Positions 1-64,000 of a DNA stretch of 64,000 nt are shown here, piece after piece; the stretch's first letter is position 1; each line of letters opens with the position of its first letter. The notes under the pieces were generated by a model. The model did no database searches, was not told the DNA's origin, and was given only the letters and a program-made list of their open reading frames with translations. The DNA is from Narcine bancroftii. Taxonomy: Eukaryota. A program made the position numbers and the translations under genes. The stretch is from NCBI RefSeq assembly GCF_036971445.1, contig NC_091478.1, positions 107,074,001-107,138,000 on the forward strand, written 5' to 3'.

Positions 1-99
1 CCTTTCTGCCCACACACTTATTTCCTGGAATTGAAGGAAAGAGACAGAAAGAGTGAGGGGTGAGAGTAAATTATAAATGTCCATTGCCACGTTTGTTCG

Positions 100-596
100 G
101 TGGATCAGAAGGCAAGGGTAAGAGAGAGGAGGGCAGAGGTCGAGGAAGGGCAGTGCAGCGAGGAAGGCAGGGGAAGAGAGAGGGGCAGGGTTGATGAGAG
201 GGGCAAGAGGGTTGGAGGGAGATGAGCAGGAGGGAGAGAGGTGGGTCAGGGTTGGAGGGAGGAGGGCAGAGAAAGGTTGGGCTGGGGTGTGGATCAGGGA
301 TGGAGGAGGGTCAGGCAGGATTGGAAAGAGGTGGGGAGAAAAGAAGGCAGGGCTGGAGGGAGGTTCAGGGCTGGGTTGGAGGGAGACAGTTGGACAGAGG
401 AAGGGGTGGGGTAAGTGCGTTGCATGGGGTAGGCTGGAGGGAGAATTGAAGCTGGGCTGTGGGGAGGTGGGTCAGTGCTGGAGGTGGGTGGGCAGAGGGA
501 GGGGCAAGGGCAAGGTCCAGTGGGAGGGTAGGGGCGGAAACTGGGTCAGGGCTGGGTTGGAGGGGTGGGTAGAGGGAAGGGGCTGGGCTGTCAGGT
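100..596. repeat. G/purine-rich low-complexity tract leading into the GC-box array
   Basis: Strong G/A skew on the + strand (gagagagg, gggaagag, gggtggg) with no clear period. Confidence 0.6.
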
Positions 597-3500
597 TGGG
601 CGGGGCGGAGTCTGGGGTGGCGCGGGGCGGGGCCTGGGCGCGAGGGGCGGTGTCTGGGGTGGCGCGGGGCGGAGTCTGGTGTGGCGCGGGGCGGGGCCTG
701 GGCTGGGCGCGCGGGGCGGAGTCTGGGGTGGCGCGGGGCGGAGTCTGGGGAGGCGCGGGGCGGAGTCTGGGGAGGCGCGGGGCGGAGTCTGGTGTGGCGC
801 GGGGCGGGGCCTGGGCTGGGCGCGCGGGGCGGAGTCTGGGGTGGCGCGGGGCGGAGTCTGGGGAGGCGCGGGGCGGAGTCTGGTGTGGCGCGGGGCGGGG
901 CCTGGGCTGGGCGCGCGGGGCGGAGTCTGGGGTGGCGCGGGGCGGGGCATGGGCTGGGCGCGCGGGGCGGAGTCTGGGGAGGCGCGGGGCGGAGTCTGGG
1001 GTGGCGCGGGGCGGGGCCTGGGCTGGGCGCGCGGGGCGGGGCCTGGGGAGGCGCGGGGCGGAGTCTGGGGTGGCGCGGGGCGGGGCCTGGGCTGGGCGCG
1101 CGGGGCGGAGTCTGGGGTGGCGCGGGGCGGAGACTGGGGAGGCGCGGGGCGGAGTCTGGGGAGGCGCGGGGCGGAGTCTGGTGTGGCGCGGGGCGGGGCC
1201 TGGGCTGGGCGCGCGGGGCGGAGTCTGGGGTGGCGCGGGGCGGAGTCTGGGGAGGCGCGGGGCGGAGTCTGGTGTGGCGCGGGGCGGGGCCTGGGCTGGG
1301 CGCGCGGGGCGGAGTCTGGGGTGGCGCGGGGCGGGGCATGGGCTGGGCGCGCGGGGCGGAGTCTGGGGAGGCGCGGGGCGGAGTCTGGGGTGGCGCGGGG
1401 CGGGGCCTGGGCTGGGCGCGCGGGGCGGGGCCTGGGGAGGCGCGGGGCGGAGTCTGGGGTGGCGCGGGGCGGGGCCTGGGCTGGGCGCGCGGGGCGGAGT
1501 CTGGGGTGGCGCGGGGCGGAGTCTGGGGAGGCGCGGGGCGGAGTCTGGGGTGGCGCGGGGCGGGGCCTGGGGAGGCGCGGGGCGGGGCCTGGGGAGGCGC
1601 GGGGCGGAGTCTGGGGTGGCGCGGGGCGGAGTCTGGGGTGGCGCGGGGCGGAGTCTGGGGAGGCGCGGGGCGGAGTCTGGGGTGGCGCGGGGCGGAGTCT
1701 GGGGTGGCGCGGGGCGGGGCCTGGGTGGCGCGGGGCGGAGTCTGGGGAGGCGCGGGGCGGAGTCTGGTGTGGCGCGGGGCGGGGCCTGGGCTGGGCGCGC
1801 GGGGCGGAGTCTGGGGTGGCGCGGGGCGGGGCCTGGGCTGGGCGCGCGGGGCGGAGTCTGGGGAGGCGCGGGGCGGAGTCTGGGGTGGCGCGGGGCGGGG
1901 CCTGGGCGCGCGGGGCGGAGTCTGGGTTGGCGCGGGGCGGAGTCTGGGGAGGCGCGGGGCGGAGTCTGGTGTGGCGCGGGGCGGGGCCTGGGCTGGGCGC
2001 GCGGGGCGGAGTCTGGGGAGGCGCGGGGCGGAGTCTGGGGTGGCGCGGGGCGGAGTCTGGGGAGGCGCGGGGCGGAGTCTGGTGTGACGCGGGGCGGGGC
2101 CTGGGCTGGGCGCGCGGGGCGGAGTCTGGGGTGGCGCGGGGCGGGGCCTGGGCGCGCGGGGCGGAGTCTGGGGTGGCGCGGGGCGGAGTCTGGGGAGGCG
2201 CGGGGCGGAGTCTGGGGAGGCGCGGGGCGGAGTCTGGTGTGGCGCGGGGCGGGGCCTGGGCTGGGCGCGCGGGGCGGAGTCTGGGGAGGCGCGGGGCGGA
2301 GTCTGGGGAGGCGCGGGGCGGAGTCTGGGGTGGCGCGGGGCGGGGCCTGGGTGGCGCGGGGCGGAGTCTGGGGTGGCGCGGGGCGGAGTCTGGGGAGGCG
2401 CGGGGCGGAGTCTGGTGTGGCGCGGGGCGGAGTCTGGTGTGGCGCGGGGCGGGGCGGAGTCTGGGGAGGCGCGGGGCGGAGTCTGGTGTGACGCGGGGCG
2501 GGGCCTGGGCTGGGCGGAGTCTGGGGAGGCGCGGGGCGGAGTCTGGGGAGGCGCGGGGCGGAGTCTGGGGTGGCGCGGGGCGGAGTCTGGGGAGGCGCGG
2601 GGCGGAGTCTGGGGTGGCGCGGGGCGGAGTCTGGGGAGGCGCGGGGCGGAGTCTGGGGAAGCGCGGGGCGGGGCCTGGGCGCGCGGGGCGGAGTCTGGGG
2701 TGGCGCGGGGCGGAGTCTGGGGAGGAGACTGGGGAGGCGCGGGGCGGGGCCTGGGCGCGAGGGGCGGAGTCTGGGGTGGCGCGGGGCGGAGTCTGGGGTG
2801 GCGCGGGGCGGAGTCTGGGGAGGCGCGGGGCGGAGTCTGGGGAAGCGCGGGGCGGGGCCTGGGCGCGCGGGGCGGAGTCTGGGGAGGCGCGGGGCGGGGC
2901 CTGGGCTGGGCGCGCGGGGCGGAGTCTGGGGAGGCGCGGGGCGGAGTCTGGGGTGGCGCGGGGCGGAGTCTGGGGAGGCGCGGGGCGGAGTCTGGTGTGG
3001 CGCGGGGCGGGGCCTGGGCTGGGCGCGCGGGGCGGAGTCTGGGGAGGCGCGGGGCGGAGTCTGGGGTGGCGCGGGGCGGGGCCTGGGGAGGCGCGGGGCG
3101 GGGCCTGGGCGCGCGGGGCGGAGTCTGGGGAGGCGCGGGGCGGAGTCTGGTGTGGCGCGGGGCGGGGCCTGGGCTGGGCGCGCGGGCGGAGTCTGGGGAG
3201 GCGCGGGGCGGAGTCTGGGGTGGCGCGGGGCGGAGTCTGGGGAGGCGCGGGGCGGAGTCTGGGGTGGCGCGGGGCGGAGTCTGGGGTGGCGCGGGGCGGG
3301 GCCTGGGTGGCGCGGGGCGGAGTCTGGGGAGGCGCGGGGCGGAGTCTGGTGTGGCGCGGGGCGGGGCCTGGGCTGGGCGCGCGGGGCGGAGTCTGGGGTG
3401 GCGCGGGGCGGGGCCTGGGCTGGGCGCGCGGGGCGGAGTCTGGGGAGGCGCGGGGCGGAGTCTGGGGTGGCGCGGGGCGGGGCCTGGGCGCGCGGGGCGG

Positions 3501-6289
3501 AGTCTGGGTTGGCGCGGGGCGGAGTCTGGGGAGGCGCGGGGCGGAGTCTGGTGTGGCGCGGGGCGGGGCCTGGGCTGGGCGCGCGGGGCGGAGTCTGGGG
3601 AGGCGCGGGGCGGAGTCTGGGGTGGCGCGGGGCGGAGTCTGGGGAGGCGCGGGGCGGAGTCTGGTGTGACGCGGGGCGGGGCCTGGGCTGGGCGCGCGGG
3701 GCGGAGTCTGGGGTGGCGCGGGGCGGGGCCTGGGCGCGCGGGGCGGAGTCTGGGGTGGCGCGGGGCGGAGTCTGGGGAGGCGCGGGGCGGAGTCTGGGGA
3801 GGCGCGGGGCGGAGTCTGGTGTGGCGCGGGGCGGGGCCTGGGCTGGGCGCGCGGGGCGGAGTCTGGGGAGGCGCGGGGCGGAGTCTGGGGAGGCGCGGGG
3901 CGGAGTCTGGGGTGGCGCGGGGCGGGGCCTGGGTGGCGCGGGGCGGAGTCTGGGGTGGCGCGGGGCGGAGTCTGGGGAGGCGCGGGGCGGAGTCTGGTGT
4001 GGCGCGGGGCGGAGTCTGGTGTGGCGCGGGGCGGGGCGGAGTCTGGGGAGGCGCGGGGCGGAGTCTGGTGTGACGCGGGGCGGGGCCTGGGCTGGGCGGA
4101 GTCTGGGGAGGCGCGGGGCGGAGTCTGGGGAGGCGCGGGGCGGAGTCTGGGGTGGCGCGGGGCGGAGTCTGGGGAGGCGCGGGGCGGAGTCTGGGGTGGC
4201 GCGGGGCGGAGTCTGGGGAGGCGCGGGGCGGAGTCTGGGGAAGCGCGGGGCGGGGCCTGGGCGCGCGGGGCGGAGTCTGGGGTGGCGCGGGGCGGAGTCT
4301 GGGGAGGAGACTGGGGAGGCGCGGGGCGGGGCCTGGGCGCGAGGGGCGGAGTCTGGGGTGGCGCGGGGCGGAGTCTGGGGTGGCGCGGGGCGGAGTCTGG
4401 GGAGGCGCGGGGCGGAGTCTGGGGAAGCGCGGGGCGGGGCCTGGGCGCGCGGGGCGGAGTCTGGGGAGGCGCGGGGCGGGGCCTGGGCTGGGCGCGCGGG
4501 GCGGAGTCTGGGGAGGCGCGGGGCGGAGTCTGGGGTGGCGCGGGGCGGAGTCTGGGGAGGCGCGGGGCGGAGTCTGGTGTGGCGCGGGGCGGGGCCTGGG
4601 CTGGGCGCGCGGGGCGGAGTCTGGGGAGGCGCGGGGCGGAGTCTGGGGTGGCGCGGGGCGGGGCCTGGGGAGGCGCGGGGCGGGGCCTGGGCGCGCGGGG
4701 CGGAGTCTGGGGAGGCGCGGGGCGGAGTCTGGTGTGGCGCGGGGCGGGGCCTGGGCTGGGCGCGCGGGCGGAGTCTGGGGAGGCGCGGGGCGGAGTCTGG
4801 GGTGGCGCGGGGCGGGGCCTGGGCTGGGCGCGCGGGGCGGAGTCTGGGGAGGCGCGGGGCGGAGTCTGGGGTGGCGCGGGGCGGGGCCTGGGGAGGCGCG
4901 GGGCGGGGCCTGGGCGCGCGGGGCGGAGTCTGGGGAGGCGCGGGGCGGAGTCTGGGGTGGCGCGGGTCGGAGTCTGGGGAGGCGCGGGGCGGAGTCTGGT
5001 GTGGCGCGGGGCGGAGTCTGGTGTGGCGCGGGGCGGGGCGGAGTCTGGGGAGGCGCGGGGCGGAGTCTGGGGTGGCGCGGGGCGGAGTCTGGGGAGGCGC
5101 GGGGCGGAGTCTGGTGTGGCGCGGGGCGGGGCCTGGGCTGGGCGCGCGGGGCGGAGTCTGGGGTGGCGCGGGGCGGGGCCTGGGCTGGGCGCGCGGGGCG
5201 GAGTCTGGGGAGGCGCGGGGCGGAGTCTGGGGTGGCGCGGGGCGGGGCCTGGGCTGGGCGCGCGGGGCGGGGCCTGGGGAGGCGCGGGGCGGGGACTGGG
5301 GAGGCGCGGGGCGGGGCCTGGGCTGGGCGCGCGGGCGGAGTCTGGGGAGGCGCGGGGCGGAGTCTGGGGTGGCGCGGGGCGGGTCCTGGGGTGGCGCGGG
5401 GCGGAGTCTGGGGTGGCGCGGGGCGGAGTCTGGGGAGGCGCGGGGCGGAGTCTGGGGTGGCGCGGGGCGGGGCCTGGGCTGGGCGCGCGGGGCGGAGTCT
5501 GGGGAGGCGCGGGGCGGAGTCTGGGGAAGCGCGGGGCGGAGTCTGGAGTGGCGCGGGGCGGAGTCTGGGGAGGCGCGGGGCGGAGTCTGGGGTGGCGCGG
5601 GGCGGGGCCTGGGGAGGCGCGGGGCGGGGCCTGGGGAGGCGCGGGGCGGGGCCTGGGGAGGCGCGGGGCGGGGCCTGGGCTGGGCGCGCGGGGCGGAGTC
5701 TGGGGTGGCGCGGGGCGGGGCCTGGGCTGGGCGCGCGGGGCGGGGCCTGGGGTGGCGCGGGGCGGAGTCTGGGGTGGCGCGGGGCGGAGTCTGGGGAGGC
5801 GCGGGGCGGAGTCTGGGGAGGCGCGGGGCGGGGCCTGGGGAGGCGCGGGGCGGAGTCTGGGCGCGGGGCGGAGTCTGGGCGCGGGGCGGAGTCTGGGCGC
5901 GGGGCGGAGTCTGGGCGCGGGGCGGAGTCTGGGCGCGGGGCGGAGTCTGGGCGCGGGGCGGAGTCTGGGCGCGGGGCGGAGTCTGGGCGCGGGGCGGAGT
6001 CTGGGCGCGGGGCGGAGTCTGGGCGCGGGGCGGAGTCTGGGCGCGGGGCGGAGTCTGGGCGCGGGGCGGAGTCTGGGCGCGGGGCGGAGTCTGGGCGCGG
6101 GGCGGAGTCTGGGCGCGGGGCGGAGTCTGGGCGCGGGGCGGAGTCTGGGCGCGGGGCGGAGTCTGGGCGCGGGGCGGAGTCTGGGCGCGGGGCGGAGTCT
6201 GGGCGCGGGGCGGAGTCTGGGCGCGGGGCGGAGTCTGGGCGCGGGGCGGAGTCTGGGCGCGGGGCGGAGTCTGGGCGCGGGGCGGGGCC
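597..6289. repeat. ~5.7 kb GC-rich modular tandem array (mostly ~21-bp units GGCGCGGGGCGGAGTCTGGGG(A/T) plus variants containing GGGGCGGGGCCTGGG(CTGGG))
   Basis: Periodicity is directly visible. Nearly every unit contains GGGGCGG(A/G)G. The array ends 28 nt before the MLYCD ATG. Confidence 0.97.
5843..6274. repeat. Perfect 18-bp tandem block GCGCGGGGCGGAGTCTGG x24 at the gene-proximal end of the array
   Basis: 432 bp / 18 = 24 identical units; seen as (APRPDS)n, (ARGGVW)n and (RGAESG)n in the ORF track. Confidence 0.95.
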
Positions 6290-6316
6290 AGTGCGCGGCC
6301 AGGCCCGGCGGACGGG

Positions 6317-6811
6317 ATGCGTTGGGTTCCGCCGCTGTGGAGCCGCTGGAGGCGGGCGGTTGCCAGCCTTGAGGCCCGGTTCGGCAGCGCGGCCCGAGGC
6401 GGCGCCATGGACGAGGTTCTCCGGCGGACCGTGGCGCCTGGGGAGACCCGGGACAAGCCGGCGCCGGCGGCCTCGCTGGAGCAGCAGACTCGGGAGTTCG
6501 TCCGCTTCTACCGCGGGCTGAGCGTCGAGCAGAGGCCGCTGCTCCTGGCCAAGCTGACGGCCGAGTACGGCGTGGAGCACGGCCGGGTGGGCGAGCTGTG
6601 TGGCCGGCTGCTCGAGGCCCAGGACCGCGGGCTGGCGACGCTGCTCCAGGCCGAGGAGCGGCTCAGGGAGTCGTTGTCCCCCCGCTACGCCCCCCTCATC
6701 GGCCGCATCTGCCGCCTGGACGACGGCGTCAAGTTCGTCGTGGAGCTGAGGGCCGACGTCCTGCGGTGGTTGCACAGCGGCCTGGCCGAGCAGCCCCTCC
6801 CCGAGGCTCGG
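6317..6811 (+). CDS. MLYCD: Malonyl-CoA decarboxylase, exon 1 (mitochondrial targeting peptide + N-terminal helical domain)
   Basis: [13 protein letters not shown]...GAMDEVLRR...FVRFYRGL...[16 protein letters not shown]...[17 protein letters not shown] matches MLYCD exon 1. Donor CGG|gtgagg at 6812, phase 0. Second in-frame ATG in strong Kozak context at 6407. Confidence 0.93.
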
Positions 6812-6902
6812 GTGAGGAGGCGGGGTGGGTTTGGGGGGCGGGCCGGGCCCGACTCCGAGCAACAGCGCCCCCAGTGGCCGCCAGCCCCAACCCCAGCCTG
6901 TC

Positions 6903-7256
6903 TGACCCCCAACGCCACCCCCTCCGTGACCCCAACGCCACCCCCTCCGTGACCCCAACGCCACCCCCTCCGTGACCCCAACGCCACCCCCTCCGTGACC
7001 CCAACGCCACCCCCTCCGTGACCCCAACGCCACCCCCTCCGTGACCCCAACGCCACCCCCTCCGTGACCCCAACGGCAACCCCTCCGTGACCCCAACGCC
7101 ACCCCCTCCGTGACCCCAACGCCACCCCCTCCGTGACCCCAACGCCAACCCCTCCGTGACCCCAACGCCACCCCCTCCGTGACCCCAACGCCACCCCCTC
7201 CGTGACCCCAACGCCACCCCCTCCGTGACCCCAACGCCACCCCCCTTGTGACCCCC
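6903..7256. repeat. 23-bp C-rich minisatellite GTGACCCCAACGCCACCCCCTCC, ~15 copies, start of intron 1
   Basis: Unit starts at 6926, 6949 ... 7202, 7225, 7248 (period 23). Confidence 0.95.
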
Positions 7257-9339
7257 ACTGCACCCAACGCCACGCCCTTTTGGGTGAATTGTGGAAGATG
7301 TTAAGTCGACATTTCTTTCGAAACTGGGATGTCTATCATCAGGGTACCTGAATTCATGGCTTTTCAGTCCAACTAGCTTGCATGAATTTCTTTGTTTCCT
7401 TTTGTGTTTGGATCCTTGGCTCCAGACTTTATGGGGGGGGTGTTATGTATTTTCTATAAAGACCGTCACGATTTCCTTGCTTTACGGTTGTCACGTATTC
7501 AACTTTCGGCCTTCATTATTTTTTTTCTTCTTATCCAATCTATAGTCTCTTCTTGCTCTTTAAAATATTTTATTGAGTTTAACAGAACAATCCATATACA
7601 AGATATTAATAACCATATAACCATTTACGGAGCAGAAACAGGCCATGTTGGCCTTTCGAGTCCACACCGGTATTCAGAGAAAGTTTTGAAAAGGTAATCC
7701 TACAAACATAATAACATACATTGCATAAAATTAAACACACACAATAGGACAAATTTTAAATTCCATCCCTTATTATTAAATGTGATTGTCCATTAAAATG
7801 ATTATGGGCATAAATCAGTGAAATGTTATTATAACAAATTGCATTGGACCTTAATAAAATCTAGAAAAAAAGATATTATCCAAGATAATCATAATTAAAA
7901 TCCATAAATCCATTTATCTAAAAAAAATCCTTAAAACTAACCCTCTAGTCAAGGTTACAAGAAAAATACTAAGATGGATCAGGTCGCGACCTCCAAAGGA
8001 AGACGGATCAGGCCCTAGAGCACCCAAATCATCTAAAACTGCCGGTTATGGGCCCCATATCTTTTCAAACTGGAACTTTTTTTTTATCTTCTAGTCTATT
8101 CTGAGAATTTATTTCCCTTTATCATTTTTTTGGGAATCTCTCAGTTCTAGTTTGCAAATATTTCCTTTGGTCTTTGCACTTTCTTTAATTTCTCTTCTAA
8201 TTGGACTACTTGTTCCTGAAGTGAGTTTGTGTCTTCAAGGAATTTATTGGAGTCATATGTTGCATCTTTATTGGCCAGCCATTGCCTATCTACTTCCATA
8301 CCCTTTCACACTTAATAGTTTATTTTGTTCAGATTGAACTAAAAGCACAAAAATGCTAGAGGAATTCAGGTAAAGATTTATTTCCAACATTTCAGGCCTG
8401 AGCCCTTTTACAATCAGAGTGTCTGTTGACTTTAGTGCTTCACTTCATTTGGTTCAGATTGAACTAGATTTTTAATATTTTCTGTAAATTCTATTGCACT
8501 GTGGTTTTCCCAGAGGCCCCTTAATTAAATACTTCTCATTCCATGGCACTTGATCTAAATTAGCCTTTTCCATATTCACTCCCTCAACATGCTGATTTGG
8601 ATATTCAACGTCGACCTTCTATGAATTCATGCACTTCACTTTCCCAGTATATATGTTGATTAAAATTCAATGATACTCTGTTATATGCATTTATTCTATG
8701 TCCTACATCAGAACAACTCTTTGATAGGATAAATCCCACCAATGTTTCTGCCTGATGTTGCAGTTTGCTTCACCCAAGCAGATTCTAATTCTAGACCAGG
8801 ATCTACTGTACCATTATTATCCAACGATACAAGCAGCTTTCTTTTTCTACAACATTCTTAAATGTCAAATATCTGGTTTGCTGCTTTAGATCAGTTAATG
8901 TGAGAATGGACAAGTGTAATTGATTAAAATATGGGGAATTCCTTTTGGATGTTCCAGAATGAATTTTTGAAGTCCTTTGAAGTATTCTCTCTCTTGCTCC
9001 TAAGATTGCAGAGGTTTATCCTTTGATTTTTGCTAATGAGCAGTCTATGTCATAACAAAATTCTATATGGATTCAGCATCTTTTCAATGAACCCTATTCA
9101 CCTAAATTTAGAATTATCCCAGCTTGATGACTGGTGATTAATTTGGGATTTCTGCATTGTATTCACTCATGAAAAGTGTAATGTGTCAGTACTTGATTCT
9201 GATAAGGACAGCTATCCTTGGGCTTTTGCATTCTTGATCTTGGGTGTTCATCTGAAGTGATAACTAATTGCACCTTACAATGGCTTATTGATGTATCTGT
9301 TCAATACAGAAAGATAAAAATGACAACTCCTTTCTAGCC

Positions 9340-10220
9340 CATATATCAATGATTGAGATAAAAATGTACCTGGCATGATGAGCAAGTTTGCAGATGACGC
9401 TAAAGTATCTACTATTGTAGATAGGAAGACACTTGCCAAAGATTGCAGCAGGATCGTGATTGGTTGGGTAGGTGGGTAGAGGAATAGTTGATGGTCTTGG
9501 CTGTAATTGTTATATGATTAGATCGGGTTGAGTGTAGGTCAGTGAGGTTAGGTGTAAGGAAGGACTAGAAGGGCCAAGTTGGCCTCTTTCTATGATGTAA
9601 TGGTTATAAATGTAATGTGTGAGATCTAATATGGGTCTAATTGACACAGTGAATGATGGGGATATGGGAAGTGTTGTAGAGCAGCTATTCTCCACTTTTT
9701 TTGGCTATGGCAATTAAGTTTAGTTATTTTCTGTACTTCTCTGATTAAATAAAAAATATGATTTCAGACAGTGCCCTCCCCCCAACCCCTGTTGTTCCCA
9801 GGGAAGCCGTACAGCCCCCATTGAGAATGGCTATTGTGGAGCAAAGGTATGTCGGAATATAGGTATATGGTACCTTGAACATGGCATCATAGGTAGATAC
9901 GGTAGTCAAAAAGGTTTTTGGCACATTGGCCTTCATCAACTGTGTATCGAAGTTGGGTACAAGATGTTGGACTATTGTATTCAGTTTTGGGTGTAGGAAC
10001 AATGTTGTCAAGCTGGAAAGGGCACGGAGAAGATTTACGAGGATGTTGCCAGGACTTCGGGAACTGAGTTGTAGAGGGGATGATCAGGCTGGAGCTTTAT
10101 TCAGTGGAGCGCAAGAGGATGAATGGTGATCTATTCGAGGTATGAGAGGAATAGATAGAATGAACATGGATTCTTTTGTTCAGTAACAAGAGGACACAGG
10201 TTTAAGGTGAGGGGGTGGAG
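9340..10220 (+). mobile_element. Decayed CR1 LINE 3' fragments
   Basis: aagtttgcagatgac (KFADD motif) near 9385. ORF 9926-10129 'NVVKLERARRRFTRMLPGL' is typical of the CR1 ORF2 C-terminus. Confidence 0.75.
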
Positions 10221-10239
10221 AAAAAATGAATAATTATTC

Positions 10240-10800
10240 CACAAATTGTAGGTCATCTTTTCAAGTAAATACTTGAATGGATTTCATTGTCACCTTTGCA
10301 TACTCAATTCAACATCGTTTTTCCAAGTGACAGCTGTACATTTTCTAGCTACTGCCAACCCTAGACATATGAATGCAATTTGAGATTTTTCCAGTCGCAA
10401 ACCTGTCGTTAGTGTATTCATATAACCCAATAAACATACTCATGGGTCAATTTATAGATCTATCTCAAATAAATCTCGCAAAAACAAAAATTTTTTCCCA
10501 AAAAGGTCTGACTTTTGTACATTCCCATACTGAATGTAAAAAAAAAGTACCTGTCTGTTCTCCACACCGAAAACACAAGTCTGATGAACATACTTTTCAG
10601 GGGTTAAATACAACTGATGCAAAAAATAGCTTACATTAATAAACTTCATAACACTGTCAACACACATGTTAGACCACTCCTCCAAAGATATAGGAATAGA
10701 TAGATGCTTCTCCCATTTATCTTTTGTTTTATATATATCAACCAAGGTGTGAGACTCTTGACTCTCTATCTAAACTATGTAGAAATACTTTTTTTTCCCA
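10240..10800 (-). mobile_element. Decayed L1/Tx1-type LINE ORF2 3' fragment
   Basis: 'KWEKHLSIPISLEEWSNMC...FLHQLYLTP', the same motif as the L1 piece at 57551. Confidence 0.6.
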
Positions 10801-11378
10801 AGCTCTACAGATGCTGAACAAAATTATTAACTTTCTCATTTGATTCGCTGAATTACTATGAAGTATTTTACCTGGCTAAGACGGATGAATTCTATTACAG
10901 ATAATTAATCTTCAGCTAAACTTTACTTCATGAACTTTGGTGTATTTTTAATGTCATGTTTTTTTAGGTTGAAGAATTCAAGTTTTTATTTGATGTTTTG
11001 ATACATTTGTTCAAACATTGCCTATTGCTGCAGATGTTGAGGTGTGGAACGCAACACTGCCTAGATAATGCACGTTCTCAATCAACATGTCACCAAATTT
11101 GAAATACTCTTTTAATAGCTCTTTGTTCAGTCATCTGATATATACTGCAGTTGTAAATGTAACTTTTGATAAGGCACTGTTATTCAATAGTATTGAAAAT
11201 TCAAAACAATTTTGCAGCTTTGGTTTCTTAAAACTTAGTATTTCTGAATTAGTTTATAAGATCATTTGGTTTATTCATGTTAACATTGCCATTCTATGAG
11301 GATTATCAATATTTGGCCAATGTGTGTAAAAAGTTTTTGTGCAGTTTAAAATTTGCCATGAATGCACATTATCCTGAT

Positions 11379-11492
11379 GGAGAGGTCAATGTAGGACGGA
11401 GAGGTCAATGTAGGACGGAGAGGTCAATGTAGGACGGAGAGGTCAATGTAGGACGGAGAGGTCAATGTAGGACGGAGAGGTCAATGTAGGAC
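11379..11492. repeat. 19-bp perfect minisatellite GGAGAGGTCAATGTAGGAC x6
   Basis: Six identical units read directly. Confidence 0.95.
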
Positions 11493-11548
11493 GTGACGAC
11501 TAATGCTGTTCTCTGACAGGGGACAAGGAATCTCTTATTCTTCTACAC

Positions 11549-11890
11549 CAGTGGTTTTCAAACTGCCCCCCTAAACTCACACTCCACTTTAAGTAATCAC
11601 TAAGGGATTGCTTAAGGTGGTATGTGAGTGGAAAGAAAAAAATTGAAAACTAATTGTCCCACATTGACTCATTATGTGCACGGTTTCATAACTCCAATGG
11701 AAATGGGCCAATGACAGGTTTTATCAAGCAAAATATTTCAGTAACAATTGGGTCTAGAGCAGTGATTCTCAACCTTCCCTTCCCACTCACATCCCACCTT
11801 AAGCAATCCCTTACTCATCACAGATTACATATAATATAGTGATAACATAAGGAGGAATATAAGTTTAGGGGGTCAGTTTGAAAACCATTG
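11549..11890. mobile_element. hAT/Charlie-type MITE
   Basis: Ends CAGTGGTTTTCAAACTG ... CAGTTTGAAAACCATTG. Internal sequence is shared with the copies at 23929 and 44837. Confidence 0.75.
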
Positions 11891-12321
11891 CTATACATTT
11901 AGCATGTTAGGAACTTTGATTTTTTGAGAGCTGAGTGGTTGATTTGTGGAGAAATACATTGAGTTGCTTCTGGAAATCTGCACAAAAATCTTGAGATGTT
12001 AGAAATTTGAAGTCCGAAACAAAAATGCTGGAAACACTCAGCAGATCGGGTAGCATCAGTAGAAAGAGAAACAGTTAATATTTCAATTCATAAATCCTTT
12101 GTCTGAAAAATGAAAACTGAGTTTGAAGTTGCAGCGGAGATGAGGATCGCTATATAGGAGAATGGGAATATCCCTGGGGATAAGTTCTAGAGGTCATCTG
12201 GTCAATGAATTAATGGGGGATGTTAGAGGAAAAAAAACAGCAAGGAGGTGTGAGTAATTATAGAGGACAAATTTAGACAAAGGAAAACAAAAAGATTCAG
12301 AATGCCCAGCATTTTAGGTTG

Positions 12322-14267
12322 TCAAAGTTTAAATTTATTGTCAGAGTACATAAATAACATTGCATCCAACTCTGAGACTCAGAATGTGTGACATTACTTC
12401 ACTAACAGTTCCAAGCAATCAGCTAATCGGGATAGAACAACTGAATCTATTACTATAGATCGACAACTTACAGCAGGACTGGCCAGTACTGAAACAGACT
12501 GAGAAAGCGAGTTGTGTGAAGTTGTGGAGTTTGAAATTGATTCTGGAAGGCTGCAAGGTATCCAAATGGAATGTGAGCGGCTGTTCCTCCAGTTGCTTTT
12601 GCCTGAAGTCCTCCTTTTTGTCAGGCTAGTTTATAAAAAGCCCAAAGCAGTCATTTCACCAAAACCGATTAGATTTAGGTTTGCTGTTTCATGACAAGTG
12701 TTGTGGGTTCATGATCCTGAAGAGAGGGTTACTTTACCACTCAACCTTTTTGTTCATTCTGTTTTAATAAGTTACTGTAAATGTAAGGGATCAAATTCCT
12801 GATATTTTGCATTCTATCAGACTTGCTGGTTGAAAATCAGGCTGTAGTTTAATGACCCACTGATGTAGTTTGGATTTATAAAACAAGTGGTGTGTACACA
12901 CAAAGTACTGTCAACCATCTTGAACTTGAATGTGTATTTTGAATATTTTGTTTATAATTTTTCAAATCTATAATAATCCATAATAAAAATCACACTACGT
13001 TCTCCATTTGTATATAAGCTTCACCGTCGAATCCAAAAATACTATATAGAAAGACAAAATTAAATGGACAGTCACCCTAAACAAAAGGCAGCAATAAATT
13101 AGCCCTCGTCCCATATTCCTGTAACATTGATCAGTATCCCTATATCTTCCTGACAAGTTAAGGATTTAAGGACCAGAAAGTAAAACAAAACAATTACACT
13201 TAAAAAATTCTTATGAAAAAATAAAAGAAAAATTTAAGAAAAGCCCATAATTGTAGGATTCATGAGGACCCCCCACTGCCAACTCCCAGTCTTTGAATTT
13301 TTGTGGCTCACCTGATGAAGATGGATTCCCCCCCCCCCCCCCCCCCACCCTCAACAAGGAGAGGGTAGGCAGGAACGAACAGAGTGACAAAGCACAAGGA
13401 ACTGCACTATATATTTGCACCTTTAATAACATGGGTACAGTTGCCAAATTTTAAGGAAGGTCTGGATTCCATCTCCTTGAAAACTGCTCTTTGCAAGAGA
13501 TTTATTCAGTCTCCTTTAGAGAGTTGTATTTGAATTTGCTTTCACCCTTCTCTCTAATACTGGTTACCAGTGAATAACAATATGATCTCCAAAAACAGTA
13601 TCATTACTCATCTCCTGGCTCTTTTCTATGTTTATTTACTGAAGCACCCACCAGTGAGAATATTGTTTATTCTTAGTTACTTTCGTAAAACCTCTCAGTT
13701 TTAAACATTCTTAAATCTCACCTTGCGAATAATCTTATTTTTTTCAAGACACTTGAATATAATTGGTCCCTAATCTCTTTACCTTTGGGGCAGCACAGTT
13801 GGTGTAGCAGTTAATGCAACACCTTTACAGCGCCAGTGATTGGGACCGGGGTTCGAATCCCACGCTGTCTGTAAAGAGTTTGTTCATTCTTTCCATGTCT
13901 GTGTGTGTTTTCCCTGAAGACTCCGGTTTCCTCCCACCGTTCAAAACTTCTCAGGGCTGTCGGTTAATTGAATGGCACGGACTCTTGGGCTGAACTGACC
14001 TGTTACCATGCTGTATGTCTACATTTAAAAATTCTGTGATCCTCATTTTCAGAAGTTAACACACTTCAATATGGCAAGAGGTAATCCTAGGCTCTGATGC
14101 TTTGCTGTAAACTTGCCAAATCCTTTCAACAGCTGTCACGTGTTCATCTTTGACTGATCCACATTGCTGATTGTTTGGAACTGTTAGTGAGGTAACGTCA
14201 CACATTCTGAGTCTCAAGGTTGGGTATGATGTTATTTATGTATTCTGACGATAAATTTAAACTTTGA
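12322..14267. repeat. Inverted repeat pair, ~100 bp arms (12322-12423 and 14166-14267), ~89% identical
   Basis: tcaaagtttaaatttattgtcagagtacata...ctgagactcagaatgtgtgac...ttccaagcaatcagc recurs as its reverse complement at 14166-14267. Confidence 0.8.
13787..14030 (+). mobile_element. tRNA-derived V-SINE (HE1-like)
   Basis: tRNA-like head with B box GGTTCGAATCC, followed by the V-domain-like gtctgtaaagagtttg...ctccggtttcctccca. Related copies at ~32070-32215 (+), ~46400-46590 (-), ~52265-52495 (-). Confidence 0.75.
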
Positions 14268-14541
14268 ACTTTAGTTCATTTCCTAGTAAGACTAATTGTG
14301 GCTAGAAGCAAACCAAACACACTGTGTGCACATCTTTTTAAGGCTATAAAATATTATATCTCCAAATAGTGCACTCTGTTAATGAATAAAAGTATGTGAT
14401 AGACTGCAGTCAAGCTTTGCCAGAGTCCACTATAGCCTTTCACAGCTGTTTTTCTCTTCTTGACCATACAATAAATCCCCTGATGGTGTTCTTTACTAGC
14501 ATGGAAACTTCCTTTTAGATATGATGTGAAGTTACAGTGTC

Positions 14542-16624
14542 AAAATGAGTGGTGGACTAGCCTCGCCAAACGAACCCAGCTCAGCGCGGACATTGGCGAC
14601 TTCAGGGGTTTCTACGAGGCTCTAAAGGCTGTGTACGGCCCCTCACCCCAAGTCCAAAGCCCGCTGCGCAGCTCAGACGGCAAAGTCCTCCTCAGCGACA
14701 AGATCTCCATCCTCAACCGATGGTCAGAACACTTCCAATCTCTTTTCAGTGCCAACCGCTCAGTCCAAGATTCCGCCCTGCTCCAGCTCCCTCAACAGCC
14801 CCTAAGGCTAGAGCTGGATGAGGTTCCCACCCTGGATGAGACATATAAGGCAATCGAACAACTGAAAAGTGGCAAAGCCGCAGGTATGGATGGAATCCCC
14901 CCAGAAGTCTGGAAGGCTGGCGGCAAAACTCTGCATGCCAAACTGCATGAGTTTTTCAAGCTTTGTTGGGACCAAGGTAAACTGCCTCAGGATCTTCGTG
15001 ATGCCACCATCATCACCCTGTACAAAAACAAAGGCGAGAAATCAGACTGCTCAAACTACAGGGGAATCACGTTGCTCTCCATTGCAGGCAAAATCTTCGC
15101 TAGGATTCTACTAAATAGAATAATACCTAGTGTCGCCGAGAATATTCTCCCAGAATCACAGTGCGGCTTTCGCGCAAACAGAGGAACTACTGACATGGTC
15201 TTTGCCCTCAGACAGCTCCAAGAAAAATGCAGAGAACAAAACAAAGGACTCTACATCACCTTTGTTGACCTCACCAAAGCCTTCGACACCGTGAGCAGGA
15301 AAGGGCTTTGGCAAATACTAGAGCGCATCGGATGTCCCCCAAAGTTCCTCAACATGATTATCCAACTGCACGAAAACCAACAAGGTCGGGTCAGATACAG
15401 CAATGAGCTCTCTGAACCCTTCTCCATTAACAATGGCGTGAAGCAAGGCTGTGTTCTGGCACCAACCCTCTTTTCAATCTTCTTCAGCATGATGCTGAAC
15501 CAAGCCATGAAAGACCCCAACAATGAAGACGCTGTTTACATCCGGTACCGCACGGATGGCAGTCTCTTCAATCTGAGGCGCCTGCAAGCTCACACCAAGA
15601 CACAAGAGAAACTTGTCCGTGAACTACTCTTTGCAGACGATGCCGCTTTAGTTGCCCATTCAGAGCCAGCTCTTCAGCGCTTGACGTCCTGCTTTGCGGA
15701 AACTGCCAAAATGTTTGGCCTGGAAGTCAGCCTGAAGATAACTGAGGTCCTCCATCAGCCAGCTCCCCACCATGATTACCAGCCCCCCCACATCTCCATC
15801 GGGCACACAAAACTCAAAACGGTCAACCAGTTTACCTATCTCGGCTGCACCATTTCATCAGATGCAAGGATCGACAATGAGATAGACAACAGACTCGCCA
15901 AGGCAAATAGCGCCTTTGGAAGACTACACAAAAGAGTCTGGAAAAACAACCAACTGAAAAACCTCACAAAGATAAGCGTATACAGAGCCGTTGTCATACC
16001 CACACTCCTGTTCGGCTCCGAATCATGGGTCCTCTACCGGCACCACCTACGGCTCCTAGAGCGCTTCCACCAGCGTTGTCTCCGCTCCATCCTCAACATC
16101 CATTGGAGCGCTTACATCCCTAACGTCGAAGTACTTGAGATGGCAGAGGTCGACAGCATCGAGTCCACGCTGCTGAAGATCCAGCTGCGCTGGATGGGTC
16201 ACGTCTCCAGAATGGAGGACCATCGCCTTCCCAAGATCGTGTTATATGGCGAGCTCTCCACTGGCCACCGTGACAGAGGTGCACCAAAGAAAAGGTACAA
16301 GGACTGCCTAAAGAAATCTCTTGGTGCCTGCCACATTGACCACCGCCAGTGGGCTGATAACGCCTCAAACCGTGCATCTTGGCGCCTCACAGTTTGGCGG
16401 GCAGCAACCTCCTTTGAAGAAGACCGCAGAGCCCACCTCACTGACAAAAGGCAAAGGAGGAAAAACCCAACACCCAACCCCAACCAACCAATTTTCCCCT
16501 GCAACCGCTGCAATCGTGTCTGCCTGTCCCGCATCGGACTTGTCAGCCACAAACGAGCCTGCAGCTGACGTGGACTTTTTTACCCCCTCCATAAATCTTC
16601 GTCCGCGAAGCCAAGCCAAAGAAG
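14542..16624 (+). mobile_element. Young 5'-truncated RTE-clade LINE with uninterrupted RT ORF (stop at 16568)
   Basis: 680-aa ORF with RT motifs (NYRGITLL, QCGFR, FVDLTKAFDTV, GVKQGCVLAPTLF, LFADD, YLG) and a C-terminal CxxC...H. Short GAAG-type tail. 8-bp TSD ACAGTGTC at 14534-14541 and 16625-16632. Confidence 0.93.
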
Positions 16625-19600
16625 ACAGTGTCGAGCCTCTGGGGTGTACCCCAGACAAATGACAGAGTGTGAATTTGGTAACCAGTCATGCAGTGATAAC
16701 TCTCCCAATGGACGCACGAGAAAATGTGGCAGAAGGTAGCAGTTCAAAATATGGAAGAAATGGTCCTTCTGGTGGTGGGTCCTTCCAAAGTAAAATGATA
16801 GTGAATTCAGTGAAGCATGTTATGAAAAAATTACAGAACCACTGGCTTTTTAGAATATTGTTTTGATTTGTCATTTTGATGAGGCTAAGATAAATTTTAA
16901 AAATATAGACGAGTTAGCACTTCTCTCACATATTACAGACAAACATCAGATAATATATGAATAACACATTGAAAAGGCCCGTTTCTTAAACAAATGTTTG
17001 TCAAGTATTTTTAAATTTTGATTGAGGCCTTATGTCCACTAGCTGGTGAAATCATGAATTTTTAAAATGTTAGTTACACTTTAAATGAAATTGATAATCT
17101 ATTGTGATGGTCATTTTTCTCTATTTTTTTCTCCAAACTAATTTATTATTCCATTAGTTTTTTTTTCAAAAGGGGTAAAAAGCTGTTGATGATACAATGT
17201 TGTAGTAATTCCTTTGAGGCTCTCTCTTGCTCTGACAGCAGTTATATAGAAGATACATTCTGAAGTATTTTTGCCAGCTGGAATGAGAGCTTAACCGTTT
17301 TTTTTGGTGCAACTGGGTCCAATCACTCAGGCATTAAGATATAGCATTAAAAGTGTGAATCATCAAACTGCAATCCTAAATAATTCATGCTCCACAAATC
17401 ACTGGAAGACCACAAACATGAAGTGAAGAATGAGCATATTTATACAATGAGGAAAGTGTGAGGTTTGTCTTTTTGAACAGCTCCAAATTAAGTTGGGTGT
17501 TCCCAAGAGCTTGACAGCATTTACAGAATCTCCGCTTGAGTTGTCCTGCACCTGGTGTCTTTTGGATTTAGTGACTTTCCTTTTGGGGAGTCCCTTGGGA
17601 TTGAGGATGACTTGCTTTCACTCTGGCACTGAGGAAACTAATATCTGATGTGCAATCTGCAGATTTGTGCACAGATGGAGCAGCTGAAGCTTAACAGAGT
17701 AGGTGGATGAACTATTTAGCATGGTGTATCCTCCTTCCACTGTTCACATGTGGCATTTGAGATGTGGAGACTTGAGATGCCTCTTTTTCACCTGGATCCA
17801 CTCCCATTTTGAATAATTGCAGGCCAGAGATGCCCTTGGATCAGTAAGAATATTGAATAACACATTTCTATGTCTGCATGCTCTGCAGAGCTTTATTAAA
17901 ATGCTTTTTAATCAGACATTGGGCACGTGGACATTTGGGCTGGACCTTGTTGGATCATGGTCAGACCCCCTATATTAGGAATGTGGGTGTGAAGGAACTT
18001 GCTGACTTGAATTACTTCACCTGTCATATCACTGGATTTGGAGAATTTTATGAAGACCAGAGTTATGAAGGTTTAATGTGTTGAGGTGTTAGTGCAGGTC
18101 ACTTGTTAATCCACTGCATATATGCTACCCTGTATTCTTTGGGCTTGGAACTGGATTGTGGTTTTAGACCAAACCCTTTTCAGCTGGCAAAATCTGTGCT
18201 TGTGCACTGGAAAAGGATGGTGTCATTAATTGTATTGGAGGTGAACTGACAGGTTAAGGTAGATAACCTGTTAGGATCGCTATGGAAAAAGCTGAATGGT
18301 TTAAAAAAAAACTGTTCTCAACAGTCAGACAATGAGTTCCAGAAAGATGGGTACAAATCCGAAACTGACCAAGTGATGGTTTGGAAGGAAGGGTGGTTGA
18401 GGGTTTGAAAGTGATAACAGCAGATTTGATGAAAAAAAGGTTAATACTTGACACAGAAGAGCTGTAATTTAATTGTGTCTTTATTCATTTTATGCATATA
18501 TATCAAAGCTTTCTATCAACCTTCACAGCACTAGTGGTGATTAAGAAATACTTTTGAAATTGTTCGTATTGTTCATTGCAAATGTTTTTAAAACTTGTGA
18601 AATTTGTCTTGTGAATATTCATAGCTCAAAAGGATTTAAATTGGCCATTCATAAATTTTCCCCCAAACTCTGACATCCAAGAGCATTTGTGCAGTGCGGT
18701 CACTAATGACCTTGTGATCTTCCAATGTGCACAATACATATTCAGTCATTGTAGATCTCTGGATGGATACTTGTCTCTGAACCTTAAAGGTTCTACTCCT
18801 TTCTAAGAAACTGTTAAAAGTTCATAACTGAAGAGGTATTCATTGTTTATCTTCCTTTTTTAAGACACCTTGAACAGAATCTGCCATGTAGTTGTAAAAA
18901 ATCCCACAACACTAAGAGCAGTTTCATTCTACTAACATATATCCTCAATTATGAGGACCAGTACATTTGGATTAATAACTTTTCTCATTTTTATCTTTGG
19001 TATAGTGATGTGTGAAAATTCCATGTTGGCTAATAACTGCAGTAATTACATCTCAAAATTGTTTATTGGGTGTTAACCAATTTAGATCCTCCTGAAAACC
19101 AAATTTCTTTGGTTGAGTTCACTCTTGAATGATCAAAATTATTGTTAGTATAATATCGAATTGGAATAATCTGTCAATGGAAACACCTTCTTTGAAATGT
19201 GAATTGAAGGGTACTATAGTTATATTGAAATCCATAATATAGATCAGAAGATGCCAGGTACTGATGGATTTGGTCTTTTTTCAATTGCTTGGACTTTAAA
19301 AAATCATATTTTACCAAGATACCCAGATGTACAAATTCATATTGTTCCCAATAACACTGCCCTCCAATAACCTCAAATATGCATAGCTCAATATACTGAA
19401 TCTATTCGTAAATATTGTATGCCACTCTACTGAAGTACGAATTTGGAAATGTATATCAAGGATTATATCTACTGATTATATTACAAAGTGCTTATCCACA
19501 CATCCACATGCATATTGTTTTTACATCTATCAACTTTCTACTGCAATGATCAAAAAGGACTTTTTGACATGAGTGAGATGCGAATACACATTTTTGTGAG

Positions 19601-20800
19601 TTCTGATGTGATTTATTTTAATAATGAAACAATTCTTACATTATGTTTTTTAATTTTAAAATTTGTATCTCGCATGGCATGCAATAATAATATGAATGTT
19701 TATCTCTGCTTTAGGTCCACGTTAATCTTTTGATTAATTACTCTGCACATCGTTTTTAAAATTGCACAATACATAACAGCATTGCTTTCTATTTCGTCAT
19801 TCTTTTGCGTATGAGGAGCATCATCAGAAATATCCTTTGTACTGTTATATCCATGCTAAGTGCCTACCTGGAATTTACAAGGGAAATCATAGATCCATCT
19901 AGGCTTCAGAACTGGTTAATAAAAGGCATAGAAATTTATAACGTAAAATAGGCTATTGATAATCGTAAAATGATTCAAATTTGTTGGGAGGACTTATTGT
20001 CCTTTGTTGGAAATTGTGATGTATTAGAACACTCCAAGTGATGATGCACAGCTTATTTTCTTTGTTGTTAATATCAAATTCATAGAATTAATCATGCAAA
20101 TGAAGAAAGTGCAACAACCTGTTTTCAATTCTTATAACCTTGTTTTGAATATTCTTTATAAATGAACCCACTTAGGTTTGTTGCAAATTTTTTTCATTAA
20201 AGATTTTTTTAAAGTAATTGCGTGTGTAAATGATTGAAATGTAAGTCATAGCAAATCATATCAAATATTGCAACATCATTTTTTTTCCTGATCTTTTGTG
20301 CAGGTTTCTGTACCTGGTTCCATGTCCTGCTTACATTTTTTTTTGTGCCATTTTTCCATGTTCTAGTGTCAAAACAAGTGTCTGCAAAGTTAAAGCACAG
20401 ATTAGGTGTTTGGCTAGATTCACGGGCTATTCTCCTGTATTGCAAGCCATGTTCATGAGTGTAATTCATCTTAAATTCAAATTTCATTTGCCAAGAGCTT
20501 TTGTCCAATGCAGCCATCCAACTCGGACAAAAAAATGATTTAAAAGAAAACAATAGTGATTTGTTCCCTGCAAAGAAAAATGCAGTTCTTTTCCATTCCA
20601 TGCTAGATTAGGTGACATTGATATGGTATATGTTTGGGGTCCATTAGTCATATCACCAGTTACCAGAATTCTGGATCTTATTTTTAACAGAACTCCCTTA
20701 AAATAATCGGTATTCCCTTGTTGAATTGTTTGAGCAGAAAGGAATATACTTCGAGGCCTCAAGAGTTTGTTTATATTTTCTGACAAACTTTGTATTTCAG

Positions 20801-20913
20801 GAAATGAATGGGATATTGAAGACACTGCTTTCAAGTTGGTTTTCTATAGGATTCTTGAAGTTAGAGCATGTCACCTGGCAATCCTCTTGTGAACTCCTGC
20901 AAAAAATTAGTGA
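20801..20913 (+). CDS. MLYCD: Malonyl-CoA decarboxylase, exon 2
   Basis: tttcag|GAAATG...GA|gtaagt, 113 nt; [37 protein letters not shown]. Confidence 0.95.
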
Positions 20914-22119
20914 GTAAGTTTTTTTAAAATCAGTATGTGATTGACACAATCCCTAATATTCCAGCAAAGCTACAAACAAAATTAGGAATGTTTTAATAAG
21001 ATCAAGTCCAAGTATCGATCTCTTTGATCTCAAAGCTAGATATCAATAGTTAGTTTCTGATGGATCATTAAAGCACAAAAGGGGCCTCTTTGACCCATTG
21101 AACCTATTCCTCAAAGGCTTCAGCTAACAATTATCTAAAAGTATCTGCAGAAGTTAATTGAAAACATAATATGCTTCTGACTTCCTGCACTACTAAAATA
21201 TTGACTCCAGGCTAGCCAGTAAAAATGAGATTTTAATGTAGACTCTGTGCTGAGAAAATAGGTGGATTACCCATTTTATCAGTGAGTGGAATAGGAAATC
21301 TTCCACTGAGATTACAATGACTCTGGACAGTTAAATTTGATTTGTTGTGGGTGGATTTGAATCCACTCCCTTGCTTACCAACCCAAAGTAAAACTGAGGG
21401 AATTATTTTAAATTTTCTTTAAGTAGACGATCACTGTGCATGATCTGCCCATAATTTTAGTCAGATTTCATTTATTTTGGCATTTCAGTTTTGGAAATTT
21501 ATGATTTTGACTTCAGTTCAACTTTTACCTAAAGTCATTAAATTGTACACCATGGAAACAGTCCATTGAGAGCCAGTTGTTCTTTTTATACCTTGGCATT
21601 TCAAGTGCTCATCCAGACATTTCTTAATGACCCACCTTCAACCACTCTCAGGCAATGAATTCTAGGTTCTTTCCACCCTTTGTGTGAAAAAGGCCTCCCT
21701 TGTATCCCCGTTAAATCTCTTTCCCGCGCCCCCCCAAAAAAAACCTAGTGTCCTCTAGTTCTTTTTTTAATTTCTGAAATGGGGAAAAGTTTCATGCTGT
21801 CTATGCTCTCCATCTCTCATCATTTTAAATATGCAAATCACATCCTTTCTTAACCTCCTCTGCACAGGAAGAATGAAGGTAGCTTTCTTTCTTTCTCATA
21901 ATTGAACTGCTCTACCCCAGCAACATCCTGGTGAGTCTCTTGCACCCTCTCCAATTTCATCATATTCTTCCTGAAAGGTCTTGAGCAGAACTGCATACAG
22001 TACTCAATTTGACGTCAAACAAAGGTTTTCTAAAGTTGGAACATAACCTTGCTACTTCTCCATGCATGCCCTGACTAATGAAGGCTGTTAACACATGCAC
22101 CTTCCTGACTTCTTATCTG

Positions 22120-23620
22120 CTTGAAAAAAACACAGCAGGTCAAACAATGTACTTTATATAGCAAAGATGAAGATACATAACTAACATTTCAGGTGTGAAA
22201 AAATGTAGGCAGGTGGCTGAACAAAATGGTGGGGAGGGGGCAGGGGAGGCGCATAGTGCCAAAGGCAGGAAGTAATAGGTGGATATGGGAGGGAGGGCAT
22301 AACAACCAACGGGGGAGGGGGCGATGGCTCTGTGAATAGAGAGGGAAGGGGGTGGAGAGCTAGAGGAAAGAAGGGAAAGGGAGGGAGGGAAAACGGAAAA
22401 GCTAATGTTAATGCCTCCAGTTGGAGAGTGCTCAGTTGGAAAATCAAGTGTTGTTCCTCTAATTTATAGGTGGTCTTGGTGGGTCAGTACATGAGAGCGT
22501 GGACAGACATGAGACATGACAGCATGGGAGTATGGTGTGGAATTGAAACAGTTGGCCACTTGGAGAACCCTGTCTCTGATGTAGATAGAGCGAAGGTACT
22601 CAGTGAAGCAATCTCCCAGTCTCTCCGATGTAGAAAAGGCCAGACTTAACAAACATAGGATTCTCCTTGTTGTCAACTACCACCCTACTAGTCTCCACAT
22701 CCAACACATTATCCTCCATAATTTCTGCCAACTCCAACCCTGCACCAGACACATCTTCCTCTCTCCTCCCCTTTCCACCTTCTGTAGAGACCACTCCCTC
22801 TGTGATTCCCTCGTCCACTCATCCCTTCCCACCAATTGTCCCTCGGTACCTTCCCCTACAGCTGCCAAAAATGGCACACTTGTGCCCACAGCTCTTCCCT
22901 TGAAAACCATTTGTAAAATTGCAGGAGCTATCTACTGCATCTGGTGCTCCCGCTGTGGTCTTCTACATTGGAAGACTGGGGGCAGATTGGGAGATCACTT
23001 CACTGAGCACCTTTGCTCTGACTGCATCAATGGCAGGGATCTCCCAGTAGCTAATCATTTCCATGTCACACTCCCATGTTGACATGTCTGACCATGGCCT
23101 CATGTACAGCTCCACCAAGACCACCTGTAAATTGGAGGAGCAATGTTTGATTTTCCGGCTGGGCATTCTCCAACTGATGGCATTAGTCAAGTCAAGTTTA
23201 TTGTAATCTGACTGATGAAACAGTGTTCTCTGGTCCTCGGTGCAAAACATGCAGACACACAACCAGACATAACACACATATAAACAATACATATGCAGAA
23301 CAAGTATTTTAATCTATAAAAATAAATAAACATTAACAGTGACTTCCCAGGTTTCTGCTTGCCTACTCTCTGTTGCCCCTCCCTTCGCTTTCCATTTGTC
23401 TTCTTTCCTCCAGTTTTCCAACCCTTTCTCCATTCACAGAGCCATCCCCTCCCCCTGCTTCTTGTTGTGCCTTCCCTCCTGCCCCTCCCTCCCCCATTTT
23501 GTTTGGGTGCCTGCCGAAATCTTTTCATACCTTGATGTAGTGCTCAAGCCTTGAATGTTGGTTATGTACGTTTTTCTTTGCTCTATATGTACATTGTTTG
23601 ACCTGCTGAGTTTCCAGTAT
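22120..23620. mobile_element. Penelope-like element remnant (GIY-YIG region) in inverted arrangement
   Basis: + strand 'AIYCIWCSRCGLLH.KTGGRLGDHFTEHL...LPVANHF'. The - strand 22464-22625 carries the homologous 'RLGDCFTEYLRSI...VANCFNS'. Confidence 0.7.
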
Positions 23621-23928
23621 TTTTTTAAACCATGGTTTAAGCAGACTTTCGTGTTGTACTCTTGTTATTCACGTGTTGTTGCCTTCAGAAATATTTGGAT
23701 GTACTCCCAGGTCCCTCTATTCCTTAATGCAGAACCCAATGTTAATTAAACCTTTGAGTTTCCTCACAAGTAGTCCTTGCTTTAAAATAGATGCAGTTTA
23801 CTTTGAATTCCCTTGATGTGCCCTTCCTCTCTTGTGCAACTGGGGTGACTACTTTTCCTTTAGACTAGGAGATGTACCTATCTGTTTAAACAATCTGAGA
23901 TCCTTTATTCTGCCAACTCAGTTTAAAC

Positions 23929-24300
23929 CAGTGGTTCTCAACCTTTTTCTTTCACTCGCATACCAATTTAAGTAATCCCTATTCCATCGGTGCTCTGTGA
24001 TTAGTGAGGGATTACTTAAGGTGGGATGTGAGTGGGAAGGGAAGGTTGAGAATCACTGCTCTCGACCCAATTGTTACTGAAATATTTTGTTTGAGAAAAA
24101 AATGTCATTGGCCCATTTCCTTTGGAGTTATGAAACTGCACATAACAAGTCAATTAAGTACAATTAAAACAGTGGTTTTCAAACTTTTTCTTTCCACCCA
24201 CATTCCAACTTAAGCAATCCCTTACTAATCACAGAGTACCTATGGCATAGGGATTACTTAAAGTGGTATGTGGTGGAAAGAAGGTGGTCGAGAACCACTG
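23929..24300. mobile_element. hAT/Charlie-type MITE
   Basis: TIRs CAGTGGTTCTC...GAGAACCACTG; degenerate 8-bp TSD gtttaaac/gttcaaag. Confidence 0.8.
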
Positions 24301-24650
24301 GTTCAAAGCTTCCCCAACAGTGTTAACAAACATCTGAGCAAGGATATTGATCCAACTCTAGTTAGGATGAACTCTGTCCTGCCTGCACAGGTTCAATTTC
24401 CCCAGAAATGGTCACAATAGAATAGAAAGCTAAAGCTCATCCTGCACCACCTCTTCAGCCATACATTCATCTGATTTATCCTTCTATTCCTTTTACGCAA
24501 CAGCTAATGGCACTGGAAGTAATCCAGAGTAGTTCCACAGATCACAACCTTGTGAGCTTCTGTTCTTTAAATGGTTCCCTTCTCTCAAAACTCACATATT
24601 AGGTTGTCTGCCCTTTCATTACCTATGAAAGCATTATTTCATTCTTTCAG

Positions 24651-24807
24651 ATACGAGGCAGTGCATCCTGTCAGAAGCTGGACTGATATTAAACGCCGGG
24701 TTGGACCTTATAGAAGATGCTATGTTTTCACACACAGTGCGATGCCAGGAGAACCTCTGGTAGTTCTACATGTGGCACTGACAGATAATATTTCTAAAAG
24801 TATACAG
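24651..24807 (+). CDS. MLYCD: Malonyl-CoA decarboxylase, exon 3
   Basis: ctttcag|ATAC...CAG|gtaagc, 157 nt; (E)[52 protein letters not shown]. Confidence 0.96.
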
Positions 24808-25025
24808 GTAAGCTCCTTGTTTTAAATACTAGCCTATAGTGTACAATACCATGACGCCAGTATTCAGAAAATAAATACCAATGAAATACTCAACAATAAA
24901 AATGTCATAATAATTATTGAAGACAGTTCTATTTCAATTTGTTATGGCTTAGTGGTAGCAGTTAATCTGCACTCCTGAGCACTCAAATTATCAAACCAGA
25001 TTGGGGTGGAACCAGTCAGTATATA

Positions 25026-25505
25026 CAGTGCCCTCATTAATATTTGAGACAAACACACTTTTTTTTTCTTTATTTACCCCTGTGCTCCACAGTTTTAAAT
25101 TTATAATCAAACAATACACATGTAATTAAAGTGCACACTCCAGATTTTATTCAAGGTTAATATTTTTGGTTTGACCATGTAAAAATTACAGGACTTTTTT
25201 TTACAGTCCCCTCATTTTTAGGGCAGCATAATGTTTGGGACATTTGGCTTTGCACGTCTGTGAGTACTCGGGGTATGTTTAATTGCTTCATTGGTGCAGG
25301 TAAGAGAGAGCTGGGCTTCTAAGCTTTTGATCACCTTTGGAGTCTGTAGTTGCCATTTTCCAACACGAGGACTAGAGTGGCGCCAATGAAAGTCAAAGAA
25401 GCCGTTATGAGGCTGGAAAACAAGAATAAAACAGGAAAAGACATCGCCCAAACCTTAGGATGACCAAAATCAACAGTTTGGAAGATGGTTAAGAAGAAAG
25501 TGTAG
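25026..25505 (+). mobile_element. Tc1/mariner 5' remnant
   Basis: TA|CAGTGCCC terminus and a decayed HTH transposase N-terminus MKVKEAVMRLENKNKTGKDIAQTLG*PKSTVWKMVKKK from ~25386. Confidence 0.7.
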
Positions 25506-26305
25506 GAAACATCGTCCTCTGCCATAGGTGTTCTGTGGTTGGTAAGGAATTATTTAAGGTGGTATATGAGTGGGGGAAAAAGGTTGAGAACCACTGCCTT
25601 AGACAAAGCATAGAATATAAGATGAGAGAGTTTATGTTCATACTGTGTAAAATATTAATTGACTGCAATTTGAATGCTTAGATTTATAAACTATGCAGCA
25701 TGGAAACAGGTCCTTCAGTCCAACCCCTCCATAGCCAGCCAAGTTGTTTTCTGAGGTAGTCCCATTTGTCTAAGTTCAGTCAGTATCCCTCTAAATCTTT
25801 CTTTTCCATGGACCTGACTAAAAGTCTTTTTTAAATTTGGTCATTGTAGCTGCCTCTTCTACATACCTGCTACCTTCTCAGTGAAAATATTGCTGCTCTG
25901 TTCCCTTGTAAATCTTCCCATATCCTGGGAAAAAGTCTGTGACCATTCACCTTATTCATGTTTCTCATGATTTTATAAACCTGTATAAAGTCGTTACTCA
26001 GCCTCCTGCCCTACAGTGAAACAATGCCACATCTTTTCCAGTTTCTCCTGATAACTCAAGCCCTCCAGTCACAGTAACATCCTTGTGAATCTTTTCTACA
26101 TTCTTTCTAGGTTAATGTCATCCTTTCTGTCGCAGAGCAGGGAGAACTGCACACAGTGATCCCAAGTGTGGTCTTACACACCTGAAACATGACATCGCAA
26201 CCCCTGTACTCAGTGCCTTGACCAATAGAGACAAGTGTGCCAAAAGCTTTATTCCATCCACTTACAAAACTACGGGAAGAATGTGATGATTTTCGAAAGG
26301 GCGCA

Positions 26306-27304
26306 GAACAGATTTGAGAATGTCACCAGACTTTAGGGAAGGTTAGTTAGGCCAGGATTGCTTCCTTTGAACAGATTCTTTGAACAGAACAGATTTGAGA
26401 ATGTCACCAGACTTTAGGGAAGGTTAGTTAGGCCAGGATTGCTTCCTTTGAACAGATTCTTTGAACAGAACAGATTTGAGAATGTCACCAGACTTTAGGG
26501 AAGGTTAGTTAGGCCAGGATTGCTTCCTTTGAACAGATTCTTTGAACAGAACAGATTTGAGAATGTCACCAGACTTTAGGGAAGGTTAGTTAGGCCAGGA
26601 TTGCTTTCTTTGAACAGATTCTTTGAACAGAACAGATTTGAGAATGTCACCAGACTTTAGGGAAGATTAGTTAGGCCAGGATTGCTTCCTTTGAACAGAT
26701 TCTTTGAACAGAACAGATTTGAGAATGTCACCAGACTTTAGGGAAGATTAGTTAGGCCAGGATTGCTTCCTTTGAACAGATTCTTTGAACAGAACAGATT
26801 TGAGAATGTCACCAGACTTTAGGGAAGGTTAGTTAGGCCAGGATTGGTTTCTTTGAACAGAACAGATTTGAGAATGTCACCAGACTTTAGGGAAGATTAG
26901 TTAGGCCAGGATTGCTTTCTTTGAACAGAACAGATTTGAGAATGTCACCAGACTTTAGGGAAGATTAGTTAGGCCAGGATTGCTTCCTTTGAACAGATTC
27001 TTTGAACAGAACAGATTTGAGAATGTCACCAGACTTTAGGGAAGATTAGTTAGGCCAGGATTGCTTTCTTTGAACAGAACAGATTTGAGAATGTCACCAG
27101 ACTTTAGGGAAGATTAGTTAGGCCAGGATTGCTTCCTTTGAACAGATTCTTTGAACAGAACAGATTTGAGAATGTCACCAGACTTTAGGGAAGGTTAGTT
27201 AGGCCAGGATTGCTTCCTTTGAACAGATTCTTTGAACAGAACAGATTTGAGAATGTCACCAGACTTTAGGGAAGGTTAGTTAGGCCAGGATTGGTTTCTT
27301 TGAA
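26306..27304. repeat. 81/68-bp minisatellite, 13 copies, derived from a CR1 3' segment (intron 3)
   Basis: GATTTGAGAATGTCACC recurs at 26311, 26392, 26473, 26554, 26635, 26716, 26797, 26865, 26933, 27014, 27082, 27163, 27244. Confidence 0.95.
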
Positions 27305-29944
27305 ACATAAGAATGTAAGAGGAAATGTAATTAGAAGCATAAAATTCTATGCATAAACACTTTAGGTAAGAAGAACCCTCATTGACATCATTGTCCAGGA
27401 TCGAAGATTTAAAGTAATTTGTTGAAGAGAGTTGTCTAGTTTTCTTACCCAAAGGTGGTGTGTGAATCTGGAACTTGCAACTTAAGTGGTGGTGGAGATG
27501 GACTTTGTCATTGGTTTTAAATCACATTGGGATGTACACACCAGATGTGCAGGGACAACAAACAGACTGTGAAAGGGGCTGAAGTTCATTCGCTTTCATG
27601 GACAGGCACAGATTCAATGCCTTTCTCTCTGTCATTATTTCCATGAACCTTTTATTACTTTTTTATTGCATTTGGTTTTTTTTGAAGACTATGATAGCTT
27701 GCCAAGAAATGTAAACAATTTTAATTTCACAGAATATCAAACACAAATGGATGCATTAATTATTTTCCTCTGTTTAAAAGAACTGTAATTAGAATACGAG
27801 ATTAAGCAAGAAAATCTGCAGAAGCTGAGGTCAAGTGCATGCACAAAATTGCTGGAGAAACTCAGCAGGTCATATAGCATCCATAGGAAGTAAAAGGCAG
27901 TCAGATCCATATTCCTGATGAAGGATTCAGGCCAGAAACATTGACTGCAAAAGATCACCTGAAAGTCACTAAAGAATTAATCCATGTTATTTCCCTCTGC
28001 TATTGGACTTGAGGCCAAATTTAACGTATTTACCAATCATGGTAAATATTATACCTAACTCCAAATCAGGATTATCCTACGAATCATTCCCTTTTTCTAA
28101 GTCATTTCTAAACAGTGGCCATTTTTCAAAGCTCCTTGTCAATCCTGCTAATGAACTTTGAGCCCTACTTCATTTCAGTCCAAGTCCAGAAATGTGTCCT
28201 GAAGCTCGTAGCCGCCTGATGAGTTTACAGCAGGTAGTGAATGAATCAGCACAAATGATAAACCTTTTTATATCTCACTTGGTGAAATTGCATCTGTCCA
28301 TATTATCATGGTTAGAAGTAAGCACCCAACGTTCCTTGTTGTCACTCCTTTCTTCATATCATGGATACCCTCCTTTATTTTGTGCGACACTAGGTGGCAT
28401 TCATTAAATAGAACAGATATGGTAATTCAAAACTGGTTATTAATGTTCACAAGATATAGGAGCAGAAGTAGGCCCATTGGGTCTGATCATGAACTAATCT
28501 ATCCCTTCCCCCACTCACCCCCACTCCCTGGCTTTCTCCCTATAACCTTTGATGCCCTGACTAGTCAAGTACTTGTCAATCTGTGCCTTAAATACGCCCA
28601 AGAATCTCACTTCAACAGCCGCCTGTGGCAGCAAGTTCCACAGACTATAGAAATTTTGGTGTATTTCTGTTTTAGGTTGTCACCCTTTTATCCTGAAGTT
28701 GTGCCATCTTGTTCTAGACTCCTCTTTCATGGGAAACATCCTTGCCACATCTACTCTGTCCAGGCCTTTCAGCATTTGAAATGTCTCTGAGGTTCCCCCT
28801 CATCTTTCTGTACTCCAATAAGAACAGTCCAAGAGCCAACAAATGCTCCTCATATGCTAACCCTGGTAGTAATTCTTCCTCTGCAACACTAGCATGTCTT
28901 CTTAAATAAGGTACTCAAAACTGCACATGCAATGAAGCTCTGAACCATCAGCAGACGTTGATGTAATCACAATCTAAACTGTTGCAATCGATTCAAGAGT
29001 CTGACCTTGTTTGAGTGTGGAAGCCATGCCAGAGGCAACATCAAGCATACTGAACACAAGATGTCAATCTGCTGAAGCTGCAACACAGTATTATAGTCAG
29101 AGCTAAGTAGTTCCAACCAAATAATACATAAATCTAAATCTACATGATTATTTCACCATTCCGCTGTCCTCCCACATCAAGTCATGGATTCTGGTCTGCC
29201 ACTGAACTATCCTCTAATAGAACTGAGGACACATACTCCAAAAATAGCTTAACCTTGAGGCCAAGCTGCTCACGTACAGTCTCATCAGTGGTAACTGACA
29301 ATGTGGACAATTCAAACAAAACTAACTACAGTCTAATCAGATAACTTTTGCTCATTAGCTGAGTGATTAAAAAGTGGTCATTGACAATGCATCGAGAAGC
29401 ACTTACTCACTAATAACCTACTCAACAATGCCTTTGTTTGAGCAAAGACCAGAAGACCATTAGTGAAATGAGGCTGATTGCCTTCAACATCAGGCAATGT
29501 TTAATCAAGTAAGGGATCAAGGACCACTGGACAAACTAAAATTTGTAACTGCCAAGGGCAAATTAATCCAATGGAGCCATGACATTAGGGCTTTACTGTG
29601 TAGGAGAGTAATTAAGTCAGCCCTGGGTCTGATTCTGCGGAGTGTGATCAAGGTGCAAGAGGTGAAATCAATGGTGAAACAGTCCCTGCACCAGACCAGG
29701 TTCTCTCGGAAAGTTTGGCAGGAAAAATGTTCTGTTCCAACATTGGATCGCAGACATTGGCATTTATCTAACCTAACATCTTAGAACTTTCGTTTTATAT
29801 GAAATAACCATGATGAACTATTAATGTGTCCGTATAAAATATGACAAATTGTATCTGCATAATTGCTTTCAAATGGTCATCAATACTTTAGCTTAGGAAT
29901 TCAGAAATGTACAAGTGTGAAGAAGTACAAGGGTTTAGTAGTTT

Positions 29945-30886
29945 TGTTACGAGCCCAGAGAACCACAAAACCCAGCAGCAATAGATATTCACCAAGACAA
30001 ATGGTTACTTCAACAAAAGTTGCTTTTAATTATCTTTAAACATGAAAACAGAATCACACTTTAACTTATCACTATTGATTTACTTAACCTAATTTAGCCC
30101 CCTTCTAATTCTAAGCACAAGTGTATGTAATGTATGTGCAAGTTCAGAAAAATTCTTTGGTTCACAGTCCAATCTCACTTCTCATTCCTCCAAATTCACT
30201 GGTTGCTGGAAATTCTTGTACTGTGCACAGAATTTAACATTTGTAAAGCCTTTGGTGCTTGAAAGATAAATGGTTACCGCTCTGGAAGGTTCTTGTCAGT
30301 TTTCACTGAGAGTTTTGTTGTACAATGCACACCAAAACCTGCCCCCTTCAGGGTTCTTCAGATGATAACCTCTTTCTTTCAGGTCACCACAGAGTACCTT
30401 TTTGTTTCTCTTATTCCAAATGAAACATTAGACAGCCAGTCCTCTCCTCTTGCATGAACCACAAGGGCTTTGACCAGGCTGAATCAAGCACTTACAACCT
30501 GTCTTCTACATGGGGTTTTCCACAAGCTTGTCCTGTTTCAGTTCCAGTTTCAACTGCTGTTGCAACACTGTAGAAGTGATCTCTCTGTCTCTCTTAGAGA
30601 AAGTCTGTTTGACTCTCTCTGCTTGCAAAACCACATGACCCTCTTAGAACAACTCCAGACAATCTGCGGCTCCAAAAAGATCTTTCATCTGTTGCCTTGT
30701 TGTAAACAACAATCCATTAGTGAAGTCTCTTGGGCACTCTCCAAAGCTCTTACAAAGACTGTTGGCCCTGACATGTCTAGCTTGGAGCAGAGCTCCAGTA
30801 TTTCAAATCTGATCTGTTCTCAAGTGCCTGTATGTGACCCATTCGAACAAACCTTTCCCAAAAACATACCTATATACTCTGTCACA
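29945..30886. mobile_element. Solo LTR (942 bp)
   Basis: TGTTAC...GTCACA termini (TG..CA, imperfect inverted ends) and 4-bp TSD GTTT at 29941-29944 and 30887-30890. A related copy starts at 43750. Confidence 0.8.
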
Positions 30887-30911
30887 GTTTAATTTTGGTG
30901 TTTTGTGGTAG

Positions 30912-31064
30912 GCTATTGTTGGGCGAGATCATTCTCCCGAGATGACAGAGGACATTGACAAAATCACCACAGCCATTTTCTACTCCATCAGCTCGACACA
31001 GCCAGGACTGCAAGGGGTAGAACTTGGAAATTACCTCATCAAGCAAGTCGTAAAAAAGCTTCAG
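30912..31064 (+). CDS. MLYCD: Malonyl-CoA decarboxylase, exon 4
   Basis: ggtag|GCTATT...CTTCAG|gtatgt, 153 nt; [51 protein letters not shown]. Not in the ORF track; translated by hand. Confidence 0.94.
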
Positions 31065-31473
31065 GTATGTCTTAGCCAAAGGAAGTATGGCCACCTGTAA
31101 AGGCTGTTCTCCCGCAATGCTGAGATCAGCAGCGTTGGAGGCCAGTTTCAATAAGTGGTCTTGGCTCACAGTAAAGTTCAACAAACAATACATGAAAAGC
31201 TATCATTTCCCCATCTGACTAGAATTTTCTTCCAAATTTACTACCTTATTGGAATATATAATGATCTATCTTTCAGAAAATGTCATGGGAAATTCTTTTC
31301 ATAACTCCAAGATAGATTGTATATTATTTATATGTTCCATACTTTCACCTACCACCTTTTTTTTAATATTTAACCTGATGATTTTTTGTAAAATACCAGA
31401 TTATAGATTGAGATTTGAAGGAGGGAGTAAAGATAAATTGACCTAATTTCTCACATAAAGAGTTCAATGTGGC

Positions 31474-33485
31474 CTCTTCCAACATCTTGTCATTGGTTTC
31501 TTCCTGAACTCGTTTTGCTTTGTGCTCACAGTTTCACTAAAACTTCCTTTTGTACTTTATTTTGTGCACATCAGCCCTGGGTCCTTTCCCCTTCCTCCAC
31601 ATGCAACAAGGACAGGCTACCCTTGCCCCAATCTCTACCACCCCACCAGTCTCCACAAGCAGCATGTCATTCTTTGCAATTTCAACCACCTAAAACATAA
31701 AGCTACCACCAGACAGATCCCTCCCATCCCTTCTCCACTCTCCGTAGGGATCGTTCCATCCACAACTCCCTTATCCACTTACCCTCGGCCTCACCCCTTC
31801 CCACTTCCTTTTACCCATATAACAATTACAGCACAGAAACAGGCCCTTCTTGTCCATGTTAAACACCTTCTCCCCAATGATTTTTACTATACAAATCATT
31901 GAAAAAGTGTTATGATCATGCTCTTTAGGAAATTGGAGCGTTTGTAATTCCCTCATCTCTAGTGTCAATTATCATCCTGTTTGTTCATTGTTAGTGTGTT
32001 CATCCCACATTCATAATGTACAGATGGAGACGGGATCAAAAGATCTTCATTTTTCAGCATGAGTGACCCAGGTTGTCTGTAAGGAGTTTGAACGTTCTCC
32101 CTGTTCTCCAAGTGCTCCAGTTTCCTCCCGCCTTTCAAAAACTTAAAGGAGTTGTCAGTTAATTGGACGACACAGGCTCATGGGCTGAAAAGGCCTGTTA
32201 CCGTGCTGTTTGTTTAAAAAATAATTCAACTTTCAATAAGATGCACACATCCTGCTGAATGTAATGAATCAAAATGATGGAAACATTTTTACATTTTGTA
32301 AATGCAGTTATTTGAGTGTATTAATACAGTAAAACCTCTGGTATCCGGCACCTATGGGGATTGGCAGATGCTGTATATGTGTATATTCTGGTTGCTTGAT
32401 TGGCGAACTAACAGATAGCCACACCAATTTTAAACTTACATTTTTTTTACTCTTTATTTGAATTCTGGATATCAGGAGTTTTACTGTAGGTACTTTGACA
32501 GCAAGATGAAAGTATCCCTGCTGTGAAATCGTCAGTTCAAAGATGGCTTGATCTGTAACCCCAAGGCTTCTGTATCCAATAGTGCCTACAAGACACTAGT
32601 GATGTGATTGGCTCCATGTGTTGGGGGAGGGAGTGTGAGTCTATAAACCTGTCACTATCCACAGTCCTGCTGACCAACCCACCCAATTATATTGTCACTC
32701 CAGCACTCCCATCACAGTTTGCAATCTCTACTCTTTGTTCATTCATCTCCGTATTATCCTGAGGCTAGCCATGAATCAGCATGTTAACATAAGAGAAATA
32801 GAAGCAGGAGTATTTAACCCGTCAATCTCACCCTGCCATTGAATAAGATTATGGCTGTGGACTTAGCTCCACTTCCTTATCTATCCCAAAGTGTTCAATT
32901 CCCTAATTATTTCAAAATCTGATTTTGTCTAAATATATTTAATGAGGCTGTATATACTGTTTCATAGGGCAGAGAATTACAGATTCTTTGCATGTTGACA
33001 GAAGCAGTTCCTCCTTAACTCTGTCTTAAATCTATTTCCCTGAATTTTGAGGGCATGTCCCCTAGTTCTCACCTATCAGTGGAAATAATTTTCCTATGTC
33101 TACTTTGTATATTCTTTTCATAATTTTATGTTTCAATAAGATTGTCTCTTCCAGCGAGTATTGTCTCAAGCTATTTAATCTCTCCCTATGTTAACCCTCG
33201 TTAACCTCCTCTGCGCAACTTCCAAAGCCAGTACATTCTTTCTCAAATAAGGAGACCAGAAATTCACAGAACTCCACCTGCAGGCTCACCAGTACAGGTA
33301 CAGCAGCATCTCCCTGGGTGGTAGAGATTGGGGCAAGGGTAGCCTGTCCTCGTTGCATGTGGAGGAAGGGGAAAGGACCCAGGGCTGATGTGCACAAAAT
33401 AAAGAACAAAAGGAAGTTTTAGTGAAACTGTGAGCACAAAGCAAAACGAGTTCAGGAAGAAATCAATGGCAAGATGTTGGAAGAG
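31474..33485. repeat. Inverted duplication, ~170 bp arms (31474-31643 and 33316-33485), ~4 mismatches
   Basis: The same peptide LTVSLKLPFVLYFVHISPGSFPLPPHATRTGYPCPNLYHP appears on opposite strands in the ORF track; confirmed by reading the DNA. Confidence 0.92.
32327..32486. mobile_element. Tigger/pogo-type MITE
   Basis: TA|CAGTAAAAC...GTTTTACTG|TA terminal inverted repeats with TA TSD. Confidence 0.75.
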
Positions 33486-34295
33486 TCCCATCTAAAAATG
33501 ACTTCCCATTTGCCTTCTTGATTACTTGCTGCATTTGCAAAGAAACATTTTGTAATTCAGGAACATAAACTCCAAGGTATCTCTATGTAACAGCAAGGTG
33601 CAATTTTTCTGCATTTAAATAAATTTTAAATGACCTGGTAGCTGCCTGCTTAATTTTGCAGGTCAGATTTTATTTAAATGCTTCTTAAAGGGAGGATTAC
33701 ATGACATAATGATTCCTTAAGGCAAAGTTTATAAAATTTCACAAATTTTCAGATAAGTTGCTTTTGGGGCAAAACACAGCATCCACTTCACACGACAAAA
33801 ATAGGTTAATGCAATATCTTCTGGCCGGAGGGTCTAAAACTAGGGGATATTACTTTGTATAAGAAGGAGGTAGAAATGCCTTTCTTCTGCTATATTCTCA
33901 GCCTCCAGAGCTGTGAATACCTATCGATGAATATATTCAAAGCTAAGATCACTATTTTTGGATAGCAAAGGAACCAATACAAGTGGATTAATCATCATCT
34001 CCTTATTAAATGTTGAAGCAGCCTTTAAGAACTCTATTTCTGCTTCAGGTTCATGTCATTATAAATACTGTAACTTGAGTCCCTATTTATCTTGTGCCAG
34101 ATCAAATATCTTATAGTGCACAACCTTTATGTTGGTATTGCTCGTTTCATATCCCAGACATAATTTTAGTATTCTAAGTATTGGGTAACAATGGGACAAA
34201 ATGTGTTGGAGCAGAAGAAGCATAGTGTTGCAAGGATGGAGTAATATAACTTTACCAGTTGTATTTGAAATATATTTTTGATTTCTAATTTTCAG

Positions 34296-34829
34296 GGTGA
34301 GTTTCCTCACATTGAGCAGTTTTCCAGTCTGTCTCCAATACCTGGCTTTACAAAATGGTTGGTTGGAATTATCAATGACCAAATGAAGGAAGAGACTACA
34401 AGCAGGATCTTTACACCAGCCGAATACACAGAAATTCAGGCAATCGTGGGAGCTCCTGTGTTCGAAAAGCTTAAGAGTCTGCTTATCACCAATGAATGGG
34501 TAAAGTCTGAAAAACTTGTTCGAGTTCTTGAGTTACCACTGATTAGACTTTGTGCCTGGTACTTGTATGGAGAAAAACGTCGTGGAGCTGCACTTAATCC
34601 AGTAGCCAACTTTCATTTTCAAAATGGTGCTGTGATTTGGCGATTAAACTGGATGGCTGACACAAGTCCTCGTGGCATTTCATCATCCTGTGGTATTATG
34701 GTAAACTATCGCTATTTCCTAGAAAATACCAATTATAACAGTGTCCGGTACTTCGGGACAGGACATATTGAAGCATCTGAACAGGTTTTGAGTCTTGTAG
34801 CACAATTTAAAAAAAATAGTGACCTTTAG
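34296..34829 (+). CDS. MLYCD: Malonyl-CoA decarboxylase, exon 5 (catalytic GNAT-like domain, stop)
   Basis: ttttcag|GGTGAG. Contains SLSPIPGF and [11 protein letters not shown] (catalytic Ser and His motifs), [10 protein letters not shown] and GIMVNYRY. Ends [11 protein letters not shown]. Confidence 0.96.
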
Positions 34830-34894
34830 AGGGCAAGATACTTTTCTTCAGGATATAGTGAATCAGTTCGATATGGGGCTTATTAGAGAGTGAC

Positions 34895-34900
34895 AATAAA
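34895..34900 (+). promoter_or_regulatory. Candidate polyadenylation signal AATAAA
   Basis: First AATAAA after the stop codon; usage unverified. Confidence 0.35.
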
Positions 34901-35364
34901 AAACTGCAACAAAAATTTAATTGTGAGAAAGTCATTGTGGTGTAGGGAACTTTAGTTTGCTGCCTTCTTGATTGCACACCATTTAATATATCCAAAGATG
35001 AGCCAAAATATTTAATTAGAATCTTATCTATTATTGACTTGTACATCAACTGAAATTGTAGTTACTTGGTCACGTGAAAGATTTTTTCTTGTTTATATTA
35101 GCAATTTTCATGACTGAAGGTAATGTTCATTTGTAAAGTGCTTTTGTCATACAGTTTAGTCAGAATATCCAACATTCCCAATAAGTAACTGGAATAATTT
35201 GCAAAACCTCAAAGCATGATCGTTTGAGGGTAAAGTAGCGATATTTTATCTAGAGTTGTAATATATCACAGAGTTTGAAAGCTTTCAGTGCTGACTGGTT
35301 GACATTCATCATTCTGCAAACTTTTAGCTGATGATGTTTAAACAGGACAATGTAATGATAATAG

Positions 35365-36030
35365 CATGGAGTCAGCGCACAGAGATGAGGGGCAGTCGCT
35401 AACAGAGTCAGCGTACAGAGAAGAGTTGCAGAGCTAACAACCTGTATCTGAATGTTAAAAAACAAAAGAGATGGTGGTCGACTTCAGGAGGGACTGGGGG
35501 AGAACCACGCTCCACTGTTGATGTCATCGAAGTTCCTTGGAGGGCAATTGGCAAGAAAGCTCATCCTCACTACATTCTACAGAGGTTGTATTGAGAGCAT
35601 CTTGTGCAACTGTATCACTGTCTGATTTGGAAACTGTACCTCCTTGGATCGCAAGACCCTGCAGAGGATAGTGAAGTCTGTGGAAAAGGTTATTGGGGTC
35701 TCTCTTTTTACCATGAAGGACTTGATGCAGGTGAAAGGCAATAAACATTGTGAAGGACTCCACACATCCAACACATAAACTGTTCTCCCTTCTGCCATCT
35801 GGTACTGTAGCATTCGGGCCTGTACATCCAGATTGGGAAAGTTTTTTTTCACCAAGCCATCAGACTCCTGAATTCCCAAAACATGTGCGGATAGTGTACT
35901 GTGGGCTTTTAATGTATATGTTTTCATATTTTAATGTGCTTAACTTCTGTTCTAACATATTTATTATGTAAATGTGGTCCTGGAGAAATGCTATCTCGTC
36001 TTTACCGTGCAAGCATAAGGTGACATGACT
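35365..36030 (+). mobile_element. Decayed Rex1/L2-type LINE 3' fragment
   Basis: Homologous to 50560-51250 (aacaacctgtatctgaatgtt..., cattctacagagg..., gcagaggatagtga). Confidence 0.7.
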
Positions 36031-36198
36031 TGACACTTGGTATCCCACCAGTGGAAAAAGTGCACCTCAGCCTGCTGTTATAAGTTATTGTAACAGAGAA
36101 TTGTTCATCACCCCACCAGGGTTATTCTGCCTTTTTTTTACTTAGTTATGTTCCAGCTCGACTAACTCTCCAAGTTCTAAATGTGCTCATGGTAAATC

Positions 36199-37177
36199 TA
36201 GTACAACTCCAATTATCTGAAATGGTCAGGACCGGGCCTATGTCGGATAAATGTTTTTTTTGGATAACTGGTCATTTTTAAAAACAGCCCAGTAGCAACA
36301 GCAAATCACTTGTATAAGTGTTTAAACAACAAGGGAAGGCTTTTTAAGCAATAAAATAATATTTCATTCTTACAAAAAAAAGCAGCCGCAATGCTGCCAC
36401 CTGCTGTTGATCCCCGGGGAGACTCACTGGCAAGTTGGCAGGCTCCTATCTCCCTGGTCACCTGAAGTCCTGTCTCCGAATTCTCCCCTGAGCTAACTGC
36501 ACAAGCCGAGGGGAGGGTTCGGAATCGGGAGCTTCGCTGTTCTCCTTGATCATAAGATAAAGGAAAAGAGGCAGGACACTAGGCCCATCACGTCTGTTCC
36601 ATGGCTATGCACCAAGCTAAACTGAACTCAACCCTAGTTCCCATTACCAGCCATTATCACCATATTCCTTGATTGTCTTACTAATGAGATACCTATCCAT
36701 TTCTTGTTTAAATACTCTCAGTGATCTGGCCTCCACTGTAGAAGTTCTTTCTCCTCTCTGTTTTAATTGGCTAACTTCTAATTTTAAGACTATGATCTCA
36801 TGTCTTTGACTTGCCCACCAAGGGAAACATCCACTCTGTCAAAACCTAAAATATCTATGAGATCCCCCTTACTCTCCTCCAGGACAAGGGATTCTTCCAA
36901 CTGCTTGTGGCTGGTAGATCATGGTGCGCAGTTTCAGAGAGAGAGTTGGACAGAAAAGTTTAACAGGGGAAGCTAAAGAAGAAATGGAAAGAGAGAGGCG
37001 AAGGAGTTACGGGAAATTAGGACAATCGGCGTTCTAATTTCATGTCGGGTGAATTTTTTTTTCAAGCTATGCGGTCAGTTCGGCTCCGATTTAAAATTTT
37101 GGATAAATGAGGATTTCTGATTGCTTCAGATTGTCCAAAAGCCTCATTTATCTGATTTCAAATAGTCAGTTGTACTG
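36199..37177. mobile_element. Tigger-like DNA element with nested insertions
   Basis: Ends (t)AGTACAACT ... AGTTGTACTG|TA, with a CR1-tail-like fragment inside. Confidence 0.5.
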
Positions 37178-38879
37178 TAGTCTCTTTCTGTAAGTTAAAC
37201 CAACTCCTTTTTGCCCTCAAATTTACAATGTTTTGCATGTGACAACTAGTATGACATTTGATAATCACTCTATTTAATCATGGAATTATGTACTACATGT
37301 AGGCTGTCCAATGCATTGTCCTATCTTTTATGAAAGTCTGTAACTATATCAGATTATTTATAATATTTACTCAAGCCAAAAAAAATGTTGAAACCTCATT
37401 GCTTATTACCTTGACTTTGTACGGGTATCTCAGCTGTTCTGATGAAATAGGTTCTAGAATGTTAATGACTCTTCCAGTAGACATTGACTGAACTTTTAAT
37501 TAAACATTACTTGACGACTGCAGAATCTGGATTCAGTCTTCATCCCATGGTGCATAACAGAGGTAACTTATTCTATTAATAATACCAAACAGAAGTTGTG
37601 CGTTTTACTGTTGAGATCATTGAAGTAAAATGTTAATTAATGTAGAGAAACCCCTCTACCTGTCTCTCCATCTCTTACATCTTGTGTTCTATCAACTCTG
37701 GACATCCAGCTTCTTTCCTCCTTTATATGTGTAATTTAGCCTTTTTACTTTAGTCTTGATAAAGGGTTTCCATTCAAAACATTTCTACCTAGGGATGCTG
37801 TCTGACCTGCTAAGTTATCATATCAGCATGGAAACAGACCTTTCAGCCTAACAGGTCCTACCTTCACTTGTCCCATCTGCCTCCATTTGGCCCATAGCTC
37901 TCCAAATCTATCATATCCATCCAAACTTTTCTTAAAAGTTGCAATAGTACCTGTCTGAATCACCACCTCTGGCAGCCTATTCCATCCACTCACCACTCTT
38001 ATATATTAAAAAAAAGTTCATTTAACATTTCTTTGTCTGTCCTGTTAAATGAACATTTAAATTAATTTTGCCTCCCACCCCTCACAAAGCCAAAACCTCA
38101 GAGTGGAATGAGCGCAATATCTTAATATATCTTAATATATACCGCACTGTATATGTCGTGGAACCTTTACTGGTCTTGACTTTATAATCAATTTGAAATT
38201 TTTCAGCTAACCAAACGTACAATGGTTAAAGAACAGCTAATAGTCAGAGTTTTTAAACCATGGAAGTGATATTGAACATTTCAGTAAAATCCATTTAGAG
38301 AAATGAATAGAACGAATTTGAGCATTAATTGAAGCAGTGATGGTTATCAAAATGACTATATTGGAACTCAGCTCCTTAGTCTAATTTTGGAATTACACTT
38401 GCGTTGATTCTGTGACTTGCTTTAGCACCACTGTACGTCCATTGTAGGCTAGGCTGACAACTCTTACCATTCATTCTGTGGCTGGGCTGCAAAAACCTTC
38501 AAATTACTATAGAAGCCAATTCTAACAAACCTGTATCCAATCCAATGCAAACTTACTGCCTTACACCACACTTATTTTCTTCCGCGTACAGACATCTATC
38601 AGGCAGTAACTGGATGATTAACAGTTTAATCTACAGCTGTTGAGTTTGCTGTAAAAGAAAATGAGAAAAGTGTGAATTTAAACACCAAATTAATCAAGAT
38701 TTCAGATCCTTCCAATTATGGATAATTGAATGGACATAGTTGGTTTCATTCATTTCTCCATAAAATCACTGACCAAAGCCATTAAAGAGCTTTTGAATAG
38801 AAAAGTACTCCAAGCGTCCTGAGGTAATGAGATCTTATGTAAAGGCAAGTTCTTTTTATTTGTCTAATTGTAGCTTCTG

Positions 38880-41635
38880 AACCATAGAAAACTACAGCAC
38901 AGAAAACAATCCAATCAGCCCTTCTAGTGTGTGCTGACCATTGTTCAGCTAGTCCCACTGGCCTGCACCCATTCCAAAACCCTCCAGACCTCTCCCATCC
39001 GTGTATCTATCAATTAATTCTTAAAACTTGAGCCCACATTAACCACTTCAGATGGCAACTCGTTCCAAACTCCCACCACTCTCTGAATGAAGTTCCCCCT
39101 AAACCTTTCATTCTAAAGTCATGTCCTCTCACATTTATCCCTCCCAATCTAAGTGAAAAGAGCCTACTCACAGTTACTCAGTCTATTCCCCTTATAATTT
39201 TATAAACCTCTATCAAATTTCCCCTAATTCTTATACCCACTAAGGAATAAAGTCCTGATCTGTTTAATCTTTCCCTGTAACTCAACTGAAGACCTGGCAA
39301 CATCCTAATAAATCTTCTCTGCATTCTTTCAATCTATGGATATCCTTTCTGTAGTTTGGCAACCAGAACTGCACATAATAATCCAAATTTGGCCTCACCA
39401 ATGTCTTATTCAACCACACCATAACATCGCAGCTCATGTACTCAATACTTTGATTTATGAAGGCAAAAATGCCAATAGCTTTCTTCACGACCCTGTCTAT
39501 CTGTGACACCAACTTTAGGGAATTATATATGTGTATTCCCTGATCTCTATTCCTCCGCATTCCTCAGTACTCTACTATGTACGTTCTACCTTGGTTTGTC
39601 CTACCAAAATGCAGCACCTCACACTTGTCTGCATTAAATTCCATCTGCCATTTTCTGGCCCATTTTTCCAGTTACTCCAGATCCCTCTGCAAGCTTTGAA
39701 AGCCTTCCTCACTATCCACAATGTCTCCAATCTTAGTGTCATCAGTAATCTCCCACAGTATCATCCAGATCATTGATTTTTTTCAACAAACATCAATGGT
39801 TCCAGCACCAATCCCTGAGGCACACCACTAGTCACAGGCCTCCAGTCCGAGAAGCAATCATCCACTACCACTCTCTGTCTTCTCCCATTCAGTCAATTTC
39901 AAATCCATTTTACAACCTTACAATGGATAGCATCTGAACTAACCTCCCATGTGGGACCTTTCAAAGCCCTTACTAAAGTCCACGTAGACAACATCTACAG
40001 CCTTTCCTTCATCTACTTTCTTGGTAACTGCCTCAGAAAACTCTACAAGATGCATTAAACATGACCTACCATGCTGCTGACTATCCTTAATCAGTCCTTG
40101 GCTGTCCAAATACTTCTATATTCTATCTCTCAGAACACCCTCCAATAATTTACCCACTACTGACATTAGGCTCACCAACTTGTAATTTCCTGGTTTACTT
40201 TTGGAGCCGTTTTTTAAACAATGGAACAACGAGCTACCCTTCCCTCCAGCACCTCGTCTGTGGCTAAGGACATTTTAAATATTTCTGCAGGGCCCCTGCA
40301 ATTTCTACACTAGTCTCCTTCAAGGTCCGAGGGAATATCATGTCAGACCCAGAGGATTGATCTACCTTTATTCTTTGTAAGGCAGCAAGCAACTCCTCCT
40401 CTTTAATCCCTCCATGTTCCATGCCAATACTGCTTGTTTCCCTTCCTTCCTTGTACATCATGCCAGTTTCCTGATGCAAAAATCACTGTTTAAGATCTTA
40501 CCCATCTTGTTAGGCTCCACACATAGACGACCATTCTGATCTTCTAGGGGACAAATTGTCCCTTACCATCCTTTTATTCTTAGCATACTTGTAGAAACCC
40601 TTCGGATTTACCTTCACATTATGTGTCAAAGCAACCTCATGTCTTCTTGCCTTCCTGATTTGCTTCTTAAGTATTTTCTTACATTTTATATACTCTTCTA
40701 ATACCTAATTTGCTCCTTGTTGCCAAGACCTGCTATACTCCTCTCTCTTCCCCTTTACCAGATTGCAAATATCCCTTGAAAACCAAGCTTCCCTATGCCT
40801 GTTAACTTTTCCTTTAATCCTGGCAGGAGCATGCAAACTCTGCTCTCTCAACATTTTGCCTTTGAAGACCTTATTCTTACTGAACACATCCTTGCCAGAA
40901 ACAACATCCCAGATCCTTCCTCGTTTCCACAAAATTGTCCTTTCTCCAATTTAAAATCTCAACTCAAGGACCAGGCCTATCCTTATCCTATGGTCACTGG
41001 ACCCAAAATGTTCGCTTCCACATTAATCTGTCACTTGGCCTGTCTAGTTGGAATTTAGAAAGTTTTCCTGAACACATTTGACCAACTCCAAGCCATCCAG
41101 CCTTTTTATAGTGTGGGAGTCTCAGTCAATATGTGGAAAGTTAAAATCTACTATCACAACGTTCTGTTTCTTACATCGGTCTGCTATCTCTCGACAGATT
41201 TGCTCCTCCAATTCTCTCTGAATATTGGGTGGTCTATTATACAACCCTATCAGTGTGGTCACACCTTTCGCGTTCCTCAGCTCCATCCATATAGCCTCTG
41301 TCATCGAGCCCTCTGGGCTGACCTGTCCAAGCACAGCTGTTATATTTTCCCTGACTAGCAATCCCACACCGCCCCCTCTATCACACAAAACCCCAGAACA
41401 TTGAGCTACCAGTCCTGCCCCTCCAACTAAGTCTCACCAACAGCAATAATGTCATAATCCCACATGCTAATTCATGCCCTAAGATCATCTGCCTTTTTGA
41501 CCGTACTCCTTGCTTTGAAATAAATACAGCTGAGAACATTTCTATCACGTACAAATCTTTGATTTCTGTCTATACATGCAGTCCTCATGTGCCTCACTAT
41601 CTACTCTAGCCCCATCCCCCTGCCCATCTAGTTTA
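38880..41635 (-). mobile_element. Large decayed CR1 LINE (APE endonuclease through RT to 3' tail)
   Basis: - strand peptides 'RGGGVGLLVRENI...EAIWMEL...LIGLYNRPP...VIVDFNFPHID', 'KVDQSSGSDMIFPRTLKE', 'LVRPNLDYYVQFWLPNYRKDI'; many frameshifts. Confidence 0.85.
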
Positions 41636-43749
41636 ACTCGCCCCCCCCCCCGAGCAAATGTGAAATCGCAAAAGCTGCAATGATCCAACAAAGATGAAAG
41701 CTGAAACCCAGCAAGAATGTCAGTACTTCCCCTCTTTCACAAACAAAGCCAAGAAATCTTGATGGAGAATAGAAGCTGTAATATCCTAATACATTATGGC
41801 TAATAGAGAATATATGGGTGTTAATATTAATTTGAAATTTTAAGTTGACTAAAGTTAAAATGTTTGAAGAGCTGACAATGGAGTAATAAAGATCTAACCC
41901 TGGAAAGCATTATGCACCTCAGGAAAATCAATTTGGTAGAAATTACAATGAACATACATGACTTTGTCACAGTGAAACAGCAGGATAACTAGCTTAAAGG
42001 AACCTGTTAAACTGCAATTAAAGTTTTCAATTTAGTTCCATTATCTCAATTCTCTATTAATTTGACTTTTAACTGGAGGTTCTTTTATAACTGTTATTTG
42101 CATCAGTTGGAGCTAAGTACCATTAGGTTACCTGGAATTCCCACTAATTTAGTGAGGTCAAAATCAGAGAAGAAAATAATTAAACAAAATCTAAAGATAA
42201 TGTAACATTTATAGGTGTAATAAAATGTAGTTTTACATTAAAAACAATGTTATGTGCGTGAAAATGTCAATTTCTGAACTTATGAACACTTAGACGCAAC
42301 TTAATTAAATTGCAACATTAAAATGTAATTTCATCTTTTATAAGTTTTTTTAAATATCCAATCTGAAATGATATATGGAGTTAAGAAATTTAAAGTTATT
42401 AGAATATATTGCAATGCTGCAGTTAATACATGGGATTGTGTGTGATATTAAAACCAGAAAGGCCCTAGTTTGTTTTTAAATATGATTGTAGAGTAAATCT
42501 CCATGTCCTGACGGGAAGTGCAAATACAATGAAGGTGGGTGATGTTCCTGATGCCTGAGTCTTTCTATCTTAGTGAGATTGTGGAGGTCTGCTCTCATCT
42601 TTTGAAATTATTCCAGAATGTGTGAGACAACCTTATAAAGTTGACACAAATAATTTAATAAACTATGTTGTCTGCTACTGAAGTATACTCATCTGTACCA
42701 CACCCAGGGAATGATCACCCAGTATGATGAAGACCAAGCAGGTTTTAGCATGAATAAAAAGGATGGGCTTGATTCTGCAAGACCATGCACAAGTGTAATC
42801 CAACTAATTAACCTCTTTTATTGCACATAGTTATTGTAGGATCAAGAGTGATGTATTTGGTATATCTTAACTGGGAACTCTTTGATCTATCATGTTGTAG
42901 CAACTGGGAAAGAAACATTGTAAAATAGGTGGCTGATTCAACATGTTAGTTTCCAAGTTAATTCCACTTGCTCAATATTTAATTGTTGCTATTTTGATAT
43001 GAATACAAAAACATTTATTAGTTCAAATTTACTGTTTCTTTTAATAATTTTATAAACACAATTTGAAAAAAAAAAATTCTTTGTATTCTCAGTAGTGTAG
43101 TTGTGTTCCCAAAGTTATACAACATGGAAACAGGCCCTTGGAATCATCTCGTTCTTGCCAACCAAGGTGCCCAACAGTGCAAATGCCTAAAATTGGCCCA
43201 TATACCTCCAAGCTTTCCTATCCATGTACCTGTCCAAATATCTTTGAAATGTTCTAATTGTCTATAACTTCCCTTGGCAGCTTATTCCACATATGTGAAA
43301 AAGTTGCCTCTCTGCACCTTTTTAAATCTTACCTTGCCTTAAACCTTTCTACTCCAGTTTAAGACTCTTCATCCCTGGGAAAAGCCTGAATGTTCACCTC
43401 ATCCATTTGTCTTATGATTTTTATACCTCTTAAGTCTCCCCTCAGCTTCCTATCCTCAAGGGAGAAAGAAAAATCTAGCTCATCAACCCCCTTCTTCTAA
43501 CTCAGTCTCTCTACCCTTCCCCAGTCCCTATAACATGCTCATGAATCTCTTTTTTGCACTCTTCACGTTAATGACATTCTTCCAAAAACGTAATGACTAG
43601 AACTGCCACCATAGAAGGATGAACAAAGGAACTGGGAGGTAATACATCATGAACAGTTATTAAGAGCATTAGAAGAATTGTTATATCCTCACATTAACCC
43701 TTCCTCGAGAAACCAGTTTAGAATTAATATGCTCAAATTTAAATGATTC

Positions 43750-44771
43750 TGTTACGAGCCAAAAGTACCCCAAAACCCAGCATCAATAGACATTCACCAA
43801 GTAGTTACTTAAACAAAAATTGTTTTTAATTATCCTTAAACATGAAAACAGAATTAAACTTTAATTTATCTCTATTAACTTAACTAACCTTAATCCCCTT
43901 CAAATTCTAAGCGCTCATGTAAGATGTGTGTAAATTTAAGAAAAGTTATTTGGTTCACTGTTCAATCTCACTTCTCATTCTTCCAAGTTCACTGGTTGTA
44001 GGCAATTCTTAGACTGTGCACAGAATTAAACATGTATAAAGTTCACCAGGCTCTGGTACTCAAAAGGTAAATGTTTACCGCTCAGGAAGGTTCTTTGGAG
44101 GTTTGCAGAGAGATATTTGTTGTTCCAGGATTTCCACAACTGAGGTACTTCCCTCAGTCACCTCAATATCTTGCTGATGAAACTTGCCCCATCACGGTTC
44201 TCCAGATGATCACCTCTTTCTTTCAGGTTAGTACAGAGTTCCTTTCTGTTCTACTTATTCCAAGAGAAAGATCAGACAGATACCACTTCCAGCCATCCGC
44301 CGCTTGGGAGCTTTCTGTTTCAGTTCCAACAAGCTTTTCCTGCTTGCTTCAGCTGTGACTGTTCAGTCTCTCTCTCTCTCTCTCTCTCCATCCTCCAACT
44401 GCTAGAAAGCCCATGTGACTCTCTCACTTGCCACAAACCCCCACCTTCTCCATCAATAGGAGTTAGTCTTTTGCTCCCATCTGTTGTCTTAGGTAAAACT
44501 TCTCATTGACTTTTGAGTGAGTCCTTTGCAGAAAGGTCAGAAGCTTTGTAAATTGTTCAACACAGACAACCTGTCTCCAGTTGATTCATTTGATGACATC
44601 ATTTCAATTACCACTTACTTGTGGAATGTGTCTAGCATTTTTCATAGTTTCTGTAAAGTTCACTGAATATGAATTCTTCAGCATTTCAATTAAGATCTGT
44701 TTTAAAATGTGTGTATATATGTAACCTACTCTAATTTTACCAATTATCTCCCAAATATGTAGTCCATTACA
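43750..44771. mobile_element. Second solo-LTR-like copy related to 29945-30886
   Basis: Starts TGTTACGAGCC...aaaacccagca..., colinear with the first copy for ~500 bp. The 3' end is uncertain. Confidence 0.7.
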
Positions 44772-44836
44772 GATACACAAATTTGTCCTGAATAACTGAT
44801 GCATGGAGAGACATAGGTGGTACAGGTACTGTACAT

Positions 44837-45772
44837 CAGTGGTTCTCAACCTTTTTCTTTCCACTCACATACCACTTTTAAGTATTCCATATGCCACAAG
44901 TACTCTGTGATTAGTAAGGGATTCTTAAGGTGGTATGTGGGTGGAAAGCAAAAGGTTGAAAACCACTGTTTTAATCATCCCTCATTGACTCGTTATGTGG
45001 ACAGTTTCATAGGAAATGGGCCAATGACAATTTTTCTCAAGCAAAATATTTCAGTAACAATTGGGGCTAGAGCAGTGGTTCTCAACCTTCCTTTCCTACT
45101 CACATTCCATGTTAAGCAATCCCTTATTAATCACAGAGCACCAACGGCATAGGGATTATTATGGCTCCTAGAACGCTTCCACCAGCGTTGTCTCCGCTCC
45201 ATCCTCAACATCTATTGGAGCGCTTTCATCCCTAACGTCGAAGTACTCGAGATGGCAGAGGTCAACAGCATCGAGTCCACGCTGCTGAAGATCCAGCTGC
45301 GCTGGATGGGTCACGTCTCCAGAATGGAGGACCATCGCCTTCCCAAGATCGTGTTATATGGCGAGCTCTCCACTGGCCACCGTGACAGAGGTGCACCAAA
45401 GAAAAGGTACAAGGACTGCCTAAAGAAATCTCTTGGTGCCTGCCACATTGACCACCGCCAGTGGGCTGATATCGCCTCAAACCGTGCATCTTGGCGTCTC
45501 ACAGTTTGGCGGGCAGCAACCTCCTTTGATGAAGACCGCAGAGCCCACCTCACTGACAAAAGGCAAAGGAGGAAAAACCCAACACCCAACCCCAACCAAC
45601 CAATTTTCCCCTGCACCCGCTGCAACCGTGTCTGCCTGTCCCGCATCGGACTTGTCAGCCACAAACGAGCCTGCAGCTGACGTGGACTTTTACCCCCTCC
45701 ATAAATCTTCGTCTGCGAAGCCAAGCCAAAGAAAGAAAATATGAGTGGAATGAAAAAGGTTGTGAACCACTG
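44837..45772. mobile_element. hAT/Charlie-type MITE interrupted by an RTE insertion
   Basis: TIRs CAGTGGTTCTCAACC...GGTTGTGAACCACTG; 8-bp TSD ctgtacat/atgtacat. Confidence 0.8.
45163..45738 (+). mobile_element. 5'-truncated RTE LINE, near-identical to the 3' end of the 14542-16624 copy
   Basis: ORF 45252-45680 differs from the C-terminus of the 680-aa ORF at only a few residues. Confidence 0.92.
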
Positions 45773-47059
45773 ATGTACATAGTTCCCTCAAAGTGACATT
45801 ACAGATAGGGTGGCGAAAAGGGCATTAAGAACGTTTGCTGTCATCTTTCAGGTCATTGAATACAGGAGTTGGGAAGCTCTATTACTGCTGAACATAAAAT
45901 GTATGATAAATCTTTAGTACATAAAATTGATTTGGGTTCCATGTGATGCTTCAATTGTTTATTTTCACTAACAGGATACCTTCCATAACATGGAAGCAGC
46001 ACTCTCATCTTAAATTTCCACAGAGAGCAGGCCCAGACCCCCGAGTTGTATGTCAAAAATAGGAACTTCTGGCAGATTTTGTCCAATAATATTTTTCCTA
46101 CACTGCTCCTAACCTCAACACATTGACAATACATGTAGATTTGGAGCCCTCATTTCCATCTTCAATCTTGTTACACACTTCCATTGCCGCTGACTTAATT
46201 GTCCTTTCTGCAGTTCTTGAAATTAATGACCTTATTGACTGTAATCAATTCTCAAACCATTGGCCTCCATTAATTTAACTAAAACAACAAATGAAATAGT
46301 GCCCCATTGAAGCTAAGAATTTAAATGAGGCTAAAAATCAAATAATAAACTAATCAAACAAGATGTAGCTTGGACAAAGAAATAAACATAATTGTAAGAG
46401 GGATGAAGCCTGTTACACCCAATTGACCGACAACCCAATAGGTTTTGAAGGGTGGGAGGAAACCGGAGCCCTCAGAAGAAGCAAACTGATTCAGAGAGAG
46501 AACGTACAAACTCCTTATAGCAGCACCAGGTTCAAAGTCTGGACACTGGTGCTGTAACAGTGTTGTGCTAACTAACTGTGCTGCCCTCACCAAGACTTAA
46601 TATACAGTATCATATTGGACCACAGTGGTAAAAGCAGAATGTATAATGGATATCAACAGCTTGAGGTAGTGGAATGCAAAACACTTGAAATGCAGCAAGA
46701 CTCACCAGGAGACACAAGAGGCTGCAAAACTGGAATCTTGAGCAAAAAACATGCAACTGGTGGGAGTTAGCAGAATCTGTGAAGGAAAAGAGGCAATTGA
46801 CATTTTGAGTGGAGATTCTGCATCAAAGCCAAAAAGACATTGAAATCTGGATTGAGTGGTATGTATAGGAATACACAGGGCATTCAAAACATAATTGGAG
46901 AGATGGACATATCATTAATCTATAGAAATAAGAAATAGAGTGAAAATTATACGATAAAATAAAAAGATTGATCATTGAATGTGATTGAAGAGATGTCACC
47001 AGAATAAAAGGCCATTATGGAGAACTATAGGGATCATAATTAAACAAAGAATTTAACAT

Positions 47060-47770
47060 GGCATTTGTAGTAAGTTTGATGTCAGTGGTGGGTAAATTAA
47101 TGGAAAGTATTCTTAGAGATAATATGTATAAGTATCTCAAGGGGCACCCAACATGGGTTTGTGAGACGAAGATCATGTTTGACAAATCTTGTAGAATTTT
47201 TTGAGGAAGTGACTAGAAAGGTTGATGTGGTCTATTTGGATTTCAGTAAGGCTTTGATAAGGTTCCACATGGAAGGTTGGCTAGGGATTAATGTTGAGAT
47301 AGTCAGATGTGTTCAACGGTGGCTAGAAGATAGGTGCCAGAGAGCCGTGGTTGTCAGGATGGAGGCCAGCGACGAGCGGTGTACCTTGGGGATCGGTGTT
47401 GGGTCCCTCGTTCATCATTAACATTAATGATTTGTATGATAAGAGTGGTAAATTGGGTTAGTTAATATGTAGACAATACAAAAATAGGGGGAGTTGTGAA
47501 TAGTGCGGATGGTTTTCGGGGACTGCAGAAGGATTTGGATGGCTTAGAAGAGTGGGCTGAAAGGAGGCAGATGGAGTTTAATGTTGATAATTGTGAAGTG
47601 CTTCATTTTGGGAAGAATAATCAAAACAGGGCATATGCAGTGAAGGGGAGGGGGGCATTGAGGAATGCAGAGGAACAGAGAGATCTTGGTTCATCATTCT
47701 TTGAAAATGGATTCTCATGTACATAGGGTGGTAAAGAAAGCTTTTGGTATGCTGGCCTTTATAAATCAAA
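47060..47770 (+). mobile_element. Decayed CR1 RT fragment
   Basis: 'RRSCLTNLVEFFEEVT...VDVVYLDFSKA' and 'LQKDLDGLEEWAERRQMEFNVDNCEVLHFG'. Confidence 0.85.
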
Positions 47771-48329
47771 GCAAAGCAGCTCACTTACCAACACATCTCA
47801 AAGGCATTATGGATGGGAGATAAATGCTAACCTTAGTGTTAATATCCACATCTAAAAATGAAGTTAAAAAAAAACTTACTTTCACTTATTTGTAGCCTTG
47901 CAATCTCCTTTGCAATTACTGAGTTTTCCAGACTTCATGTCATGATAGAACATGCTTACCGAATGATGTACATGTTTTACATGCACTTGTTCCAACTGCA
48001 AAATAGAGAAAAATGGAAAAGTTGTAATTCTTAAAACACAACAGGATGTGGTTGACAATCCTTTCTGTTTTAGATTTGAAATTTAGAAACCATCAGCAAC
48101 ATGTTACCTGAATATTCTCTAATCTTTTATTGGCTTAGCTCCCCATTTTGTGTCAGTCAGTTGGTATACAGGCAAACGCGTTTAATTCATCCCAATTTTT
48201 ACCTGCGCAAGACAAATTTGTGTTAAGTGGTTAATAGAATCAATAGGAATAATTACAATGAATCCCTGTCCTTTCAGATTGTCCATAAAAATGTTTTAAA
48301 AACAAAACTTATAGCTGCATATAATACCA

Positions 48330-48630
48330 AATCCGGAGGCTTTTGGAAGGTCATGCCTGCTCCTTTCTGGACCTCCAGACTTAAATGCCTGTGATCTAGC
48401 TCTCAGGATTTCATTCTTGATCCAGGGCTTCTGATTGGGAAAATCCCTGAAATGATTTGGTGGGGACATATTCATCCACAGCTGTTTTGATAAAGTCTGT
48501 GACACTCCAAAGTAATCATTCATATCCTCAGCTGAGTCCTTGAATATTACCCAGTCTGCTGACTTGAGAATGAGCTGAAACAGTTCTTCAACCTCTTGTG
48601 ACCACATTCTACGTACTCTGTTTGTGGCTT
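48330..48630 (-). mobile_element. Rex1/L2-type LINE fragment
   Basis: 'VRRMWSQE...ADWVIFKDS...FPNQKPWI'. Confidence 0.6.
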
Positions 48631-49139
48631 TCAATATTCAAAACGTTTCAATGAGATCGCCCCTCATTTTCCTAAATTTCAATGAGTACCGGTCAAACGT
48701 TTTTCATACGATAACACTTTCAGTCCTGGAATCATCCTTGTGAACCCTCTCTAACTTCAGCACATCCTTTCTTAAATGAGGAGCCCAAAACTACTCACAA
48801 TCCTCCACGTGAAGCCTCTCCAGGGCCTTATAAAGAAAATACACTTTACAACATAAAACACTTCTCATGCAAATAATTTAATTGCTCTGAGAATATAAAC
48901 AGTTTAAATTCTGCTAACATAACTGATAATCAGCAAGATTCTTGAAGAAATTATACAATCACTACTTTAGAACACCAAAAATTGTGAAATCCATTTTCTG
49001 TGTGGATATCTGGCTTGGTTTCCATACCAAGAATAATCATTTCTCCCACAGAAGAATGACAATTTTTCTCTTGTTCTTTGTTTAAAAACAGGAAAGAAAA
49101 AAATGGGAGCACTCAGGTATCAATGCAGTCAACTATCCA

Positions 49140-50210
49140 CGCAGCCAGAGGAGATGAGCAAGGTCTTCAACAAGTATATCTCCTGTTTTTACTATGGAGA
49201 AAGACATGAGGACCAGGGAACTTGAACAGTCAGTGGTAGTGTCTTGGGAACAGTTAGTATTATGGTTGAGGAGAGGGTCCTCTTTGAGGAAGTAATGAGC
49301 AGAACAGACAAAAGAAAGTCAGTGGATGTGGCTAATTTGGCTTTTGAAAGCAGTTCATGTTATGGGGAAGATACTGGCTGCCTGCTGATGACGAGTGATG
49401 TTACGCAGGGGCCAGTGTTGGGCCCACTACTTTTCACCCTGTATATAAATGATTTGGATGATGGAATGGATCGCTTTGTGTCAAGGTTGTAGATGACGTG
49501 CAGGTAGGTGGAGGGACAGGAAGTAGGGAGTCTGCAGAGGAACTTGGATAGGTTGAGAGAATCGAGACAAGCTTATTCTCATCTGATTGTACAAGTACAA
49601 CCCGATGAAGCTGTTCCTCAGCCTGGAGGAGCTGGCTCTGATACTCCAATATCTCTTCCCCGATGGAAGCAGCTGAAAGATGCTGTGGGCAGAGTGGAAG
49701 GGGTCCTCAATGATTTTGCACGTCATTTTCAGACAATGAACCTGGTAGAACATGTCGACGTGATGCAGCTGGCCAGGATGCTTTTGATAGAGCTCCTATA
49801 GGTGGTTGACGTAATGGTGGCCAGTAGGTGTTGCCAGTCTGCATTTGAAGTGTTGTGAGGAGTTTTGAGCTCCATATCTAAGGAAGGCACTGGAAAGGGT
49901 ACAGAAGAAAAATGGTCCGAAGGATAAGAAGGTTAACATAAAGGAAGATTGGATATGGAAAAGAGGTTTCCAGTGGTGAGAGATTCTAGGATCAGAGGGG
50001 CAGCTTCAGAATAAAAAGACTGTGCTTTAGAACAGAGATGAGTAATTTCTCTAGTCAGAGGATGTGAATCTGTGGAATGTGTTACCACAGATGGCTGTGA
50101 ACCCCATGTCATTGGGTATATTTAAAGCAGAGGGCTGCAAAGTTCTTTATTAGTAAGGGCATCAAAGGTTCGGCAGAGAAGGCAGGAGAAAGAGGGTTGA
50201 GAGTAAAAAA
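49140..50210 (+). mobile_element. Decayed CR1 fragments interrupted by an inverted Rex/L2 piece (~49565-49830)
   Basis: 'VTQGPVLGPLLFTLYINDLD' on +; 'KIIEDPFHSAHSIFQLLPSGKRY' on -. Confidence 0.7.
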
Positions 50211-50214
50211 TACA

Positions 50215-51250
50215 GCCCTCACCCACCTGGAAAACAAGGACTCGTAGTTGAAGCTGTTTATTGACTTCAGTTCAGCATTCAACACAATCGTACCACAGGA
50301 CCTGATAAGGAAGTTGAGCCTCCCTCTGCAATTAGATTTTCGACTTCTTGTTGGGGAGAACTAAGGCAGTCCAGATCGCTAACAGCACCTCCAAGAGCGT
50401 CACACTGAGCATGGGCCATGTGCCGAGTCCACTGCTCTTCACTCTGTACACAACTGTGCAGCTAAACACAGCTCGAACCACATCGTCAAGTATGCCGATG
50501 ACACGACTGTGATGGGCCTGATCAGTAAGAATGTCAGCGTAAAGAGATGAGGTGCAGTTGCTAACGGACAGCGCAGAGTCAACAACCTGTATCTGAATGT
50601 TAAAAAAAACAAAAGAGGTGGATGTCAACTTCAGGAGGGCCCAGGGAGACCTTGCTCCCCTGACCATTGACAGATTCACTGTTGAGGTCGTCAAGAGAAT
50701 CAAGTTCCTTGGAGTGCTCCTGTCGGAGAATCTCGCCTGGTCCCTCAACTCCAGCTTCATAGTCAAGAAAGCCCAGCAGCGCCTCGACTACCTGCGAAGG
50801 CTGAGGAATGTCCATCTCCCACCCTCCATTCTCACTACATTCTACAGAGGATGTATCAAGAGCATCCTGTGCAACTGTATCACCACCTGGTTTGGTAGAT
50901 GTACCTCCTTAGACTGCAAGATCCTGCAGAGGATAGTGAGGTCAGTGGAAAAGATCATCGGGGGCTCCCTTCCTACCATGAAGGATTTCTACAACACTCG
51001 TTGCAGATGAAAGGCAATAAACATTGTGAAGGACTCCATACACCCCTCATGTAAACTGTTCTCCCTTCTGCCATCTGGGAGGAGGTACTGCAGCATTTAG
51101 GCCCTTATATCCAGATTGGGCAACAGTTTTTTTTCCCCCAATCAGATACCTGAATTCCCAAACATTGGATAGGATACCATGGACTGTTCTAACATATTTA
51201 TGTAAATATGCTCTGTGGTCCTGGAGAAACACTATCTCATCCTCACTGTG
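50215..51250 (+). mobile_element. Rex1/Babar- or L2-type LINE RT fragment
   Basis: LFIDFSSAFNTI, KYADDTTV, KTKEVDVNFRR and VKKAQQRLDYLRRL motifs with frameshifts. Confidence 0.85.
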
Positions 51251-52899
51251 CGAACATTAGTTAGTCCAGCATAAATTAGACGTTCCCTCGAAAAACATTA
51301 TGAACTCTGCAACTAATTTATAGTTATTTCATTAGGTGCTTCTCGGTTAAAACAATGATATTTCTCCAAAAACTCCAAATTTTTTTCACTCTCTAATCTT
51401 CCAGAACTTTTGGTGAAAACCTTGACTACAAGTTCCTAAATGTATATTTTAGCTAACTATCCACAGTTCATTACATGTTATAAATTATTTCTTAATAGTC
51501 TCTCATTGGCAATTAATCAGTCACACATTGCCAAGCTGTCTACAAACCACATTAACTGTCTGACCCTTTGTAATATCAGCATAATTGTTTCTTTCACACC
51601 ATGTTCCAATCTTGGCCCCACAGCTACATCCAATCACTGTAAAATCCAGTTTAAATGACTGGAATTTAAATGGAACTAAATTAGATTTAAATGTGCAAAA
51701 ATGTAGATTGAGGAAATAATTAAGTTTTTTAAAGCTCTAATAATAGTGATGAATTATATGAGATTTGAGGATCTGAAATGTAACAGTGTTATTAGAATTG
51801 AAAAGTATCAAAGCAACTTGAAAGATTCCATTGTGGGACACTCAAGTGTCAAATAAACATTTGATAACTGGGCCTGTTAAATCAGATTGAAAGTTACAGT
51901 TCATTAAATATCATCAATTTAATTGACAATTAATAAAAATGTTTAAAATCTACAACAGAATAACGTTACAGAGTGTTCAGGGTTAATTTCCTCCCAAGGA
52001 CTATATGTAAGTGACTAGTGACTTTATTAAGGCAAATTTTGTGCCTGTGTCATCTCAAAGCTCAAAATGCAATTAAAATCCTTAAACCATAATCAGAAGA
52101 TTAATATTAAAAATGTTTAAACTCCTAATGACATGGACTGGGCATGAACGGCCAGATCAATTGAAGGAAGCCTTTCTCTGTATGTAGGATAGGAGGAGTG
52201 GAGGTTCACGTTGGGTCTCCTTGAAACTCATCTATTTCCAACAACCATCCCAAGAGGGTCTGAAATTAAATGTACAGCACAGTAACAAACTCTTCCAGCC
52301 CACAAATGCGTGCTGCCCAACTACACCAATCAACATACAACTCCTCTACATTTTTCCAAGGGTGGGAGGAAACCAGAGCAGCCAGAAATAACCCAAAAAG
52401 AACATACAAACTTCCTGCAGACAGAGCCAGATTCAAACCTGGGTCACTGGCACTGTAATAGCTTGGAGCTAACCACTATATTAGCCATGCTGCCCAAAAG
52501 GCAAATACACTCCAGCCAAAATATCCTTGATTCTGTTTCTTGGAATACTCTGACAGTCTTTGAAAGTTAATTGGTTACGAAAGGTTTTTTTAAAAAATAA
52601 TCGTAAATACTGCTTAAAGAAATTTAAAATCAATTTAAGTTTTTTTAAAATGCAAATAAAAGGTGCCTTAGAAAAAAGGAATTAAAGAACCTACCTTCCA
52701 CCCCCCCCCCCCAAGAGAAGAGGAGTCCTGTATTGATGGAAATGGGTAGATGTGGAGTCTTCAGTGCGTCACTGTCCCACCACTTGGCTCAATGAAGACT
52801 CACTATCTTTTAACATGTCTCTGGTTCCTGTAGGAAGATGAGAACAATGAACAAACATACTGAAGGAACTCAAAAGCACACATAGCATCTGTGTAAAGC

Positions 52900-53256
52900 A
52901 ATAGGCAGTTGAAACTTTGGGTTCAGCCCTTCATCAGGCAATTGAAACCCTTCAAAAGGCAGTTGAAACTTTGGGCTCAGCCCTTCATCAGGCAATTGAA
53001 ACCCTTCAATAGGCAGTTGAAACTTTGGGCTCAGCCCTTCATCAGGCAATTGAAACCCTTCAAAAGGCAGTTGAAACTTTGGGCTCAGCCCTTCATCAGG
53101 CAATTGAAACCCTTCAATAGGCAGTTGAAACTTTGGGCTCAGCCCTTCATCAGGCAACTGAAACCTTTCAAAAGGCAGTTGAAAGTTTGGGTTCAGCCCT
53201 TCATCAGGCAGTTGAAATCCTTCAATAGGCAGTTGAAATTTGGGCTCAGCCCTTCA
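52900..53256. repeat. 54-bp minisatellite (~6.5 copies; 33+21 bp subunits; alternating 108-bp super-period)
   Basis: Unit AATAGGCAGTTGAAACTTTGGGYTCAGCCCTTCATCAGGCAATTGAAACCCTTC; (RQLKLWAQPFIRQLKPFK/N)n in the ORF track. Confidence 0.9.
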
Positions 53257-53599
53257 CCAGCTTTCCTTTCTTTTGCTACACATTCGATTCCATTCATCAG
53301 GAGATTTTACAATGAAGACTTGATCACCTCAGTCCTGATTTGGAGATTTCTGAGAAATATCAGTTTTAACAGAGAAGCACCTCATGAAATAACTAGATAA
53401 AAGTTGCAGAGTTTACAATATTTTTGTGACACAGTGGCAACATCTAATTTCAGCTGCTCTAACTAATATGTGGTTGAAGAATACAAGTTGGTTGAAGACA
53501 GAACAATACAAATCTGGATCTGGGGCAAAAAGTACATTTCTCAAACAAATCAATGGGTTTAGCAATATCTGTGAAAGCAAAAGGATGGTCAACATTTCA

Positions 53600-54210
53600 G
53601 GTCAAAGTTCAGGTTTTTTGTCAGTGTCTGTACAGGACATCATGAACAACCCTGACTGAAATGCTTTTCCCTGCAGGCACGGCAGAATCACCACCAACTG
53701 GTCGTGCAAAAAACTATACTCAAGACAATACATACACATGTAAGCAAATAAAAAATGTAAACAAACTGATTGTGCAATACAGAGAGAAAAAAAATCAATA
53801 AAGTGTACAAGTAAGTGTCTTCGGCTGACTCTCTGATTGAGTTTGTCATTCAAGAGTCTGATGGAGGAGGGGGAGCAGCTGTTCCTGAACCTGGTGGTGT
53901 GAGTCTTGTGGCACCGATACCTCTTTCCTGATGGTAGCAGTGAGAACAGAGCATGTGCTGGGTGATGCGGATCCTTGATGATTGCTGCTGCCCTCCGACG
54001 GCAACGTTCCCTGTAGATTTTCTTGATGGTGGGGAGGGTTTTGCCTGTGATGTCCTGAACTGTGTCCACTACCTTTTGCAGGGATTTTTACTCAGGGATA
54101 TTGGTGTTCCCGGACCAGATTGTGATGCAGGCTGATCAACACACATTGTACCACACATCTTTAGAAATTTGTCAGGGTTTCTGGTGTCATATCAAACCTC
54201 CGCAAACTCT
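53600..54210 (-). mobile_element. Rex1/L2-type LINE 3' fragment
   Basis: 'IIKDPHHPAHALFSLLPSGKRYR...TTRFRNS'. Confidence 0.8.
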
Positions 54211-56629
54211 TGCTTCAGGACTCAGAGTTCAAGGGGAAGATAACCAGTATATTAGATGATGGAATGCTCTACCTAAAACAATCGGGAATGAAATGCCACC
54301 TTTTTCAGCTGTTGGGTTTATTCCTGATTCTGACCAAGAAAGCAGTGATTTTAATCTCTGTTATGCATGTAATTACATAACATATTCTCATAATTAAACC
54401 CCTAACAGAGGGAATGTTGTCTGGTTGGATGCATTCCTCGGAGTTAACAATCAATTCAGATGCTCCAAACCATCCAGGGCACAAGGTGGAGCGATGACGT
54501 TTCTTGATGTTTGGTTAATTTGATAAAAGTTCAACTGGTATCTCTCTCCATGACTACTACTTGACGTGCTGCAAAATTCCAGCATTTTTGGTTTTCAGTT
54601 TATTTGTCCAGTATTGTATTCGCAGTTGCTTTTGCTTTTTAAATAACTTCAGTTTGTTTTTCAGTTATTTGTGAAATGCTTTAAGCACAAAATGGTGGTC
54701 ATGTTCATCCACGTGGGCTGAAATTCACTCTCAATCCTTTGGCTGAAAGAAATTTGGGGCATCCTGAAATGCAAAACAGGCAAGTTCTCTCTTACAACAC
54801 TGATACATCATCAAAAGATATTTTCTGTCCCACATCCTCAGTGAATGCCTCTATGTCCTTCTCATAGTGAGAGAAAAATAGCAAACAAAATTCACCAGAG
54901 GGGAGTTTTGAATGAGCAAGGAATTATCAACATTGCAGCCTATGAAAGCGATTTTAGACGAATCAGTAACATAGAAAAGAAACAAACACTTACCATGATC
55001 AGCAGGATCCAGAACATCGACTGAACCATTCACGTTCTTTAAAGCACGACATGTTGCCGGAAACTTCATTCTCCTGTATAGGTTTTTTCTGATTTTATGA
55101 CAAAAAAATTTCAGCTACAGGATCTTTCAGAAGGTGGATAATAAAAGCAGCAAACATAAACATGGAGAACAGAGAAAGTGAGGATGAGGTATTTTTAGGG
55201 AAGAGATTATCTAAATCTCATGGGCTGAAGAACTCCATCCTTTTTTAACTACGCAGTTAAAATAATACATACCGGTATTTTTTTCCCACGTATTTGGCCC
55301 AGATTAATGTTAACTTTAAATTCAAGATTCAATCCTAATCGGAAATATTCCATATCCCATTATATTCCCTTTTATTGATTGACTATCAACCACCTGCTAA
55401 AAGTGCCCAGCGACTCTATCTCAGTCATTAAGTCTGTTAAAGTAACTTCATATTCTACATAAGGAAAGTTGATCTCACTTTCTGTCATTGGTCTCTATCT
55501 ACAATGGATTTCTCTTGGCCATTAAAGCATTGGGGGGAACAAAGTCAAAATTCAGATTTATTGTCAGAGAACATATACAATCCTGAGATTCTTTTTCCTG
55601 CAAGACAGGCAGTATACACACAAGGCTATTTAACAAGACAAGAGCACCTGGTATAACAGGAAACATGCAAGTGTGGCCAAGCACTAGTTGTTTGGTAGGA
55701 AGCAGAGAGTCAGACTATAGGGATCATATTCTGGTTGGCTGCCAGTTGCTAGTGGTTTTCCACAGGGGTCAGTGATGGGGCCTCTTCTTTTTATGTTGCG
55801 TGGGCCAGATGGTGTGTCTGTGATTGAACGGTGGAACCACACTGATGCTCCTATAAATAAAATAAATACTGAAACACAGACATTACGTTATTTAAGTTTA
55901 CGATTGTCTCTACTCAAAGCTCGTAATGTACAATGTATAGACATAACTGATGATAATTTATCAAAGAAACAATCCACAGATAAAGTTCAAGCAACAAGAT
56001 CAACCGTATGAATTAATAAAAACAGAAAAGTCAAAAAGGAGAAAAATTAGTCACAAAACAGACAAAAGCTCAAAATCAGTGGGAACCTTGATTTTGTTTG
56101 TTGTTTGAAAATGTTTCGATATTGGGTGATGGAGTTGTTGATTAAACCAACAGCAAGACCTCATCTCAAGGAGTTGTGCTGACATTCTTCCCACTGGTAG
56201 AACCAAGACCTTAGCAGGAGTGAGAAAAACAACCCTTGCTGGATATAAATATTTCAAACGTGTGTGTGGAGAGCTGCCAACTGCCATTTAAACTTGGTTC
56301 CTCTTAAATAATTCTTCAAATAGTTCAGGAGTTTTAAAAATAATCAGTAACAATTATTTTTGTTGCCAAACTACAGACATAAATAAATTTGTCAAATGCA
56401 GCATCTTGAATCTATCTCAGCAGAAGCTGTTGTGAATTCCTCTCAACTTCTGCCTTTGATCCAGATCTCCCGCTTTGATTTAATTTCTCTGCCCTCCAAG
56501 GAGTGTTTTGAACTACGAGGATGTGAGGAAAATCCCATTTCCAAGTGAACAAGATTTGATTTGTGCTGAATGAATTTTGCTGCAGCCGAAGTCGGGTGAA
56601 GGAGCATCTGGCCTTGAGCCTTTTTGAAT

Positions 56630-56880
56630 GGTTCGGGGGAGACGGGGAGGTGGGAGCAGGGAGAAGGGGGGTGGGTGGGGTGGAGGGGAGCAGGGAGAAG
56701 GGGGTGGGTGGGGTGGAGTGGAACGGGTAGAAGGGGGGATGAGGAGGGGGGATCAGGGAGAAGGGGGGGAATGGGGAGAGGGAGGGGGAGTGGGGAGGTG
56801 GGGAAGCAGGGAAAGGGGTTGCTTAGGGAAGCAGGAAAGGGGGGGCAGTTGGCAGCAGCTCAGGAGAGGGGAGGGGGCAC
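56630..56880. repeat. G-rich low-complexity tract
   Basis: Dense G runs on the + strand. Confidence 0.6.
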
Positions 56881-56999
56881 CTTGGCCTGTTGGTTGCCTG
56901 GCTCCATATTCACCAGTGGGTGAGTAGCCTGGGACCAAGAGTGAGACAGCTCGCCATTGACACACAGCTTGTCTTAGGGCCATCTCGAGGGTAAAGCAT

Positions 57000-59050
57000 G
57001 TTCTCGGGAGCGCCTTGGTCAGTTATTTTTTCCAGGGGAAGAAAGTGATGTGATTAATGATCGGTTCATGGTTGTAACGACGTGGAGAGACTTCAGTGAA
57101 CATTCCACGTAAAGGGAGTCATTTCACTGCCAAGTTCATGATCCCGAAAGAATGGGCAGCATTACAACTTAATACCCATGACTCTGGACAATAAGATCCT
57201 GGACACCTGGTGCCACAGGGGATCAGATGTATCAAGGATTGTTACAACTGAGGGCAGCTCATATCATTCAAGGAGTTGAGGAACAAATATGATTTGTCTA
57301 ATAAAACATTCTTCTGTCTTCTCCAACTAAGATCCTTTTTGAGGGACAAATTGGGACCATCTATGACCCTGGCAGGGTGTAGTTACATGGAGACTCTATT
57401 TCGAAGGGGGATTGTGCTTAAGTTTATCTCTATAATCTATTCCATATTCCAAAGTGAGGGCTCAAAGCCAGGGTTACACAAATCAAGGGAAAGGTGGGTG
57501 ACTGACTTGGGCACGGTTATCCATGAGCAGTTATTAATGTCAGATACAGGTTGGTGCATTACAATTTCCTGCATCAACTGTACCTCACACCACAAAAATT
57601 GCACGAATCTGAACCAGAAATTTCAGAAATATGCTTGAGGTGGGGTGTGGAGATTGGAACCTTTATCCACACAACCTGGCTGTGTACAAAGGTGAGTTCC
57701 TTCTGGGAGGTCCTGGTGAACATTCTGAAAATAAGATTACAAAGGTGGATTTTCCACAGGATCCGGATTGTACCTTTTGGGCAACATTATGGGTTTGTGT
57801 TTTAAACTGTCCAAGTACCAAATTCAGTTTGTGAAGGGCGCCTTGTTTTGTGGGTGTGAGGCCACTACAAGCAAAAGAAATGGAATTTCGGTTCAGCTGA
57901 TATACTAATTCAAAATTGTGCGCTTAAGAGGCCTGCGCTTGAGGGGATGTCATGTGATGATGTGGGGTTAGGACGTTGAATCCTCACCCTCCTGAAAATC
58001 TGTTGAAAAAATACTTTAAAATTAATGCATGAAAACTCCTTTAAACTAACTTTGAATATATCCACTTAGTTACAAATATGGGGAAAAAGAACGAATAATT
58101 TAAAAATAAAAAATTAAAAATTTTTAAAAAATCGCTGTTGACTTACCCGTGCAACGCAAAGACGACAAGAAGGGAAGGATGACGAGGCCTGAACTGACTC
58201 CAGAGCCATGGGCCAGCGTTTCAGCTGTCTCCGCTGCCACGATGAAGTGTTCCGCATCCGGTGGAACGAGATGATGGCGCCAAAGAGGAAGAGGAAGAAA
58301 CCAGAAGTCAGTCAGGTCCATCCAAATCAGCGTCGGAGTTGGAAAGTTCACCTGACAGTGACCAGGGAGAAGGTGCATATACAGAACCCAGGGAAGTGAG
58401 TAATGTGGTTTAAGGAGATTAGAAGTTTGAAAGTAGGTGCAAAAGCTGGAATAAGTAAAATAACTGAACACTATGAAACAACATATTGACAAAATAAACA
58501 TGAAGTGAATCAATTGAAAGAAGATATGGAGAAGTTAAAGACAGAATGTCACGTGTGGAGAATAATGAGGCTACTTTGGTTGTTTTAAATCAAAAGCTCT
58601 GCCAAAAAATTGATGTTTTACAAAATTACAGCAGAAGGAAATAATATCATGGGTTTAAAGAAGGGGTGGAAGAAGATAGGGCACAATTCTTTTTCAAAAA
58701 TGGATACCAGAAGTACTGGGTCGAGAATTTTGTGGGAGAAATTGAAAGAGCAGACATAAACCCCCAGCCCCTCCACCACCAATCAAAACCCATGTTCAGT
58801 ACTGGTGAAATTTCTGCATTGTCAGAATAAAGAAAAAGTATTGAGAATAGCTGCACAGCAAACTCGTCAAAGACCAGGGCCACTCAAGGGGAGTAAAATT
58901 TTATTTTATCTGGACACCAGTGAAGATCTTTTAACCATGTGTAAAAGGCCCTGTGGGAGGAAGGAGACCATTCTTTTCTATGACAAGCAGCGACCTTGAA
59001 GATTTTTCTCCAATCACCATGAGACAGAAGAATTTGTTGAAACCTTCCCA
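57000..59050 (+). mobile_element. Decayed L1/Tx1-type LINE pieces (ORF2 3' part ~57000-57845; 5' end/ORF1 ~57950-59050)
   Basis: 'FFCLLQLRSFL', 'VHYNFLHQLYLTPQKL', 'GTFIHTTWLCTKV'; ORF1-like 'NYSRR...GFKEGVE' and 'VKFLHCQNKEKVLRIA'. Confidence 0.7.
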
Positions 59051-59547
59051 AATCAACAAACAGGTTGAAGACCTTGAAGATGAAATAGGTTGAAGACCTT
59101 GAAGATGAAAAGCAACATTTTTTTGTGTTGTTGACTTATCTATTTGAGATGGAGTTTATTTTTCATACATAAGATAAAAGAAACGCATTAAGTTTTTTCG
59201 GGGGAGTGGGGAGGTGAAGGAGGGTGCTGACCTGCTGCCAATTCATGTGTGTACCCATGACCTCGGTCATGGCCCGCACAAGGGAGGGTGTTAGTTTTGC
59301 TTATGTTAACCACGCAATGTGTTTGTATATTCTGATTAATGGTAACATATTTAGCATCGTATTTGATTTTACTTCTTATTCATATTCTTCCTTTTTACGT
59401 TTGGATTGTCAGGTGGACAGGGACCAAGCGCGAAAGATGCAGGGATAGTTGATTGTTTGGTGAAGGTTCATGGGACAGGGTGATAGAACTAGAGATTAAC
59501 TAAACAGCAATAAGTAAATCAATAAAATTTAAATTTTAATATAAATA

Positions 59548-60060
59548 GGCCCATGTGCCAGCACGTCACTCACCAGGGCTGATGGCATGCGGTCACCCAA
59601 GCTGTTCAAATGTAGCAGTCACATGGCCCATTCGCGGTGTGAGAGGCCAAATATGCCAACAAACAGGGCCTGGAGTGCTTCATACCTGCCAGCCTCTGGG
59701 GGCTGTTGCAGAAAGTTGACTACTCAGCCCACTGTTTCCTGGTCGAGAGCAGCCGCCACGAGGTAGTATCTGGTCTCATCAGAGATAATGTTCCTGACCC
59801 GGGCCTCTGCTTGTTGAAGCCAGATGAAGGGCTGAGTGCTCCAGAAAGCTGGGAGTTTATATAAAACGGCATTCTGAAGAGTCGAGTCCTTCACATTGTC
59901 CATGTCAATTGTGTCTGGTCCAAATGTTGTTGGATCTTCAAGGTCACCAATGTGGCTGTCATGTGACTACAAGCAAAAGAAATGCCCTGACTTGAGTGGT
60001 GTTTTGGTTCAACTGATTGACTAACTCAAAATTGTGCGCCTAAGAGGCCTGTGCTTGCTC
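59548..60060 (-). mobile_element. Gypsy LTR retrotransposon 5' remnant (LTR end, PBS, gag N-terminus with stops)
   Basis: - strand ...CA-TTGGTGACC (PBS) at ~59951-59942. ATG at 59903 gives MDNVKDSTLQNAVLYKLPAFWSTQPFIWLQQAEA...DETRYYLVAAALDQETV, a typical Gypsy gag start. A related LTR piece lies at ~57850-57940. Confidence 0.75.
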
Positions 60061-60699
60061 CAACGACCCTTGCATTCTGCAGGGAGGGAAGTGAAGTAGG
60101 CTTCCAGGCCGAGGTTTTGCCCCACACAGAGTCCCTGTGAATGCCACCGGCTGCAAATTCACCTGCTGGAGCCAGATCGCCTGCTGCGAGGATGAACAGC
60201 CAGAATTTTTTTTATTTCTTACCTTTTGTTATTTAGTCTCCTTGGTTGTTTTTCCTAGGTTTTTGTTGGGGTCGTTGACCCCACCAGTATTTGTGTATTT
60301 TGTATCTGTAATAGTTATATGACTTTATTCTCAGTTGTAACGGGGCAAGGGGGTGGAGGTGGGGTTAAAAATGGATTCTGTATTTCATATTGTATTGTTC
60401 ATTTGAATTTAACGATTCTTTAAAAATCAAAAATAAAATATTCAAAAAAAAGAACGGGCAGTATTTATATAGACACAAAGTATTTCCTTCGTCGAGGAAT
60501 GTTTAATCCAAACGCAGTCCCCGGGGTCACTGACGACAGAAGCTGACAGTTTAGTGTGGCGAAAAGTGTACGTTGGAGTGGCTGAGGGTGATCGGGTGAA
60601 CGCATTGGGTTGCATGCCAGATAAATTTGAATTTCAGACCAGATCCAGCTCGCGGGACATAGGTTACCCACCCTGACTTAGTTATGGAACGAATAGGTT

Positions 60700-61255
60700 T
60701 GTAGCCAAGCTGTAAATGATATGAAGGTAGGTGGAGGAGCAGGTAGTTTTGAGGAAATAGGGAGACTGCAGAATGGTTAGGAGAATGGTCAACGAAGTGG
60801 CAAATGAAATATAGTGTTGGAAAGTGTACAGTCATGCACTTTGGTAAAAGAAATAAATGACAGATTATTTTCTAAATGCGGAGAAAATGGAAAATTCCCA
60901 GATGCAATGGGTCATTTCGATTGTTGAAAGTAGATTGTCAGAGTAGATGTAGAAAGGTTGTTTCCCATGGTGGGAGAGTCTGAGACAAGAGGGCACCACA
61001 TCTGGATTGAAGGGTGTCTGCTTAGCCAGCAGGTGGTGAATCTGTGGAATTTATAGCACAGGCTGTTATAGAGGCCAAATCATTAGTATTTTTAAAGCAG
61101 AGATTGAAAGGCTCTTGATTATCCAGGGCATCAAAGGGTATGGGAAGAAAGCCCAAAGTGGGACTGAGTGAGAAAATGGATCAGCTGTTGATTAAATGGC
61201 AGGGCAGACTCAATGGACTGAATGGTCTATTTCAGCTCCTATGTCTTATGTTCTT
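60700..61255 (+). mobile_element. Decayed CR1 3' fragment
   Basis: tggcaaatgaaatatagtgttggaaagtgtacagtcatgcactttgg and the CR1-type tail ctcctatgtcttatgttctta. Confidence 0.7.
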
Positions 61256-62279
61256 AAGATCCAAATACAAGGGAACAATGGCAAAACATCAATTCTGGAT
61301 CAAAGAAAATAAAAAAAAATGCAGGTGGGCAATATCTGAGAAGAGAGAAAATTGGCATTTGCAAACAATGCCTTTAATTAGAAATTCAGAGATTACTTTG
61401 ATATTTGGACTTGACTCCAACTTGAGTAGAAAATTTATAACAAAAATGTCCTTGATGATAAATTCACATCTTGGCCAAGTTTCCGATATAAAATTCTGTC
61501 TGAACAGCCACAAAGGACATGGAATAGGTTAAAGAGATTGATAAAAATGTTATACTCATTAATTTGCATTAATCTCATTCACCCTTTGTGATGTTCCTTA
61601 GAAAGTTCTTGGAAGCCTTTCAGCGGTCCAACTGTTCATTCACATCATTATAAAGTCTCCTTCATGCAGGGAAATTCTTTCAATGGCAAAAAGTCATTTC
61701 TAAGGAAACAAATATTTGAAAAGAAGTGTGAGTAAAAATGAATGACTGCATTATAACAGAAGCCAACCATGCACATTTGATTTTACTCAGAACACCCAGA
61801 CAGTTTGGAAGAATAGTCTGTCCATATTAATGATAATTTAGTTCAGGCAACTCGAAAAGGAATTTAGAAAAAAAAATAATTAAACAGAAACAGACCATGT
61901 AAGAAGCAAAATGGCTAAACACACAACTCTCCCTCTTGATTGCAGGGTTCGAAGGAATTGTTTTACTTCCCAATGCAAGTACAAAGCATTAGTTACTTGA
62001 TTTTAAAGGAGACCTGATGAAGTATATGGAATGTTTTACTTTCTAATCTGCCAAATTTAGAAAGTATTGCTAAAACTAGTCCTATCTTGTTGTACTTAAG
62101 TTTAACTTGATAGTGCTCATTCGAACTAAGTTAACAGAGGTATCACCACCAGCAGGACCACTTGTTATAACGGCCAGGTAGAGAGGGAGAATGCCACCAT
62201 GTGGAAGGCCATCCTCTTTGCCCTTAAGTCCAGGGGCTGCCTGTCTCTCACAGGCATGAGGTGCTTCCTGAGGCATTCC

Positions 62280-63025
62280 ACGTAATCAGGTCACTGCCAC
62301 CAATGCTACCCCTCACAAACAAATTTTCTCCTTCCCCAGGAAGTCCACATCAGGACCACCCTTCCATCCTGGTTAATGTCCCCAGAGCCAGTCTTGCTAT
62401 GGAAGCACATGAGGGACTATAAAACTGACCACTGGTCGAAAGGGTCCAACTCCTCCATGCGAACCCCCAATCCACGTATGTGGCCTACCCGGATGGTCAC
62501 AAGGAAACTGTCTCTATCTGGGACCTCGCACGTGCGGGGGCACCCGAGGAGCATGCCCACCAAACTGCATCCTCCCCTCCCATTGTCACACACTACATAC
62601 CATGGCACCATACCCCTGCCCCCACCCCAGTCACTCCGGTCGAATCGCCCAGCAGGTCAACACAGAGCTGGAGGGCCAGGATGAAACAACGGCCCCAACT
62701 TCAGTAGAACAATCGACTCTGCCGGTCACAACGGACGACCAAGCCACCGAACAGATTTAACCTCAAAGACTTCTGTAAGACTTTGTGCCCATGTCATCCC
62801 ACTGGACAAAATAAAAAAAAACAAGGGGTGAATGTGGCGAATTGCTGTACCCTCACTAATCTGGTTCTGCCCCATTCTATGACTGTACCCAAGGCTCCTC
62901 CCCCTTGTCCCTTTATAAAGGCTCCAGTGTCATAATCCCTCCCCAGAAAGGTTGGATCACAGCATAGGATGACCTTCACATTTATTGTAAATAAAAGCCT
63001 ATGGTCTTTTGAGTGCATCAGGTGC
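62280..63025 (+). mobile_element. Gypsy integrase C-terminal remnant, PPT and 3' LTR
   Basis: Frameshifted 'LVERVQLLHANP...VAYPDGHKETVSIWDLA', purine tract aaaaaaaacaagggg, then an LTR from TG at 62833 containing TATAAA and AATAAA and ending ...CA at ~63020-63028. Confidence 0.7.
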
Positions 63026-64000
63026 ACAGACCTGAAGTCATGGGATCAAATTCAGACTTGAGAAAGGGAGAAATAAAAGCAGGTGCTGAACATTGAGCTG
63101 CCCTGTTAGAGCATTAACAGTACAAGATAAACACTCACATCCAATTTGCCTGCCAGTTGCTGAACTTCAATTCTATTAGAATAAAATACATCTTGTCCAG
63201 AAAGAATGGCAACCTTCTGCAGAGCAAGTAACAGTGTTGAAATTAAGGGGGAGCGAGTGAGGGCTTCTGTTCAAAAGCATTACAAGTAATCTTATTAATG
63301 GTCATAGTCTGTTAAGCATGCCATTTACACATGTCCTGGTGCCTTAATGAGTAAAAAAAACCTTTCGTCTGATGAATTGATAGAATAAAGGATCGCTTTA
63401 ATCCAGCCCCTTGGAAGAAAATTAATATCGCAGGACATGAAGGAGCAGAAATCACACATATTCATTGAATAGAACACCATGCAATGTACCAAAGCCCAGA
63501 CTGGTAGCTTACCTGCAGAAGGCTTATATAGGAGAGGAAAGCAAGACTGAAGAAAGACAAGTGAGTCCAGAGATGCACACTACATCAGCAACACACTTAA
63601 TTCTCCAGGAACAGCTCGAGCAACACCAGTTACAAAGATGAAAGAGAATTCATTAAATTTGTTCTCTTCAAGATCTAGTTCCAGATCGAAGGAAGGCCAG
63701 GATTTATTGTCCATCTGTAATTGCCCTTGAGAAGCTGATAAGCTGTCTTCTTTAATAGGTGCTGTCCATCTGATGAAGGTACTCCCACACCAGGGAATTG
63801 AGTATTTAGACTGAAGCTAAGTATTTATTTTACAAAATCAGGAATGTTCTGTGGTTTTCAGGGGATCCTGCAGTTTGTGTTCCCATACCATTATCCTTTT
63901 TGAGTACAGTCGTGGGTTAGAGTAGTTCACGTGAGCAATTTTAGTGTGCTTAATAAGTAGAAAAAATACCTGCTGAGAGTAATCGATGGGGTGATCGCCA

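Follow-up and report, generated by a model that had tools for sequence, protein, structure and literature searches.

A 5.7-kb array of GC boxes at the MLYCD promoter of the electric ray Narcine bancroftii

The promoter of the malonyl-CoA decarboxylase gene (MLYCD) of Narcine bancroftii carries a ~5.7-kb tandem array of about 260 GC boxes, which ends 28 nt before the ATG of the first coding exon (position 6317). This array is real, is specific to its locus as far as tested, and is extreme in scale among promoter repeats built of Sp1 boxes. The initial annotation of the window (the 64-kb stretch of DNA analysed here) had placed such an array at this promoter, and both its extent (597-6289) and its neighbour are upheld by the TRF call and by the protein match of exon 1; the 'several hundred' boxes, which it had estimated at ~250-280, amount to 262 by direct count of GGGCGG. 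Our best reading of the array is a locus-specific promoter minisatellite of the ALOX5, TRIB3 and CSTB kind, probably a tolerated one. Promoter VNTRs that multiply a factor site are a known class, and what is new is the intron of an antisense RNA that surrounds the array. Besides this intron, a modular build of 24 unit types, a 1,582-bp duplication and a pure block of 18-mers go beyond the initial annotation. Among the titles searched, in which subscription journals are thinly covered, none described an array at the MLYCD promoter.

Results

TRF made a single array call at this place (600-6288, period 22, 260 copies). Within 597-6289 (5,693 nt) GGGCGG occurs 262 times, always on the plus strand, while the remaining 58 kb of the window hold three copies; a motif count of the same interval found no CCGCCC. 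The boxes are mostly of two variants, GGGGCGGAGT (180) and GGGGCGGGGC (72), and 255 10-mers match the Sp1 consensus, which makes them predicted sites; 200 first-order Markov simulations gave a mean of 12.3 such matches and a maximum of 22. The motif keeps one orientation throughout, and 177 of the 262 box spacings are 22 nt, about two helical turns. The initial annotation was also right that the array is CpG-dense with G-runs on a single strand: its CpG observed/expected ratio is 1.09, compared with 0.1-0.4 in the majority of 1-kb bins, its 821 CpGs take up 29% of its bases, and it has 602 runs of at least three Gs and no run of at least three Cs (mean G4Hunter score 1.67). A search of the 64-kb window found no array unit past position 7,400. 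No E2F (TTTSSCGC) or BANP motif was found, and Rfam returned no match across the 64 kb. A viral origin of the array is unsupported, as a two-unit pattern gave no match in viral contigs. Open frames span the array on both strands (368-7300, minus; 122-6949, plus), and all three minus-strand frames exceed 2,000 codons; we rejected these frames as genes and regard them as a product of low complexity that is likely to mislead gene predictors.

The 262 units, arranged head-to-tail and each at least 10 bp long, fall into 24 types, of which seven (18-25 nt) account for 224 units. The array is layered, with two exact tandem duplications within a shuffled block and a homogeneous block next to the gene (Table 1), and such a build would be the trace expected from slippage plus unequal exchange. 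The flank on the far side has the GGGCTGGG motif in common with the array. Variation among units leaves the GGGCGG core untouched except for one base, a near-invariance that could reflect selection instead of tolerance. The MLYCD transcription start likely lies within the homogeneous block or abuts it.

Table 1. Features in and around the array, in window coordinates
Feature	Position	Strand	Remarks
Continuous CpG island, 6.9 kb	481..7360	.	Sole island of at least 400 bp in the window
G-rich, CpG-poor low-complexity flank, single GC box at 532	61..596	+	G 278/536; CpG o/e 0.24
Block of GC-box units of mixed type and shuffled order, 20-25 nt long (22 nt in most)	597..5841	+	
Exact tandem duplication, 389-bp period, 16 units	745..1521	+	388 identical nt at 745 and 1134
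Exact tandem duplication, 1,582-bp period, 73 identical units	1618..4815	+	1,616 identical nt at 1618 and 3200
Homogeneous block, 24 18-mers and a final GGGGCGGGGC box, adjoining the gene	5842..6289	+	
MLYCD coding exon 1, 165 codons, second in-frame ATG at 6407	6317..6811	+	
MLYCD exons 2-5, frame intact	~20800-20914, 24650-24807, 30911-31064, 34295-34829	+	tblastn of P0003 and splice sites; edges approximate
Second minisatellite, 23-mer x 15, in MLYCD intron 1	6907..7255	-	G-rich on minus, C-rich on plus; CpG o/e 1.05
Upstream antisense exon, overlapping MLYCD exon 1	6512..6540	-	X5 record 16
Intron of antisense RNA, 6,487 nt, enclosing the whole array	25..6511	-	1 of 2 RNA runs; contig depth 10.1
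Splice acceptor with strong pyrimidine tract	25..60	-	21/24 pyrimidines; 11 of 8,175 AG sites in the window as good
Downstream antisense exon, start; extends left of the window	1..24	-	Base 24 set by GT-AG register

Translated exon 1 finds human malonyl-CoA decarboxylase at E 3.6e-24 and shows 100% identity to MLYCD of Narcine bancroftii; the five exons map to 6317-34829, and with three other rays the protein shares 76-79% identity as well as the first methionine. The junction of exon 1 with the first letters of exon 2 is present in both RNA runs (X5 and X8, contig depth 77-110), which were counted as RNA because they contain this junction; as they were also picked through containing the gene, silent tissues cannot show up among them. 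Contigs of X8 do not cover 6282-6367, although contigs cannot demonstrate absence. In X5, array words reach 0.23-0.76 per copy, or 0.3-1.0% of the exon 1 contig depth, which hints that MLYCD transcripts mostly begin at the gene end of the array; the hint is weak because cDNA loses G-rich 5' ends and a start cannot be located from contigs. The goat MLYCD promoter has a predicted GC box and Sp1 sites according to PMC9956415, so that GC boxes are expected at MLYCD but their number in the ray is not. The C-terminus of the ray protein (34818-34826, plus strand) reads SDL, where three other rays have SKL. The tripeptide SKL is the classic signal for import into peroxisomes, and its replacement suggests that a peroxisomal form of MLYCD may be lost in Narcine bancroftii, though the ATG at 6407 is kept; the literature searched on peroxisomal targeting held nothing specific to MLYCD. 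Isoform X2 (P0002, 432 aa) is without the 51 residues of exon 4 (30911-31064).

Four of the nine runs were compared with positions 6236-6900 of the window (the DNA run X1, the RNA runs X5 and X8, and X9), and the well-covered DNA runs all come from one sample. In X1, the array edge and exon 1 are continuous within one contig, with zero differences and at a depth of 3.2. Nine X1 records aligned and eight were displayed; in six array records, which were set against the word counts of the assembled array (for three of them over just the aligned part, and leaving out one rare-variant record of depth 6.7), the depth per assembled copy was 3.14, 3.85, 3.97, 3.66, 3.41 and 3.38, compared with 3.2 for single-copy exon 1. 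Removing one copy of the 1,582-bp duplication would bring five 22-mer classes to 4.4-6.1 per copy, and the depth ratio of the 18-mer block was 22.6, with 23 expected. The commonest unit stands at 20-25% more depth than its assembled count. These word depths fit the assembled length including the duplication, and so speak against an artefact of assembly as well as against a dispersed satellite; they allow for a somewhat longer second allele and leave little room for exact copies elsewhere. They are to be read as contig depths, which are no copy numbers, from one run with a single-copy depth of 3.2 that possibly represents the assembly's own sample, and as counts of exact 31-letter words, which diverged copies would escape. 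Within the reach of this one DNA run, the array is neither much shorter than assembled nor widespread in exact copies, the two outcomes that the initial annotation had named as refuting its reading. RNA runs from other samples contain array units as well, the 18-mer and 22-mer in X5 and the 22-mer in X8. X9, which is labelled as another organism, gave four records, two of them exact (151 and 48 nt, depth ~3; matching window 6520-6670 and 6236-6279) and two short with four mismatches; these pieces are likely trace DNA, so that we draw nothing from them about relatives or about the 22-mer contigs missing from this run.

The array as a whole appears to lie within an intron of an antisense RNA. 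Record 16 of X5 (486 nt) aligns at 6511-6540 and then runs into the far side of the array: of the 30 unaligned letters that were viewed, 23 equal window positions 1-23 and seven precede position 1. Beyond these, the record has about 430 more letters outside the window. The skipped stretch reads GT-AG on the minus strand, and together with the junction this places the entire array inside the antisense intron, whose donor looks like a weak match to the consensus. The junction could possibly stem from a deletion allele or a chimera, but neither would be expected to hit so good an acceptor. It was not among the contigs of X8, so that one of two RNA runs is positive, and contigs cannot demonstrate absence. 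Both minus-strand ATGs in 6512-7300 meet a stop early, after 7 and 4 codons, and the upstream antisense exon is therefore taken to be non-coding. Upstream of this exon lies the 23-mer minisatellite, which mirrors the big array around MLYCD exon 1, shares the GGGGTGGCG motif with it, and has two variant units without CpG transitions; judged from this one locus, it may serve as the promoter of the antisense RNA.

Under common thresholds for CpG islands (GC above 55%, CpG observed/expected above 0.65, length above 500 bp) the array and its surroundings at 481-7360 form one island. CpG transitions make up none of the 11 rare substitutions in the array and none of the four differences between common unit types; the 11 were drawn from 17 rare unit types after dropping cases of indels or of recombination between common boxes and tails, and six of them are singletons and hence possible consensus errors. 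In four dispersed repeat pairs of the window, which served as a control, CpG transitions account for 11 of 64 differences. The rate of these repeats predicts 45% for the array, and under it zero of 11 has P = 0.0014, whereas without any CpG excess P is ~0.12. Indirectly, the result speaks for a CpG island of 6.9 kb that is free of methylation in the germ line, and we favour this state for the array, allowing that CpG loss could be hidden by a young array age, GC-biased conversion or selection and that the germ-line state is uninformative on tissues. The control repeats include two copies (14484-16623 and 45153-45733; 97.6% identical over 576 nt) of an element that we take to be LINE-like from the appearance of its 694-codon frame.

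Discussion

We consider it fairly probable that a GC-box promoter has here overgrown locally into a likely unmethylated and tolerated CpG-island arm of an expressed MLYCD gene. The array would have grown in situ out of the GC-box region that belonged to this promoter; slippage and unequal exchange, aided by G-quadruplex-prone sequence, would have driven the growth. Sp/KLF binding and the high CpG density would exclude methylation, as Sp1 sites are reported to guard CpG islands against it (PMC2515197), and the last few units would perform the promoter work, so that extra units would barely alter output.

Promoter VNTRs that multiply a binding site are described as a common class in humans (10.1101/2020.12.16.423078; PMC12776774), the former source also naming the 14-mer VNTR of the INS promoter, and the ray array has the marks of this class: tandem units of at least 10 bp, a place at the promoter of an expressed gene, and a predicted Sp1 motif in each unit. 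The Sp1/Egr1 repeat of ALOX5, reported as polymorphic and functional with 2-6 GGGCGG copies (PMC5125697), resembles it in having tandem GGGCGG boxes at the promoter of a lipid-metabolism gene, but consists of 2-6 copies of a 6-mer where the ray has ~260 boxes in 18-25-nt units. In TRIB3, a 33-bp VNTR with a C/EBP-ATF site occurs in 1-5 copies, is single in other mammals and shows a dose effect (PMC7425993); it provides the model for amplification of an ancestral site, since there too a factor-binding element (predicted in the ray) is multiplied in tandem at a promoter, the element being a C/EBP-ATF site in the one and a predicted Sp1 box in the other. Compared with ALOX5 or TRIB3 as so described, the ray array has ~40-50 times as many units. 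The INS VNTR is G4-forming and of kilobase scale, lies a few hundred bp upstream of its gene, is CpG-poor, and is not known to be built of Sp1 boxes. The ray array resembles it as a kilobase repeat that is G-rich on one strand, has variant units and lies upstream of a metabolic gene, and differs from it in being nearer to the gene, rich in CpG and built of Sp1 boxes.

The closest disease case is the CSTB dodecamer (EPM1), likewise a GC-rich promoter repeat in a CpG island, with 2-3 copies in the normal state and 30-75 in the pathogenic one, which are unmethylated in blood (PMC7348995); in that account the expansion stays below 1 kb and brings a strong loss of transcription, whereas the ray array extends over 5.7 kb and spliced mRNA is present. 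The expansions of FMR1, XYLT1 and C9orf72 are also GC-rich, G4-prone repeats at the 5' end of a gene with a CpG island; their 3-6-nt units are, however, methylated and the genes silenced according to the same source, in contrast to the long units, the lack of CpG decay and the expressed gene of the ray.

Several other explanations need to be weighed. The array might act as a copy-number rheostat, an expression VNTR in which the number of units sets the output of MLYCD, and perhaps of the antisense RNA, through kilobases of Sp/KLF loading. The regular orientation and helical spacing of a motif present in every unit, its almost invariant core, and the mirror G-rich array upstream of the antisense exon all speak for such a role, as do the TRIB3 VNTR, whose 1-5 copies boost transcription (PMC7425993), and the thousands of human VNTRs reported to correlate with expression (10.1101/2020.12.16.423078). 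We nevertheless consider it unlikely, as the established dose effects span just 1-6 units, core invariance would anyway be expected of a young, homogenised array, and the few array words in RNA hint, weakly, at transcription starts by the gene end. A wider proposal, which we hold to be doubtful to a greater degree, would see a bidirectional promoter with overlapping head-to-head MLYCD and antisense transcripts, each with its own grown upstream G-rich Sp/KLF minisatellite, and in the array a platform, variable in length and proof against methylation, by which electric rays would set MLYCD dosage and fatty-acid oxidation. If true, the locus would be a natural test of whether Sp1 sites keep kilobases of tandem repeat unmethylated, and of whether the output of a promoter keeps scaling once its sites number in the hundreds. 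The initial annotation had also thought of an Sp1 sink, which with ~260 sites looks weak given how many GC boxes a vertebrate genome contains, and of R-loops, which from read-through fit poorly because the one RNA that demonstrably crosses the array runs antisense and is hence C-rich.

A methylation switch of the FMR1, XYLT1 or C9orf72 type, in which the expanded repeat draws methylation and lowers MLYCD in at least some tissues, would find 821 CpGs within a promoter repeat to act upon, and hypermethylation of comparable repeats is described for several diseases of humans (PMC7348995). This idea, too, was put forward in the initial annotation, and it fares badly: the gene is not silenced in X5 or X8, both of which contain its spliced mRNA (and both of which were found via the gene), CpG transitions are absent from the array, and the MLYCD frame is intact and conserved among rays. 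We deem it improbable, and give slightly less credence still to a dispersed or formerly subtelomeric satellite that came to lie beside MLYCD by chance, for example as the scar of a chromosome fusion. Extensive fusions have left the species with 2n = 28 (10.1101/2025.02.26.637739), small shark chromosomes are described as richer in GC and simple repeats (PMC10620051), the low-complexity G-rich flank shares a motif with the array, and the commonest unit has some excess depth; but 3.1-4.0 per copy against 3.2 (exact words, one run) permits few exact copies at other loci, neither TTAGGG nor CCCTAA occurs in window 1-11,500, and spliced RNA connects both sides of the array. Least credible to us is an over-expansion of the array or of its 1,582-bp duplication during assembly. 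Although 1,616 bases are repeated without any difference, the depth fits the assembled and not the collapsed counts, and both unit classes recur in RNA runs of other samples.

The tolerated, likely unmethylated promoter arm that we favour is of wider interest in that promoters with long CpG-rich tandem repeats are mostly known from disease alleles that silence or weaken genes, and here 5.7 kb of such repeat stands at a working metabolic promoter with CpG decay not seen. Should the unmethylated state be true, the array would be a natural extreme for the protection of CpG islands by Sp1 and for the saturation of site-number effects; without a link between length and expression, it would be an unusually large yet ordinary minisatellite.

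Further minisatellites occur in the window. One within an intron of MLYCD (26304-27304) mixes 81- and 68-bp units with one TTAGGG each, and others lie at 52899-53260 (54-mer, 6.7 copies) and 11379-11493 (19-mer, 6 copies). In a window so rich in minisatellites, one at the promoter is less surprising.
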